Assembly: GCA_965223425.1 (NCBI GenBank)
Contig: OZ245003.1
Location: 1,408,001 to 1,472,000 of the forward strand
Reading direction: 5' to 3'
From: Nitrosopumilus sp.
GTDB lineage: Archaea; Thermoproteota; Nitrososphaeria; Nitrososphaerales; Nitrosopumilaceae
DNA: 64,000 nt
The position numbers and the translations under genes are program-made. The notes under the pieces are model-generated. The model was given only the letters and a program-made list of their open reading frames with translations, searched no databases and was not told the origin of the DNA. This document shows, piece after piece, positions 1-64,000 of the stretch (its first letter is position 1; every line of letters begins with the position of its first letter).

Positions 1-9
1 TGTACCAGA

Positions 10-228
10 TTATCTCAAGCATCTGTCTTGCAGCGCTATCCTTGCCTTTTGTTTTCCTCTCCTTTTTGCAATTCTTGAATGAAATGATTCCATCCTTATA
101 TCAAATTGTATCGTAGTGTTTGCAGCCTCTACCATTGCATTGCGTAGCCGTGCAGAATCCCGTTTTGTTATTCTGCCTCCTTTTTGCGTCTCTTCGTTGT
201 CCCTGTGCGATGGTGCAAGTATTAGCAT
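10..228 (-). pseudogene. IS110-family transposase C-terminal fragment
   Basis: GRITKRDSARLRNAMVEAA...RRGKQKARIAL resembles the Transposase_20 C-terminus; no N-terminal DEDD part. Confidence 0.75.
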
Positions 229-250
229 GTTGCACTATACTAGCTGGAGA

Positions 251-410
251 TCAGCTAAGCGAAGTGTGTCCCAAGCCTGAGATCATGTAGGCGGTTTGTA
301 CTGGCGTATGGGAAGTGATTCCAACTGCACCTTACACGTAAGCATGGCCATGGCTCTGCCTTTCAGTGCAATCAGAAAGCATTGCCCTGATGGTATTCTT
401 ATCATTCAAA
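251..410. mobile_element. Remnant end of an ISH3-like element (same family as 42382-43392)
   Basis: Starts TCAGCTAAGCGAA and aligns by eye for about 150 bp with 42383-42540. Confidence 0.7.
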
Positions 411-682
411 CGGTTCTTTGGAGAATATGTGGTGGCTCACAAATTTTGTAACATGGTAAAGGAACTAAAAATCAAGGTGTCACTGTATAACTTGTTTGAG
501 CACATGGTAACCACCTCATCGTAGTTGTAGTGATGGAACGATTCCTGTACTAGTGTTTGATGAACAATGAATCATTGTTTGGTTGTGCAACGCAACAAAA
601 CACGAAACAGTACTGGACAAAATCAAGTCACTCAAAAATCGTCTTGCGTATTACAGAAATGCCACCGAACCAACCTCGGTTT

Positions 683-1027
683 TCATTTTTCTGCCATCTC
701 CCTTATTTTTTTGTCCGCTATCTGAAATGCAAGTTTTTCCAAGGTCTTGCCTCTCCTTGAATTCGGATTAAGCTTAAACATTATTGCCCTGCCTACGTTT
801 CGTGTTCTGAGCAGAATTTTTTCTGACTCCAGACTGTGTACTACCCGTAGCGTGGTCTTTATACCGACGCCTGAAATGTCTGCAATGTCTACAATGGAAT
901 AGTCAAACTCCTTCATGGCTATCATGTGATCCAGTATCCTGGATTCCGAGCAAGGAAAGATGCTTGCCATGGGGCCAACCTCCTGCAGCTGCTGGTCTGT
1001 TACCTGCGGAGCATGTCTTTTTGCCAT
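683..1027 (-). CDS. Winged helix-turn-helix DNA-binding protein
   Basis: FDYSIVDIADISGVGIKTTLRVVHSLESEKILLRTRNVGRAIMFKLN HTH and wing pattern. Confidence 0.75.
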   Translation of the reverse strand: MAKRHAPQVTDQQLQEVGPMASIFPCSESRILDHMIAMKEFDYSIVDIADISGVGIKTTLRVVHSLESEKILLRTRNVGRAIMFKLNPNSRRGKTLEKLAFQIADKKIREMAEK

Positions 1028-1118
1028 GCCCTGTTACGGGTTACACCATATAAAAAATCACCCTGTATATGGTAATAAATTACCATATGATTATATCATA
1101 TCTGCCTGAATTTAAAAC

Positions 1119-1352
1119 GTGAAAGGCGGCAATATTGAAATCGCCGTACTGCGAAAGATGTATCTTCATGGCTATGGGCAAAAGACACACCTCATGGACA
1201 ATCTGCAAAAGAGTTTTCCAAAACATAAGCGCGGCAATGTAGACAAGACCGTAAAGAGACTGATCAAGAAAAACTGCATAATTGTAAAATCCACCGGCTA
1301 CGGGCAACATTGTTCGCTAAACACACAAAAAATCCATGAGATCATGCTGTGA
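1119..1352 (+). CDS. Small basic archaeal protein (wHTH-like), divergent partner of 683-1027
   Basis: DNLQKSFPKHKRGNVDKTVKRLIKK..KSTGYGQHCSLN resembles a small archaeal family; start uncertain. Confidence 0.5.
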   Translation: MKGGNIEIAVLRKMYLHGYGQKTHLMDNLQKSFPKHKRGNVDKTVKRLIKKNCIIVKSTGYGQHCSLNTQKIHEIML

Positions 1353-1449
1353 TCTGTGGATCGGATCAGAACCTGAAATGACTTTACATTTGCTCCTCAT
1401 CTTAAAACCATAAATATGGCATGCCGTCATCCTCGTCAGGTAACAATTA

Positions 1450-1926
1450 TTGCGCTTAAAAATTCTAGTCTCGATTGCAGTTGTGGCAATTGCTGTGGCA
1501 GTTCTAGTAGGTGTTGCCTCCCAGCCATACATGCAGGTTGCAAGTACGCCCGAATCAATCGTGCAGGAGACAGTCAGACAGACAATCAGCATGTACGATG
1601 CAGACAACCACGGCACTCTTGAGAGGATTAGCGCAATGGCACTCACCGATCCCCATTATCCGTTTGTCCTGAATCCCGACTCGCTAGCTGTTGTGGCACA
1701 CGGCGCAAACCCGCATCTTGTAGGAACGCCCTCTGTACTACTTGCCAATGCAGACAGGCCAACTGAAGTGATCATTGCAGATCTAGAACTCTACGGGTAC
1801 ACATGGGCAGAATACGTGTTTAAAAATCCTCAGTCAGGCGCAGAGGAGTCCAAGCACTCTTATCTTGTACTGCATGACGGATACATCTTTGGCTCCGGAT
1901 ACTATATGACGACTCCTGCGCCCTAA
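1450..1926 (+). CDS. Membrane-anchored single Cache-domain protein
   Basis: N-terminal TM; YPFV..VVAHG..WAEYVFKNP..EESKHSYLVLHDGYIFGSGYY is a Cache_2-like signature. Confidence 0.8.
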   Translation: MRLKILVSIAVVAIAVAVLVGVASQPYMQVASTPESIVQETVRQTISMYDADNHGTLERISAMALTDPHYPFVLNPDSLAVVAHGANPHLVGTPSVLLANADRPTEVIIADLELYGYTWAEYVFKNPQSGAEESKHSYLVLHDGYIFGSGYYMTTPAP

Positions 1927-2106
1927 GCAAGTACATGATATTGCATCTGTTAGATAGGCTTTCTTGATTAATGCCGGCAAACTGTATCAGGCAGTTTACC
2001 AAAATGCAGGTCTTCTGCGCAAATCAGTTCTTATGGCCAGATAGCGCAAATTCTGCATCTTTCCATGACTGTTTCAGCAGGAAGTCTTTTTTTTGATGTA
2101 TATAGG

Positions 2107-2180
2107 CGCCGCCCATCAGACTTGAACTGACGACCGTCCGATTAACAGTCGGATGCTCTACCACGCTGAGCTAGGGCGGC
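2107..2180 (-). tRNA. tRNA-Asn(GTT)
   Basis: Cloverleaf GCCGCCC...GGGCGGCG, anticodon loop CTGTTAA, T-loop TTCAAGT. Confidence 0.95.
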
Positions 2181-2253
2181 AACACGTTTGTACCTTGGTA
2201 AAAGTGATTTAATCCTTGCGACTATTCAAAACAGGCCCAAATTCAATCATCTG

Positions 2254-2541
2254 TCAGTTAAACTTGGAAAAGAACTCTTTGATTTCTTTTGAGTGGCCCT
2301 CTACTAACTCAATTATCTCCAGATGCTCACCAGGTGTGGGCTCTCTTTTGTGAACGACCTGAAACGCGCCAAGTGCCGAGCCTACCATCTCCCCTACAAA
2401 AAACCCGCACAAAAAATCGCCAACATTTGCACAATCCCATATATCCCCGACTCTGGGCGAGGCCCCTGATGTCTTGTATAGCTCCAATGTCTGCCTAATC
2501 AAACTCACTGTTTGCTTTGCAAATTCAGGATCAAGGGCCAT
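2254..2541 (-). CDS. Conserved thaumarchaeal hypothetical protein
   Basis: Clean 95-aa ORF directly after rpl6, host-like composition. Confidence 0.8.
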   Translation of the reverse strand: MALDPEFAKQTVSLIRQTLELYKTSGASPRVGDIWDCANVGDFLCGFFVGEMVGSALGAFQVVHKREPTPGEHLEIIELVEGHSKEIKEFFSKFN

Positions 2542-2558
2542 GCAAAAAGTCAGAAATT

Positions 2559-3119
2559 TTACTTGCCATCAATGCCTTTTCTCTTCTCATAGACGTAGAT
2601 GCCGTCTAGGAAGACCCTGTGATCCTTGTCTTTCACCTTGGTTTTTAACTCAATGTTTGCCGCAGTCTGCGTGATGTCTGTCCAGACCTCGCCGGTAAGA
2701 ATTACATCCTCGCCCTTTGGTGTTACCTTTGTATTTCCGACAATTTGCGTGCTTCTTGCCGCACGCTCCCCTTGAAAGTTTTCAATCAGGACTGTCCTCC
2801 CATCCACTTTGACTGTGATTGGAAAATGTGCAAAGACAACTTTCATCCTGACTGTGTATCCCTCTGTCAGGCCTTCACAGATGTTCCTGATGACTGATCT
2901 TGCAGTGTGCAGTATGGAGTAGTCCCTTTTTCTGAACCCCTTTGTCTTTAGCAAAATTCTGTTCTCCTGAATTTCTATGTTTACTGGAATCTCGCGAAAG
3001 CTCTTGAAGGTTTTGCCTAAAGGACCTGTAAACCCCAGCATGTGTTTTTTCTGCGTAACCTTGACTCCCTCTGGAATGGCTACCTCGTCTTGAAACTTTT
3101 CAGCCTGGTTAGTAGACAT
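2559..3119 (-). CDS. rpl6: 50S ribosomal protein L6
   Basis: HFPITVKV, KDHRVFLDGIY motifs; operon position. Confidence 0.97.
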   Translation of the reverse strand: MSTNQAEKFQDEVAIPEGVKVTQKKHMLGFTGPLGKTFKSFREIPVNIEIQENRILLKTKGFRKRDYSILHTARSVIRNICEGLTEGYTVRMKVVFAHFPITVKVDGRTVLIENFQGERAARSTQIVGNTKVTPKGEDVILTGEVWTDITQTAANIELKTKVKDKDHRVFLDGIYVYEKRKGIDGK

Positions 3120-3501
3120 ACCCTATCAAGAACCCCCCTATTCCTTTTTGCACTGCCTCATGATGGGACATTACCCCCTGGTTTGTTGTAACTAGAAGCA
3201 TCCCCCTGTTGTATGCCGGCAGGTACTGCTGCTCCCAGCTGGTAAACTCGTCGTTTTTTACTTTGAACCTCGGAGAGATTGCCCCGCACTTTGTTATCTT
3301 TGCCAACAGGTTTATCTTGAATTTTCCGCCCCTTTTATCATCGACATGTTCAAACTCCCCAATGTATCCGTCTCTCTGCAGAGTCTTTAGCACCTCAATT
3401 CCCAGTTTTGAGGTCGGAAGAACCGTACACTCGTTTCTCCTTCTTGCCTCATTGTTGTATAGCGTGACAAACAGGTTTGCCAAAATATTGGTTGCAGGCA
3501 T
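3109..3501 (-). CDS. rps8: 30S ribosomal protein S8
   Basis: GYIGEFEHVDDKRGGK, TTNQGVMSH, GGFLIGYVY. Confidence 0.97.
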   Translation of the reverse strand: MPATNILANLFVTLYNNEARRRNECTVLPTSKLGIEVLKTLQRDGYIGEFEHVDDKRGGKFKINLLAKITKCGAISPRFKVKNDEFTSWEQQYLPAYNRGMLLVTTNQGVMSHHEAVQKGIGGFLIGYVY

Positions 3502-3505
3502 AATA

Positions 3506-3685
3506 TCACTTGTTTTTCCTAAACCCCAACGACGTTGCCACCTCTCTGAAGCATCTTCTGCATATCATTAAATCGTATTTCTGTATGACTGCCGTATAGT
3601 CCCCGCATCTTTTGCACCATCTTGAACCCCTGCCAAACTCGTGCTTTTTTCTTCCAGTAAACTCGTATGATCTGTCCTTTGCCAT
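3506..3685 (-). CDS. rps14: 30S ribosomal protein S14 (uS14, 59 aa; below ORF-track cutoff)
   Basis: Manual translation MAKDRSYEFTGRKKHEFGRGSRWCKRCG...ICRRCFREVATSLGFRKNK; Zn finger; lies between rpl5 and rps8. Confidence 0.95.
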   Translation of the reverse strand: MAKDRSYEFTGRKKHEFGRGSRWCKRCGDYTAVIQKYDLMICRRCFREVATSLGFRKNK

Positions 3686-4206
3686 TATGCTACAGTCACT
3701 CCGAATTCTTTTGCCAGATAATCCTTTGCTTCCTGGCTTGTAATGACGTGGTGTTTTCCAACGCTTGCCTTGTGCTTGCTTCTTTTTCTGATCCCGTATC
3801 CCGGCCTTGCCAATGCAACTGAGACTCCCAGTCCCAAAATTCCAATCTGCGGATCATACTTTACGCCGGGAATGTCTATGTGCTCTTTGATTCCAAAAGA
3901 ATAATTCCCAAAGCTGTCAAATGACTTGCCGTTGACGGTGTTTCCTTTTGCGTCAAGCAGCCGTATTAGCAGTGCCCTGGCATCCTCGCCGCGAACAGTC
4001 ACTGCTGCCCCGATTGGCTCGCCCTTTCTGATCCCCCAGTCCCTCTGCGTTTCCCTTGCGTTGCGTGAACATGATTTTTTTCCTGAGATCTGATCAAGTG
4101 CCTTTTTTGCAATATCAATTGCGTCTCCGGACTTGCCTACGCCCATGTTTAGGACAATTTTTTCTAGAACAATTTTTTTCATTGGGGACTCTGTTGTTTG
4201 GGACAT
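3685..4206 (-). CDS. rpl5: 50S ribosomal protein L5
   Basis: LEKIVLNMGVG, FDSFGNYSFGIKEHID. Confidence 0.97.
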   Translation of the reverse strand: MSQTTESPMKKIVLEKIVLNMGVGKSGDAIDIAKKALDQISGKKSCSRNARETQRDWGIRKGEPIGAAVTVRGEDARALLIRLLDAKGNTVNGKSFDSFGNYSFGIKEHIDIPGVKYDPQIGILGLGVSVALARPGYGIRKRSKHKASVGKHHVITSQEAKDYLAKEFGVTVA

Positions 4207-4210
4207 GTTA

Positions 4211-4926
4211 TCACTTTAATTGAATTGCCGGCTCCTCTTTTCCTATTGCCATTATGATGTCAGACGGAATCTCGATCTTTCTATTCCCTAATACGAGAAC
4301 TGCCCTCTTTGGAAGAATGAATGTCCCCTCTTCCAGGCTTTCTACCTTGCCTATCTGTCCTGCATTAACTCCGCGCGTTACCAGGCACTGGCAACCTGCC
4401 TCTAGCTTGATTGTCTCAAGAATTTTTTGATCTGGAACCTGTATAAGACACGTGTCTCCGACGTTTATTTTGGTGTCCGAAATTGTTGAACGCCCGTCAT
4501 GGAATCCGATCTGCATTTTTCCTTTGTTGATTGTAGTCTTGCTTATCACCCTGACAAGTTTTTTTGTTTTTTCTGACTCGTTAATTTTGATTGGTTTTAG
4601 CAGCTTGTCCTCTGATGGAACAAGACGGTAGACATCTGAGACGTTTTCTAGCTCCACCACGTCCATTAGCCCGATTGCGTGATGCAGCGACTTTCTTACA
4701 ACCCCGTCAATTTTTACCTTACCTGAATATATCGAGGCCTTTGCCTCTCTGAGACTAGAGACGATCTTTAGCATGTCCCTTAGAAATACTGCTGTAGGTA
4801 CTGCGCGGTTCTTTTTGTGCGGGCCCGGTCTTACTGTAATTACGAACCTCTTGCTTTTTCTTGTAATTCCCCAAAACTGCGGAGCCATTTGGCGTTTGAG
4901 TTTTTTACTGCCAGACACGCTTACCA

Positions 4927-4927
<1 letters not shown>
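4211..4927 (-). CDS. rps4e: 30S ribosomal protein S4e
   Basis: KKLKRQMAP, PGPHK, GKVKIDG, HDGR. Confidence 0.96.
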
Positions 4928-5538
<611 letters not shown>

Positions 5539-5542
5539 TTTG

Positions 5543-5965
5543 TCATACCACCATTGATGCCAGGTTAGCTACCCTTGGCCACTTTTCTGAGGCTTCTGCT
5601 GCAACCGGTCCCTTGATGTCAGTTCCCCTTGTTTCCCCTTCGGGAGTAATTAGAACTGCCGCGTTGTCTTCAAAACAGACCCTTACGCCATTTAACCTGC
5701 GAACCGCATACTTTTGTCTAATTATAACTGCGCCATGCACCTGCTTTCTTAGCTCTGCCGGCCCCTTTTTTACAACCACGTTGCAAAAATCCCCCACTGA
5801 TGCTGATGGAAGTCGTGACGCTCTGGTTTTGTGTCTTGGAACATTGATTACTTCCAAAATCTTGGCGCCAGAATTGTCAGCACATGTAATTTCTGCACCA
5901 ACTGGAATTACTTTGGTCACGTATGGACGAAATTCCTCTACTCCCTTGCCTGCCTGTTTTGCCAT
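5543..5965 (-). CDS. rpl14: 50S ribosomal protein L14
   Basis: [22 protein letters not shown]. Confidence 0.97.
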
Positions 5966-6288
5966 TATGACTTAACCTCCACCACCACATACGATACGGA
6001 TTTTGATATTGGCCTGCACTCTGCAGTCAGTACGTAGTCCCCCAGCTCTGTGTCAATGCAGCCTGGCACGTGCGCATGAATCGTGCTCTTGCTTCTTGCG
6101 TATCTTTTAAACTTGTTAAAGTAGACTGGCGCCTCTTTTTGCAGCGTGATCGTCTGCTTTGCTTTGTTGCCTGTCACTTTGCCGTCAAAGAGCTTTCCTC
6201 TTACTGATAGGCTGCCATGGAACGGGCAGTTTCTATCTGCACATTCCTTTTTTGGCTCTTTTATTTTTAATCCGATGTTCAGGGTCAT
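5965..6288 (-). CDS. rps17: 30S ribosomal protein S17
   Basis: DRNCPFHG, ECRPISKS. Confidence 0.97.
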   Translation of the reverse strand: MTLNIGLKIKEPKKECADRNCPFHGSLSVRGKLFDGKVTGNKAKQTITLQKEAPVYFNKFKRYARSKSTIHAHVPGCIDTELGDYVLTAECRPISKSVSYVVVEVKS

Positions 6289-6554
6289 GCTTTTGCCCCC
6301 CCTATTCTGTCAAACGGCCTCTTTGCAATCTTTGAGCCATCAACTATGATCTCCTTGCCCCCGATTGAAAACCTCCAGCTGTTGTGTGACTTTGCCACTG
6401 ACTTTGCTCCTTTTTGCGTGTTAATCCTAAACATGGATTTTGTTTCATCAACTATTCTTCCATTTAATCCTATAATTTGTGGGTTTGTTGACTGGATAAT
6501 CTCCGTATCTAGCCCGATAAACTCGTGTGATGTGATGTTCTCTGCCGTAATCAT
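6285..6554 (-). CDS. rnp1: Ribonuclease P protein subunit Rpp29/Pop4
   Basis: HEFIGL..GRIVDETK; canonical position between rpl29 and rps17. Confidence 0.93.
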   Translation of the reverse strand: MITAENITSHEFIGLDTEIIQSTNPQIIGLNGRIVDETKSMFRINTQKGAKSVAKSHNSWRFSIGGKEIIVDGSKIAKRPFDRIGGAKA

Positions 6555-6757
6555 TTCTCTCTTCTCATCTCGTTTAGCCTGGTCAGCATTCTTGCAATGT
6601 CATGGCGGAGCGGTTTTAGTTTTCCGCTCTTTTTTCTTAGCGTGCCTTTGGCCCCGTCTACCCTAAGCTTTGTGAGTTCGCTCCGGGCCTCCTGAACCTT
6701 GCTTTTAAGATCTTTCTCGTTTAAATGCCTGATAGTTTTCATGCTGATTCTTGTCAT
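6551..6757 (-). CDS. rpl29: 50S ribosomal protein L29
   Basis: LRHDIARMLTRLNE. Confidence 0.95.
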   Translation of the reverse strand: MTRISMKTIRHLNEKDLKSKVQEARSELTKLRVDGAKGTLRKKSGKLKPLRHDIARMLTRLNEMRREK

Positions 6758-7536
6758 TATTTCATCTTTGCCTCCTCTTCCTCAAGCGTCTCGATTGTCT
6801 CCATCTTCTTTTGCTCGATCTCTATTACTTCTGACTCTGACTCGGCCTTGTCGTCTTTGCCCTCAGCCTTGATGGCCTCCACCTTGACATCCTTGATCTC
6901 CACTTTTTCCACCTTGATTGGTTTTTGCGTCTCTTTTTGCTCCTTGACCTTCTTTAGCTCAAATTCCGGGACAAGCTTTTCTTTTCTTGCAATTCTTATT
7001 CTGATGCCAATTAGCCCCATCGAAGTCTTTACATGCGCAATATCCTCATCAACGATGGTCTCTGCATGGTGTCCTGCCCGGGGCAGGATGCCTGCCGTGT
7101 GCTTTTCAAATGCTGAACGATCTCCCCTGAGTTTTCCAGAGATGGTTATCTGGACTCCCATGGCGCCGTTTTCCATTATTTGCTTTAGTGTCCACATTGT
7201 TGCCCTTCTAAATGCCGTTCCGCGCTCTATGTGGGATGCCATTCTGTTGCACATCACGCTTGGCGACAGCTCCGGCCTGTCAATTTCCACTACTGAGACT
7301 TGCGGGTTTTTTAATCCAAAGTCTGCTGCAAGCTTGTCTGTCAGGGCTCTGATTCCAGAACCCTTTCTGCCAATCACGATTCCCGGTCTTGTCACGTGCA
7401 GTGCAACCCTGGTTCCAGTCGGCGTCTTTGATATCTCTGCATGCGAAAAACCTGCGTCCTTGATTGCGTCTCTGAGATAGTCCTTGAGAAGCATCATGTT
7501 GTAGTTGTCCTTGATCACGTTTTTCACTGCCGACAT
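6757..7536 (-). CDS. rps3: 30S ribosomal protein S3
   Basis: KH motif [21 protein letters not shown]. Confidence 0.97.
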
Positions 7537-7538
7537 GT

Positions 7539-7997
7539 CTAAACCTCCTGACCCACCAATTCCACGTGGGTCAACACGTTGTTTTTTGGGGTTGCCCTTC
7601 CCATTGCCCTTGGAATGAATCTTTTTACAGTTACGCCCTTGTGCACTGTTGCATTTACAATCTTCAGCCTGTCCAGGTCCATTCCCTTGTATTCTGCATT
7701 TGATTCCAAGTTGTCTAAAACCTTGACGAACTCCTTGGCTGTTTTTTGCGGATACCTGCCTGCCATCATTCCAGGATCTGCCTTGTGCCCTACCTGGTTC
7801 TTGAATCGCCTAAATGCCACTGCCCTGTCCTTGCTGATTACTGCGTGAAGGTAGTCCCTTGCCTTCTCAATTGAGAGTCCCTTGATTGCAACTGCCACTT
7901 CGCGCGCATGCTTGTGCGAAATGCCCTTTTCTCTTAATGACGAACGCACGTGTCTTGTCGCGTCATAATTTTGGAAAGCGTAACCGAACCTACCCAT
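7539..7997 (-). CDS. rpl22: 50S ribosomal protein L22
   Basis: [21 protein letters not shown]. Confidence 0.97.
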
Positions 7998-8002
7998 AAT
8001 GA

Positions 8003-8398
8003 TCACTTTAGCGGCACGTAAAGACTGGATCTTGATGCCCCGACACCGGGTGCACCATGCGAGACTTTTTTGTTTGTTATGACATATTCTCCCAGGTAAT
8101 GCCCAATCATCTCTGTTCTGATTACGACCGGCCTGAACTCTTTTCCTGAAAAAACATTTACTGTAACATCTACCATGTAGGGCAGAATGATCAAATCCCT
8201 CACGTGGGTTTTGATTGGGTTCTTTAACTTGCCTGCTTTTGCAGATTTTATCTCTTCTATTAGCTTTCTTTTGCCGTCAGTGATTCCTCGGGTAAGGGAT
8301 CTTCTCTGTCTGGCGTTAAATAATCGGAATAGCTTCTCCAAAGACATGCCGCCTAGTTCCTCCTTTGGAATCCCCCTGTACAAAAATTCTTTAACCAT
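8003..8398 (-). CDS. rps19: 30S ribosomal protein S19
   Basis: KTHVRDLIILP, MIGHYLGEY, GASRSSLYVPLK. Confidence 0.97.
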   Translation of the reverse strand: MVKEFLYRGIPKEELGGMSLEKLFRLFNARQRRSLTRGITDGKRKLIEEIKSAKAGKLKNPIKTHVRDLIILPYMVDVTVNVFSGKEFRPVVIRTEMIGHYLGEYVITNKKVSHGAPGVGASRSSLYVPLK

Positions 8399-8442
8399 TC
8401 TTTTTCTCCTCTGTTGGTGTTCTTCGAGTTTTACGGTCCATA

Positions 8443-8709
8443 TTATAGCATTCCTATCTTTGTTGCCAAACCCCTGGCCTTTTCTGTATTTTCAAACTGA
8501 ACAAATGCCTTTTTGCCATAAATTGTCCTTGCGGTGTTTACGTTGATGGCATTTTCGTTGTAAAGTGTTTTAACGGCCTCAACAATTTGCGGCTTGCTTG
8601 CTGAAATTTCTACGATAAAACAAATCTTTCTCTCGTTTTCCACCATCGCAAATGTCTTTTCTGTAATGTACGGCTTGACAACAATCCTGCTTGCCTGATC
8701 TACGTTCAT
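8443..8709 (-). CDS. rpl23: 50S ribosomal protein L23
   Basis: PYITEK, VNT, GKKAFV. Confidence 0.95.
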   Translation of the reverse strand: MNVDQASRIVVKPYITEKTFAMVENERKICFIVEISASKPQIVEAVKTLYNENAINVNTARTIYGKKAFVQFENTEKARGLATKIGML

Positions 8710-9521
8710 TGTGTCTTCACCATTACCTCCAGATGCGTTGACTTTATTTCCCCGATCTCCCTTATTGCTGACTTTGAGTATACTGTCAGCCTGATTGGAT
8801 CAGAGCCGGGCGCCAAGTCCAACACGCTCAAATTTTTGACATTGGTTGCCTCTACGCCGGGAAGGGCGCCTATTGCCTTTGATATGTTTGATGAATCAGT
8901 AGTTACAAACAAAACGCTCTTTCCCACCTTCTTGCCCCTTCCCCTAAGCAATGGTTTTCCAGAACGCGGCTTTCTTGATTCCAGTCTCTTGACGTCCTGT
9001 GAGAGTTTTAGGGAATCTAGTACCTTGATCATCTCGCTTGTCTTGGAAATCGATTCAATGTCATCAGACACTATGATTGGAAATGACTCGATGCCCTCGA
9101 CTTTGTGTCCGCGTGACTCTATGAGATCCTTTGACGCAGTTGCAGCGATTGCAGAACACAACGCTAGCTTTTTTTCCTTTTTGTTTAGTTTCTTGTAAAT
9201 TATCCTGTCTACAATTGGCGGATGTGCCTGTCTTCCTCCCCTCGTTGATGCAACCTCGGCCCCCTGGCCTTGCCTTCCTCCGCCCCCGCCGCTCATTCTG
9301 GCAACGCGGGATACGCCCTGGCCTGTCGGAGGATCGTTTGAATCTGCAACAACGTCCATGCCTGCTCGCGGCTTTCTTCCCTGTGGCTGGAACTTGTGCG
9401 AGTTTAGGTTGGTGAATGTTTTGTGGATTAACTCTCTTCTAAACGGAGTTGAGAACACTGGCGGAAGCTCCACCTCGTCATCTTTTGCTCCAGCAGTTGT
9501 GTATGTTGCCGTCCTTGTCAA
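8706..9521 (-). CDS. rpl4: 50S ribosomal protein L4
   Basis: TGQGVSRVAR, RGGRQAHPP, LDLAPG. Confidence 0.97.
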   Translation of the reverse strand: MTRTATYTTAGAKDDEVELPPVFSTPFRRELIHKTFTNLNSHKFQPQGRKPRAGMDVVADSNDPPTGQGVSRVARMSGGGGGRQGQGAEVASTRGGRQAHPPIVDRIIYKKLNKKEKKLALCSAIAATASKDLIESRGHKVEGIESFPIIVSDDIESISKTSEMIKVLDSLKLSQDVKRLESRKPRSGKPLLRGRGKKVGKSVLFVTTDSSNISKAIGALPGVEATNVKNLSVLDLAPGSDPIRLTVYSKSAIREIGEIKSTHLEVMVKTQ

Positions 9522-10510
9522 ACCACCACCTCCAGAATATTTGGCTTGGTAACCTTTGCTGGGACATTTCGAATTTGGCTTCGAAGCTTGATCAATCTTC
9601 TGTACGTTCCAGGTACAGAGCCTTTTAGAATGACAAAATCCCCTTTAACCAATCCAAAGTGCTTGTATCCGCCGTCGGGATTGATCTTGATTTGCTCGTC
9701 ATTTGTGTTTCCCATTATCATGATTCTTTTGTCATATTCCACTCTTTGGTGGAATCCCATCTGTCCTGCCCTTGGAACCGTATACATGACGCTTTGTGGG
9801 GAGATTGGCCCGAGTGAACCTACTTCCCTGACTGACTTTCTTGATTTGTGTTGCTTCTTCTTTACGTTCCATCTTTTGAGAACCCCCTGCCATCCCTTGC
9901 CTTTGGTAATTGCCGCAACATCAACACTTGAACCCGTTTCAAAAATCTGATCAATCTTTATTTCTTTTCCAAGCAACTCCTTGACATGCGTAAACTGCTT
10001 TTGCGCGTCTCCCCCGCTAACTGATGCCTCAAAAATGTATGGTTTCTTCTGCTCTAACCCTGCCGCACGTGGAGAGACTGCAACGATTGCAAATATCTCC
10101 TTTATCTTTCTTAACCTTTTTTCTGCGTCCTCTAATGCGCCGTCTTTGTTTTTAAACGTAATTTCTTTTGTAATGTATTTTGGAATGTCTTCGGCATACA
10201 CGTCAAACTCTGCGTGCAACCCGTCATGATCTTTTGAATAGCCCCTTATTCCTAAAATTAGCACCGGCGGTGTCACCAGCACTGTTCCAAGACTGACAAG
10301 CTGCTTTCCTGCATTGGGCGTCTTTTCACGGTCATCGATGCTTACGATCTGAACGCAGCCTGCCTTGAAACCACAATGGGCTAAAATCTTTGGTTCTTCT
10401 GAATCCAATTTTGGCCATGCCCTGATTCGCGCCTCCATGCTTTTGGCACGAATTCTTGGCGAATATGCAAGGCTTCCCCTGCGTGGCGAATGCCGTTTTC
10501 TAGCTCCCAT
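9518..10510 (-). CDS. rpl3: 50S ribosomal protein L3
   Basis: PRRGSL, GFKAG, TKGKGWQG, RAGQMGFHQR. Confidence 0.97.
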   Translation of the reverse strand: MGARKRHSPRRGSLAYSPRIRAKSMEARIRAWPKLDSEEPKILAHCGFKAGCVQIVSIDDREKTPNAGKQLVSLGTVLVTPPVLILGIRGYSKDHDGLHAEFDVYAEDIPKYITKEITFKNKDGALEDAEKRLRKIKEIFAIVAVSPRAAGLEQKKPYIFEASVSGGDAQKQFTHVKELLGKEIKIDQIFETGSSVDVAAITKGKGWQGVLKRWNVKKKQHKSRKSVREVGSLGPISPQSVMYTVPRAGQMGFHQRVEYDKRIMIMGNTNDEQIKINPDGGYKHFGLVKGDFVILKGSVPGTYRRLIKLRSQIRNVPAKVTKPNILEVVV

Positions 10511-10601
10511 GTTAAGACGCATCATCGGAGCCCCTCTATTAAACCATGTGAGATATCGTTAACCACTACAAAAATATTGGTTAACCAACTATTCCTGAAC
10601 T

Positions 10602-10712
10602 TTACGGCATCAGCAGATCAGATGCCGCACCCCAAATAGTGATCCCGCCAATTATGATTCCTGCAGCACCCATTCCGATGGCCAGCAACAAGAAATTTTT
10701 TCTTTCTGCCAT
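10602..10712 (-). CDS. Small single-TM protein (36 aa)
   Basis: Manual translation MAERKNFLLLAIGMGAAGIIIGGITIWGAASDLLMP; starts immediately after the SPOUT gene stop. Confidence 0.55.
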   Translation of the reverse strand: MAERKNFLLLAIGMGAAGIIIGGITIWGAASDLLMP

Positions 10713-10713
10713 G

Positions 10714-11526
10714 CTATGACGTGCTTTGGGCATTAATTATTGATAATGTTCCAAGCAGCGCCTCCTCTAGGCGCACAGTCTGCGTGGCCTGGTTTGGAAA
10801 AAAGTTAAGCGACTTTGCGTTTTGTACGTTTTTCATTTTCCCTCCAAGGATTTCATGGATTCCTTTCTCGGGAGAGCCAAATGCTACCAGTGTTGGCTGC
10901 TCTGATTTTGTATATTTTGCAATCTGCTCTTTTGTTGCCGTTTTTCCTTTTCTTGATGTAACGATAATGCTTCCCTTCCATTCACTTAACAATGAAAATA
11001 GGCTTGCCCTCTCCTTTACTGCGTACCCCCAGTATGGGACAGCCTCGCTTTTGCTGATCTCTTTTACTGAAAATTTTGGATGTCCCTCTTTGAATTGGAC
11101 TGTCACTCTTTTCCCCATTGATGTTTTTCCAAAAAACGGCACCAGCTGATTTATTCCAACATCCACAAATCTTTTCCCCTTGACACTAACCACAATTCCC
11201 TCCCTGGTGTCACCACTGCTGATCTTTTTAGGGTTTGCAGGCGTAACGTGGCTTGGAATTTTTAATGGCTGCAGCACCCCTGCAAATTTTAAATCATTCA
11301 TTTTGGGAAACAATCTTTTTCTCAAAAACTGCGGCGTCTCCAGATATTTTAAAACCATCACAAGCAAACTGCCATCCTGTCTGTTGTCTCCCTCTTGATA
11401 CACGTAGATTGTATCAACTTTGAAGATGGCGCAGGCCCTTGCTAAAACGGATATCTTTCTGGTCTTGTCTATCTTGAGTGACTCGTCTGATAACGAGGAT
11501 GCAGGAATGGCAACTGATAATTTCAA
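10714..11526 (-). CDS. SPOUT-family RNA methyltransferase (DUF171/C9orf114-like)
   Basis: YLETPQFLRK, FGSP, PNQATQTVRLEEA. Confidence 0.92.
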   Translation of the reverse strand: MKLSVAIPASSLSDESLKIDKTRKISVLARACAIFKVDTIYVYQEGDNRQDGSLLVMVLKYLETPQFLRKRLFPKMNDLKFAGVLQPLKIPSHVTPANPKKISSGDTREGIVVSVKGKRFVDVGINQLVPFFGKTSMGKRVTVQFKEGHPKFSVKEISKSEAVPYWGYAVKERASLFSLLSEWKGSIIVTSRKGKTATKEQIAKYTKSEQPTLVAFGSPEKGIHEILGGKMKNVQNAKSLNFFPNQATQTVRLEEALLGTLSIINAQSTS

Positions 11527-11556
11527 TGTAACTCAACACCCCAGCAGCTTAAAAGA

Positions 11557-12294
11557 TTATTTCTTCTCGTGCGGATACTTTTCTTTGGCAGTGTTTGCAT
11601 ATTTTACGATCCGCTCATCTGCGATTAGCTCATACAGCCCAGTTTCTGTTTTGATGTGCGCCATTCTGATGTGGCCTGTTCCCTCCTTGTCTTCGCTTGA
11701 CAGGTAGATTCCTGCAGCAGCTAACACTGATGCGTCATCTATTGAAAGGTTGCCCTTGTAAGTTTTTTCTAAAAAGTCAGTTACCTGCTCAGAACCTGCC
11801 CCGATTGCAATTGCATCATAAGAGATGTATGTTCCGCTGGGATCAGTCAGATACAACTGCGGCGTTTTGTTCACTACCCCCCCTAGAATAAGTGCCACTC
11901 CAAACGGCCTGACACCTGCATACTGCGTATATTGTTGGGACTGATCAGCCAAGTGTTTTGCAATCGTTTCGACCTCGACTGGTTCGTCATAAATCATTTT
12001 GTTACTCTGAGAAAAGAATCGGGCATTGTCTACCTGGCTTCTGGCGTCTGGAATGTATCCTGCCGCTGCAACCCCTACATGGTCATCAATCTGAAAAATC
12101 TTTTGTGCCGTTTGAGAGACCTGCAACTTTCTTGCTTTTTCTTCCACTGCAATGATTATCCCGTCTTTGCATTTTACGCCTACTGCAATTGTGCCCCTTC
12201 TGACAGTCTCAATGGCGTACTCCACCTGGTATAACCTACCGTCAGGTGAGAAAACAGTGATTGCTCTGTCATAACCTTGTTGTGCAGGAAGCAT
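11557..12294 (-). CDS. psmA: Proteasome subunit alpha
   Basis: GYDRAITVFSPDGRLYQVEYA. Confidence 0.98.
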   Translation of the reverse strand: MLPAQQGYDRAITVFSPDGRLYQVEYAIETVRRGTIAVGVKCKDGIIIAVEEKARKLQVSQTAQKIFQIDDHVGVAAAGYIPDARSQVDNARFFSQSNKMIYDEPVEVETIAKHLADQSQQYTQYAGVRPFGVALILGGVVNKTPQLYLTDPSGTYISYDAIAIGAGSEQVTDFLEKTYKGNLSIDDASVLAAAGIYLSSEDKEGTGHIRMAHIKTETGLYELIADERIVKYANTAKEKYPHEKK

Positions 12295-12346
12295 TTGATT
12301 CCAATGCTTTGAAAGTTTAATTTAAGTCTAGCCTATCTTTTATGGC

Positions 12347-12763
12347 GTGAGATTCGAGATTCAATTTTCAGGTCATAAAAACATAAGATCAAATCATCAA
12401 AAAACAATTGAGATTACAACTGATTCTGATCTAACGCCCCAAGGCGATTGCATAGTCGGCGTAAGTGCCACTTCAAGTTGCGCCAGTCTGCCTGAAGAAC
12501 TAAAGAACAGGCTTAGAAATCCGGATTCTAAAGTGGCCTTTTCAATCAGTGTGGGAAAACATCAATTTGCAGTAAGGGGAAGAGGACACCCTGATCTTGT
12601 TCTTACTGATTCAGAAGATATTGTCATTAGGAAAAGCAGTTTCATTTGTCCTAGAACTTTGGCAATAAAGTGTGACAAGGCATCGGACTTGCTTCCGCGA
12701 GACATGGTTTTGCTGCTGCAGAACCCGTCTGCCAAAGGCACTTTTGCCATAGAGGTTGATTAA
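12347..12763 (+). CDS. DUF371 family protein
   Basis: GHKNIRSNHQKTIEIT..LTPQGDCIVGV..VIRKSSF. Confidence 0.9.
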   Translation: MRFEIQFSGHKNIRSNHQKTIEITTDSDLTPQGDCIVGVSATSSCASLPEELKNRLRNPDSKVAFSISVGKHQFAVRGRGHPDLVLTDSEDIVIRKSSFICPRTLAIKCDKASDLLPRDMVLLLQNPSAKGTFAIEVD

Positions 12764-12801
12764 ACTGTGACAATTTTATAGGCATGGATATGATTTTGGT
12801 C

Positions 12802-12921
12802 ATGGGTCGTAAAACTAACCTGTTCCTTTTAGTTCCGTTGTCTGCCTTTGCAGCAATAATTATTGGGTTTGGAATGTACATGACCCTGTGTAAAAATTCC
12901 AACATTCCTTTGCCCTGCTAG
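12802..12921 (+). CDS. Small membrane protein (about 39 aa)
   Basis: Manual translation MGRKTNLFLLVPLSAFAAIIIGFGMYMTLCKNSNIPLPC. Confidence 0.4.
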   Translation: MGRKTNLFLLVPLSAFAAIIIGFGMYMTLCKNSNIPLPC

Positions 12922-13186
12922 GTCTGATGAACCTTTTCTAATTATTCCCGTTTTAGTTAATTCTGATTCACTTGGTGGTTTTATGGAATAAATTTTATCA
13001 AAACAAATTATTTTATGCCTAAATTCTACATTCTCTTCAAATAACTTGACAGAACCTTGATAGAATAATTCTTAAACACAATTAGAGATACGGCACTAAA
13101 ATTGAACTTCAAACTTGTTAAACATCCACATCATCCATATTTCAGCTCTCGGGGATTACGCAGAACCTGTGAAGGACATTCTTATT

Positions 13187-13450
13187 ATGATCCGTGCCGA
13201 AGATCATAACATGACTTGGTTATTGCCTCCACATGAGAAGGTACTGGCGCGCAAATTCTGTGAGATGGTACACGAGTCACGGCGGGACCACGATGGAACA
13301 GCGGTAACGTTGGCAGTCAAAAAGTATCTGGATGAATTGTCAAGGCAGGGCAGGCAATCCCTGGTGGATGCAATCAAAAAACAGATGCAAATATGTGACA
13401 AATCAACCCTGGAGAAACCAGACCCGGAGAGCACCGACCAGATAGTGTAA
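13187..13450 (+). CDS. Hypothetical protein (cassette cargo)
   Basis: ORF begins just after the repeat ending at 13167; decayed homolog near 423. Confidence 0.55.
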   Translation: MIRAEDHNMTWLLPPHEKVLARKFCEMVHESRRDHDGTAVTLAVKKYLDELSRQGRQSLVDAIKKQMQICDKSTLEKPDPESTDQIV

Positions 13451-13456
13451 CTTTAT

Positions 13457-13732
13457 CTATTTCCACATACCTGCAACACGACATAACCTCATGCCACGTT
13501 TTGTTAATTTCAATTTAAAGTCCTCGCCCTCTTCTGGCGTGTATGTTTTTTCCGTAATGATCACTTCCAGTGCAATTAATTTGTGCACTTCGCTGGCCAA
13601 TCCGTTAAGATCGCCATACATCTCAATTAGAGGTTCACGGTTTAGTAATTCTGAATAATCCATTCCAGATTCCCCGATTGTTTCAATTATTTGGTATGCA
13701 AAAACAGGCGGTTCTGTTACTTCTGTGGACAT
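13457..13732 (-). CDS. Putative winged-helix protein
   Basis: C-terminal KLKLTKRG wing motif; TATA-like element and palindrome upstream. Confidence 0.55.
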   Translation of the reverse strand: MSTEVTEPPVFAYQIIETIGESGMDYSELLNREPLIEMYGDLNGLASEVHKLIALEVIITEKTYTPEEGEDFKLKLTKRGMRLCRVAGMWK

Positions 13733-13877
13733 GTGACGGGTTACAAAATTTATTTTATTAAAGATTACTACAAGGGGTTCTGTAACATTATCGTGGTATA
13801 ATCATAGATGTGAATCAGGAGAAGATCCATGTTTCGTCCCTCGAAGATTACACGGAACCCGTACACTACGGAGTTAG

Positions 13878-14105
13878 TTATTTCTCGGCGATTGTCAAAT
13901 CAACCAAATTTTTACCAAGTTTCTTCTCAATCTCGGCGGATACCTTGATGGCATCTTCCCAACTTGAGAATGTTTTTAGTGCAACATGATCATAACTTTT
14001 ATCCCCCTTTACATTTTTGTTTTTAAAATCTGACATTACAAGCTGGTTTTCCTTACATAAATTTTCATTCACACAAGTCAAACGAAATTCAAAAATCTGT
14101 TTCAT
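13878..14105 (-). CDS. Hypothetical protein (cassette cargo)
   Basis: ORF fills the space between the repeats at 13859 and about 14200. Confidence 0.55.
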   Translation of the reverse strand: MKQIFEFRLTCVNENLCKENQLVMSDFKNKNVKGDKSYDHVALKTFSSWEDAIKVSAEIEKKLGKNLVDLTIAEK

Positions 14106-14282
14106 ATGACTTTTCAAGCAGTTTGATAATTAATAAACGTGCCTTGATTTTTTCTTCTTCATGTGAAGATTTTGGTAAAATATGTGAATAATTTCAATTC
14201 AGAGAAGATCCATATTTCATCCATTAAAGATTGCACGGAACCTAATGATCCATCCTTTAAATTCTCCTGTTTTTACTCTGGA

Positions 14283-14855
14283 ATGATGATTGAGTTAATT
14301 GCCGCAGTTTTGATAGGATTGTTCGTTGGCATGTTAATAATCTACATTGTGATGAGTTCCAAAAGGGAGGCACAGTTTGAAGCGTTCAAGGCAAAGATTG
14401 TCAAAGAGATAGAAGATAGTATAAAGAACAAGCGCAAGGATGTCGCTTCGGGCGCATTGCCTATCCCCAGTGTCTCGTATGCAGTAGAACAGAGGATAGA
14501 TGATGAGCGCACAGATGCTTTGAACAAGTCAAGAAACGTACTCAAAGGAAAGATAGGTGAGCATATGGCTCCCCTTCTGAAGGAGTTTTATGAAAAATAC
14601 AAGCCCTCTGAAGCCAGGTTCATGGGTGCTCCTGTGGATTATATCATATTCAAGAACAAAGATGGTGAAAAGCCAATAGAAGTGATTTTGCTGGATGTAA
14701 AGACTGGAAAGGCCGCGCTCAACAAGGATCAGAAGCGGATTAAGGATGCAGTAGAACACAACAGGGTGGGTTTTGAGATCCTGAGAATCAACGATGTTGA
14801 ACAGGTTGAAGAGAAAAATATGCAGAACGCAACTGTCAGAGGGGACGGAAGTTAA
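14283..14855 (+). CDS. Membrane-anchored Holliday-junction-resolvase-like PD-(D/E)XK nuclease (Endonuc_Holl type)
   Basis: N-terminal TM; SRNVLKGKIGEHMAP..RFMGAPVDYIIF..DVKTGKAALNKDQKRIKDAVE. Confidence 0.85.
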   Translation: MMIELIAAVLIGLFVGMLIIYIVMSSKREAQFEAFKAKIVKEIEDSIKNKRKDVASGALPIPSVSYAVEQRIDDERTDALNKSRNVLKGKIGEHMAPLLKEFYEKYKPSEARFMGAPVDYIIFKNKDGEKPIEVILLDVKTGKAALNKDQKRIKDAVEHNRVGFEILRINDVEQVEEKNMQNATVRGDGS

Positions 14856-14955
14856 CGGGATCTTACACGTGAGTCCCAGCCACCAGCTCTCGATAAGTTA
14901 CCAGAGCCAATCGTAAATCATAGTTTAATATAACCATTGTTTTAGAAAAAGCATC

Positions 14956-15099
14956 ATGAATCAAGACAAGAAAAAAGCATGGTCAAACAAACACGATGAA
15001 TTGTTAAAAAAAGTTGTGTTAACATCAGGTAAACCAATGGGTTTTAAATCCCCTGACGACATTCTTAAACATCTTGAATCACTGGGAAATAGATCTTAA
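14956..15099 (+). CDS. Small hypothetical protein (47 aa)
   Basis: Manual translation MNQDKKKAWSNKHDELLKK...FKSPDDILKHLESLGNRS; TTTAATATAA about 25 bp upstream. Confidence 0.45.
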   Translation: MNQDKKKAWSNKHDELLKKVVLTSGKPMGFKSPDDILKHLESLGNRS

Positions 15100-15217
15100 A
15101 GACGGAGACTCATTCGCTACGGATTTTGCAAATAGATCTCATTGTATCCAATATGCAATTCAAAAACTAATGGATGCTCAATCATAGGATAGTAATTGTA
15201 ATTTTTAGTTAAAAGTT

Positions 15218-15241
15218 TTGATTAAACCAAAATTTAATCAA
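15218..15241. promoter_or_regulatory. 9-6-9 palindromic operator upstream of the ArsR gene
   Basis: TTGATTAAA-ccaaaa-TTTAATCAA, perfect inverted repeat. Confidence 0.65.
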
Positions 15242-15295
15242 TCCTTTTTAACTCATTCTCAAAAATTCTAAATGCTTGCCTGTCGTTTTAACATC

Positions 15296-15880
15296 ATGGA
15301 GGATGGCGAAGATTATGATGAGGACATAATGGATAAAATTCAAATCTACTCTAATGATGATGAACAGTTAAAATTTTTGGGTCAAATACTGGGTAATGAA
15401 TCTAGTAGAAAAATTTTACAAACATTATTTGATAAAGAATTAACAGCTGGTGAAATTTCTACACAAACAGGTTTTTCATTGCCATTGATTAATCACCATA
15501 TCTCTACAATGCTGCAAGCTGGTGTTGTTGCTGTAACTAAAACAACAATGAATACTAAAAATCAACCAATGAAACATTATTCTGCAAAATCAGGAATTGT
15601 AATTTTACCTAAACAAGCTTCTAAAAAAGCAAAAGCAAGTAAACGTTTTTCAAAGTCAATAAAACAACTAATGCAAATTACTACTGTTGGTGCAGCTGCA
15701 ATTGCTTCATTCTTTATTACATTGATATCTCAACCAGTACAAGAAGGGCACCAAACAGGTGAAAATCTAAATGTTATTGATTCTCCATTTGTAATTCCAT
15801 CAGTTATTGCATTAGTCGTGATTGGAATTGGGTTATTGGTTAAATTTGTATTAAACCAAAGAAAAAATAAGAAAAAATGA
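15296..15880 (+). CDS. ArsR/HTH_20 regulator with two C-terminal TM helices
   Basis: LGNESSRKILQTL..LTAGEIS..LPLINHHISTMLQAG; two hydrophobic segments at the C-terminus. Confidence 0.85.
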   Translation: MEDGEDYDEDIMDKIQIYSNDDEQLKFLGQILGNESSRKILQTLFDKELTAGEISTQTGFSLPLINHHISTMLQAGVVAVTKTTMNTKNQPMKHYSAKSGIVILPKQASKKAKASKRFSKSIKQLMQITTVGAAAIASFFITLISQPVQEGHQTGENLNVIDSPFVIPSVIALVVIGIGLLVKFVLNQRKNKKK

Positions 15881-15904
15881 TAACATAATATTATATTAAT
15901 CTGA

Positions 15905-15928
15905 TTGGTTAAATCCTCGTTTAATCAA
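15905..15928. promoter_or_regulatory. Second copy of the 9-6-9 operator, upstream of the metalloprotease
   Basis: TTGGTTAAA-tcctcg-TTTAATCAA, followed by a TTTAAA TATA-like box. Confidence 0.65.
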
Positions 15929-15960
15929 AGGCTTTAAAGAAAATTGTTTTTGATCAGATA

Positions 15961-16641
15961 ATGACTACAACCAACATCAACAAAAAACAACTAGTTCCAA
16001 TTGTTGCTTTATCATCAGTAGCAGTTGGAATAATGGGAGTTGTACCAAATGCTGATGCTGATTATCATAAAGGTTGGATATGGGATAGCACAAACCATTC
16101 CGCAGAATTTGATAATGGCAAAGTACCAATAGCATTTGATACATCTGAGCTAAGTTCTAATCTAGTTCTGGAAAGTGGAACAACAATCAATCAAATCTAC
16201 ACAGATATGGAAAATGCTGTAGATGAATGGGATACTCAAACCGATTTCCCTACCAAGAGAAAAGATACAACTACATTTTATCATGACAATGTAGTTGGTA
16301 CTGCTGATTTAGCTGCAGGAACACTAGGTTCAGCTGCTACATCCAAACATTTCTTAGGTTTTGATGATCATATAACGAGAGTCACTATTGATTTCAATCA
16401 TGACGATTTTGAATGGGATCACAATGGTGATGATTCAGGCACATCAACTGCAAGAATCTACAACGTCATGCTTCATGAAATGGGACATGTAAACGGATTA
16501 TGTGATACATACGTACCAGCTGGAACACTAGGTGATTGTCACGGACATGTTGTATCTACCACTGTAATGGACAGTTACCAATATGGCGTAGTAGAAACAA
16601 TCACAACTGGCGACCAGACCGAGGTAAACGGACAATATTAG
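15961..16641 (+). CDS. Secreted zinc metallopeptidase (metzincin, matrixin-like)
   Basis: Signal peptide; HEMGHVNGLCD; Met-turn TVMDS. Confidence 0.8.
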   Translation: MTTTNINKKQLVPIVALSSVAVGIMGVVPNADADYHKGWIWDSTNHSAEFDNGKVPIAFDTSELSSNLVLESGTTINQIYTDMENAVDEWDTQTDFPTKRKDTTTFYHDNVVGTADLAAGTLGSAATSKHFLGFDDHITRVTIDFNHDDFEWDHNGDDSGTSTARIYNVMLHEMGHVNGLCDTYVPAGTLGDCHGHVVSTTVMDSYQYGVVETITTGDQTEVNGQY

Positions 16642-17217
16642 GTGATTATGATGAACACAAAACAAAAATCATTTAGTATTCTAGCAACTGTCGGAATCCT
16701 TTTTGGAACATTCGTTTTTGCACATGGAATTCCATACGCACAAGTAGATACATCTTCTCAAATAGTAATATTTGAAGTAGACGAATTGACTGAAAAAGCA
16801 GATCTGATTGTTATAGGAACTGTAACCAATGACAAAACAATTGCATCTAACAGTGATACCTACCCTGCTGTTAGGATTACATCCATAGAATCCCTAGAAA
16901 TCATAAAAGGTTCTGAGGATGCAAAAGCAATCGAAGTTAGAGAATTTGGTTCAGGAGAAGTTGTCAAAGACGGTTTACGATATGACGTAACAGTTTCTCA
17001 AGGCGTTCCAACATATGAACAAAACGAGAGAGTTTTGTTATTCCTTGATTATGATGAAGGAAACGCACTTGGAGATGGTTACTATGTCATAAGTGGTGCC
17101 TACGGAAAATATTCAATTGATGGCAATACTGCCAGCCATTTGGACTCCGATAGAACAGAACCAGTAGCACAACTCAAGCAAAAAATCTCAAACTCCCTTG
17201 GCCCTGAAATGGGTTAA
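16642..17217 (+). CDS. Secreted or membrane-anchored hypothetical protein
   Basis: Signal-like N-terminus; ELTEKADLIVIGTV..ERVLLFL; abuts the protease gene. Confidence 0.75.
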   Translation: MIMMNTKQKSFSILATVGILFGTFVFAHGIPYAQVDTSSQIVIFEVDELTEKADLIVIGTVTNDKTIASNSDTYPAVRITSIESLEIIKGSEDAKAIEVREFGSGEVVKDGLRYDVTVSQGVPTYEQNERVLLFLDYDEGNALGDGYYVISGAYGKYSIDGNTASHLDSDRTEPVAQLKQKISNSLGPEMG

Positions 17218-17270
17218 TCTTTTTCTTCTTCATGTCTGATAACTTTTATCGATACTTGACACATTCTGAA

Positions 17271-17378
17271 ATGAAACTCGTTAAGATAGATTGTCCTACA
17301 TGTGGTAGTGGGGTCATACTGAGAGATTTATCAGAACATTTGAGACAACATATTTTGGAAGAAAGTAAAGATAGATGA
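17271..17378 (+). CDS. Micro zinc-finger protein (35 aa, C2H2-like)
   Basis: Manual translation MKLVKIDCPTCGSGVILRDLSEHLRQHILEESKDR. Confidence 0.5.
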   Translation: MKLVKIDCPTCGSGVILRDLSEHLRQHILEESKDR

Positions 17379-17700
17379 TTAATTGAGTTCTTTTTCAAGT
17401 AACTCTTGTTTACGTTTTATTCCCCAACGATAACCGGAAAGACTACCGTCTTTTCTAACAACACGATGACATGGGACTGCCATTGCCAATTTGTTTGCAG
17501 CACATGCATTGGCTACTGCTCTTGAAGAATTCGGTGAACCAATATGTTTTGCAATATCAATATAGCTCATAGTGTGGCCAGATGGAATGCTACAAATTAC
17601 ACCCCATACCCGTCGTTGAAATATTGTCCCTTGAATGTCTAATGATAAATCTAATCCCAATTCTGGCGTTTCCATAAACTGAATTATTTTCTGGCCATAG
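17379..17700 (-). pseudogene. ogt: 5'-truncated methylated-DNA-protein-cysteine methyltransferase (Ada/Ogt C-terminal domain)
   Basis: GTIFQRRVW..SSRAVANAC..VPCHRVV..GYRWG; N-terminus missing. Confidence 0.75.
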
Positions 17701-17827
17701 CCTCCCCCGACGGATGGAAGGATGGCATTAAAATTAACATCCCCAATCAACACCAATAAAATTAAAAAATCTAAAAGTCATTCTACTATCCCTCTCCAAT
17801 CCCCTTTTGGAACAGCTCTATGAAACT

Positions 17828-17950
17828 ATTCCACGAAATAATTCCACGAAATAATTCCACGAAATAATTCTACAGCAGCAGGATAAAGTTAAATTAAAAT
17901 TTAAAAAATAAACTAAAACAATTCTATGGAACGATTCTTTGGAACGATTC
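17828..17950. repeat. 3x 13-bp ATTCCACGAAATA, AT-rich tract, then 2x inverted 13-bp TTCT(A/T)TGGAACGA
   Basis: Read directly from the sequence. Confidence 0.85.
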
Positions 17951-17952
17951 TA

Positions 17953-19046
17953 TACTGTCACTCAAAAGTTCTTGAGGTCAAACATGTTAGATGGTAATAC
18001 ATTTTGATCACCTAGTACCACGCATTACAATGCCAGCAGCAAAACCGGAAGACCTCAGGAAGGCGTACAAGAAAGAGAGGGATCCCAAGGTGGTCAAGAG
18101 GATGGCCGCAGTAAACATGGTGTGCATGAACAATGAAAGCATTCAACATGTAGCAGACTCGCTCATGCAGTGCCCGAACTGGGTCTCCTTCTGGGTGGAA
18201 CGCTTCAGGGAGGGCGGCATAGACGCCCTCCGGGATCTTCCCAAGAGCGGAAGGCCGCCAAAGGTCAAACTCAAAAAGATTGAAAAGATGTTATACAAGA
18301 CTGACAGCATCATCGCTCCCATGCAGCTAAGAGAAGACATCTGCAAAAAGTACGGCGTAAAGTACCACATCACAAACGTCAGAAAGATAATGCGCAAACT
18401 CGGCCTGACTGCCAAGACGGTACGGCGAATCCACATCAACAGGGCAGAGATCGACGAGATCAAAAAATGGCAGCGCAGCGCAAAAAGGCAGATTTCACGC
18501 CTGAAAAAACTGGGTTTTGCCGTCGTGGTATTTGACGAGGCCATCTTCATCGACGACCCGACATCCGGCGCAAAGTACTGGTCGCCTGAGGGCCAGCCGA
18601 TCATAACGACGTACAAGGGACGGCACGGCAGGGTTGTGGCGTATGGCTCCATCGGGATTGACGGCAGGCAGTTCTTCCGGACGTACGACAAATTCGACAA
18701 GGAGACCGTACTGCAATACTTGAAGGAATTGGCAAGGCATTTTGGAAAGGTGGCCATAATAATGGACAACGCGCCGCAGCACAAGGGAATAATTGTAAGC
18801 AAGTTCCTAAAGGGAAACAAGAACGTCAAGGTCATATGGCTTCCGACTGCAACTCCCGAGCTCAGCGTTACAGAGGAGTACTGGCATCAGGCAAAACGGG
18901 GCGTGCTGGTATCTGAATATTACGCTACGGTTGTGCACATGCGCCATGCAATGTCAGAATATTTCAGGACAGCTCGTCCCAAGCTTGATGCAATGAAGTT
19001 TATCTGTAGGAAGTCCCTAGACCTCAAGAACATTTGAGTGACAGTA
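17953..19046 (+). mobile_element. Complete IS630-family element (type 1), TA target duplication
   Basis: TIRs TACTGTCACTCAAAAGTTCTTGAG / CTCAAGAACATTTGAGTGACAGTA, flanked by TA on both sides. Confidence 0.93.
17991..19037 (+). CDS. IS630-family transposase, intact
   Basis: GRPPK HTH; FDEA, MDNA, PELSVTEEYW DDE triad. Confidence 0.93.
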   Translation: MVIHFDHLVPRITMPAAKPEDLRKAYKKERDPKVVKRMAAVNMVCMNNESIQHVADSLMQCPNWVSFWVERFREGGIDALRDLPKSGRPPKVKLKKIEKMLYKTDSIIAPMQLREDICKKYGVKYHITNVRKIMRKLGLTAKTVRRIHINRAEIDEIKKWQRSAKRQISRLKKLGFAVVVFDEAIFIDDPTSGAKYWSPEGQPIITTYKGRHGRVVAYGSIGIDGRQFFRTYDKFDKETVLQYLKELARHFGKVAIIMDNAPQHKGIIVSKFLKGNKNVKVIWLPTATPELSVTEEYWHQAKRGVLVSEYYATVVHMRHAMSEYFRTARPKLDAMKFICRKSLDLKNI

Positions 19047-19056
19047 TATGAATGGT

Positions 19057-19326
19057 TTATCCGCCTGCAACTGCGGAGAATCCGACAATTGAATTGTCAC
19101 TGGTTCTCAGCACCTGTGCAGTTTCTGGCACCATATGATGCAATGTCACCATGTATACCTGATCTCCGTATTTGACTGCGATTGCCGCTGCCGTCCTTTG
19201 TACGTGAATTTTCTCTGGCCCGTCGAGAAGGTCTACTGCCGCTATCTTTCTTGCAGTTTCCGGGATGTTTGCCGGATCCTGTGTTTTTGTTTTTGGTTTT
19301 TCTAGTTTGGTTTGCTGTTTACTCAT
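19057..19326 (-). CDS. Hypothetical protein
   Basis: ORF from MSKQQTK with GGAGG upstream. Confidence 0.5.
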   Translation of the reverse strand: MSKQQTKLEKPKTKTQDPANIPETARKIAAVDLLDGPEKIHVQRTAAAIAVKYGDQVYMVTLHHMVPETAQVLRTSDNSIVGFSAVAGG

Positions 19327-19500
19327 GTTATCAACCTCCTTTGTTGATTTTGTTGTTTGCAGACAGTGTCTGCATCCGTATTTTCTGAAAAATATTTTCC
19401 AGAACTGTTTGTTTTGCTCCCACATGTATGCAGGATTGGCATTTGGATTGCGCCAAGATAAAACGGGTCTGAATCGTTTGTCAAGTCGGGGGAAAACGCT

Positions 19501-19764
19501 TCAGTCCTTGCCGTAGACTGACTTGTGGTCGCATACACGATGTAAGATGATTTTGCTGCTGGAATAATCTACAACATAAATTATTCTGTACTTTCCTACA
19601 TTGTATGCAAAAACTTTCATATCTGCTTTGTATACTCCAAGTTCTGCAGGGTTATCAGATATAGAAAGTTCTGATACTGATTGAATAATTCTTTGTTTTA
19701 TCTCCGAATCAAGATTCTTGAATTGTTTGTTGAATCTTGGTCTGCGTGAGACATGCCAAGTCAT
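19501..19764 (-). CDS. RelE/ParE-family toxin
   Basis: PRFNKQFKNL..VGKYRIIY..RVCDHKSVY; overlaps the upstream acidic gene (ATGA). Confidence 0.85.
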   Translation of the reverse strand: MTWHVSRRPRFNKQFKNLDSEIKQRIIQSVSELSISDNPAELGVYKADMKVFAYNVGKYRIIYVVDYSSSKIILHRVCDHKSVYGKD

Positions 19765-20003
19765 TGCTTACGTAATTCTTTTAGGAATTCATCAAGTGTC
19801 AGAGTCTCCCAATCATTACTATTTCTCGATTCTATGATATCCAATACCTCTTCAGGTATTAGTTCATCTGTGTGTAGTGATTTTAGATGTTCTTCAAAAC
19901 TGTTGGATCTGTAGTTTCCTTTCTCAAAATCTTTTCTGATTATCTCCAGCTTGTCTTCTGGCAGATAGTCAAAAGGATTCTTCACAGTTTTTGTCTCAGA
20001 CAT
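19761..20003 (-). CDS. Putative antitoxin (acidic)
   Basis: Acidic 80 aa, TLDEFLKEL tail, coupled to the toxin; paralog at 24878. Confidence 0.75.
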   Translation of the reverse strand: MSETKTVKNPFDYLPEDKLEIIRKDFEKGNYRSNSFEEHLKSLHTDELIPEEVLDIIESRNSNDWETLTLDEFLKELRKQ

Positions 20004-20034
20004 GTCTTTTCCATTCTTTACATCCTAAAAAAGA

Positions 20035-20359
20035 TTAGGAGTCAAGAATTCCTGCTAGTTCCCGCCTTATCTTCTTGAGTGCCTTTTTGTGCCTTCTTAG
20101 GCGAATAGAGTCCTGCGCGACCCCCAGGATCCTCCACGCGTCATGTATTATCTTGGCGGGATGTTTTGTCATGGCATCTGTAATTATCGAGCGCGCCATA
20201 CTGTAACATCGTTGCCTGCAGTGATTTGCATCATTGTTTCTATTCTGCAACATCTGCAAACGTACATGTCCTTCCAATCCCAGACTTGATGCCGTCTTTG
20301 GAATATTTCTCGTATACCCCCCTTAGCATCTCGATGAGTTCTGGTATCTGCTCAAGCTG
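20035..20359 (-). pseudogene. 3' part of a gene interrupted by IS630 (5' part probably 21500-21671)
   Basis: Open frame runs from the IS boundary to 20035; its 3' end is duplicated at about 24745-24845. Confidence 0.45.
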
Positions 20360-21499
20360 TAGTTAGCACATTAAATAATTGAATATTTTCACAGGCAGGA
20401 TCTCCTTTCTGGCAAACAGCTTGCGTACTGACTGCTCCATCTCATCTAGCGTGCCAAACACCTTTGCAGACAGTACCCGCTTTATCACCCTCCACTGCAT
20501 CTCAATGGGATTAAGCTCCGGCGTGTACGGCAGCAGGTACTCCAGAACTATCTTGCCGTTGTATCTTTCCAGAAACTCCCTTACCTTTTTGGATTTGTGA
20601 TATGACGCATTGTCTACAAACAGCAGCACCCTGCCGAATCTTTTGTGAACCCGTTCCAAAAAGCTGCAAAAGCTGTCGCTGTCTGGCTTTTCATAAAACA
20701 TAAAGTAAAATGCGCTTGCTGACAGGACTCCAAATGTATCTTCTCTTGCGTGACAAAACAGAGGGGGATGTGGCGCGCTTGCCGCGCCTTCTCCACCCGT
20801 AGCCGGGCCTGTTTGATGCCTTTTGAATCGAGGATGCATCGCCGGCCAGTACGGTGTATCCCTGCGCCGACTTTTCTGCAACGAGTTTTTTTGCCCGCTC
20901 CTGAAACTCTTTTTGCTTTCTTTTTGAGGCTGATCTTGGGTTTTTTGGACACGCCCTGCTCCACGAAAAGCCCATCTCCCTGACCAGCTGCAGCACGCCT
21001 GCCTTGCTGTACTGCACGCCGAACTTTCGCTTGATGTGCAGCCTTGCGAGGTTGGAATCCCACAGGCTGCTCTCAAAGCCGCATGACTCCGGCCCCGCAT
21101 CCAGGTCTGCTGCAAGCTGTCTTGTCTGCAGTCCGTCTAGCAGGTGCTTTCGTCCCCTGCCGCTGCGCTCGAACCTTGCGCGTATTCCCTCGTCCTGTGC
21201 GCGGTTGAGCCATGCAGATATGGTGGACTTGGGCCTTCCCAGCATCCTTCCAATCCTGTCTAGCGGCACGCCGTCCTTGCGCTGCATGTACGCAAGCAGC
21301 CTGTCGCGCCTTCTGGGATCGGTCTCTTTTTTGTATGCCCTTTTGAGGTCTGCAACGCCGGTGTTTGGCAGAAATTTTGCCCCCCTTGCAACCTGTCTCT
21401 TTTTTTGTTTGTACATGCAGTGTGTGCGGTATGGCCTGTCTTGGATCTTTTGGCCAAAAATAATTGTCAAAATGATTCAGTTTTTTTATGTGCATACTA
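20360..21499 (-). mobile_element. IS630-family element (type 2), frameshifted transposase
   Basis: Imperfect TIRs TAGTTAGCACATTAAA / TAGTATGCACATAAAA; GDAS, VDNASYH, PELNPIE in two frames. Confidence 0.88.
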
Positions 21500-22175
21500 C
21501 GGTACGTCCGTCCCTGTACGTTTTGTACGTGATGTATCCGTTTGCAAGATCACTCAGATTTCTGCTGATGCTTATGAGATCCCTGTTTGAGATCCTGCCT
21601 TTCTTGCCTACTGACTGATTTTGTACATTTTTAATACTTGTACTTGTATTGATTGTATTTTTTAAAACCATTTGGTTTCACTCCTTTTTTTCACAAAACA
21701 CATGCACGATGTCTGAAGCGCCTGGCATCATATCCCCAGCAGATGTCGTCATCCGCCCATAGCCTCGGCTATGCTAAAAAATATCTGGATGGTGGATTAT
21801 CATCAAGCGCAATAATCCATAGTCTGCCTGTTATTTGACATACCGTGTCGTACTGGGAAAGGATGCCATGTGCTGTCGGCATTGCATGCTTTTGTCGTTT
21901 GGTCGCATTTCTGTGAATGTTGCTATCGTTTTTATAGCAACTAGGATCACTCCCAAACCTTTGTCGTTTGGTCGTATTTCTGGCAGATGTTACGTGCCAG
22001 CACAGACGTTATATTGCTATGAAAGTATCGTCTTTCATCTGGACGTTTATTCTCATATGAGAATTCATTATATCCCACACCCGTCCGCTGGGTCGGCCTG
22101 CGGCTTGCGCCAAAGGTAAAACGGGTTTGGACTGTATGACCCAGTCACGAAAAAATGTTTGGATGTTTGAAGAAC

Positions 22176-22649
22176 CTAGTCTTTGTTTTTTATCGTGTCT
22201 TTGATGTCGTCTTGGGATTTGTGCATGCGTTCCTGAGATTTTGTGACATTGTCTAACACCTTGGCAATATCTTTTTGGGATTCGGCAATATCTTTTTGGG
22301 ATTCGGCAATGCGGTTTAGAGTCTTGTCAAATCTTTGATTGCTTTCGGCAATGCGGTTTAGAGTCTTGTCAAATCTTTGATTGCTTTCGGCAATTGCCCT
22401 TTGATTTTGCTGGCCGACCTCATGTATTGCCTCCTTGATGCCAGCTCCGATATCCATTGTAGTCCAGGACATTAGTATTCCTACGAATCCAATGGTAAAA
22501 AAGGCTATGCCCTCGCTTAGGAGTCTTTGGTCCACTAGCTGGCTCATGGTAATCAGGAATGCCCCGACTGCCATCATTGCAACAAAGATGACTTGCTGTC
22601 GTCGAATCAGACCGGTTCTTATTTTGATTGTTGTGTCTTTTTCTTGCAT
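22176..22649 (-). CDS. Two-TM protein with tandem-repeat coiled-coil tail
   Basis: Two TM segments; IAESNQRFDKTLNR x2 and IAESQKD x2. Confidence 0.75.
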   Translation of the reverse strand: MQEKDTTIKIRTGLIRRQQVIFVAMMAVGAFLITMSQLVDQRLLSEGIAFFTIGFVGILMSWTTMDIGAGIKEAIHEVGQQNQRAIAESNQRFDKTLNRIAESNQRFDKTLNRIAESQKDIAESQKDIAKVLDNVTKSQERMHKSQDDIKDTIKNKD

Positions 22650-22968
22650 ATTTTTTCATAAATGCCGCAAGCATTTTTGCCTTTCCCACACCCGTCTGCC
22701 TGTCAGGATGATTGCTCATCAGATACGGGTTTGGAAGGATTGCCAGGTCACAAAAAATATGGTTTTGGAACCTTTCAACAAGGCATTGCAGAAAAATCAG
22801 AGACCTATCTGACAGCAATCACATTCGTTGAGTTCGGGGTGCCCTTCCCATCGTTCCCTTTTGCAGTTTCTACAAATTGTCTTTTTGTAGACGCTTCTTT
22901 TGAGTTTGTACTTTGCCTCTTCGAACATTTTGTATCACTTTTTTTGAATTTTTCTCCTGAATGTTTTA

Positions 22969-24270
22969 CAGTAGTTGGGATTGTACCGTTCCAAAACAGC
23001 CCACAAATCACCCGATAGGCGGTGGTGGCCACCTGGCATACACACATGCTGCAAACACGCAGATTATCCTGTTTAAAACACCGGCAAGTGGCACATGGTA
23101 CCTTTGTCTGCCCACCGTGCGACGCAGGCCTATCCAGATATTGTTTAGCACCAGTGACAAGACAAACAAAAGCATCCGTACGGAGGGGTTCCTGCTGGCA
23201 GTGCGCGGGCGTATGCTCTTTGCAGACCTGTACCCCGTTTCAATTCCCCACCGCTTTTTGTACTGCTCTGGGATGTACTTGACAACGTCCCTTTCGCTCT
23301 CGTATGGCAGCGACGTTGCAAATGCGCGATACCTGTCAAACATGGTGCCGTCTTTTTTCCTGGCGTCATCCCTGATCAGAACCAGGTTGAACGTGAACTT
23401 CTCGGAGCCTGATTTTATGGTGTACCGGGAGACATTGCCGCGCTTTCCTTGGGCGTGCTGTACAATGGCACGCTTGATGCCGGCATCCTTTTTTGCCGGC
23501 ATGATAAAATGCCTGTGAAATGATCTGACAGTCTGCATCACGTCTGTTGCGTAAAACTCCCTGTCAAAAGGTAGAGGCCGATTCCAGTGCAGCTTGGAGC
23601 ATTTTTCGATGATTTTACGCACGAATTCACCGTTGAAGATCCCTCGGGTGACCGGACTGAAGCACAGGTTGGCCTCCTTGCCGCCCTGCATATCTTGGAT
23701 GTCATGTATGACTCACCTGTACGTTCCTGACTCGTATTTTGACTGTATGAGGTACCTGAGGTCGGGATTCCTGTCATGGTGCGGAATCTTGTGCTTGTCT
23801 ATTGCAGCTACTGTCGTTTCATTGCTGATGCGTCGCCTCATGCTGCGGCATGCCGCATTGACAGTATCATGCATCATCTGGTCGCAGAAACAGCTCATCT
23901 TGTCCTGCTTTATGATGCGCAGCTTTTTGAGCAGCCAGCTGCCAGACTGCATGCAGATGCCGGGAGAGCCGAGATCGCGTGCGCTGTTGGCGTATCCGTT
24001 GGAGCTGGCCATGACCAGAAGAAGCATGTGCGCTGCATCCTTGAGACAGTACAGCGTGTTGTGTCTTGTGCCAAAGGCAAGGCTCAGGCGCTGCAACGCA
24101 GACTGGAAGATTTTAAATTCCCTGATGTCTTGGTTCGGTTGGTGTGTTTGCCCATCTTTTCTGTGCAAGTCAAGGTGGGTGAGCATGCCTTGTATTTGGA
24201 TCTGGTTGATCGTGTTTTGTTCTTAAAATGATCAGTTTGGGCTATCCAAAATGTACAATCCCAACTACTG
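22969..24270 (-). mobile_element. ISH3-family element, frameshifted transposase
   Basis: Perfect 18-bp TIR CAGTAGTTGGGATTGTAC; AIDKH, DREFY, YKKRWGIETGYR. Confidence 0.9.
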
Positions 24271-24350
24271 GATAAATAAACATACCTAAAACCCCTTAGT
24301 AAATTCTGATTCAGCAAGATTCACTTAAGGCATGACTGACTAGTGGCTTT

Positions 24351-24692
24351 ATGGTAAAACCTGCCATAGAGTTGCCCGTTTCTAAAAAACCCACAGATGC
24401 CGAACTGAGAAAGCTGAAAGAATATTTCAGAGAGATGCCTGTGGATGAAATTCTCACGGGGCTGAAATTTGCAAGAAACAGATGGTCTGCCAAAGACGCT
24501 GGGACCTTGAAGGTTGGAAGAAAGAGCATCATCCAAAAAGAGGTTCATTCTGTCACTGCCGAACAAGCTCAATGGAGGTTAAAAAACTGGAAGATGATGA
24601 TTGCAAATTATCGCCGTCGGGGTTACAGCTATCCTACAATCTCAAGAATTAAAAAAATTCTGGTTCAAAAAAGCAAAAAAAAGTCTAAATGA
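24351..24692 (+). CDS. Conserved thaumarchaeal basic hypothetical protein
   Basis: Clean 113-aa ORF, host-like composition. Confidence 0.75.
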   Translation: MVKPAIELPVSKKPTDAELRKLKEYFREMPVDEILTGLKFARNRWSAKDAGTLKVGRKSIIQKEVHSVTAEQAQWRLKNWKMMIANYRRRGYSYPTISRIKKILVQKSKKKSK

Positions 24693-24877
24693 ATTGTTTG
24701 CTTCTTGGTGAGACTGTCTGCAAACAAGGAATACGATACGTGACGGTGGAGGATCCTGGAAGTTGCACAGGACTTTATGCGCCGAAGAAGCACAAAAAGG
24801 CACTCAAAAAGAAAAGTGGAAACCCATAGGAATTCTTGATTCCTAATATTTTTTAGGATACAGAAAACAGAAAAGAT

Positions 24878-25126
24878 ATGCCTGAAACCAAGGCCGTAAA
24901 CCCCTTTGACTATCTTCCAGAAGACAAGCTGAGGATAATCAGGGAAGATTTTGAGAAAAATGAAATCTCAAAATCTACAAGATTCGAGCAATACCTAAAA
25001 GACTTGCATGAAGATGATTTGATTCCTGAAGAAGTACTTGACATCGTCGATGCGCAAAACGAGCCGGAAGGAGAGGTGTTCTCCAACGTTGAGGATCTAT
25101 TAGAAGATCTGAAGAAAGATGACTAG
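24878..25126 (+). CDS. Orphan antitoxin paralog of 19761-20003
   Basis: Shares NPFDYLPEDKL.IIR.DFEK and LH.D.LIPEEVLDI. Confidence 0.75.
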   Translation: MPETKAVNPFDYLPEDKLRIIREDFEKNEISKSTRFEQYLKDLHEDDLIPEEVLDIVDAQNEPEGEVFSNVEDLLEDLKKDD

Positions 25127-25205
25127 CTGAAAGGCTCTGGCAAATCTAGGTGGCCTACGATGTTTGCCGTTCAAAAGCGATGCTTTTTTAATTATTTTAT
25201 AATTT

Positions 25206-26292
25206 CAGTAGTTGGGATTGTACATTTTGGATAGCCCAAACTGATCATTTTGAGAACAAAACACGATCAACCAGATCCAAATACAAGGCATGCTCACCCA
25301 CCTTAACATGTACGAAAAAGATGGGCAAACACACCAACAGAACCAAGACATCAGGGGATTTAAAATCTTCCAGTCCGCACTGCAACACCTGAACCTTGCC
25401 TTTGGCACAAGACACAACACGCTGTACTGCCTCAGGGATGCAGCGCACATGCTACTGGTCATGGCCAGCTCCAACGGATACGCCAACGGCGCGCGAGATC
25501 TCGGCTCTCCCGGCATCCGCATGCCGTCGGGCAGCTGGCTGCTCAAAAAGCTGCGCATCATAAAGCAGGACAAGATGAACCGCTTCTGCGACCAGATGAT
25601 GCATGATACGGTCAACACGGCATGCCGCAGCATGAGGCGACGCATCAGCAACGAAACGGCAGTGGCTGCAATAGACAAGCACAAGATTCCGCACCATGAC
25701 AAAAACCCCGACCTCAAACACCTCATACAGTCAAAATACGAGTCAGGAACGTACAGGTTTGAGTCATACATGACATCCAAGATAGTGCAGGGCGGCAAAG
25801 AGGCCAACCTGTGCTTCAGTCCGGTCACCCGGGGTACATCCAACGGCGAGTTCGTGCGTAAAACCATCAAAAAGTGCTCCAAGCTGCACCTTGGAATCAA
25901 TCTTTACCTTCTTGACAGGGAGTTTTACGCAACAGACGTGATGCGGACTGTCAGATCGCTTCACAGGCATTTTATCATGCCGGCAAAAAAGAATGCCGGC
26001 ATCAAGCGCGCCATTGTACAGCACGCCCAAGGAAAGCGCGGTGATGTCTCTAGGTACACCATAAAATCAGGCTCCGAAAAGTTCACGTTCAACCTGGTTC
26101 TGATCAGGGATGACGCCAGGAAAAAAGACGGCACCATGTTTGACAGGTATCGCGCATTTGCAACGTCGCTGCCATGCGAGAATGAAAGGGACGTTGTCAA
26201 GTACATCCCAGAGCAGTACAAAAAACGTTGGGGAATTGAAACGGGGTACAGGTCTGCAAAGAGCATACGCCCGCGCACTGCCAGCAGGAACC
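25206..26292 (+). mobile_element. ISH3-family element, 3'-truncated (transposase ORF 25290-26333)
   Basis: Left TIR CAGTAGTTGGGATTGTAC; near-identical inverted copy of 22969-24270; similarity stops after RTASRN. Confidence 0.88.
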
Positions 26293-26541
26293 GGGGTTGT
26301 CGCCAAATTCGACCAAATGATCTAACTTTGTAATTTTTCACACATGTTGATCAGGGAGGTGACATAGAGAATCTTGCAGCTCTGCTGAGGATGCCATGGA
26401 ACGAACCCCCGCCGGGTCACAGCACGAATGAAACAGAAAATTGTTTGCCGTGTCAATCTTACATAACCGCTAACTGCCATGAGTCCTTGAAATTATGATT
26501 CTTATGTAGTATTACCGGGGATTTCCTTGTAAATGAGACGA

Positions 26542-27192
26542 TTACAGTAGGATGTCTGATTTTTTCTCAGCTATCCGGTGTTTGAGTTCGTCTGGAATCT
26601 CTGGAATTGAGGATTTTGCTTGGCCTGCAATTACGTTGTGTGCTTCTTCTAAAATTGCAAGCGTGTCTGCGTTTGCCTCGGCTCCAACACTTATGTTGCT
26701 ACCAACCTCCACTGATGAGCCGGACATTACGTCTCCGAGTATTTGCGACAAGTCTTGCATTGATGCGTTTGCATCTGGCATAATTCCATTAAGGGATGGT
26801 GCCAATCCCTTTATGATTGACATGCACGGACTAAGCGTTACCACGACATCTCCCAATTCTGATACAGTGTCTAGCCTAAGTTTAATTTGTTCCATGGACA
26901 GCTTTGCCCCTCCTATCATATTTTTCATTTTTCTAACCTGCGCCAACTCCCCTGCATACGCATGTGCATAGCCGTTTTTGTTATTCTTTTGGGCATTTAC
27001 AATCTTTTCAAATATTACGTCATGTTTTTTCTGCAGCTTCTCGTTGATCCCCTCTAATTTTGAAATTTGAAACCCTAGTTTCTTTTGCGCAAAGTCAATT
27101 CTATTTTTTAATGGCCCGTCAGGCTTTACTTTGCCTATGATTCTTTGGGATATGCTCTCCCCTTCTGCCTTGCTCCAAGAGTTGTTTAACAT
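26542..27192 (-). CDS. cdvB: ESCRT-III/Snf7 cell-division protein, CdvB paralog
   Basis: YAGELAQVRKM..LSMEQIKLRLDTVSELGDVVVTLSP..ILEEA. Confidence 0.88.
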   Translation of the reverse strand: MLNNSWSKAEGESISQRIIGKVKPDGPLKNRIDFAQKKLGFQISKLEGINEKLQKKHDVIFEKIVNAQKNNKNGYAHAYAGELAQVRKMKNMIGGAKLSMEQIKLRLDTVSELGDVVVTLSPCMSIIKGLAPSLNGIMPDANASMQDLSQILGDVMSGSSVEVGSNISVGAEANADTLAILEEAHNVIAGQAKSSIPEIPDELKHRIAEKKSDILL

Positions 27193-27285
27193 GCGCTATT
27201 TCCCCAATATGAGTCAAAATTTTGGTTTTAAACGGATTTGTCACCCTGCCTACTGTCACCAGGGTTACAGCAGAGGGGGGTTACA

Positions 27286-28392
27286 CTATCCAAAGGTAAA
27301 CGTGAATATCTGGAAGCCTTTTCCTGATACCTGTATCTCCATTGTGTGAGTTCCGCTTGCCTCACTGTTGATGATGTTATACAGGTCAGGCTCTGATACT
27401 GTTAGCGTGTTTGCCAAAGTGATGTCACTGCCAGAATATTTGGAATCAAGTGGCTGCCCGTCAAGAAGTATCTCCAGTTCGGCACTGTTCTCAGTTACAA
27501 TGTTTACCTCTTTTGCATTGTACAGAAGTTTGATGCTCCCTACATCTGATACCAGCTCCATGCTGTCCTCATGGTTTAACCACTCCCCGGTAAGATAGAA
27601 CTTGTGCAGATCAATGTTGCCTGGTTCTGAATACTTTACTACCTTGTTTGGCTGAAATCCCTCATCATTCCCCAACTGGTTCCTATTCTGCGCAAAATAA
27701 TATCCAAAGTACAGCTCCGGCGTCCTAAACATGGTGTGCTCAAACTCCTCAATATCCACAAGTGGTGCAGCTGATGCCATTTGAATTCCCAGCGCCTTGG
27801 ATCTCTCATCTAAAAGCTGCTGGATGATCTTTTCAGTCTCTTGATATGCGCCCTCTCCAATATGATCATAACGGATGTACCCTTCGTGGTCTGCAATGTA
27901 TTTTCTTGGCCAGTATCTGTTTTCAAAGGCCTTCCATGTCTCCATGTCATTGTCTAAAACAACCGGATAGTTTATTCCGTGCTTCTCAATTGCCATCTTT
28001 ACATTTTCAGGATCCTTTTCAAACTCAAATTCAGGGGAGTGAATGCCGAGAATTAGCAATCCCTGATCAGCATACTTGTCATCCCAGGCAGTAATGTATG
28101 GGAGTGTCCTGATACAGTTTATGCAGCTATACGTCCAAATATCATAAAGTACAACTTTGCCTTCAATCTCTCTTTCCAACTCTTCTGGCGTGGTGTTCAG
28201 GTAATGCGCGATTCCAATTATGTCCGGTGCCGTCTTGAATCCTGATTTGTCAACCTTTAGCATGTTTTCATTGCTAGCCACATTTGTAGTTGGAACCTGA
28301 TCATCCAGTGACGAAAACACTATGCTCATCACTCCGACTCCTGTGAGAATTGCAACCCCCAAGATTAGCGCGGTTCTTGTATCTGACTTCAT
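27286..28392 (-). CDS. Membrane-anchored redoxin with DipZ-like C-terminal domain
   Basis: WTYSCINC, HSPEF, NRYWP, GEGAY, TPELY, FTFG. Confidence 0.9.
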   Translation of the reverse strand: MKSDTRTALILGVAILTGVGVMSIVFSSLDDQVPTTNVASNENMLKVDKSGFKTAPDIIGIAHYLNTTPEELEREIEGKVVLYDIWTYSCINCIRTLPYITAWDDKYADQGLLILGIHSPEFEFEKDPENVKMAIEKHGINYPVVLDNDMETWKAFENRYWPRKYIADHEGYIRYDHIGEGAYQETEKIIQQLLDERSKALGIQMASAAPLVDIEEFEHTMFRTPELYFGYYFAQNRNQLGNDEGFQPNKVVKYSEPGNIDLHKFYLTGEWLNHEDSMELVSDVGSIKLLYNAKEVNIVTENSAELEILLDGQPLDSKYSGSDITLANTLTVSEPDLYNIINSEASGTHTMEIQVSGKGFQIFTFTFG

Positions 28393-28396
28393 TTAA

Positions 28397-29131
28397 TCAC
28401 CCTAAGAACAGCAACTCGTTGAGAAGTGGAAAGTTTGCAATGTATGCAAGTTGATTTGTAAATACCAGAATCCCCAAAATTACGATAAATGCCCCCAAAA
28501 TTACGTTGTAATATTTGAGATGCCTGCTCATTGAGCGGATGATCTTGTTTGCTCTAGAATAAAACACCCCAATCAAAATGAATGGAATTCCCAATCCTAA
28601 CGAATATGCAAGAAGTAAATTAAACGCAACTGACGGTGTCGTGGCTGCCAACGTAAGTATTGTTCCAAGTATTGGTCCCACACATGGCGTCCACCCAGCT
28701 GCAAATGCCAAGCCAAACACAAACGACATTGGATAGCTGGCCTTTGATCTCTTTGGAAAGAATTTTTTCTCCACGTTTAGCTTGTTAATTTTTGTTGAAA
28801 GAAGCAAAAACACTCCAAACCCCACAATGATTATGCCGCCAACTTGGTTGAGCCCCTCAACTAGCTCTCCAGTTGATGTTGCAAGAACGCTGTTGATGAT
28901 CACCCCCAATGTTGAAAATACTATTGAAAATCCCAGAACAAAAAATACCGAATTTAAGACAATGTTTGTTCTGTTGATTGTAACTGTCTTTGATCCCTGT
29001 TTCTGGTTTAGTTCAGAAAGTGTCGTACCAGAAATGTATGCAAGAAATGCGGGGATCATGGGCAGGATGCACGGCGCTACAAATGATCCCAGTCCGGCCA
29101 GTACTGCTACGGCTAGTGTTATTTCTGCCAC
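28397..29131 (-). CDS. ccdA: CcdA/DsbD-type thiol-disulfide transporter
   Basis: APCILP and GWTPCVGPILG. Confidence 0.92.
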   Translation of the reverse strand: MAEITLAVAVLAGLGSFVAPCILPMIPAFLAYISGTTLSELNQKQGSKTVTINRTNIVLNSVFFVLGFSIVFSTLGVIINSVLATSTGELVEGLNQVGGIIIVGFGVFLLLSTKINKLNVEKKFFPKRSKASYPMSFVFGLAFAAGWTPCVGPILGTILTLAATTPSVAFNLLLAYSLGLGIPFILIGVFYSRANKIIRSMSRHLKYYNVILGAFIVILGILVFTNQLAYIANFPLLNELLFLG

Positions 29132-29231
29132 GCATTGGGTTTACAATTTTTCCTTTAAAACGTTCTTCCATATCTCTACCCAATGCATGTGGGTGCAATC
29201 CGTTTTTAACTGGGATGTATCCATTTTCAGC

Positions 29232-29336
29232 ATGAACAAGCGCTTCATTATCGTCGGAATTCTCTTGGGAATAGTAGTCACGCTTGCAGTAGTCATTGGC
29301 TCACCTGCTCTTGGCGGCTTTGATGCAATGCGGTAG
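29232..29336 (+). CDS. Small single-TM protein (34 aa)
   Basis: MNKRFIIVGILLGIVVTLAVVIGSPALGGFDAMR fills the ccdA-bioF gap. Confidence 0.5.
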   Translation: MNKRFIIVGILLGIVVTLAVVIGSPALGGFDAMR

Positions 29337-30470
29337 TCATCTAAATTTCACGTATGCCTTTTCAAAAACCTCAAGCGATCCTTCTATGTCCTTGCCTGAC
29401 AGCCATGCCGTGACTGAGATTCTCAGCCTTGCCTGGCCTTTTGGAACGGTGGGATATCTTATTGGCTGCGCAAATATTTTGTTGTTGAACAAAAACCTTC
29501 CAAAATTAACGGCTGCTTTTTCGCTTCCAACAACTATTGGGATTATGTGGGTCTGAGATCTTATTTCAAACCCGATCTGTCTTAACCCCTTTAGGATTTG
29601 CGATGTGTTTTTTTCTAGTTTTTTCTTTTGCTTTTCTCTGTTAGAGCTGAGCCTTTTGAATGAATAGTCCACCAGAAAAGACGGAAGCGCAGACGTATAG
29701 ATAAATGGCTTTGACTTGTTAATGCATAAATCAACCACGCTGTTCTTTGATGCGACATATCCTCCAAATGATCCCAGTCCTTTGCTCAGACTGCTAATGT
29801 ACAAATCAATCCTCCTTGAAACATTAAAGTAATCTGGCGTGCCTTTTCCGTCTTTTCCAACGACAAAATCGCCATGTGCATCATCTATGACCGTTATTCC
29901 GTTTGATTTTTCTGAAATTTCAGTGATCTGTTTTAAAGACGAAAAGTCCCCATCCATGCTAAATACCCCCTCGGTGATGACAAACCTGTTTTTTCCGTTC
30001 TGCCTTATTTTTTTTTCCAAGTCTTCCATGTCATTGTGTCTGTAAACCAAAACCCTGGCCCCTGACAGCCTGCATGACTCGATTATGCTTGCGTGATTTA
30101 GCTCATCACTTAGAATCAAATCGCCTTTTTGTGCAACTGACGAGATTGCTCCAAGATTTGCCATGTAGCCTGTGGGGTATACCAAGCTGCTCTGCTGCGA
30201 TTTGTGCTTTGCAAGACTCTCTTCTAGTTTTTTGTATGACTGATCATTTCCAGATACCAGCCTTGAGCTTGACTGAAGCTGTCTGATCTGCATCTTTGTA
30301 GTCGGGATTCCCAGATAGTCATTTGAGCACAAATTGAGAAGCTTTTTTCCGTTAATTGCGATGTATGCGCCCCGGGATTTCCCATACTGTAATTTCCTGT
30401 ATAGATCATTTTTTTTGATCCTCTCCAACTCCGAATCAACAAAACCTAGATGATTATGCTTTGAGGCCAA
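29337..30470 (-). CDS. bioF: 8-amino-7-oxononanoate synthase
   Basis: SNDYLG, DELNHASI, FSMDGD, DDAH, SLSKG. Confidence 0.95.
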   Translation of the reverse strand: MASKHNHLGFVDSELERIKKNDLYRKLQYGKSRGAYIAINGKKLLNLCSNDYLGIPTTKMQIRQLQSSSRLVSGNDQSYKKLEESLAKHKSQQSSLVYPTGYMANLGAISSVAQKGDLILSDELNHASIIESCRLSGARVLVYRHNDMEDLEKKIRQNGKNRFVITEGVFSMDGDFSSLKQITEISEKSNGITVIDDAHGDFVVGKDGKGTPDYFNVSRRIDLYISSLSKGLGSFGGYVASKNSVVDLCINKSKPFIYTSALPSFLVDYSFKRLSSNREKQKKKLEKNTSQILKGLRQIGFEIRSQTHIIPIVVGSEKAAVNFGRFLFNNKIFAQPIRYPTVPKGQARLRISVTAWLSGKDIEGSLEVFEKAYVKFR

Positions 30471-31431
30471 TTTTCTCTATCATTTTACGGTCTTTTTTTG
30501 CCTCGTTTCCGCCCATGGTCAGGTATCCTGCGGTAATAATCCCGTTTGCGCCGCTTTGAAGCAGCTCTTCTCCCGAATCATCCAGACTTGTTTCTCTTCC
30601 GCCAGAAATTTTAATCACAGACTCGGGTAAAAGAAACCGCATAACAGAAAACATTCTGATGATCTCAGAATTTGAAAGCTCCGTTTGTAATTCAAGGGGC
30701 GTTCCCGGAATTGGAACCAGCATGTTAATTGTAACCTCTTCGGGAAACAGTCTTGCCAGTTCCAGCGACAGCTCTAATCTTTGTGCCCTTGTCTCGCCTA
30801 ACCCGATGATTCCCCCCGTGCAAAGCTCCAACCCCGCATCTCTTGCAATCTTTAGTGTTTCCAGCCTATCCTCATATGTGTGGGTGGTGCAAATCTCTGG
30901 GAATTTTGATTTTGCAGTCTCCAAATTGTGGTTGTATCTTTTTACCTTGAGCTCTTTTAATTTGCCTGCCTGTTCTTTTGTAAGAAAGCCCAAGCTGCAT
31001 TCAACATCAATTCCAACTTTTTCATTAACCTCTGTAATTATTTCACATACCTTGAGAAAGTCTTTTGGCGTTGGCCCTCCCCATGCTGCCACCAAGCAAT
31101 AGGACTCTGCACCCTCTTCTTTTGCCTTCACTGCTTTTTGAACCACTTCTTCTGGAGTTGGCAGCTGGTATGTCTCAATTCCTGTGTCAAAAAATGCAGA
31201 CTGCCCGCAAAAAGTACAGTCTTCACTGCACGCATTTTTTTTGATGTTGTTTAATTGCTCGACGTCGACCTTGCTTCCGTTAAAATCCCTGGTGATCTCA
31301 TTGGCACGTGTTGCTAGCTCTTTAAGATCTTCATCTGGGACGTCAAATAATTTCTTGGCATCCTCTGATGAAATTCCGTCTCCAGAAAATACTTTTTCTT
31401 GGCAGTCCCTAATAAGTTGCAGAGCGCTCAT
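30454..31431 (-). CDS. bioB: Biotin synthase
   Basis: CSEDCTFC, YNHNLET, GYLT. Confidence 0.96.
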   Translation of the reverse strand: MSALQLIRDCQEKVFSGDGISSEDAKKLFDVPDEDLKELATRANEITRDFNGSKVDVEQLNNIKKNACSEDCTFCGQSAFFDTGIETYQLPTPEEVVQKAVKAKEEGAESYCLVAAWGGPTPKDFLKVCEIITEVNEKVGIDVECSLGFLTKEQAGKLKELKVKRYNHNLETAKSKFPEICTTHTYEDRLETLKIARDAGLELCTGGIIGLGETRAQRLELSLELARLFPEEVTINMLVPIPGTPLELQTELSNSEIIRMFSVMRFLLPESVIKISGGRETSLDDSGEELLQSGANGIITAGYLTMGGNEAKKDRKMIEKIGLKA

Positions 31432-31506
31432 ATATCCTCATTCTAAACAATTCCAATTTATAACAATAATGGAAAGGTTAACCTAGAGGCGTGTTGGGGT
31501 TAACAC

Positions 31507-32823
31507 TCAAATCACCTGTGATCTTGCCGCTTTGATGGTCATGATTGTTCGGTCTAGAAGCAAGTTTAGCTCATTTTCTGATATTGCCAGGGGCGGTACA
31601 AGCATGACTATGTTCCCAAGCGTGCGAAGGTATATCCCGTGTTTCTTGCCTTCCTCAAAGAATATCTTGTTGGTTGATTTTTTGGGGCAGATGGGCGTTT
31701 TTTTCTGCCTGTCTGAGACCAGTTCAATTCCCATAAGCATTCCCTTATGCCGTATGTCACCCACAATGTCGATCTCCGAAATCTCCTGATAGAATTTTTC
31801 AAAAACTTTTGATGTTCTTTGAATTTTTTTAATCAACTTGTTTTTTTGGTACAGCATCAGATTCTCATTTGCAACTGCAGCCGCAATGGGATTTCCTGTA
31901 TATGTGTGGCCATGAAACAGGTGTTTCTGATCGTTAAACTCCCCTAAAAACGAATCATAAATTTTTTTGCCAGCCAGGGTTGCAGCCATTGTAAGATATC
32001 CGCCAGTTAGCATTTTTCCATATGCCACAATGTCTGGAATGCTTTTTTGCTCTTCATATTGTGACATGGAGCCCAACCTTCCAAAGCCTGTTGCAATCTC
32101 ATCTAAAACAAACAAGACATCATATTTTTTACAGAGCCGGCTGATCTTTTTCTGAAATCCTTTTGGATAAATTATGACTCCTCCTGCAACTTGTGCACCG
32201 CTCTCCATGACAAAGGCTGCAACATTGTCATTTTTAGCTAGCTTCTTTTCAATTTTATCTAGGCAATAATTTTGATAGTCGTAATCTGTAAACCCTTTTG
32301 GAATTCTGTATTTATTTGGGACAGGAAACTGGGTTGCAGCAAACAGCTGTTTTTTAAACTTGCCAAAAAATTCTGGAACATATCCAACAGACATTGCGCC
32401 AAACGTATCCCCATGATATCCGTTTTCAACTGCTGCAATCTGTGTCTTCTTTTTCTCTCCAACGTTTTTCCAGTATTGCAGTGCCATCTTAATTGCAATC
32501 TCCATTGCAGATGACCCGTTATCTGAATAGAATACCTTGTGCATTTTAGGCGATATCTTTACAAGATTTTCTGCAAGTTTTTCAGCAGGCTCGTTTGTGA
32601 GGTTGAACATGGATGAGTGCTGTAGTCTCTTGCTTTGGTCTGCGATGACTTTTACTAGATGTGGATTAGAATGCCCCCATACATTGCACCACATTGATGC
32701 CACGCCATCAAGCATTTTGTTGCCTTTAGAATCAGTTAACCACATGCCTTTACCCCGGGTGATCTTCTCAAAGGACTCCCATTCATTCATCTGGGTATTT
32801 GGGTGCCAAACAGAACTTTTCAA
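31507..32823 (-). CDS. bioA: DAPA aminotransferase
   Basis: WHPNTQM, YHGDT, DEIATGFGR, HGHTYTGNP. Confidence 0.96.
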   Translation of the reverse strand: MKSSVWHPNTQMNEWESFEKITRGKGMWLTDSKGNKMLDGVASMWCNVWGHSNPHLVKVIADQSKRLQHSSMFNLTNEPAEKLAENLVKISPKMHKVFYSDNGSSAMEIAIKMALQYWKNVGEKKKTQIAAVENGYHGDTFGAMSVGYVPEFFGKFKKQLFAATQFPVPNKYRIPKGFTDYDYQNYCLDKIEKKLAKNDNVAAFVMESGAQVAGGVIIYPKGFQKKISRLCKKYDVLFVLDEIATGFGRLGSMSQYEEQKSIPDIVAYGKMLTGGYLTMAATLAGKKIYDSFLGEFNDQKHLFHGHTYTGNPIAAAVANENLMLYQKNKLIKKIQRTSKVFEKFYQEISEIDIVGDIRHKGMLMGIELVSDRQKKTPICPKKSTNKIFFEEGKKHGIYLRTLGNIVMLVPPLAISENELNLLLDRTIMTIKAARSQVI

Positions 32824-32872
32824 CTGATTTTGTATGGTTTAAGATCTTAATAATTAACCGATGAATTAATCA

Positions 32873-33583
32873 ATGAATCATTTAGAATCTATTTTGTTGA
32901 AATCTATCTTTATTGCTGGAACTGACACTGATGTTGGAAAGACATACATCACAGCAGGCTTGGGCGCAACACTTCGAAAAATGGGAATTGACGTTGGCGT
33001 GATGAAGCCGTTTGCAGCGGGAAGAACACCCCAGAAGAAAGGCTACAAATCAGAGGATGCTGAAATTTTGTCTCGCGCCGCACAAGTCTGTGATCCGGAA
33101 AACTTGGTGAATCCCCAGTTTTTTCCAATCCCTGCATCCCCTTACACTGCGTGGAAGAGTTTGAAAATAAAGCCAAAAATCTCCGCCGTCTTATCTAGTT
33201 TTAAAAAACTATCAAAACGTCACGATATGTTGCTTGTAGAGGGAATGGGCGGGGTTATGACTCCCATTCTAAGGGAGTACTACATTACAAGTTTGATCAG
33301 AGAGATGGGGATTCCGGCAGTCATTGTAACAAAAACTAGGATTGGAACTGTCAATCACACCATAATGACAGCAAAGATGTGCGAAAAATATAAAATTCCA
33401 GTCAAGGGAATCATAATCAACAATTTTGATAAAGGATATCCTGTAAAAGAACTAAGGCGGGACCTGCAAAGCCTTACCGGAATCCCGGTCTTGGGCTCGA
33501 TTCCGTTCATTAAAAACATGAGTGATTCGGCGTTGTTTAAAATTTTCAAAAAAAATATTGATTTCAAACTGCTCTTGGCGTAA
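32873..33583 (+). CDS. bioD: Dethiobiotin synthase
   Basis: GTDTDVGKT, VEGMGG, GTVNHT. Confidence 0.96.
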   Translation: MNHLESILLKSIFIAGTDTDVGKTYITAGLGATLRKMGIDVGVMKPFAAGRTPQKKGYKSEDAEILSRAAQVCDPENLVNPQFFPIPASPYTAWKSLKIKPKISAVLSSFKKLSKRHDMLLVEGMGGVMTPILREYYITSLIREMGIPAVIVTKTRIGTVNHTIMTAKMCEKYKIPVKGIIINNFDKGYPVKELRRDLQSLTGIPVLGSIPFIKNMSDSALFKIFKKNIDFKLLLA

Positions 33584-34153
33584 CTACTGCACACGCAATA
33601 TTTTGAATTTGCTTGCGCCGCCTGCGCTGCTGCTGCTGCCAAACTGCGCTATCTCAAAGATGATTTTTGAAAACGAGCTGTCTTCTTCTTCCTTGGACAA
33701 AACAAACGATTTTTCTTTAATCGGAATGTTTTCTGATAACACCACCCAAATGTTATTTTTCTCTGGCTGAATTTTTTCCAGCTCCGAGATTTTTTCTTTG
33801 ATTGCCTTTAATTCTGATGATTTTGGAATGCAAATCACCAACGCCCTCTTTGGGTCTTTTTCTAATGTTTTGATGTCTGGAATTACAATGTCTAAATCAA
33901 TTCCTTGAAGTTCTATTTTTCTTTGACTGGTAATCAGAGCGCTGGTGAGCAGGTAATGCAGCAGCCCTGTAGCTAGAATTCCTATTGCCTCGTCTTTTTC
34001 TCCAAGGGAAGCAACTTCATCATAGCAATCTCTGACAACTTTGTCAATTATCTGATCAAATTTTTTCTCAGAAATTAGCTGCGGCACAGTCTGTGAATTT
34101 CTGATATACTCAAACAAGAAATCCTTGACCGGGTTTGTCTCCTCATCCATCAT
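33584..34153 (-). CDS. Conserved hypothetical protein
   Basis: Coupled to HMG-CoA synthase; DIVIP motif. Confidence 0.75.
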   Translation of the reverse strand: MMDEETNPVKDFLFEYIRNSQTVPQLISEKKFDQIIDKVVRDCYDEVASLGEKDEAIGILATGLLHYLLTSALITSQRKIELQGIDLDIVIPDIKTLEKDPKRALVICIPKSSELKAIKEKISELEKIQPEKNNIWVVLSENIPIKEKSFVLSKEEEDSSFSKIIFEIAQFGSSSSAGGASKFKILRVQ

Positions 34154-35544
34154 TCATTAAAGACGTAACGCCTTTCGCCTCTGGATTCTGTTTCAGTTTT
34201 TACATCTATGAGCACAAACTCCTTCTTTGTATGTACCATTGACTCTTCAGGGGTCAGCATATTTTCGTGCAGCTTTTCATATTCTTCCAATGTTAGCTTT
34301 CTTCTTTTGCCAATCTCTGCCTCTAAATTCATGTTCTTTACTACCTGCTCATATTCTGGTTGAATGACCCCGCTGAACACCATCGCACTGCTTCCGCTGC
34401 CATATGATCCAAATCCTACTCTTTTTCCTTCTAGTTTAATCCCTTTTTGGAATTCAAATTCTAAACTGCTTCTAAATCCCAAGTATAATGATGCGGTGTA
34501 CAAATTTCCAATCATGCTGGATGCAACAAGCGAACTTGCAAGTTTTGACTCGTACACTTCTTGAAATTCAGGAGTTTTTGAAAACAGTTTTGTAAACTCG
34601 TGATCATTTGCCATAAACTCCTCATCGCCTAGCACTGATTCAATTGTTCCTCGCGGATCTTTTGGTGTGGGTTCCTCAACGCCTACCTCCTGTAAAATTC
34701 TCTTCCAACGTGGGAGCTGACGCCACTCGTGTCTGATTAGGTATGCTAGCGCCTTTTTTCCCATGTTGCTGTATGGCAAGTGCATGTTAATGTAATCCAT
34801 GTGGTCTAGAATCGTCTCACCTGGCTCTATGTTGATTAGCCGTGTTGAGATTACCTTTTTCTTATAAGCCTCGAGTGCTTTTCTTACCTGAATCATGTAA
34901 AGCAGGTTAGAGTATTGTCCATGAACGATTGGTGTTTCTTTTCCAAAAGGTCTGTAAAAATCATACTCATCTTTAATCGACGTTGATGTGACTTTTGGAT
35001 CAAACGTCAACAATCTTGGGGCATCATTGAGAAGCATCACCACAGATCCCGCACCCTGAGTCATTTCCCCGCTAGAACCCATGTCGTATTTTGCAATATC
35101 AGACACCACTACAAGTGCATATTTTCCTTCTGCCTCCCCTGCTCTAATCCAATTTGTGTTGTCGTACAATGCATACGAGCCACTGACACACGCAAACTTG
35201 GTTTCAACTCCGCCACAGTGCTCAAATGCCCCCTGACCATAAACCTGCTCTAGCATTCCAATAACATAGGAATTCATTGCCTTTGACTCGTCAAATGACG
35301 ATTCAGTTGAAACGTATAATCTCCCAATGTCTTCGGGGGATAGTTTGTTTTTCTGCATAATTTTCAAACATGCATTTGCTGCAAGACATGCTGGATCCTG
35401 GTTTGCATCCACAATTGCCATCTGAGATATCCCTAGCCCTTTTTGTAACTTTACCGGGTCTAATCCCCTAGCTGCGGCAAAATCAGACGCATCGATGTAT
35501 AATCTAGGGATGTATATTGCAATATCATCTATTCCTGCCGCCAT
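34150..35544 (-). CDS. mvaS: Hydroxymethylglutaryl-CoA synthase
   Basis: ETKFAC, YDFYRP, HLPY, GNLYTASL, SYGSG. Confidence 0.95.
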   Translation of the reverse strand: MAAGIDDIAIYIPRLYIDASDFAAARGLDPVKLQKGLGISQMAIVDANQDPACLAANACLKIMQKNKLSPEDIGRLYVSTESSFDESKAMNSYVIGMLEQVYGQGAFEHCGGVETKFACVSGSYALYDNTNWIRAGEAEGKYALVVVSDIAKYDMGSSGEMTQGAGSVVMLLNDAPRLLTFDPKVTSTSIKDEYDFYRPFGKETPIVHGQYSNLLYMIQVRKALEAYKKKVISTRLINIEPGETILDHMDYINMHLPYSNMGKKALAYLIRHEWRQLPRWKRILQEVGVEEPTPKDPRGTIESVLGDEEFMANDHEFTKLFSKTPEFQEVYESKLASSLVASSMIGNLYTASLYLGFRSSLEFEFQKGIKLEGKRVGFGSYGSGSSAMVFSGVIQPEYEQVVKNMNLEAEIGKRRKLTLEEYEKLHENMLTPEESMVHTKKEFVLIDVKTETESRGERRYVFNE

Positions 35545-35586
35545 AAGCTTGGCTCCGATGATTCACTAATAAGGATTATTGTGCGA

Positions 35587-35640
35587 TCAGCTAAGCGAAA
35601 TATGTCCTGGTTAGGGAATCATCTCTCATGCGCAGGTTCA
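35587..35640. mobile_element. Isolated end of the 42382-type ISH3-like element
   Basis: TCAGCTAAGCGAAATATG matches the TIR CTCAGCTAAGCGAAATCTG. Confidence 0.55.
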
Positions 35641-35885
35641 AACCGCTGATCTGATGTCAGATTTGAGATACATTTTGCCTAACTGACTTTTGTCGTATGA
35701 CTTTACGTCCACAAGCCAACTGACAAAAGAGTCGGGCCATGATCTACGATGTCACATAAGAAGCAAAATTATTTTGGGATACCACATGACTTCACGGGGC
35801 TACATTCACGTGACATATCATCAATTCAGAGGAAACATTGAAAATGAATCGCCAAAAAAAAGATTTATTGATTTAAGGAAGAAAA

Positions 35886-36758
35886 TTATTGGTATTTTTT
35901 ATTGTCTCTTAGATATTTTGAGATAAACCATTTTACAAATACAAAGTCATTGTTTTTCAAATAAGAGAACTCTAGTTTTTTGATGTATGTCTGTTTTTCT
36001 TTTGGTTTTATATTCATCATCGGATATTTGTTCTTGTGCAAAATTAACAGCGTTAGCATTCTTCCCATTCTTCCGTTTCCATCAATAAAGGGATGAATTA
36101 ATTCAAATCTTCTATGAAATTTTGCAGATAATTGTACTGGATTAATCTTTGTCTTGATTTTGTTGTACCATTTCACTAATTCTTCAATGTCTGAAATTAC
36201 ATCAGCCCATAAGGAATACTCTGTTTTTCCCAGATATGGGGCTACATCTTCTCTCCTGAAACTTCCTGCATTATTTATGTCGGTTTTTTCAAACAATATT
36301 CCATGCCAGTCAAGAATCAATTTTTTAGAAATATCCTTATCTGTTTTTAGCATGCCATCGAAAATTATTGCCATCTGTTCGGCCTCTACAATGTCTTCAG
36401 TGGAGGTATCTTTAGGAGACAGGTGATCCTCCAATAATTTCCTTGTTTGACCCAGCGTCATAGTACTCCCTTCAATTCTTTGTGTGCTGTATACATGACT
36501 GATTTTGAAACCATGATGCTCTGATTTTAGAATTTTTGGATCAGTTTTTTTCGAAAATTCCAAGTATTTTTTTTTAATTTTTTCCAGTAACGGATTTTTT
36601 TCTTCTTGGAAAATTTCTTCTTCAAATTCTTTTTTTATCTGTTCCATATTGTTAGGTATTTTTTTGCCCAGATATCGTTCATATTGTTTTATGCTGGTTT
36701 TATGAGTTAGATAATGGTACTCTCTGTTGCCTTTAGTTCGTTTAGTTACTGATGCCAT
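35886..36758 (-). CDS. Fic-domain protein with internal inhibitory helix
   Basis: HPFIDGNGRMGR active site; STQRIEG inhibitory motif. Confidence 0.92.
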   Translation of the reverse strand: MASVTKRTKGNREYHYLTHKTSIKQYERYLGKKIPNNMEQIKKEFEEEIFQEEKNPLLEKIKKKYLEFSKKTDPKILKSEHHGFKISHVYSTQRIEGSTMTLGQTRKLLEDHLSPKDTSTEDIVEAEQMAIIFDGMLKTDKDISKKLILDWHGILFEKTDINNAGSFRREDVAPYLGKTEYSLWADVISDIEELVKWYNKIKTKINPVQLSAKFHRRFELIHPFIDGNGRMGRMLTLLILHKNKYPMMNIKPKEKQTYIKKLEFSYLKNNDFVFVKWFISKYLRDNKKYQ

Positions 36759-36861
36759 GCAATGCCTTACCCAGTATATTATTTAATTATTTACAAAATA
36801 ACTATATTACACTGGGTAATAGTTTTATGCTGCAAAGCAGTATGAAATTACGACTAATCTC

Positions 36862-37099
36862 TTACAGGTCATCATGCAGGCAGAACAGCAGATGCCTCCT
36901 GCGTCCGGGCATGCAGTTTTCTGGCCTTTCTGCCAGTGCAGGATGTGATATGTTCTGTGTCGTGTGGTTTCTGTGCCTGGCCCACAGCTTCTGAACCCAT
37001 CGTACTGACACTTTCATGGATTGGGCTATCTGGGAGTTGGTAATCTGACCGTTTCTCTTTTCTTGCACTCTGTTGTACCTGCGGGTTCTTTAGTTTCAT
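36862..37099 (-). pseudogene. Transposase HTH remnant (IS481-like)
   Basis: NSQIAQSMKVSVRWVQKLWAR..GR; frameshifted. Confidence 0.55.
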
Positions 37100-37391
37100 G
37101 TTGTCTGGATGCTCCAGACTTCGTGTTTTCCTACCTTTTTTTCCAGACCCACAACCCTTGTTTCCTGTGACAGTAAGGTTGGTGCACCTGCTCTTTATCG
37201 ACTTTACAACTCAGACAAGGGGTGAACTACTTTTTGTACAAGATAGCGCAAAAAACAGGCAGTCTGCCATGATTGCAAGAGAGATGTGTACATCAGAGGC
37301 CCGTCCAGAAACTGTGGGGGGTTCGTCGATTTCGGGCTCCGGATGTTTTGGTGCTTTTTGACTCGTTTTTTATTGTCTGATCAATATGTCC

Positions 37392-38096
37392 TTATTTTTT
37401 TAGCTCAGTTTCAAAAATATTTTCAAACGTTTCGTATGGCTGTGCTCCAAAAATTCGCGTAGTTTTTCCATCCGGACCAATTACAAAGAATGCAGGAGTT
37501 CCGGTTAGCTCTAACAGTTTGGCATCATCATTACTTGCAATAATTGTCTGTGAATGTGTTCCTTTTTCCATACATTCAGACCATTGAACGGCATCTAGGT
37601 CTATTTCTTGAGCAAACTTTAACAAGTTCTCAGAAGATGCCCAACCATTGTTCTCCCCTGTCCAATTATCGTATAGAATGTCATGGTATTGCCAAAATAA
37701 TCCTTGCTCGTTTGCACAATGGGCACCATGAGATGCATTGACTGAGTCAGGCCCTATTATGTTATAGTCTTTGAAAATCATTTTGACTTTTCCGGCTTCA
37801 ACATAGTTTTTCAATATGTCATCTTCAGTAGAGTGAAAGAAAACATTACAGAAGTGACATTGATAATCTCCAAATTCCACCAAAGTTACTTGTGCATCAG
37901 GGTTTCCAAGAATCGGTGAGCCGTTATCCAGAAATGTATTCATTGTAATTTTTTGCGGTTCTGATTCTTTAATGACTGGTGCTGGCTCTAATGTGAGCTC
38001 TTGCTCGTTTGAAATTCCATCAAATCCCACAAATGCCATAATTATTGTTATAGAAGCAATTCCTGCACCCATTGCCAAGGAAGGGCCATGTATCAA
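37392..38096 (-). CDS. DsbA-family oxidoreductase
   Basis: EFGDYQCHFC, GTPAF, GAQP. Confidence 0.92.
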   Translation of the reverse strand: MIHGPSLAMGAGIASITIIMAFVGFDGISNEQELTLEPAPVIKESEPQKITMNTFLDNGSPILGNPDAQVTLVEFGDYQCHFCNVFFHSTEDDILKNYVEAGKVKMIFKDYNIIGPDSVNASHGAHCANEQGLFWQYHDILYDNWTGENNGWASSENLLKFAQEIDLDAVQWSECMEKGTHSQTIIASNDDAKLLELTGTPAFFVIGPDGKTTRIFGAQPYETFENIFETELKK

Positions 38097-38487
38097 TGAT
38101 GTTGAAATTTTTTCAACCCATTTAGTCTTTTGTGACTACATCCATCATGTTGTTTTTCAGCCAAATTGAACGCTGTATCATGGCAGCTAAGCAAAATGCG
38201 CTCTAACACAAGCCAAATCCAGTACAAAACACAAACAGATCAAAAGGATGCAACCCCGATGATTTTCGTTGTCAAGACAAAAAACCAAACAGAATGGTAT
38301 CAAGTATTATGGCATCTTAGTACATGCGCCGTGCACTTTCAGAATACCTGAGGACAGCAAACCGAATTGACGGGATGAACACATTGGCCGAAAATCTCTC
38401 GTGGCAAAGGACACTTGATCGGCACCCACATGAGATGATCATTCTCCTCATCAATAACTAAAAAAACAGGATGGTGTGAGTGGATGT

Positions 38488-39540
38488 ATGAAAAAAGTTT
38501 TTGTGAATGGATATGGCTCTATTGGCAGCAGGATTACTGCATTTCTCAAAGATGATCCAGAGATTAACCTCATTGGGGTAGGCAAGTACTCTCCAGACAA
38601 TGATGTTAATGTTGCAATTTCTAGAGGATTGAAGGTTTATGTCCCTGAAAAAAAATTAAACGAATTCAAAGACTTCGATGTGTCAGGAACAGTTGAATCT
38701 GCACTTGATGACTGCGATTTAGTAATAGATGCCGCCCCTGGCAGTCATGGTTACAAAAACAAAAAAAATGCCTACGAACCAAGAGACATTCCTGCAATTT
38801 ACCAAGGCGGAGAAACCACAGCTGGGTCTGAGGCTGTTTCTGATTTACTGTTTAACTCTAGAGTCAACTATGATCTTGCGTTAGGCAAGCAACATGTAAT
38901 GCAAGGCAGCTGCAATGTGACTGGGATGGGGAGGATTTTAGAACCTTTGCGGCTAAAATTTGGCAAAAGGCTAACTCGGTTTGATGTAACATTGATCCGG
39001 CGATGGGCAGACATTGAACAGACTGACAAAGCACTTTCAGATACCATAGAGATGACAGAAAAACCTCATCACGGAGATGATGTCAAGACATACTTTGGAA
39101 AGGATGCGCCTCTTTTTGTTAGGGCAATAAAGGTTCCAACAAGACAAATGCATTTACACATAATGGATATCAGATTCAGGGACGCGGCCCCAAAGCCTTC
39201 TGAAATCCATGAAATTTTTACAAACGAATTTGGAGTGGCAACTTTATGGACTGCCAAAGGAACTAAAGAGGTTCGAGAGTATGCCCAAAACATGGGCTTT
39301 CACTTTACTGATACAAATATGATTCACATCCATGCCAATATGACTGCCTCCATAGGAGACACTGTTCAGATGATGTATTCGGATGATCAGACGGGGATTG
39401 TAATCCCTGAGAACCACATGCTTGTGCAAGCAATGCTGTTTGGAAAGCCTTATCAAGAAGCATTTGAACACACAAAATCAATTTTCAACATGGATGAAAA
39501 AAAACAGAAACTGCAAGAGCATTTTGCCAAAAAAGCCTAG
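38488..39540 (+). CDS. gap: Type II (archaeal) glyceraldehyde-3-phosphate dehydrogenase
   Basis: VNGYGSIG, YQGGE, GSCNVTG, VIPEN. Confidence 0.92.
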   Translation: MKKVFVNGYGSIGSRITAFLKDDPEINLIGVGKYSPDNDVNVAISRGLKVYVPEKKLNEFKDFDVSGTVESALDDCDLVIDAAPGSHGYKNKKNAYEPRDIPAIYQGGETTAGSEAVSDLLFNSRVNYDLALGKQHVMQGSCNVTGMGRILEPLRLKFGKRLTRFDVTLIRRWADIEQTDKALSDTIEMTEKPHHGDDVKTYFGKDAPLFVRAIKVPTRQMHLHIMDIRFRDAAPKPSEIHEIFTNEFGVATLWTAKGTKEVREYAQNMGFHFTDTNMIHIHANMTASIGDTVQMMYSDDQTGIVIPENHMLVQAMLFGKPYQEAFEHTKSIFNMDEKKQKLQEHFAKKA

Positions 39541-40790
39541 GTTCTAATTCGCTCAATTCTAATTTTCTGAGGTATGTTCTTTGAAACCTTTTCGACGATT
39601 ATCCTTAGCTCCTCCACTTCCACTTTGTCTCCCTCCTGCGGTATGTCTTGTAACCTTTCATGGAGTAGCCCGTTAAGTGACGCATAGTCATCCCCTTCCG
39701 GAATTTTAGTTTTGAAAATTTCATTAATTGTGTCGATTTCAATATCCCCGTTTGTGATTATTGTGTCTTGATCAATTTTCTCATACCCTGTTGATCTGGT
39801 CAGATCTGTTTCATCTTCAATCTCTCCAACTATCTCCTCAAGCAGGTCTTCTAAAGTAACAAGCCCTTCAACGCCTCCGTGCTCATCGACAACAATTGCC
39901 ATGTGTGTTTTTCTTCCCTTCATTTCCTTTAGCAAGGAACTGATCATTTTTTCTTGAGATGCAAACACGGGTTTTCTTGCAATCTGTTCAAGATTCACCA
40001 TCCTGTTGTCCTTCTCTAATTCCTTAAGAACATCTCTGGCGTGAATGAATCCCACAATATCATCGCCAGTGTCTCCAAAAATCGGGATTCTTGAATGCCC
40101 ACTCTGATTAATTTGAGGCAAGGCCTCAAAAAGCAACATTTTAGAATTTAATGTAAACATTTTGGTTCTAGGTGTCATTACTGAACGAATTACTGTGTCA
40201 TCAAACTTCAATGCTCCATGGACAAGCTCCATCTCTTCTTTTTCAATGGCCTTCTCTTCTAATCCTTGATCAATAACCCCTTTGATTTCATCCTCGGTAA
40301 TTGGGGGAGGCGTGTATCTGCTGCCAGTTATTTTTACAACCCCTTTGGTAATAATTTCAAAAAATTTTACGACTGGGTATAATGCATAGCTGAATGCTAG
40401 TAAGACAGGTGCGTATCTTAATGCAATTTTTGTAGAGTTTGCATTGCAGTATGTCTTTGGGGTAATTTCACCAAATACCAGGATTAGAAATGTCATAATC
40501 CCAATTGCAATGCCTAAACCGTCATTTCCAAATAATCTGATTGCCACACTCGTTGCAAGCGCTGAAGCCCCCACGTTTACAAGGTTGTTCCCAAGATTTA
40601 CACTTGACATCATCCAACTCGGATTTGTTTTTAGCTTGTACAGTGCTTTTGAGCCTTTTTGCCCTTGATTAAAAAGTTGCACTACCTTTGATTTTCTAAC
40701 ATTGACTAAAGCCACTTCCAAACCACTAAAGAATCCAGACAGGCCAATCAGGACGGCCAAAGCTGCAATTTCAATCCATAAATCTACCAT
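39537..40790 (-). CDS. CNNM/DUF21-CBS-CorC (hemolysin-family) protein
   Basis: FFSGLEVAL, GEITPK, VVDEHGG, EEIVGEIEDE. Confidence 0.93.
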   Translation of the reverse strand: MVDLWIEIAALAVLIGLSGFFSGLEVALVNVRKSKVVQLFNQGQKGSKALYKLKTNPSWMMSSVNLGNNLVNVGASALATSVAIRLFGNDGLGIAIGIMTFLILVFGEITPKTYCNANSTKIALRYAPVLLAFSYALYPVVKFFEIITKGVVKITGSRYTPPPITEDEIKGVIDQGLEEKAIEKEEMELVHGALKFDDTVIRSVMTPRTKMFTLNSKMLLFEALPQINQSGHSRIPIFGDTGDDIVGFIHARDVLKELEKDNRMVNLEQIARKPVFASQEKMISSLLKEMKGRKTHMAIVVDEHGGVEGLVTLEDLLEEIVGEIEDETDLTRSTGYEKIDQDTIITNGDIEIDTINEIFKTKIPEGDDYASLNGLLHERLQDIPQEGDKVEVEELRIIVEKVSKNIPQKIRIERIRT

Positions 40791-40942
40791 GATATCCTCC
40801 AGAAAACTTTCTCAGAACAACTACTGTGTTACTCATTTATTTTTTTAACACCATCTTTAGGCTACCATATTTTTACAAAACTGGAATTTAACTCTTGAGA
40901 TAGATGTTAAATAATCCGAGTCAATTGAGCCTAAAGATAAGG

Positions 40943-42280
40943 CTAATTTTTTGGAGGCCTTGCAAATCTGTTTTTAGGATCACGGTGATAATCTACAGGA
41001 AGCATGGCGTCTTTTTGCCTGCCCGTAAGAATTCCTACTACTGTGTCATCCCTTTTGATTATCTCCCCATCAATCAATTTTTTAATTCCGACAACTGTTG
41101 CCCCTGATGCCATTTCGCAGTCAAACCCGTTAAGGCCAACTGCAGACATGCCATCTAACATTTCAGAGTCTGAGACTGTAGTTACTACACCGTCAGTGAA
41201 CTCTAATGCGCGCAGTCCTTTCAAAATGTTTGCGGGTCTGCCAATTTGGATTGCAGTGGCTTTAGTTTTTGGTCGCAATCCCTCCTTATCTAAATGATCA
41301 TAATATCTGGCAATTAATTCAGTGTTTGGATTTCCTTTATTCCATCTGAGCTCTTCATCTTCAAATTTGCCGTTGTACAAATCAGATAACGTACTTGCTC
41401 CTTCGGAATTTATGACTGCAATTCTTGGAATTTTCTTGATCCAGCCCCATTCATGTAGTTCCATCAACGCTTTTCCGCAACTGGAGGTGTTTCCTAAAGC
41501 ACCTCCTGGGTATACGATCCAGTCAGGAGACTCCCAATTAAGATACTCTAATGCTCTAAATAGAATTGTTTTTTGTCCCTCAATTCTAAATGGGTTGATA
41601 GAGTTTACAGTGTATCCATTGTGGTTTTGTGCATCATCTAGTGATTGTTTTAGCGCATCATCAAAATTTCCGTCAATTTCTACAATTTGTGCTCCAAATT
41701 GATATGCTTGGCTGAGTTTTCCTGGCGCAATCTGTCCTGCTGGTATGTATACATCGCAGTTTATTCCTTCATTTGCAGCAAACATTCCGGCAGAAGCTGA
41801 TGTGTTTCCCGTAGATGCACAAACAATTTTTTTTGCGCCTACCATCTTGGCATGAGTTACAGCAGTTGCCATTCCGTTATCCTTGAAGGAACCGCTCGGA
41901 TTGTATCCTTCAGGCTGTAACCACAGCGTATCATTTGATATTCCTATGAGTTCTGCAGCTTTTGACATTTGGTATGGCTTTGACTGCCTTCCCTCTGCAC
42001 CATCAAGGGATACTAAATATTTTGAACATTCTTCTACGTTATTGGTATCTATCTGACAAAAATTCAGTAGTTCTCTAAATCTCCAAACTCCGCTTTCATT
42101 GAAAATACTGCCTTGGGGATTTCGTCTTTTGTAAAATACTTCTTTGAGTCCATCAGAAAGCCTATTCTTATATTTGACATCTAGCAAATGTTCTTTCTCA
42201 CATTGCACGTTTGCACTGTCTATTGGATATTCTAAACCACAGTTAGGATCAATGCATTTTAGATATGCGTCACCTTGCAT
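40943..42280 (-). CDS. thrC: Threonine synthase
   Basis: NPSGSFKD, ASTGNT, RIEGQKT. Confidence 0.93.
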   Translation of the reverse strand: MQGDAYLKCIDPNCGLEYPIDSANVQCEKEHLLDVKYKNRLSDGLKEVFYKRRNPQGSIFNESGVWRFRELLNFCQIDTNNVEECSKYLVSLDGAEGRQSKPYQMSKAAELIGISNDTLWLQPEGYNPSGSFKDNGMATAVTHAKMVGAKKIVCASTGNTSASAGMFAANEGINCDVYIPAGQIAPGKLSQAYQFGAQIVEIDGNFDDALKQSLDDAQNHNGYTVNSINPFRIEGQKTILFRALEYLNWESPDWIVYPGGALGNTSSCGKALMELHEWGWIKKIPRIAVINSEGASTLSDLYNGKFEDEELRWNKGNPNTELIARYYDHLDKEGLRPKTKATAIQIGRPANILKGLRALEFTDGVVTTVSDSEMLDGMSAVGLNGFDCEMASGATVVGIKKLIDGEIIKRDDTVVGILTGRQKDAMLPVDYHRDPKNRFARPPKN

Positions 42281-42381
42281 TGCTCTTTGAGAAGATGGCT
42301 GATAATTTAAAGCAAATGTGTAAATTTTACACAAGGCAAGCTAATTTCCCAAACTTTAGATTAGATAACTGTTTTCACTAA

Positions 42382-43392
42382 CTCAGCTAAGCGAAATCTG
42401 CCCCAAGCCTGAGATCATGTATAGGCGGTTTGGGCTGGCGTATGGGAAGCGATTCCAGCTGCACCTTAAACGTCAGCATGGTCATGACACTCTGCCTTTC
42501 AGTGCCATCAGAAAGCAGTGCCCTGACAATTATCCATTCATTGTACAATACCAGAGAATGGTAAAAGCACAGCATCTGCGATTCCATGTCTGTGATTCGT
42601 GTCTTGGCCCTGCACTCCTCGATTTTGCCGTACTCGTCTTTATCCACCATCTTTTGGCATAGACCTCGATCCTGACTGCGGGATGGTTTGTTGCAAACCC
42701 GATGTGCCTCCTTCTGGGTCATCAGAGTCTTTGGCCTTTTTTCTGTCAGCTGTTATCATAGAATATTTGGCAGCAGAACCCAGGTTGTTTTCAATTACGT
42801 TCCTTGAGATCTTTTCTCTTTTCTCCTGTGCAAACTTTTGCAGGACTGCCACTACGTTGTACGTGTTCCTGCACGGCATCAGAAACTTTACGTTGTTTTC
42901 CTGTAGCCTGCTTATCACACCAACTGAGAAGAACTCACAGTCAAGCAACGCCAAGTGTATCCTGATGCACCCACTTTTGTCATGGTTTTGGGGACAGCAT
43001 CCACGTAATCAGGCATGATGCGGCAAGAACGATACGCATCTTGTTCAATTCCCTTGATTGCCGATGCAATCCACCTGTCAAATGGGGTACTGCAGTGTTT
43101 GTGCCTTTGCGCATCTGCATACGGAGGAATCCATAGCGGCAGCCTTTAGCATGCTGCAGTTCAGATCATCTGTTCCAAACGTTGCGTTGTACCTGTCTGA
43201 TGTGTTGGCGCATGCAAGCATGTTTTTTGTGCCGTCTGCAACATCTTCATATATGCGTGGATTGTTTAACAGTTCGCGGCCCTGTCTGGTTTTTTATCTC
43301 AACAACAAAAATCAGGGGGTCGTACCCTCATTGATCTGCTTGCATTTTGTAGCCAATTTGGCCTGAATTGGAGCAGATTTCGCTTAGCTGAG
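42382..43392 (-). mobile_element. ISH3-like element, internally decayed, perfect 19-bp TIRs
   Basis: CTCAGCTAAGCGAAATCTG at both ends; fragments LLDCEFFS..FLMPC. Confidence 0.85.
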
Positions 43393-43396
43393 TTTC

Positions 43397-44691
43397 TAGG
43401 TTCTGTGAAGTTATCGGGAGTTAACCCCTATAACTCGACTTTGACATATCGACTATTCGGATTGCCAATGGTGTGCAGGATTCCGTCATCGCCGGCTCAA
43501 AAGTGCCGGACTGCGCTTCACATATGTCATCTCTACTGCCCCTAAACCTAGGGGGCGGCTTGCGTGATATGTTGTTCATGGCAGCGACAATATCCCTGTC
43601 CATAAACAAACCGCAATTATTACACGACAGTTTACGATGCTGTTGCATGTCCTCTTGGAGTCTCTTTCCGCATTGCGGACACTGCGTGCTCGTGTTTCTT
43701 GGGTCTACTGTCTCGACTGGCGGGAGCCCGACCCGTTGGGCTTTGTATTCTATTTGGCGTTGCAGCTCGTAGAATTGCCACCCGTTCAATCTGCGCCTGT
43801 ACTTGTTGCCCTGACCATTTCCTTTTTTGTAGAGTTTTCTAATTCCTTTCAGGTTTTCTAGAACGATTGCAGCCTTTTCTTTGACGGCATTATCCACAAT
43901 ATCCTTTGATATTCTGTGGATGCATTGTTTTGTTCTATTGGTCATTCTTCTCTGTTTTTCCTTCCAGAACTGGTTTTTCTTCCTGCGGTCATTTCTGTGG
44001 AAGCCTGCCCTGGCGTGTACTGTGTTCTCCTTTATGGATAACAGCTTGTTTGTCTTGTAGACTGTCACCCCTTCCTCGCTCCCACACGTCACATTTCTTA
44101 GGTTTCTGTCTATTCCAACTTTCTTGGTGCACTCTATCTCTTGTACTTTTTTTGAAACACAAAGACTGATGTTGAGGGCAGTCAGTGAAAACGAGCGCAC
44201 CGTCAGGGCGGGATCAGACAGGATTTTTTGGGCGTGATCGTTGAGTAAAATGTTGATTGGGTTATGTTTCTTGTATGGGATTGTTAGTAGTGCACCGTTG
44301 TGTTTTATGCCGTAACAGTTTGTCATAAAGGGATTTTTGACTATTGGGTCTCTTATTCTGACACCTCGTTTGACTGATTGTTTTCTGTTTGATAATGTGC
44401 CTGCAGCTCTTGATATTGCACATATCTTGTATGACGATAAAATGTCATAGTTACGTAATTCGTGATAACATAACATGGACAGCCTCTTCATATTGTGAGT
44501 GTCTTCTTTCAACCCTATCTTGATGCAATGATTGGCCATCTTTGTGAATGTAGCCGCCATATCCATTAGGTCAGAGTTCGGCGCATATTTCTGTGATATT
44601 GGCTTTATCGCCTTCAGCGAATATCTTGCGGTTTGGAGGCTTGTACATTTTGGGAATTGACATGTAACTCCCGATAACTTCACAGAACCTA
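43397..44691 (-). mobile_element. TnpB-only element bounded by perfect 27-bp TIRs (IS6-like ends)
   Basis: TAGGTTCTGTGAAGTTATCGGGAGTTA at 43397-43423 and its exact reverse complement at 44665-44691. Confidence 0.9.
43421..44617 (-). CDS. tnpB: TnpB RNA-guided endonuclease (IS605 OrfB / Cas12f-like); start uncertain
   Basis: RuvC-I GIDRN, RuvC-II IVLENL, CPQC/CNNC Zn finger, RuvC-III DRDIVAAMN. Confidence 0.92.
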   Translation of the reverse strand: MKAIKPISQKYAPNSDLMDMAATFTKMANHCIKIGLKEDTHNMKRLSMLCYHELRNYDILSSYKICAISRAAGTLSNRKQSVKRGVRIRDPIVKNPFMTNCYGIKHNGALLTIPYKKHNPINILLNDHAQKILSDPALTVRSFSLTALNISLCVSKKVQEIECTKKVGIDRNLRNVTCGSEEGVTVYKTNKLLSIKENTVHARAGFHRNDRRKKNQFWKEKQRRMTNRTKQCIHRISKDIVDNAVKEKAAIVLENLKGIRKLYKKGNGQGNKYRRRLNGWQFYELQRQIEYKAQRVGLPPVETVDPRNTSTQCPQCGKRLQEDMQQHRKLSCNNCGLFMDRDIVAAMNNISRKPPPRFRGSRDDICEAQSGTFEPAMTESCTPLAIRIVDMSKSSYRG

Positions 44692-44737
44692 ACATAATAA
44701 ATTACAAAAACATATTTTCAGCAAAAACCAGACATAC

Positions 44738-44842
44738 TTGTTAATTGGCTAGATTGGGAAATACGTTGAATACCCAACGTTTTGTTTCAAATAATTAAAC
44801 GGTTTGATGTTTGAGGCAAAACTGCTGGATGCCAATTAACAA
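44738..44842. mobile_element. Putative 105-bp MITE
   Basis: 12-bp perfect IR TTGTTAATTGGC/GCCAATTAACAA with TAC on both flanks. Confidence 0.5.
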
Positions 44843-44879
44843 TACAAACTCTTTTTTGACCAAATAAAATAGAAAAAGG

Positions 44880-45140
44880 ATGGGCAGAACTATTTTTGTT
44901 AAAGAAATTATCACCATACTAAAAGAGCCAAAGCTTTGTCCCACTTGTAAAAAAGACGATAGGCTAGAAAAAGATGTTATCCGAGAGCAAAGATCAGGCG
45001 GGAAAACAATTCTTTGTTCTAGATGTGAGGCGCTAATTGTAATTACAAATCATAATTTACGAAATGTTGAACTCTCACCAAAAAAAGACGACGTTGTAAT
45101 GCTAAAAGAGCCCCATTTGGTTAGAAAAGTAACGTACTAG
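44880..45140 (+). CDS. Conserved Zn-ribbon hypothetical protein
   Basis: CPTC...CSRC. Confidence 0.8.
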   Translation: MGRTIFVKEIITILKEPKLCPTCKKDDRLEKDVIREQRSGGKTILCSRCEALIVITNHNLRNVELSPKKDDVVMLKEPHLVRKVTY

Positions 45141-45382
45141 TCATCAGATTTTTCTAACAGTTTTTTGATAACGTGGCTTCGAACATTTGCAACCTCCCAA
45201 TCTCGAAGATTTTCATTTTTGCATTCCTCTTTAATTATAAGACCTGCCAAGCCAGCACTCCAGATATGGCGCCTTGGATCATAAACCTCGATTATTTTTC
45301 CATGCTTTCTGATTTTGATTCCACCATGGCATCTTTCAACCACTTGTAAGGCAACTTTTTGATAGACTTTTTCAAAATTAAC
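45137..45382 (-). CDS. Conserved thaumarchaeal hypothetical protein
   Basis: ORF from MVNFEKVY, convergent with the previous gene. Confidence 0.7.
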   Translation of the reverse strand, partial: VNFEKVYQKVALQVVERCHGGIKIRKHGKIIEVYDPRRHIWSAGLAGLIIKEECKNENLRDWEVANVRSHVIKKLLEKSDD

Positions 45383-45574
45383 CATATTAGAAAACCATTT
45401 GGCGATGTCAAAAAGGTTCTCATTGGAATGCAATAATAATAATATACCATAAAAATCAGAATGAAACTTGCTGATGATTAATCAATAAACTAAGCTATTG
45501 CTGACAGATGATGAGTTTGCCGAATTATGAAGCATGTTTTAAAATCAGAACATCATAAAGTACCATGACCCCAG

Positions 45575-46104
45575 TCGCAACTGTGTTCAAACTACCTTGC
45601 GCACCACCTTCCACTTGTCGCGTATCCATTCTCTGCGGTTCCACTGTTTGAGTCCGGTGGCATCGGCCACCAGGGTTACGTGTCAGAATGCATCATGAAC
45701 GTATATGGCGTTGCCGTGAATGCTGATGTCGAGCTTCTTCATTCTTCTGCACAGTGTGGAATAGTGCGGTGAGTCATGTCCTTCGAGCATCTTATCTGTC
45801 ATCCCAGACAGCTGCCTGAATGGAACATCAAGGGCAGTTCTCAGTGCAGTTATCGTCATGAGCATGGTGTCTACATACTAGAACAGGGCTCACTCCTTGC
45901 CGCAGTTGACCTGCTTTACCTCGCAGCTCCAGTCCGGATTATGCTGTACTACCAGCTCTGCACCTGGCCGTATGTACTTTGCATTATCGGTCAATACCTA
46001 GAGCATGCTGTCATGATCTAAAGCTTTTTCGGTCAGAAACATGTGTGTTCGTTGGTCAGTTTAAACTGCGTGGTAGATTTTAGGTGTGTTGTGCAACAAG
46101 CTAG
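45575..46104 (-). pseudogene. IS5-family (IS903-like) transposase remnant
   Basis: PFRQLSG..PHYSTLCRR and DATGLK..EWIRDKW in broken frames; end CTTGTTGCACAAC. Confidence 0.75.
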
Positions 46105-46122
46105 TACCCAGTGTGGTTTTTG

Positions 46123-46193
46123 TGGACTTGTCGGGAATCGAACCCGAACCTACGAGTTTTCAGTTCATAATGCTACCATTACACTACAAGCCC
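46123..46193 (-). tRNA. Atypical tRNA-Phe(GAA)-like gene, possibly a pseudo-tRNA
   Basis: Acceptor GGGCTTG/CAAGTCC, T-arm TCGGG-TTCGATT-CCCGA, loop CTGAAAA, A-C mismatch in the anticodon stem. Confidence 0.7.
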
Positions 46194-46290
46194 ACAATCT
46201 TTTTAATATGGTATGGTGATAATAATATTGAGTTTTCAGTTCATGCTAGTTTTACACTGGCCTTTTTTTCTTTTATCTGATCGCCTTGTC

Positions 46291-46337
46291 GGTTCTGGAA
46301 GATTTTGATGATCAGATCACTAAAATTTACCAGAACC
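46291..46337. repeat. 47-bp palindrome made of two IS6-like ends (GGTTCTGG...CCAGAACC)
   Basis: GGTTCTGGAAGATTTTGATGATC A GATCACTAAAATTTACCAGAACC. Confidence 0.7.
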
Positions 46338-46503
46338 GGCAAACCACAAAAACGCTGGACTGATCTGCAAACGCCCACTAGGAGCTTCGTTCAATTATGG
46401 TAATCTGACACGCGCCGGTTCGGTCAGGAACACGATTTTAAAGAATACCACACATTGCCTGCCCCAGACGATCCAAATCAAGGATCCGTTGATGACCGGC
46501 CGC

Positions 46504-46884
46504 CTATGGCTCCAACGGGCACGTCACGGTCACGTCCTGCGGCATGAACAGCACCCTCATGCCAGAACCGAACATGTCCCTGCACGTCTCTTCCATGTCG
46601 TCTCCAATCATGGACAGGTATATCGGATCCTGATGGGCCGCGGCACTGCTTTCATCGAAGCTCCCTTTCGCGTTGCTCGCGCCACGCGCATCGCCGGTGC
46701 TACCTGATGGTGATGCGAGGCCCACGTACAGGTTGTCAAAATACACAGATCGATAATAGGGATCCTGCGTACGGTCATATATGCCTAGCGTAACGTCTGC
46801 ATAATCATCCGTAACAATTCGGATTTCTGGAGTGCCGTGCCTAAATTGGATGTAAAATCTGTGATTTTGATGTGTTTTACGCAT
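46504..46884 (-). CDS. Hypothetical ORF or C-terminal gene fragment
   Basis: Higher-GC open frame directly after the 46891 stop. Confidence 0.35.
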   Translation of the reverse strand: MRKTHQNHRFYIQFRHGTPEIRIVTDDYADVTLGIYDRTQDPYYRSVYFDNLYVGLASPSGSTGDARGASNAKGSFDESSAAAHQDPIYLSMIGDDMEETCRDMFGSGMRVLFMPQDVTVTCPLEP

Positions 46885-47467
46885 GCAACTTCAGAAACTC
46901 GAACTGTTACTATTTTGTACAGTACCACAATCATTACCTTCACAATAAACAGCAAAATCAGTAGGAGTGTGAGCTGTTTCTTCCAAAGTTACAAAAGGAA
47001 TATCATAACTAAATTGATCATTGAAAAATTTATGGGTTTTTACAATTCCAGCAAAGTCTGAATATAATCCATAAAATGAAGCTGGTGCATTTATAGAACC
47101 AACATTAACGATGCTTTGAGAAAAATTATCTCTAGTATCATCAACATAATGATATACAGAACCATCAGGACGCATCGTAGAAACATCATCATTTTCTAGC
47201 AAAACACCAATACGCAGATCAACAAATGTGTTATCATCAGGATCCTCATTTACTATTTGCAATTGAAAAGTACCCGATGAATCAGTCAGATCACAAACTT
47301 CTGTTCGACCGTTTTTTAAAATTTGAGAGGTGCCGTTAGAGAGGTTTTTATCATAAGCACATACACGGGCGCTATCCATAGGAATAAAAGAAGAATCAGT
47401 ATTGATATAATATTTACCATAAGCAAAAATTTGGGCAGGTGCATCAGATGCACCACTAGAAGATCTA

Positions 47468-49949
47468 TAGTCTAGAGCAAAAGTTCTTGAGATCAAATAT
47501 GTTAGACAGAAATACATTTTGATCACGCCGCACCACGCATTACAATGCCCACAGTAAAATCCGAAGACCTGAAGAAAGCGTACAAGAGGGAGAAGAATCC
47601 TCGTGTCAAGATCAGAATGGCGGCCGTAAACATGGTATGCATGAACAATGAAAGCATTCAACATGTGGCAGACTCGCTCATGCAGTGCCCCAACTGGGTG
47701 TCCTTCTGGGTGGAACGCTTCAAGGAGGAGAAGGGCGGCATAGACGCCCTCCGGGATCTTCCAAAGACAGGCAGGCCGCCAAAGGTTCGGTTGGACAAGA
47801 TTGCAAGGGTTGTATCAGATGCAAACAGCAGCGGCATTATTACGCCAAAAAGACTCAAAAGCGACATACAAAAAAGATTCAAAGTAAAATACCACATAAC
47901 CAGCATCAGAAAGATAATGCACAAGCTTGGAATGTCTGCCAAGACGGCTCAGCGCATCCACATCAGTAGTTCCCAGATGTAGATTTACCGCAACCGCAAC
48001 TGGCATCGGTTCTACTTGCCTCGATCATTGACAAACAACTCGTTTCTGCTTGTAATGTACACGATAAACAACGCCATGGTGAGTTTTTTTCCCGCAGAAG
48101 ACACTCTTCCGTGCCTCTTTCCCGCATCAAGGCAGAACCTGGCAATCCTCCACAGGTTGTACAGCAGCAGCGGCAGGTAAAACATCAGCAGCCTCACAGA
48201 CAGGGAGTTGCTGCATGTCCTGCCCATGATCTCCTTTATGACGCGAAACCCCGTCTCGATGCCCCATCTCTTGCGGTACTGCTCCGGTATGATGCCTGTC
48301 ATGGCTCTGGCGCTCCTGATGGGAATGTTTGTTGCAAACGCAATGTATTGCTCCTCCCCCTCCTCTTCCCCCTCCTTTTTCTTCTTCTTCTTCCTGTCTC
48401 TTTTGACAATTACAAGGTTGTAGGTCACAGTTACGCCGTCTTTGTTGGTCATTGACTGCTGCGATACCTGGCTTGCCTTTCCGTCCTTGTACATCTTGAC
48501 TATCCTCTTGATCTTGGAGTTCATGATGACAGGCATGATGTAGCGGCACCCGCCCTTTCCTGCCTCTGTCATGCAGTCAACGTTGTAAAAGGCGCGGTCG
48601 TACAGGAACACAGTCTTTGAGTGTGCGCCCCCTCTGAGGATTTTCGTGCGTGTTTTGGCTATAAAATCGGCCAGTTTTTCCTTTGCCGGTAGTAGCTTCG
48701 ATTCCAGGACAATCTGCGAGGAGTCCCTGCCGACTCCGTGCACTGCGACATACGAGAGAAACGTGGATGTTCCTGCCCTTGGACGCGACTTTCTTGTATG
48801 CTCCTGCAGCTGCTCCCCATGGTATGGTATGTCCGTAACGTCTATTGCAATGGCGTCGATGTCCTGCAGCATTCCTGCACGGCGGGCGTGCCGCACCGTG
48901 CGTGCCAGCGTCCTTGCACACCAGGCCTGCACGTCTGCCGGTTTGACGCCACGGACTGCAGACATGACCAGGTCTGCATCAGGCGTACGTGCACCCGTGT
49001 CTTGAAGCCTGTTGTGCCGTACGAGGGATTCTACAAACGTGTTTCTCTCAGACGCCTTGATTAGCACGTCCAGTATGTCATTGCATCCGTATACGGCGTT
49101 GTGCCTCTCAGACATTGGCATGCCAAGCTTTTGAAACGACGAGCGCAGGATTTTAAACCGGTTTGATGTTATATTGTACTGGCGTGCGATCAGTTCGTCA
49201 TGTAATTCGACTTTCATGACATATTGCACGCCGTAGCCTAATCTGGATCTTTGCATTGCAGTTATGCGGTAACGCACCGGCATCTGGGCATAAACCTACA
49301 TCTGGGCACAAATCTACATCTGGGAACTACTGACATCAGCAGGGCAGAAATTGACAAAATCAAAAGGTGGCAACACAATGCAAAAAGGCGGATTTCACGC
49401 CTGGAATTGAAGGGTTTTACAACTGTCGTTTTTGACGAATCGATATTCATCGACGATCCTGCAAGTGGCGCAAAGTACTGGTCACCAAAAGGGGAGCCAA
49501 TCACAACGACATACAAGGGACGGCACGGCAGGAGGGTGGTGGCATACGGCTCCATTGCGACAGACGGCAGGCAGTTCTTTAGGACATATGACAGGTTTGA
49601 CAAGGAGACGGTTCTGCAATACATCAAGGAGATGACAAGTCATTTTGGCAAGGTGACAATCATCATGGACAACGCGCCGCAGCACAAGGCAAGGATTGTA
49701 AAAGAGTTTCTTGCAGGCAACCCCGATGTCAGGACAATATGGCTTCCGACTGCAACGCCTGAGCTCAGTGTAGTTGAGGAGTACTGGCATCAGGCAAAAC
49801 GGGACGTGTCGGTATCTGAATATTACGCTACGGTTGTGCACATGCGCCATGCAATGTCAGAATATTTCAGGACAGCCCGTCCCAAGCTTGATGCGATGAA
49901 GTTTATCTGTAGAAGGTCGCTCACTCTCAAAAACTTTTGATTGACACTA
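47468..49949 (+). mobile_element. IS630 type-1 element, TA TSD, interrupted by ISH3
   Basis: TIRs TAGT....CAAAAGTT(C/T)TTGAG; the halves at 47545 and 49333 match the 17991 transposase. Confidence 0.9.
47964..49332 (-). mobile_element. ISH3-family element with intact transposase (48012-49283), 4-bp TSD ACAT
   Basis: 23-bp TIR CAGTAGTTCCCAGATGTAGATTT; AIDVT, DRAFY, YRKRWGIETGFR. Confidence 0.92.
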
Positions 49950-51114
49950 TAGCGTAGTTTTGCAATCGGAACTCTGGATATTCATTTGTAAAGTCGTCAA
50001 TGAACTTTTGAGTAAACGTTGGCGTTAGTAGATAATCACCAAAATCACCACCGTTTTCAATTACGTTTCTTAAAAAGTCAGCATAGTCAGACCACAGAAA
50101 TTTTTCAAGATAGATATGTTCTTGTTGAGGTTCAGGAGCAGTTTGCTTAGCAGTTTTAAATTCAGGAACATGCTCAACATCAGAAGTATATCCCATATCA
50201 TATCTATCTACAGGGTCACCATCAACTAAGACTTCTTCAATAAACCTATGTTGTTGAAGATCATAACTATTTGTCAAACTATCAGATGGGACAAAAATCA
50301 AACCATCATCAGTTCGTTGAAGCTGAAACAGATAACGATCATAACTATGAAAATAAAACCTATCACGGTCATGATATAAAGGTTCATCTAGTCTAAGATC
50401 AATACTACCAGAAGTACCATTTACAGAATAAGGAACCTTGATAGAATATTTAGTTCCAAAATGAGGAGTATACAAATCCGCTTGTTTAAAATGGAATTGT
50501 TTATCTTCATTTAAAACAGTGATCTCTTCAGGAACAAAGACAAAAATTCGTGCGAATACATTATCAAGATTCAAAGAATCAAGATCATCATACACAGAAG
50601 TACCGTTAGGATGATACCAAGATAAAGTATACTGAATCGAAACTGTTTGATTCACAGAAATAGAATTAGGAATTTCTACACTATGTAGAGTACCGGGAAG
50701 TTTCTCATGACTATGATGTCCATATGAATTACCACCACCAGTAAACACATACTTTTCTAAACTGTTATCATCTGAAAGTTTTGCAGATATAGAATCATGT
50801 ACATTTGATTTACCAGAATTCTCCAGTATTGATCCAATTATAGATACTAGGACGAATCCTTTATCAAATAAAGTTTCAACTGAATCTTCATTCACACAAG
50901 CTGGTGTTCCTCGTATACTCTCCATTAATATTTTAGAATCTCTGCATTGTATCTGATCTAGTGGTGTTCCACTTTGGAATTGTTTGTATGGTGTATCTGT
51001 CTCTGCAAATGCAGGCGTTATCATTAATCCGATTGCTAGGAATAACCCTAACATTGTCTTACCAATCATTGAATTTTTTTGTATAACTTATTATATTAAA
51101 CTGTCCTTTGTTTT

Positions 51115-51134
51115 CAGTAGTTGGGATTGTACCG
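51115..51134. mobile_element. Isolated ISH3 terminal repeat
   Basis: CAGTAGTTGGGATTGTACCG, identical to 22969-22988. Confidence 0.8.
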
Positions 51135-53402
51135 TAGTGACTAGGATAAATAACCGCTCATCCTTGTTATCCTGACCTCACGTCTATACAGCATTGTCCA
51201 TATGGATTCCTTCATCACCTTTGTGCTTTCATACATCACGTTTGCAGTGGCCCTTCTTAACAGCCTCCACTGCCCCTCCGTGGTATTCAGCTCCGGGGTG
51301 TACACGGGCAAGTAAACAAGGACTATGTCGCCGTCATACGAGTCGACAAAATCATTGACCATCTTTGACTTGTGGTATGATGCGTTATCAAGAAAGACGA
51401 TGATCTTGCCGTGCTTGAGATGCAGGTGTCCGAGCATGTCCACAAAGCCGTAGCTGTCGGCCTTGGCATAGAACCTGCAGTCAAAGCCGCCGTCGTACAG
51501 CGCCCCAAACGAGTAGAACCTTTTGCGCGACAGGCTGACTGGAGTGGTGACGGGCTTGCCCTTGGGGTACCACCCGTTCTTGGTATTCCACCCAATGATA
51601 AAGGAGGCCTCATCAACTGTAATCACCGTATGGTCTGGATGACTCTGGATTATCTCCCCTGCTTTTTTTTTAAACTCTTTTTTCTCTGATTCTGAGGCTG
51701 ACTTGGGTGCTTTGGACGCGGCTTTCTGCACGAAAAGCCCATCCTGTGCAGTATGTCATATATGCTGACAGTGGCATACTGCACGCCGAACTTTTTTCTG
51801 ATGTGTGCGGCCAGCAGCGGTGCCGTCCACACTCCGGACTCAAAGCCGCAACTGCGCGGGCCTGCCAGCAGGTCTGCGCGCAGCTGCTTTGTCTGTTCCG
51901 GATCGAGCTTGTTTGGCGCGCCTTCATTTTTGATGTCGTACCTGCCGTAGGTGCCAAGCTGTGCGGCGCGCACAAGCCAGCCCCGTACTGTGGAATATGA
52001 CCTGTTGAGTGCCATGCATATCCGGCGTATGGACATGCCCTCCTTGCGTAGTGACTAGGATAAATAACCGCTCATTCTTGTTATCTTGACCTCACGTCTA
52101 TCCAGCATTGTCCATATGGATTCCTTCATCACCTTTGTGCTTTCATACATCACGTTTGCAGTGGCCCTTCTTAACAGCCTCCACTGCCCCTCCGTGGTAT
52201 TCAGCTCCGGGGTGTACACGGGCAAGTAAACAAGGACTATGTCGCCGTCATACGAGTCGACAAAATCATTGACCATCTTTGACTTGTGGTATGATGCGTT
52301 ATCAAGAAAGACGATGATCTTGCCGTGCTTGAGATGCAGGTGTCCGAGCATGTCCACAAAGCTGTAGCTGTTGGCCTTGGCATAGAACCTGCAGTCAAAG
52401 CCGCCGTCGTACAGCGCCCCAAACGAGTAGAACCTTTTGCGCGACAGGCTGACTGGAGTGGTGACGGGCTTGCCCTTGAGGTACCACCCGTTCTTGGTAT
52501 TCCATCCAATGATAAAGGAGGCCTCATCAACTGTAATCACCGTATGGTCTGGATGACTCTGGATTATCTCCCCTGCTTTTTTTTTAAACTCTTTTTTCTC
52601 TGATTCTGAGGCTGATTTTGGGTGCTTTGGACGCGGCTTTCTGCACGAAAAGCCCATCCTGTGCAGTATGTCATATATGCTGACAGTGGCATACTGCACG
52701 CCGAACTTTTTTCTGATGTGTGCGGCCAGCAGCGGTGCCGTCCACACTCCGGACTCAAAGCCGCAACTGCGCGGGCCTGCCAGCAGGTCTGCGCGCAGCT
52801 GCTTTGTCTGTTCCGGATCGAGCTTGTTTGGCGCGCCTTTGTTTTTGATGTCGTACCTGCCGCAGGTGCCAAGCTGTGCGGCGCGCACAAGCCAGCCCCG
52901 TACTGTAGAGTATGACCTGTTGAGGGCCCTGCATATCCGGCGTATGGACATGCCCTCCTTGCGCATGGCATATGCCAGCAGCCTTGCTGCGGCCCTGGGA
53001 TCTGTCTCCTTTTTTTGCATGCTGCGCAGGCGCGCACTGGAGACGCCGGACAGGAACCTTCTGTCTGCCGGTATTGCAGAATTGTTGTATTTCATGCGGA
53101 TTCTGCCATACACTGGGATCTAGATCTTGTGGTTGAATAATGTTGTCTGTTTTGTGAGCGATTGTTAATCCAATTCACTACGCATGGCATATGCCAGCAG
53201 TCTTGCTGCGGCCCTGGGATCTGTCTCCTTTTTTTGCATGCTGCGCAGGCGCGCACTGGAGACGCCGGACAGGAATCTTTTGTCTGCCGGTATTACTATG
53301 GAATCGTTGTATTTCATGCGGATTCTGCCATACACTGGGATCTAGATCTTGTGGTTGAATAATGTTGTCTGTTTTGTGAGCGATTGTTAATCCAATTCAC
53401 TA
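51135..53402 (-). mobile_element. IS630 type-3 outer copy (frameshifted), interrupted by a sister copy
   Basis: Ends TAGTGACTAGGATAAATAA / TTGTTAATCCAATTCACTA; about 1134 bp once the inner copy is removed. Confidence 0.88.
52049..53180 (-). mobile_element. IS630 type-3 inner copy with intact 352-aa transposase (52055-53113), CG duplicated
   Basis: VDEAS, LDNASYH, PELNTTE; flanks TTGCG| and |CGCAT versus empty site TTGCGCAT. Confidence 0.92.
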
Positions 53403-54374
53403 CGGCAGCAGGTACTCCAGAACTATCTCGCCGTTGTATCTTTCCAGAAACTCCCTTGCCTTTTTGGATTTGTGATATGACGCATTGTCTACAAACAGCA
53501 GCACCTTGCCGAATCTTTTGTGAACCCGTTCCAAAAAGCTGCAAAAGCCGTCGCTGTCTGGCTTTTCATAAGACATAAGGTAAAACGCGCTTGCCGACAG
53601 GACTCCAAATGTATCTTCTCTTGCGTGACAAAACAGAGGGGGATGTGGCGCGCTTGCCGCGCCTTCTCCACCCGTAGCCGGGCCTGTCTGGTGCCTTTTG
53701 AATCGAGGATGCATCGCCGGCCAGTACGGCGTATCCCTGCGCCGACTTTTCTGCAACGGGTTTTTTTGCCCGCTCCTGAAACTCTTTTTGCTTTCTTTTT
53801 GAGGCTGATCTTGGGTTTTTTGGACGCGCCTTGCTCCACGAAAAGCCCATCTCCCTGACCAGCTGCAGCGCGCCTGCCTTGCTGTACTGCACGCCGAACT
53901 TTCGCTTGATGTGCAGCCTTGCGAGGTTGGAATCCCACAGGCTGCTCTCAAAGCCGCATGACTCCGGCCCCGCATCCAGGTCCGCTGCAAGCTGTCTTGT
54001 CTGCGGCCCGCCTATCAGGTGCTTTCGTCCCCTGCCGCTGCGCTCGAACCTTGCGCGTATTCCCTCGTCCTGTGCGCGGTTGAGCCATGCAGATATGGTG
54101 GACTTGGGCCTTCCCAGCATCCTTCCAATCCTGTCTAGCGGCACGCCGTCCTTGCGCTGCATGTACGCAAGCAGCCTGTCGCGCCTTCTGGGATCAGTCT
54201 CCTTTTTGTATGCCCTTTTGAGGTCTGCAACGGCCGGTGTTTGGCAGAAATTTTGCCCCCCTGCAACCTGTCTCTTTTTTTGTTTGTACATGCAGTGTGT
54301 GCGATATGGCCGGTCTTGGATCTTTTGGCCAAAAATAATTGTCAAAATGGTTCAGGTTTTTTATGTACTTACTA
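53403..54374 (-). mobile_element. IS630 type-2 second copy, 3'-truncated
   Basis: Near-identical to about 20528-21499. Confidence 0.88.
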
Positions 54375-54436
54375 TGTTCTTGTTCATGCGCAATGATTTA
54401 CAAGCACACCATGGAGAAAACCATTCTGACCAAAAG

Positions 54437-54865
54437 CTAGGCCTCCATTGTTTCTTTGAGAAGGTTTTTTCTGACAAGAATTGGAATGTTATAAAATGAT
54501 GCAAGTGCCATGGCATCCGATGCGCGGTAATTTCTCAATACCAGGTCTTTTTTACCTGTAAAGTACAGGTTTGCTCGCAATACTTTGCCACTTTCATAGA
54601 TCTTTACCTTGACTAGAACCAGTTCATTTTCTTCACAAATTTCCTCAATCATCTTGTAAATTGATGGGATTTTTTCACCTTCCTCTTTTTCATCAAAACT
54701 TGAGATGTGCCTTACAACCTCTCCAGAGAATGCACGCATGTGAAATTCCTTTCCGCTGTCAGCCTTTAGGACAACCATGCCTTCAACTGCGTATGGATCA
54801 ACAAATCCAACGTAATCAATTTTGACTGATTCATAATCAGGCTCCTGCACTTGATCAATGTCCAT
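54437..54865 (-). CDS. Bifunctional nuclease (DUF151) family protein
   Basis: RASDAMALA motif. Confidence 0.85.
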   Translation of the reverse strand: MDIDQVQEPDYESVKIDYVGFVDPYAVEGMVVLKADSGKEFHMRAFSGEVVRHISSFDEKEEGEKIPSIYKMIEEICEENELVLVKVKIYESGKVLRANLYFTGKKDLVLRNYRASDAMALASFYNIPILVRKNLLKETMEA

Positions 54866-54998
54866 GGTACGCATAAACTTCATGCTTAGTGCTTATAAAG
54901 ATAGCAAAGTCAGGAGATCAAATCAGACATGTCATTGTAAATTATTTTTTAATAGTTAAGACTAGTGCGCAATCCCAAATTATTTAAAATCCCTAACT

Positions 54999-56828
54999 AT
55001 GGATAGCTTGATGTCAACTAATCCAGAGCGTGCAATATCTTATGTTCTAAACAAGTATGTCACAAAATACATGGACAAGGATGTCCTGATACTCGATCAG
55101 AACACATCTACAAGGGAGGCAGCCAGAATGCTACAACACTATGAAACAGACGACATAATTGTCAGAGACGAAGATAACCTTCCAGTAGGAATTGTAACTG
55201 ATGAAGATATACTAAGTAAGGTAAGCGATGTTACAGTTTACGCAGAAGCCACTACGCTAAAAGACGTCATGAGTGCGCCACTCATCACAATTAATGAAAA
55301 AGCAACGCTGCAAGATGCACTACATAAAATGAGAGACAACAACATTAGAAAACTTCCAGTGCTAACAAAGAAAAACCAGGTGGTTGGAATGATCTTTCAG
55401 ACAGCTATTGCAAACGTGATTAGAAACGCCACTGCCACTGCACCGCGTCTTTTGAGTCCCCCCGTCAAAGCAGTTCTTGGCAATCTTGGGTTTGTGCTAC
55501 AATTTGCAGGGGTTTTACTGCTCGTACCGGCCATTGTTGCAACAGTTTTAGAGGATACCACAACTGCTACGGGGATTTATCTAACTACTGTTCTTTTGCT
55601 GGTTACTGGATTCTTTCTAAATTCTTATGGTGAAAAATCAAGCCTCAATCTGCAGCAAGCGTCAATTTTGGTTTTTTCAAGTTTGTTTTTGCTGTCTTTG
55701 TTTGGAACCGTACCTTATCTGTACGTGTTTACTAGTGGTGAAACCAATGTGGAGGTATTTGGAAATGCATTCTTTTCAAGTGCCGCAGGATTCACAACTG
55801 GCGGAATATCGTTGTTTGATGAGCCAGAAAGTCTTTCTCAAAGCTTTACTTTCTATCGTAGTTACACTCAGCTAGTGGGAGGCATGAGTTTCATTTATCT
55901 GGTAATTACAGCATTTTATCCAGAATCAAAACTGCAATCCATGCGCGGCTTCATATCAGGAAGAACGCTTCACATGAAGGAGCTTTTCTCGACCATCACA
56001 ATCATCTTTGCAGTGTATATTGTAATTGTTGCAACTTTGCTGTATATCCTGGGCGCATCAGAGAATTTACTGGATGATTTTTCATTGGCGATGAGCACTT
56101 TAGCAACAGGAGGATTCATACCGACATCGACAATTCTTGATGATCTGTCGTGGCAAGAACATGTTGTTTTGATGGGCGCAATGATACTTGGCGCGCTGCC
56201 ATTTACATTTCACTATGCGTTTGTTAGGAAAAAATTCCTTTCACCAAAACTTGGAAAGGAGGTTTTGACATATTTTTCAATTTTGGCCGCTGCTATTGTT
56301 TTGTTTATTGCAATCAGCGGGTTGGATCCTATGGAAAGCGCGTTTTATTCCATATCAGCTAGTACCACTGCAGGACTCCAACAAGAAAGTCTCGCGGGGT
56401 TAAATGGAGGAGCGCACACCATTTTGATAATTTTGATGTTTATTGGAGGGTGTGGATTTTCAACTGCAGGGGGGTTGAAAATATTTAGATTATTCCATTT
56501 GCGCGATGTTAGATCTCTTTTTAATAAAATAAAAAGAGACAAACTGTCAAGCCAGGCAAAAAAAGAAGTCATAGCTACTCTAATCATTATTGCGTTATTT
56601 CCTACAATCTCAGCAATCACAGGGGCACATCTTGCAGCTACTGAAGAAGTGCCATACCAGGAAGCATTCTTTGAGGCAGTAGGGGTCATCACTACTGGGG
56701 GGCTGTCTGCAGGAGTAATTGATTCGGACACAGATCCTGCAACAAAGATTGTTCTAGGATTTTTGATGATATTTGGAAGACTGGAGATTATTGCAATTAT
56801 CTACATCTTTGTTCCTAAACTTAGCTAG
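54999..56828 (+). CDS. trkH: CBS-pair fused TrkH/KtrB potassium transporter
   Basis: N-terminal CBS pair; FTTGG, ATGGF, TTAG, TTGGLS pore loops; GRLE. Confidence 0.92.
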   Translation: MDSLMSTNPERAISYVLNKYVTKYMDKDVLILDQNTSTREAARMLQHYETDDIIVRDEDNLPVGIVTDEDILSKVSDVTVYAEATTLKDVMSAPLITINEKATLQDALHKMRDNNIRKLPVLTKKNQVVGMIFQTAIANVIRNATATAPRLLSPPVKAVLGNLGFVLQFAGVLLLVPAIVATVLEDTTTATGIYLTTVLLLVTGFFLNSYGEKSSLNLQQASILVFSSLFLLSLFGTVPYLYVFTSGETNVEVFGNAFFSSAAGFTTGGISLFDEPESLSQSFTFYRSYTQLVGGMSFIYLVITAFYPESKLQSMRGFISGRTLHMKELFSTITIIFAVYIVIVATLLYILGASENLLDDFSLAMSTLATGGFIPTSTILDDLSWQEHVVLMGAMILGALPFTFHYAFVRKKFLSPKLGKEVLTYFSILAAAIVLFIAISGLDPMESAFYSISASTTAGLQQESLAGLNGGAHTILIILMFIGGCGFSTAGGLKIFRLFHLRDVRSLFNKIKRDKLSSQAKKEVIATLIIIALFPTISAITGAHLAATEEVPYQEAFFEAVGVITTGGLSAGVIDSDTDPATKIVLGFLMIFGRLEIIAIIYIFVPKLS

Positions 56829-56863
56829 GATAGGGTTTAATTTCGTAAAAAAAAATTAAAATT

Positions 56864-57694
56864 ATGAAAGAGCAGTCAAGCAGGAGCGCAAACAAGGGCA
56901 AGAAACTGATTGTTTTAGGGTTTGTGACAATCGTAATTCTATTTTTAATTTATAATCGATATCAAGATCCAGAATTACTTACACCTAGTGCAATAGATTC
57001 CATTCAAAGAATAGCATACGGGTTTTACATAACGCTTGTTGTGTCATTTGGGGCAATCGCTTTTGGGATGTACCGATACCATAAAGAAAAAGTAGAAACC
57101 AAAGGAAAGGATCTGTCAACAATGATTGCGCTAGCAACTTGGAATTCAAAATCGCGAAAAATCTTTATTGTGACATTCATAGGGTACGGAATATTTTTCT
57201 CATTGGCATCTGGAACACTGGTATATCAGCCGGAGGTTAATTTTGCGATTCATTATGGCGCAACAATTCCATCGGGTTTTATCGCACCATGTTGTGATGA
57301 ACCAGGATACATGCCAAAGATAATCGTCTATCTAACAGAACATGTGGGTTTGCAAATAATTCCAATTAATTTGACATTACAGATAATTGTCTCATATTTA
57401 GTTGGATTGAATGCTTCAATTGCAGTATGTGCTTATGCAATCTCAAAGAGGGGAAGGGGGATAAGCACGATTGGAGCAGCTACGGGGTTGTTCATCGCAT
57501 GTCCAACTTGTGCCGGTACGTTTCTTTCAATATTTCTCGGAACTGCAAGCGGAATTGCTTTATCAATTGCACTTACACAAATGCAAACGTTATTCATTGC
57601 AATATCAATTCCAGTATTACTTGTTACGCCGTATGTAATGGCACGAAAATTAAGAAATGCAGACGGCAGTTGTAAAGTAAACCCTACTGGTTGA
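56864..57694 (+). CDS. Cys-containing integral membrane protein
   Basis: Multiple TM segments; PCC and ACPTCAG. Confidence 0.8.
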   Translation: MKEQSSRSANKGKKLIVLGFVTIVILFLIYNRYQDPELLTPSAIDSIQRIAYGFYITLVVSFGAIAFGMYRYHKEKVETKGKDLSTMIALATWNSKSRKIFIVTFIGYGIFFSLASGTLVYQPEVNFAIHYGATIPSGFIAPCCDEPGYMPKIIVYLTEHVGLQIIPINLTLQIIVSYLVGLNASIAVCAYAISKRGRGISTIGAATGLFIACPTCAGTFLSIFLGTASGIALSIALTQMQTLFIAISIPVLLVTPYVMARKLRNADGSCKVNPTG

Positions 57695-57938
57695 ACTTTG
57701 TGACTCGGGGGATTTTGTGATTTCCAACATCGTACCCATCCCGTCTTAGAAATTTTAGAGTAAATTTGTAAATTAATTCGTCATGATTTACTTGTTCTAA
57801 TATTTCAGTCCACAGAACCTTTCCTTTTTCCTCAATTTGTTTTTTGAAACTAGGGTTCATAGACTCAGCAATATCTTTGCACTGATCAAGAGTTTTTCCA
57901 TTTTTGTATGCACGAACACGCCTATCACAACTATCCAT
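57684..57938 (-). CDS. Conserved hypothetical protein
   Basis: Clean 84-aa ORF. Confidence 0.7.
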   Translation of the reverse strand: MDSCDRRVRAYKNGKTLDQCKDIAESMNPSFKKQIEEKGKVLWTEILEQVNHDELIYKFTLKFLRRDGYDVGNHKIPRVTKFNQ

Positions 57939-58140
57939 AGTCAGAGTATCAAGTCACCGCCTGCCCATGTATGTTTTTGCCCTGCAGTATCAAGTGAACG
58001 TGCGCATCTGTGCCCATTTTTTTGCAGTTGGCCCTCCACAGGACCACAGCAGCAAAGCCTGCAGTAGCTGATGCAGTCTAGGTGCCGTCCGGCGAGGCGG
58101 TGTTTGGAGGGGATTCAAATACCAGACAGAAAAAACAGAA

Positions 58141-58377
58141 GTGATGGGCATCCAGTCACCCTTGGAATATGTAGATTTTTTCATAAACCTCAACATGGGA
58201 GAGAATGTAAGTTTGCTAAGTTTCGTTAACAATGAGAAATTAGTACTAAAACAGAAACTCGAATACAAAAATTTGGAAAAAGAACCAATCAAAAATGGAA
58301 TTGAGATCTTAGAAGGGTTAGCAAGAGAGATTAATGAGGTTGGAGAAAAAACAGTATTAGAAAAATATCGAAAATAA
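58141..58377 (+). CDS. Hypothetical protein
   Basis: Clean ORF upstream of the wHTH gene. Confidence 0.65.
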   Translation: MMGIQSPLEYVDFFINLNMGENVSLLSFVNNEKLVLKQKLEYKNLEKEPIKNGIEILEGLAREINEVGEKTVLEKYRK

Positions 58378-58389
58378 CTAGGAGGGACA

Positions 58390-58965
58390 ATGGACAAAAA
58401 TTCAGAGATCATTAGGACAGAAATCATCAGAATTCTTAACGAAAATGGAAAAACTCGCGGAACTGAACTTGCCAAAAAAGTGATAGAAATGGTGGGCAAT
58501 GAGAAAATGGTTTACAGGGAAATCAGTGCACTAGTAGAATCAGGGGAAATAGAGAAGAGAGTCCACAGCAAATCACACATAGAATACGAACTAATCAGTT
58601 TATCAGAATCTGTCAATAGTCAACTGAAAAATCTTCATAAAGAAGTAGAGATAATTTTTGAAGAAATTACAAATTTGGATATGGCAAGTAAAGAAGAAGA
58701 AGAAGAAGAATTTTCTTTTCATGAAAGGCTAAGAACATTAATTCATTTCATACATATTGTACAATCAACGGATGGAATAATGAAGTTGTTATCATTTTAT
58801 CCTGCATTCAAAAAAGACAAAATGTTTTCACAAATCAATAGAAAGATTGATGATTGTTGGCAAGCAATAATGAATGGCATTGCACACCAGCCGGAACAAG
58901 ATTTTCTAAATGAAATTCTTGCAAATTTAAGAATATCGCGTCTTGATTCAGATAATGTAAACTAG
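58390..58965 (+). CDS. Winged-helix protein
   Basis: GKTRGTELAKKV..YREISALVESGEIEK. Confidence 0.7.
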   Translation: MDKNSEIIRTEIIRILNENGKTRGTELAKKVIEMVGNEKMVYREISALVESGEIEKRVHSKSHIEYELISLSESVNSQLKNLHKEVEIIFEEITNLDMASKEEEEEEFSFHERLRTLIHFIHIVQSTDGIMKLLSFYPAFKKDKMFSQINRKIDDCWQAIMNGIAHQPEQDFLNEILANLRISRLDSDNVN

Positions 58966-59234
58966 ATTTTTTTTAATTTATCAACAATGACCTTGAGAAT
59001 CTCTTCATCGTCAAGAAGAATCAACGGGAAGTTGTTTTCCTCACTTGCCTTACGAAATTCTGTATCTTTTGTGACTATAATCATGTCATTTTCACGGGCA
59101 TAATTGATTATAGAATAATCCGAGCCTAGCTTTTTGCCTGTGTTTTGTAGCTTGCGAACACTATAGGCATCATAACCGAGTTCCTTTAATCGTTCATCCA
59201 TGCCATCTAGATTTTCATCAACTAGAACCTTCAT
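58962..59234 (-). CDS. DUF5615 PIN-like protein
   Basis: KVLVDENL..SDYSII..IIVTKDTEF. Confidence 0.85.
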   Translation of the reverse strand: MKVLVDENLDGMDERLKELGYDAYSVRKLQNTGKKLGSDYSIINYARENDMIIVTKDTEFRKASEENNFPLILLDDEEILKVIVDKLKKI

Positions 59235-59315
59235 GTTATTTTATCATTTGATTTCAATATTAGTGTAAACCAGCATCTAGGATCAAGTACTTATTTCCAA
59301 TAAACACAATATTGT

Positions 59316-59552
59316 GTGATGGACACTAAAAAAGAAGATAGTTCAGAAGAATCAAAAAATAACCATATTACATATTACAAATCATTAACCAAAACAATCT
59401 CTGATATTCAAGAAGAAAAAAAGATGGAAAATGATCCAACAATCAAAAATCATCTTGATCAAAGAATAGGGGCCATGGAAAAGGACAGAAAAAGAATAAG
59501 AGAGATGTTTCCAGGCATTTCAGAAGAGGAATGGAATGTCGACTCCGCCTGA
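59316..59552 (+). CDS. Hypothetical protein
   Basis: Clean ORF, overlaps the next gene. Confidence 0.65.
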   Translation: MMDTKKEDSSEESKNNHITYYKSLTKTISDIQEEKKMENDPTIKNHLDQRIGAMEKDRKRIREMFPGISEEEWNVDSA

Positions 59553-59745
59553 AAAAAACCACAACAAGCATCTTGACTTACTTCAAGATTACAAAACACA
59601 CCTCATAAAATACATCCAAGAATTAGAAAAGATGGATCAACAGTCAGAATTTGCAAAAAAATGGAACGAAACTACGATAAAAGAGCGGAGAGAAGAACTT
59701 CAAGTGATCGATAAGATCCTAAAAAATCTGATCAGATTTAGTTAA
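59536..59745 (+). CDS. Hypothetical protein
   Basis: Clean helical ORF. Confidence 0.65.
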   Translation: MSTPPEKNHNKHLDLLQDYKTHLIKYIQELEKMDQQSEFAKKWNETTIKERREELQVIDKILKNLIRFS

Positions 59746-59790
59746 TGGAGTTTCGGAGGCCCGATAAATTTGTGATCAGATCATCGAAAT

Positions 59791-60015
59791 TTAACAGGCC
59801 CGCCGTTTCTTAGTCAGATCATAAGGATTGACACAAAAATCATCTACATGCTCTGACGGAACCCCATCAAACCATACAAGTTCCTTGTCAATTTTGAATC
59901 CTTGGAAATCAAAATCAGATTTTGACTTCTTTTTTACAAAATCTATTTCATTTTGAATCATTTTTCTAATTTCTTCTTGTTCTTGTTTTGTTAATTCATA
60001 GCTACATGACATCAT
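59791..60015 (-). CDS. Hypothetical protein
   Basis: Clean 74-aa ORF. Confidence 0.55.
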   Translation of the reverse strand: MMSCSYELTKQEQEEIRKMIQNEIDFVKKKSKSDFDFQGFKIDKELVWFDGVPSEHVDDFCVNPYDLTKKRRAC

Positions 60016-60182
60016 GTCGATTTGGACAAAATAATCCCATGTTGAGGATTGATTTTGCTTTAATGAATGGCTTGTTTAGTTGTTGAGAACTTCTATAGTC
60101 TTTCACATTCAAACATCTTAGAATCTCCAAGATACTTGTGAAATGTCACGATGTTTAGAAGTGACTACCATTTAGATATTTT

Positions 60183-60563
60183 CTAAATATCAGCAGTAAT
60201 CTTCTTTATTTTAGTAATTAAGCGAATTTTTGTATTAATTGGCATCTCAGGCTCCATGGCAAAGTAAACAATATTTCTTTTTGTATAGATTACCATTTGA
60301 GACACTTTTTCTCTTTCAACATGGACATATCTCACTTTACCAAGTGTTCTATCAAACTCTTTTCTCATTGCTCGTCGTTGTGCGACTTGTTTACAGAAAT
60401 GCTCCTCTTCTTTTTGCGACTCGAGACTTGTCTTACCGGCCTTCATGATTGCTTCACGGATTTTCCCTTTTGAATCAATAATTGCCGCAAATCTCATTTG
60501 GGGATCTAAATTAAGGATTTTTTGAACAATATTGAGCAAGTCAGTTTTTTGCTTTACTGCCAT
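60183..60563 (-). CDS. Roadblock-like (DUF6659-type) thaumarchaeal protein
   Basis: DPQMRFAAIIDSKG..FDRTLGKVRY..REKV. Confidence 0.75.
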   Translation of the reverse strand: MAVKQKTDLLNIVQKILNLDPQMRFAAIIDSKGKIREAIMKAGKTSLESQKEEEHFCKQVAQRRAMRKEFDRTLGKVRYVHVEREKVSQMVIYTKRNIVYFAMEPEMPINTKIRLITKIKKITADI

Positions 60564-60618
60564 ATCTGAGTTCAAAAATTTCCTTACTAAATATAAGCCA
60601 TTGAAAACACATGTCTGT

Positions 60619-61236
60619 ATGGCAACCCCAATTTTTAGAATCCTTGATGAATTAGATGCACAATCAAACCTAGAAAAAACAAGGAAGGTCGACATTTTGC
60701 CAGAAGACAAAATGTGGGCAATAACTAAAGGAACAGGAAAGCTGCTAAACATGGTTTTGCGCATAAAAAACGCAAAAAACATGCTGGAGATAGGCATGTC
60801 TGTAGGATATTCTACGATATGGTGTGCAGAAGCCATATCTAAGCAATCAGGCAAAATCATCACAATAGAGCAAAGTCCAAGTAAAATCAGAAGGGCAAAA
60901 GAAAATTTTCAAAAGGCAGGGATATCAGACATGATCACCATAAAAGAAGGATTGGCATTGCAAATACTTTCTGAATTAAGTTTAGAAAAGAAATACGCAG
61001 AATATTTTGATTTTGTTTTAATTGATGCAGATAAAGAAAACACCATAGAATATTTTGACTTGGTATTACCAATGGTTAAAACTGGAGGCATTATTGTAAC
61101 AGACAATATGCTATATCCCGAAAAATACCGAAAACACATGGAAAAATTTTCAGATTATCTCAAGGGAAACCCTAAACTTCACACTACAACGTTAGATATT
61201 GGCAATGGTGAAGAAATGACTATAAAGCTATCTTAA
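60619..61236 (+). CDS. O-methyltransferase (family 3)
   Basis: LEIGMSVGYS, FDFVLIDADK, GGIIVTDN. Confidence 0.92.
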   Translation: MATPIFRILDELDAQSNLEKTRKVDILPEDKMWAITKGTGKLLNMVLRIKNAKNMLEIGMSVGYSTIWCAEAISKQSGKIITIEQSPSKIRRAKENFQKAGISDMITIKEGLALQILSELSLEKKYAEYFDFVLIDADKENTIEYFDLVLPMVKTGGIIVTDNMLYPEKYRKHMEKFSDYLKGNPKLHTTTLDIGNGEEMTIKLS

Positions 61237-62725
61237 TTGTTTTTGTTTTTGTTTTTGTTTTTGTTTTTGTTTTTGTTTTTGTTTTTGTTTTTGTTTTTGT
61301 TTTTGTTTTTGTTTTTGACGGTTTCTTTTTGGGAGGTTTTTTTGCAAGAGATTTTAATTTGCTGTGCTTTTCGGAAATTTGCTTTTTAATTTTTTGTTGC
61401 TCTTTTTTTAATTTTTGATTTTTTGTTTTTATTTGTTTTTCAATTCTTTTGCGTTTCCCTTTTAGAGATTCAACTGCCTTTTCTTCTTTTTTGAGTTGTT
61501 TGGCCAATACTGCTTGAGAATAAAGTCTCTTTTTTTCTTCTTGTGTTTTTTTGACTATCAATTCTTTTTCCTTTGATATGGCATTAATTAGCTGGAGCCT
61601 TTCCTCTTTGGCTTTAATCAAATCTTGTTCTTGCATTTTAATTAATTTTTTAAGCTTATTAGATTCTACAAACTTGGCTTTTTCTTCGTTGACTTGGGAA
61701 ACAATTTCATCATAATCTTGTCTAGTTTTTTCTAATTCAGTTTGCTTGAATTTAATTTCATTGGCATATTTGGCCTGCTCTGCCAACCTAGATTTCTGGT
61801 CTTCGGCCATTTTTGCCAATGAATTTTGTTCATTTTGTATCTGTTTTTCAATTTTTTCTTGCTCTAATCGGGCTTGCTCAAGTTGTTTTTTTTGCCTAAC
61901 AAGTTCTTGTGAGATTTTGATCTTCTCCAAATCAATTTTTTTGATTATAGATTCTCGTTCCTTTTTGACTGTAGCAAGTTCTCGTTTTTGTGCTACTATT
62001 TCTCTAGATAATTTTGTTTGCGTTTCAACTCTAAATCTCTCATCCTTAATTTGGGACTCGAGCGAAGATCTGTCTTGAAGAGTTTGTTGCTCGTATTCTT
62101 TTCTATGAGAAACCAGTTCTGCTAATTTCAAGCGACGCATGCCAAGCTCATGTGAAGTTTTCTTTTGATTTTCAATGTTGCCTTCTTCTTGCTCGATGTT
62201 TTTAGTGACTTCACTTAGTTCCTTTGATTTGTCTTTAGGAGCCTGTCCTTTAGGTAAAGTTCCATGTACTTTTTGCGTAGGTTCTAATTTTTTAGAAATT
62301 TTTGGCGGGAAAATATTTTCTGTGGATTGTGATGTTTTAAGGGATTTGTCTTCAGCAATGATTTCTTCTTGAATCGGGGGTTGGAGTTTTGATTCTAGGT
62401 ATGCTTGATCAGAATGATAAAGCGGTTTGTTATTTACCAACATGTCATAGATATGTTGCAATCGTCCTAGATCACCATTACCAGTATCAATTAATTGTTG
62501 AATTTCTGGAAGAATTGGATTTTCTTGTTTAGATTCTTCTTCTTCTTCTTCAATTGAAAATGATGAATTTAATTTATTTTCAAGGTAAGCTTGATCAGAA
62601 TGATATAGCGGTTTGTTATTTTTTAAAAATTCAAGTATGTGACATAACCTACCTGAATCGCCTTTGCCAGTATCAATGAAACTGGTTACTTTTTCGATTG
62701 CTTGTGTAAGAGTCAGTTGCTGCAT
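61220..62725 (-). CDS. Coiled-coil protein with duplicated N-terminal motif and KT-repeat tail
   Basis: DTG.GD.GRL.HI...L.NNKPLYHSDQAYLE.KL twice; long heptad region. Confidence 0.8.
   Translation of the reverse strand: MQQLTLTQAIEKVTSFIDTGKGDSGRLCHILEFLKNNKPLYHSDQAYLENKLNSSFSIEEEEEESKQENPILPEIQQLIDTGNGDLGRLQHIYDMLVNNKPLYHSDQAYLESKLQPPIQEEIIAEDKSLKTSQSTENIFPPKISKKLEPTQKVHGTLPKGQAPKDKSKELSEVTKNIEQEEGNIENQKKTSHELGMRRLKLAELVSHRKEYEQQTLQDRSSLESQIKDERFRVETQTKLSREIVAQKRELATVKKERESIIKKIDLEKIKISQELVRQKKQLEQARLEQEKIEKQIQNEQNSLAKMAEDQKSRLAEQAKYANEIKFKQTELEKTRQDYDEIVSQVNEEKAKFVESNKLKKLIKMQEQDLIKAKEERLQLINAISKEKELIVKKTQEEKKRLYSQAVLAKQLKKEEKAVESLKGKRKRIEKQIKTKNQKLKKEQQKIKKQISEKHSKLKSLAKKPPKKKPSKTKTKTKTKTKTKTKTKTKTKTKTKTIKIAL
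61239..61316 (-). repeat. (AAAAAC)13 hexanucleotide microsatellite encoding (KT)13
   Basis: Counted directly in the sequence. Confidence 0.95.
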
Positions 62726-62853
62726 GATAACCCTCTTGTAGTTACTCCTGTGCCACTATAGTAAAAATAACTTGTTAAAAAAATTCACACAGACATGAAT
62801 TTTTGATGATTTGACCCAAGTCGATTAAAAGTTGTTGCCTAAAAGAAAGATAC

Positions 62854-63663
62854 TTAGATTTTGAGCCTAAATTTTTGACTCAAAACTATCACAGATGTCA
62901 CAGACACCCCAAGAACGATTAAAGCAGTTGAGCCAAACTCTGGCACTATAGTTGTGCCCGCAATAGTCAAAGTTTGGGATTCAGAGTCCAGTGGAATAAA
63001 CAATACGTTAAGATTATCTTCTGGAATACTTTCAAAATCATCAATTTTTTCACCATCCACCCAAATTACAAATGGGCCATCAATTAGGCCCGGATCTAAT
63101 CTTAATTCCAATTCGTTATTTTCAGATCTTGGTTCACCAATTATTTCAAACGTAATAGCTTTTTGATCTTTATCAACAGTGGCAGTCGATAACAGTCTAT
63201 TGAAGTCATATTCAACAGCAAAGCCTTCTTCATCATCATCATCAAATTCTCTTCCAACATTTGGAATAATTGAATATCCATCAGTTACAACAACAGTACC
63301 AGTCATCCAAGGGTGTAACAAGCAAAAGTATGGATAATGACCTGCTTCTGTAAATTTATGAGAATATGATGTTCCAGGTCCAAGTATGTTACTGTCAAAT
63401 ATTCCATCCCCGCCTTCAGATATAATGCCTGAAGTCGCAGTATGTGCAAAAGTATCAGCATTTTTCCAAACAATAGTGTCGCCCACCAGAATTTCAACAT
63501 CGCCTGAAGTTGAGCCGTCTTTTTCACTTTGCCAAAAATATGGCGCATCAGAGCTTGCCGCACCGGTAGGGATGTTTATGTCGTAGCTGGCCTGAGCAAA
63601 TGCACTAGTTGAAAATGGAATCAGAAATACTACAAATGTTAAAAGAAAAAAGAATAATTTCAT
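62854..63663 (-). CDS. Blue-copper (cupredoxin) protein with PEFG-CTERM anchor
   Basis: HTAT, YFCLLHPWM, VPEFG followed by TM. Confidence 0.92.
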   Translation of the reverse strand: MKLFFFLLTFVVFLIPFSTSAFAQASYDINIPTGAASSDAPYFWQSEKDGSTSGDVEILVGDTIVWKNADTFAHTATSGIISEGGDGIFDSNILGPGTSYSHKFTEAGHYPYFCLLHPWMTGTVVVTDGYSIIPNVGREFDDDDEEGFAVEYDFNRLLSTATVDKDQKAITFEIIGEPRSENNELELRLDPGLIDGPFVIWVDGEKIDDFESIPEDNLNVLFIPLDSESQTLTIAGTTIVPEFGSTALIVLGVSVTSVIVLSQKFRLKI

Positions 63664-63762
63664 AAAATAATGATTATAATTTAATTAAAAGGGTTTACGG
63701 TGTTCACAACCACATACAATATTGTTCTTGCTGTTTATTAATCAGATAGGGGGAATCCAGAT

Positions 63763-63987
63763 ATGAGAACAGGAATACTAGTCATCATTATAGGAACAAT
63801 CATGTTTGGGGCGGGACTAGTGTTGTTTTATTCAATTGAACTGGGACAGACAGATCCCACATTGAGATTTATCAAAAATGGGGGCACGTTTATTGGCATT
63901 AGTGGAATGGGAGTAAGTTTGGCAGGAATTTTGTTGTATCTTATCAGTAAAAATGAACCGCCAATAAAAGAAAATATCGACATCTAG
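63763..63987 (+). CDS. Small two-TM membrane protein
   Basis: Two hydrophobic helices. Confidence 0.7.
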   Translation: MRTGILVIIIGTIMFGAGLVLFYSIELGQTDPTLRFIKNGGTFIGISGMGVSLAGILLYLISKNEPPIKENIDI

Positions 63988-64000
63988 GCTTGTGAAAGCA

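Follow-up and report, generated by a model that had tools for sequence, protein, structure and literature searches.

The role generally accepted for the RNA-guided nuclease TnpB is that it rescues IS605 and IS607 elements that have been excised without a scar. A sequence-only reading of the locus described here took TnpB to travel normally in such elements. That premise is dated, as reports of TnpBs within inverted-end DDE transposons go back to 2023: Altae-Tran et al. describe the DDE-associated TnpB branches DDE-1 to DDE-6 in transposons with inverted terminal repeats (PMC10691335). The one DDE partner named in the available part of that text is IS630 (for DDE-6), and the available part of a 2026 review lists ISL2, IS630 and IS1031 (PMC13565253). 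IS6 is not named as a TnpB partner in these parts of either source, the comparison with the branches being one of text. According to the same review, DDE transposons gain little from rescue after excision, and this would account for the rarity of the pairing in prokaryotes (PMC13565253). The ends of IS6-family elements have GG tips and a cTGTt motif; in the available sections of the family's review one member with a passenger gene is known, and TnpB is not mentioned (PMC7986276). Our literature search found no published description of a TnpB in an IS6-type element, and no paper on TnpB and Nitrosopumilus.

In the window (the whole 64,000-nucleotide stretch of Nitrosopumilus sp. DNA that was analysed), positions 43399-44689 constitute an element of 1291 bp with perfect 25-nt inverted ends, the sole gene of which is an intact tnpB. 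The inverted repeat is complementary at 27/27 positions when 43397-43423 is compared with 44665-44691, and the locus had accordingly been described as a 1295-bp unit with 27-bp repeats. However, the alignment of the genome's copies ends at GG...CC, corresponding to 43399-44689 in the window, so that the TA outside each end is host flank and the repeat proper measures 25 nt. This 25-nt core occurs twice in the window (0 occurrences expected, 100 shuffles). Both tips are of the GGTTCTGT type, with the GG tip and cTGTt motif of the IS6 consensus as given in the part of the review available (PMC7986276), in agreement with the original assignment of the terminus. It was also correctly read that tnpB is alone in the unit, the only long ORF being 43421..44695 on the minus strand (424 aa), and that its stop codon lies in the inner end of the repeat, where it occupies the innermost three positions of the right-side copy (43421-43423). 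The features of the locus, in the direction of tnpB, are as follows.

44698..44700, minus strand: TAM-like trinucleotide, TTA in tnpB sense, directly 5' of the left-side 8-bp target copy
44690..44697, minus strand: left-side copy of the 8-bp target, reading TTATGTTA in tnpB sense; the element copy at C1:1325308-1326599 now has its twin at the right end
44665..44689, minus strand: left-end 25-nt terminal inverted repeat, IS6-type, GGTTCTGT..., from repeat comparison and copy alignment
43421..44617, minus strand: tnpB, 398 codons counted from the start position conserved in relatives, followed by the stop codon 43421-43423; identified by profiles and structure matches
43399..43559, minus strand: predicted omegaRNA scaffold over the last ~50 tnpB codons, from RNAalifold and covariation
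43399..43423, minus strand: terminal inverted repeat of the right end, 25 nt, with the predicted 3' arm of the terminal hairpin in its inner half
43391-43398, minus strand: right-side target copy, TAGAAACT in tnpB sense, the first 8 nt of the predicted guide flank and originally the partner copy's
43379..43398, minus strand: predicted guide-coding flank, from the position of the TAM-like motif and known TnpB geometry as far as described in the accessible part of 10.1101/2023.03.14.532601; an assumed length of ~16-20 nt, in analogy to known TnpBs

Ten full copies of the element (85-100% DNA identity) are present in the genome, besides diverged and broken ones, and the outer tips of the repeats are the copy boundaries in all copies. 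Four of the ten are flanked by a perfect 8-bp duplication and one by a duplication with one mismatch, two form a swapped pair, and three have none. The window copy is one of the swapped pair: it and the inverted copy at C1:1325308-1326599 each bear the other's flanks. This exchange is the reason why the window copy has no 8-bp duplication; the earlier caveat that only TA is found on each side is thus peculiar to this copy. To judge from the flanking sequences, the swap implies an inversion of ~125 kb and would fit either homologous recombination or intramolecular replicative transposition. The family also illustrates how IS copies have, on this reading, turned round ~125 kb of this chromosome.

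All 14 PF07282 matches on the chromosome belong to the IS6-ended TnpB family, and IS6-type ends were not found around the 3 TnpB genes of the second contig. Another Nitrosopumilus genome has the end pair at 35/40 loci, 20 of these 35 with perfect duplications and 2 with one mismatch; genome G149 was covered over the first 1.2 of its 2.21 Mb. The same anatomy is kept in relatives at 31-91% protein identity from Nitrosopumilus-type genomes and metagenomes. At least 27/80 metagenome loci have the ends (one miscall dropped), a lower bound because the tip-anchored end finder misses ends with indels. At three loci (L051, L053 and L044) the same ends and 8-bp duplications accompany proteins of 31-40% identity, so that among the homologs collected with their flanks both characters are retained down to 31%. 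The refuting scenario named at the outset was that a MITE had once received an insertion and that hairpin ends of the IS605 type lay within its repeats; it is excluded by this multi-copy family of uniform anatomy.

The protein matches PF07282 (71.1 bits, cut-off 26.3) and the NCBIfam model guided_TnpB, NF040570 (115.2 bits, cut-off 100), while the NCBIfam IS200/IS607 TnpB models give weak partial matches. The catalytic and zinc-finger residues claimed from the sequence are confirmed: RuvC residues D170, E254 and D342 and zinc-finger residues C313, C316, C332 and C335 are invariant in an alignment of 8 sequences (31-71% identity), and alignment to Cas12f chains agrees on the triad and the zinc finger. 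The top Foldseek matches of the structure model are all Cas12f, TnpB or Fanzor chains (E down to 5e-12), the model itself being only moderate (mean pLDDT 65.8; TM ~0.35), with disorder predicted for C-terminal residues 349-398. The ATG at 44695 lies outside the element. The frame is open up to the element tip, with a GTG at 44681-44683, and in relatives the start is a TTG at the position equivalent to 44617 of the window, where the window subfamily has CTG; the suggestion of a native non-ATG start near 44617 is therefore correct. With ~400 aa, a defined scaffold and a TAM predicted to be short, the family provides a compact TnpB of archaeal origin.

Neither a Y1 transposase (PF01797) nor a serine transposase (PF00239) was found in this 99.99% complete genome. 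Together with the 25-nt inverted ends and the target sequences of 8 bp in direct repeat, this separates the unit from IS200/IS605 and IS607 elements, and the direct repeats are those of IS6/IS26. For the PF13610 transposases of the genome IS6 is the best NCBIfam match, over the full profile; they score 111-122 bits against NF033587, just below the equivalog cut-off of 125. At locus L124, an IS6 element of 1970 bp, flanked by a perfect duplication, has its outer 18 nt in common with a TnpB subfamily of the same genome, and at C1:793017 the end beside a defective IS6 transposase equals the end of a TnpB subfamily of this genome at 24/25 positions. An intact IS6 transposase with ends identical to those of the window subfamily was not found in this genome; the closest ends adjoin one deleted and one truncated transposase gene, which leaves mobility at the present day putative. 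The proposal of a non-autonomous, DDE-mobilised element with an RNA-guided nuclease is supported by the 8-bp duplications in many copies and relatives, by the outer ends shared with IS6-family transposase elements of the same genomes, by the lack of Y1 and serine transposases in the genome, and by an architecture kept to 31% protein identity. These comparisons support the unit being a non-autonomous IS6-family DDE transposon, its sole cargo a TnpB gene with its predicted guide RNA. The nuclease had also been proposed to recognise the ends of a 13-kb array. This proposal finds no support: near 13.0-13.8 kb there are scattered IS6-like ends (window positions 13056, 13710 and 13776), and no tandem array was found in the window (TRF, score >=200).

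Comparative folding shows a conserved RNA of predicted structure to be encoded by the element in its 3' ~160 nt, the last stem of this RNA making use of the inner half of the right-end repeat. RNAalifold predicts 27 pairs in the scaffold, 16 of them with compensatory changes, and pairing holds in 98% of cells, a level reached by 0/500 shuffles, compared with 27-37% when partners are slid. The compensatory changes support a putative guide-RNA scaffold that overlaps the 3' end of tnpB, with the following elements.

43559-43552/43542-43535, minus strand: predicted scaffold helix 1
43529-43518/43452-43442, minus strand: predicted scaffold helix 2
43509-43505/43496-43492, minus strand: predicted scaffold helix 3
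43485-43482/43461-43458, minus strand: predicted scaffold helix 4
~43440-43407, minus strand: predicted scaffold terminal hairpin, with the last 6-8 nt left single-stranded

The terminal stem covaries with the end sequence between subfamilies. For 43000-45200 no Rfam family was found at a permissive threshold, the sole match being a chance lncRNA (E 0.05; 20.6 bits, where the cut-off is 80). Contigs of one sponge metatranscriptome run (X1) cover 43399-43803 and parts of the gene, with transcript ends, strand and level not readable and DNA carry-over possible. One X1 contig joins the right-end tip to a different flank; as evidence for RNA these contigs are all uninformative.

The insertion sites bear a one-sided mark. 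In the orientation of tnpB, the 3 nt before the left duplication read T/A-T-G/A (WTR) in 41/49 insertions of the close family, compared with 4/49 on the mirrored side (Fisher 1e-14) and a genome background of 7.9%. Among elements with an intact duplication, WTR is found on the left side in 30/31 and on the other side in 2/31; the two tallies share many insertions and are not independent. Short derivatives that have the RNA region and no full tnpB display the motif in 4/4 cases. In IS6-type elements without TnpB it occurs on 5/24 sides (12 elements, possibly moved by a different transposase subfamily), a lower share than the ~52% that one WTR-bearing side in each element would predict (p=0.002). 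The information is confined to the three positions, the adjoining ones being near background, and the insertions sit in AT-rich DNA. The motif cannot serve as a start codon, being out of frame with tnpB and meeting a stop within the repeat. A TATA/BRE promoter is unlikely, as only three positions are involved, half of the motifs end in G, and the RNA-only derivatives retain it. WTR looks like a TAM; the TAMs of studied TnpBs are typically 4-5 nt long, and the motif here is shorter. From this resemblance it follows that the guide is probably read through the right end into the flank. Of the two guide sources first proposed, read-through is thus favoured by an orientation-specific, TAM-like motif beside the duplication, and the element end itself is argued against, as discussed below.

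We suggest the following cycle, to which we assign a probability of roughly 70% as a whole: an IS6-mobilised element, a guide read from the flank, cutting of the empty site by TnpB, and persistence of motif-bearing insertions. An IS6-type transposase acting in trans would move the element. Transcription passing the right end would yield a guide composed of the 8-bp duplication and the next bases of the flank, and TnpB with this guide would recognise the empty site, namely 5'-T/A-T-G/A, the 8 bp and the flank. It would cut there, and repair from the occupied chromosome copy would install or restore the element. At an occupied locus the right-end tip (..AACC) stands in place of the motif, and therefore the element should not target itself. 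Insertions that happen to land with the motif upstream and in the right orientation would be those that persist; the insertion sites suggest that the nuclease may in this way help new insertions to persist. A simple two-copy homing advantage seems too weak for a motif frequency of ~85-97%, and strong drive or long-term retention is therefore assumed.

The same motif might instead reflect the transposition machinery's own preference for certain targets, or that of nearby promoter-like AT-rich DNA, with TnpB as mere cargo that has no role in persistence. The AT-rich surroundings of the insertions would agree with this, and the control without TnpB is small and, at 5/24 sides, above the genome background of 7.9%. 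Yet the two ends are identical over 25 nt and the motif is on the tnpB-upstream side in 41/49 cases as opposed to 4/49 on the other; a symmetric transpososome should give a symmetric preference, so that the one-sidedness counts against a preference of this kind. So do the confinement of information to three positions with neighbours near background, the lack of the motif on both sides of IS6-type elements without the RNA region (5/24 against ~52%, p=0.002), its retention in 4/4 RNA-only derivatives, and the fact that it is no start codon; we consider a pure target preference unlikely. TnpB with its scaffold RNA might also bind the motif and position the IS6 transpososome, so that strand transfer takes place directly 3' of it, a physical coupling and not a selection after insertion. 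This appears improbable; if true, a DDE family without a known targeting factor would have arrived at an equivalent of CRISPR-associated transposons, primitive and independent of a guide.

Three further explanations concern the nuclease and its vehicle. TnpB might be under domestication, the 8-nt duplication match at the left junction leading to binding without cutting and hence to regulation of the element or its neighbours. Every copy with an intact duplication does present motif plus 8 matching nt at this junction, and TnpB-derived repressors exist, according to the partial sources at hand. Eight nt are, however, short for stable binding. The catalytic residues are invariant and the element is multi-copy and mobile with no single fixed locus, all of which makes a regulator very improbable. 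That the right-end repeat itself is the guide, and TnpB recognises the ends of the element family, has the merit that the end would occupy the guide position if the RNA stopped at the element tip, and that in the window subfamily ATG or ATA precedes that strand of the left end which reads as the right end does. Against this, the inner half of the end is paired in the stem whose sequence changes along with that of the end, WTR is found before the left-end copy in no more than 4/29 distinct end pairs, and a flank motif 8 bp outside the element is left unexplained, so that this guide source seems extremely improbable. As for an ordinary IS200/IS605-type (IS1341) TnpB element inserted by chance in a small palindromic MITE, TnpB-only elements are common and the weak partial NCBIfam matches to IS200/IS607 TnpBs point that way, but the copy boundaries are the outer repeat tips throughout, the stop codon lies within the repeat, 8-bp duplications surround the whole unit, and the architecture is kept to 31% identity in a family whose genome here lacks Y1 and serine transposases; its probability is negligible.

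The family is a natural case, with dozens of independent insertions, of a DDE-type element that carries TnpB and leaves target duplications. One end of the transposon also serves in the predicted guide-RNA scaffold, and a TAM-like mark is seen on one side of the insertion sites. The benefit of an RNA-guided nuclease to a duplication-leaving transposon thereby becomes a testable question, as does retention or drive in ammonia-oxidising archaea.

Compared with the TnpB-omegaRNA systems of IS200/IS605 (ISDra2; Geobacillus ISGst), the protein belongs to the same family and has its RuvC triad and zinc finger intact. As there, the predicted scaffold overlaps the 3' end of tnpB and abuts the right end, with a short T-rich motif on the left and a variable flank on the right. 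The proposed role, cutting of the empty site followed by repair from the occupied copy, is likewise that described in the accessible part of 10.1101/2023.03.14.532601. In contrast, IS605 elements are moved by Y1 and have no such ends or duplication, whereas the unit described here has 25-nt inverted ends and 8-bp duplications in a genome without Y1; between its motif and the element stands the 8-bp duplication, which would form the first part of the guide. It resembles the DDE-1 to DDE-6 branches in having TnpB within an inverted-repeat transposon and the tnpB 3' end near the transposon end; the available text on these branches also includes solo TnpBs between the same ends, thought to be mobilised in trans (PMC10691335). 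With IS6/IS26 and their MITEs it has in common the GG tips, cTGTt, 8-bp direct target repeats and non-autonomous derivatives, again as given in the accessible sections (PMC7986276), and the transposases of the same genomes match PF13610 and NF033587. Typical IS6/IS26 elements differ in being 700-890 bp long with a transposase only, according to those sections (PMC7986276), and the transposases here, at ~340 aa, are long and have zinc-binding segments at the N terminus. Fanzor1 of eukaryotic DDE transposons also combines a TnpB-type nuclease with inverted ends and target duplications, in the parts of the sources available (PMC13565253; PMC3627910). For Fanzor the 5' duplication is read as part of the TAM in the accessible part of the review (PMC13565253), whereas here the motif lies outside the duplication, which would itself be in the putative guide, and the host is an archaeon.

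The window contains a TnpB gene (tnpB) between inverted repeats. Read in the tnpB orientation, the element has its left end, on the 5' side of the gene, near 44689 and its right end near 43399. Its parts, in window coordinates, are as follows.

43397-43423 and 44665-44691: inverted repeat, complementary at 27/27 positions
43399-44689: element proper, GG...CC, 1291 bp
43421..44695, minus strand: the single long ORF between the repeat arms
43559 to 43442, minus strand: predicted RNA helices, inside the last ~50 codons of tnpB

The 25-nt core of the repeat occurs exactly twice, against 0 occurrences expected from 100 shuffles. The ORF matches PF07282 at 71.1 bits (cut-off 26.3) and the NCBIfam model guided_TnpB at 115.2 bits (cut-off 100), and the solved structures nearest to its protein are Cas12f and TnpB chains; in a Foldseek search with a protein model of moderate quality (pLDDT 65.8), every top match was Cas12f, TnpB or Fanzor. 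An alignment of 8 family members (31-71% identity) shows no variation at RuvC residues D170, E254 and D342 or at the four cysteines of the zinc finger, and the innermost three bases of the right-end repeat form the stop codon. The observation made in the sequence-only reading (27/27 inverted repeat, tnpB, RuvC triad, zinc finger, stop codon in the repeat) is thereby confirmed, with two refinements. All 27 positions of the repeat do match, but the outer TA on each side is flank, since the alignment of the genome's copies ends at 43399 and 44689, and the repeat of the element itself is 25 nt long. The ATG at 44695 likewise lies in the flank, outside the element; the non-ATG start suspected near 44617 agrees with relatives, which use TTG at the matching position (CTG in the window subfamily).

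The host genome (2.64 Mb, 2 contigs, 99.99% complete) holds 10 full-length copies with 85-100% DNA identity, as well as 2 more diverged copies, 2 interrupted ones and several fragments, and all 14 PF07282 matches on the chromosome belong to the family of the window element. Four of the full copies are flanked by a perfect 8-bp direct repeat, one by a repeat with one mismatch and three by none; the other two, the window copy and an inverted copy at C1:1325308-1326599 on the main contig, form a swapped pair. In the tnpB orientation the left flank of the window copy is TTATGTTA and its right flank TAGAAACT; in its partner the two are exchanged. Each of the two therefore formerly had a matching duplication, and the intervening ~125 kb have since been inverted, which removes the earlier caveat that the element has no 8-bp target duplication. 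The swap implies that the inverted segment would comprise window positions 1-43398 and C1:1326600-1408000, and it is explicable either by recombination between the copies or by intramolecular replicative transposition. Perfect duplications are also found at three more TnpB-bearing copies and at one 344-bp derivative in the host genome.

The surroundings of the window element are intergenic and repeat-rich, adjoining a gene for a PLP-dependent enzyme (40943-42334). Directly left of the element in window coordinates is a repeated sequence (42387-43366), whose spurious-looking ORFs recur in near-identical form elsewhere in the genome (C1:2472488-2473002) beside an IS630-like 369-aa transposase ORF. 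To the right lie a 60-aa fragment of another DDE transposase (45683-45865, minus strand; PF13737 at 28.0 bits, cut-off 28.1) and a tRNA-Phe gene (46122-46193, minus strand). The small second contig, C2 (123 kb; 47% G+C versus 41% for C1), carries three more TnpB-type genes (36385-36588, 40223-40420 and 46805-47008), near which no IS6-type ends were found; these may come from an extrachromosomal element or another organism.

Matches at E<=1e-30 occur in 13 of 151 genomes of the same genus, and the record titles of relatives include Nitrosopumilus sp., Nitrosopumilales and Thaumarchaeota. Among the 40 loci listed, 36 of which come from one genome, the end pair is present in 35 and the remaining 5 are partial copies; in these 35 the 8-bp duplication is perfect at 20 loci, has a single mismatch at 2 and at least four mismatches at 13. 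Three loci at 31-40% identity (L051, L053 and L044, from the same and another family of the order) have GGTTCTGT-type ends and perfect 8-bp duplications, so that both features are kept down to this level of divergence. In metagenome loci at 36-65% identity, a tip-anchored finder detected ends in 28 of 80 (one a miscall), a count limited by the many contigs that stop too early and by ends with indels, which the finder misses. An IS605 element nested in a MITE is excluded, because the same ends and 8-bp duplications recur in many copies and in distant homologs.

IS6/IS26 elements are defined, in a family review (PMC7986276), by GG tips, a cTGTt motif, inverted ends of 15-20 bp and 8-bp direct repeats. 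Profile searches of the host genome for a Y1 transposase (PF01797) or a serine recombinase (PF00239) found neither. The genome has several PF13610 (IS240/IS6) transposases of a long archaeal form, two of their genes looking intact; of the NCBIfam models IS6 fits them best, along its full length, at 111-122 bits, below the cut-off of 125. One 2983-bp IS6-type element (C1:915423-918405, partly covered by locus L032), with the 8-bp duplication CAATAGAG, encodes an apparently intact 345-aa IS6-family transposase and, as passenger, a 446-aa ORF judged by eye to be DNA methyltransferase-like with a C-terminal HNH motif. The ends nearest to those of the TnpB elements adjoin one internally deleted and one truncated transposase gene in the host genome, and the end at C1:793017 agrees with a TnpB subfamily of that genome at 24/25 positions. 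In a copy-rich Nitrosopumilus relative (G149), a 1970-bp element (L124) has a 25/25 end pair, a perfect duplication and a PF13610 gene, and its outer 18 nt are those of a TnpB subfamily found in that genome. The search for a cognate IS6 transposase was partly successful: PF13610 genes lie between or beside matching ends, but no intact one with ends identical to those of the window subfamily was found in the host genome. IS6-type transposases acting in trans are thus the putative movers, and the core interpretation of a non-autonomous, DDE-mobilised element that carries TnpB is supported by the 8-bp duplications, the shared ends and the lack of Y1 and serine transposases.

Other IS6-type sequences were observed in passing. 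Two cargo-sized units (6.85 kb, C1:1201385-1208237; 6.67 kb, G149:C1:917093-923763), each enclosed by IS6-type ends, come from different genomes and have nearly equal 8-bp duplications, CATTATTC and CATTATTT, which could stem from a single inherited insertion or from a site preference. The 8-bp duplication GTAAATTG (in one copy GTAAATCG) flanks two different TnpB-less IS6-type elements (C1:256390-260474 and 1860917-1862710), perhaps through a repeated target or by chance. A 13-kb array had been reported for the window, presumably on account of IS6-like ends clustered at 13056, 13710 and 13776 (one on the minus strand, two on the plus); only these three ends were seen there, and no tandem array was found in the window.

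For the guide RNA, the last 200-270 nt of 17 diverged copies were aligned. RNAalifold predicts 4 helices with 27 pairs, 16 of which have compensatory double changes; 98% of cells pair, versus 27-37% when the partners are slid by 1-3 columns, and 0/500 shuffles matched the observed pairing or covariation score. The end of tnpB that holds the helices encodes a tail that is disordered in the protein model. Downstream of them, single-sequence folds across subfamilies give a terminal hairpin in most of the 17 copies, its 3' arm being the inner half of the right-end repeat. Subfamilies with a divergent repeat have corresponding changes in the upstream arm, so that the transposon end is also part of the scaffold. 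The last 6-8 nt (..CAGAACC) are unpaired in the folds, and no hairpin partner was seen on reading the left end.

When all insertions were oriented by tnpB, a TAM-like motif, WTR (T/A, T, G/A), became apparent directly 5' of the left duplication, with T at -2 in 41/46 and G or A at -1 in 43/46; neither the duplication itself nor the next nine positions outward depart much from background. In the close family, taken at 58% identity and above and after removal of a miscalled locus, of duplicate flanks and of one copy whose flank is shared with another, WTR is found at 41/49 left sides versus 4/49 mirrored right sides (Fisher 1e-14), its genome-wide frequency being 7.9%, and in distant homologs at 10/25 versus 2/25. 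A second tally, which has many insertions in common with the first, took only elements with a duplication of at most one mismatch, from the host genome, the initial 1.2 Mb of the copy-rich relative and a number of IS6 loci. Here WTR lies on the left in 30/31 elements with TnpB similarity versus 2/31 on the other side, and on 5/24 sides of 12 IS6-type elements without such similarity. Four short derivatives (344-497 bp) have kept the RNA region and not the gene:

C1:1199933-1200276, host genome
G149:C1:143852-144348, copy-rich relative
G149:C1:803351-803738, copy-rich relative
G149:C1:870887-871264, copy-rich relative

Each has both ends, the scaffold and a tnpB stub, is flanked by a separate 8-bp duplication and shows the motif on the side where it is expected (4/4), and to judge by sequence they look like mobilised stand-alone guide-RNA elements.

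Since both ends consist of the same 25 nt, the transposase does not readily account for a mark that lies on one side only and follows the polarity of tnpB. A guide beginning at the right tip would require its TAM exactly where the motif lies: the order at the empty site is motif, 8 bp and flank, and at the occupied site the tip (..AACC) replaces the motif. The other option raised in the sequence-only reading, that the right end itself is the guide, finds no support, WTR preceding the left-end copy in only 4/29 distinct end pairs.

Alongside the anatomy, duplications, shared ends, RNA structure and flank motif, which are observed, we propose a mechanism in which an IS6-type DDE transposase would mobilise the element in trans and the guide would be the 8-bp duplication with its adjoining flank. 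TnpB might then cut unoccupied copies of the site, with repair from the occupied copy, as established for IS605-type elements (10.1101/2023.03.14.532601), and insertions with the motif upstream would for that reason be preferentially retained. The very high motif frequency needs a strong effect, for which the candidate sources are multiple copies of the chromosome, exchange of DNA among cells, or protection from loss over the long term. Direct coupling of TnpB to target choice fits less well than preferential retention, as the motif is missing from elements that have no RNA region.

Six DDE-transposase-associated branches of TnpB were described by Altae-Tran et al. 2023 (PMC10691335); each has inverted terminal repeats, IS630 is the partner named for branch DDE-6, and solo TnpBs between the same ends are presumed there to be mobilised in trans. 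A 2026 review gives ISL2, IS630 and IS1031 as DDE partners (PMC13565253). TnpB is not mentioned in the accessible part of the IS6 family review, which includes one member with a passenger gene (PMC7986276), and our literature search produced no publication about TnpB from IS6-type elements or from Nitrosopumilus. The mechanism proposed here lends itself readily to testing and is of relevance to research on OMEGA systems and transposons. TnpB in a DDE transposon is, as a general kind, already published, and the clade of the window element may itself be one of the branches of Altae-Tran et al. (PMC10691335); the assignment to the IS6 type, the double role of the end and the motif-duplication-guide geometry supported by ~50 insertions appear to be new detail.
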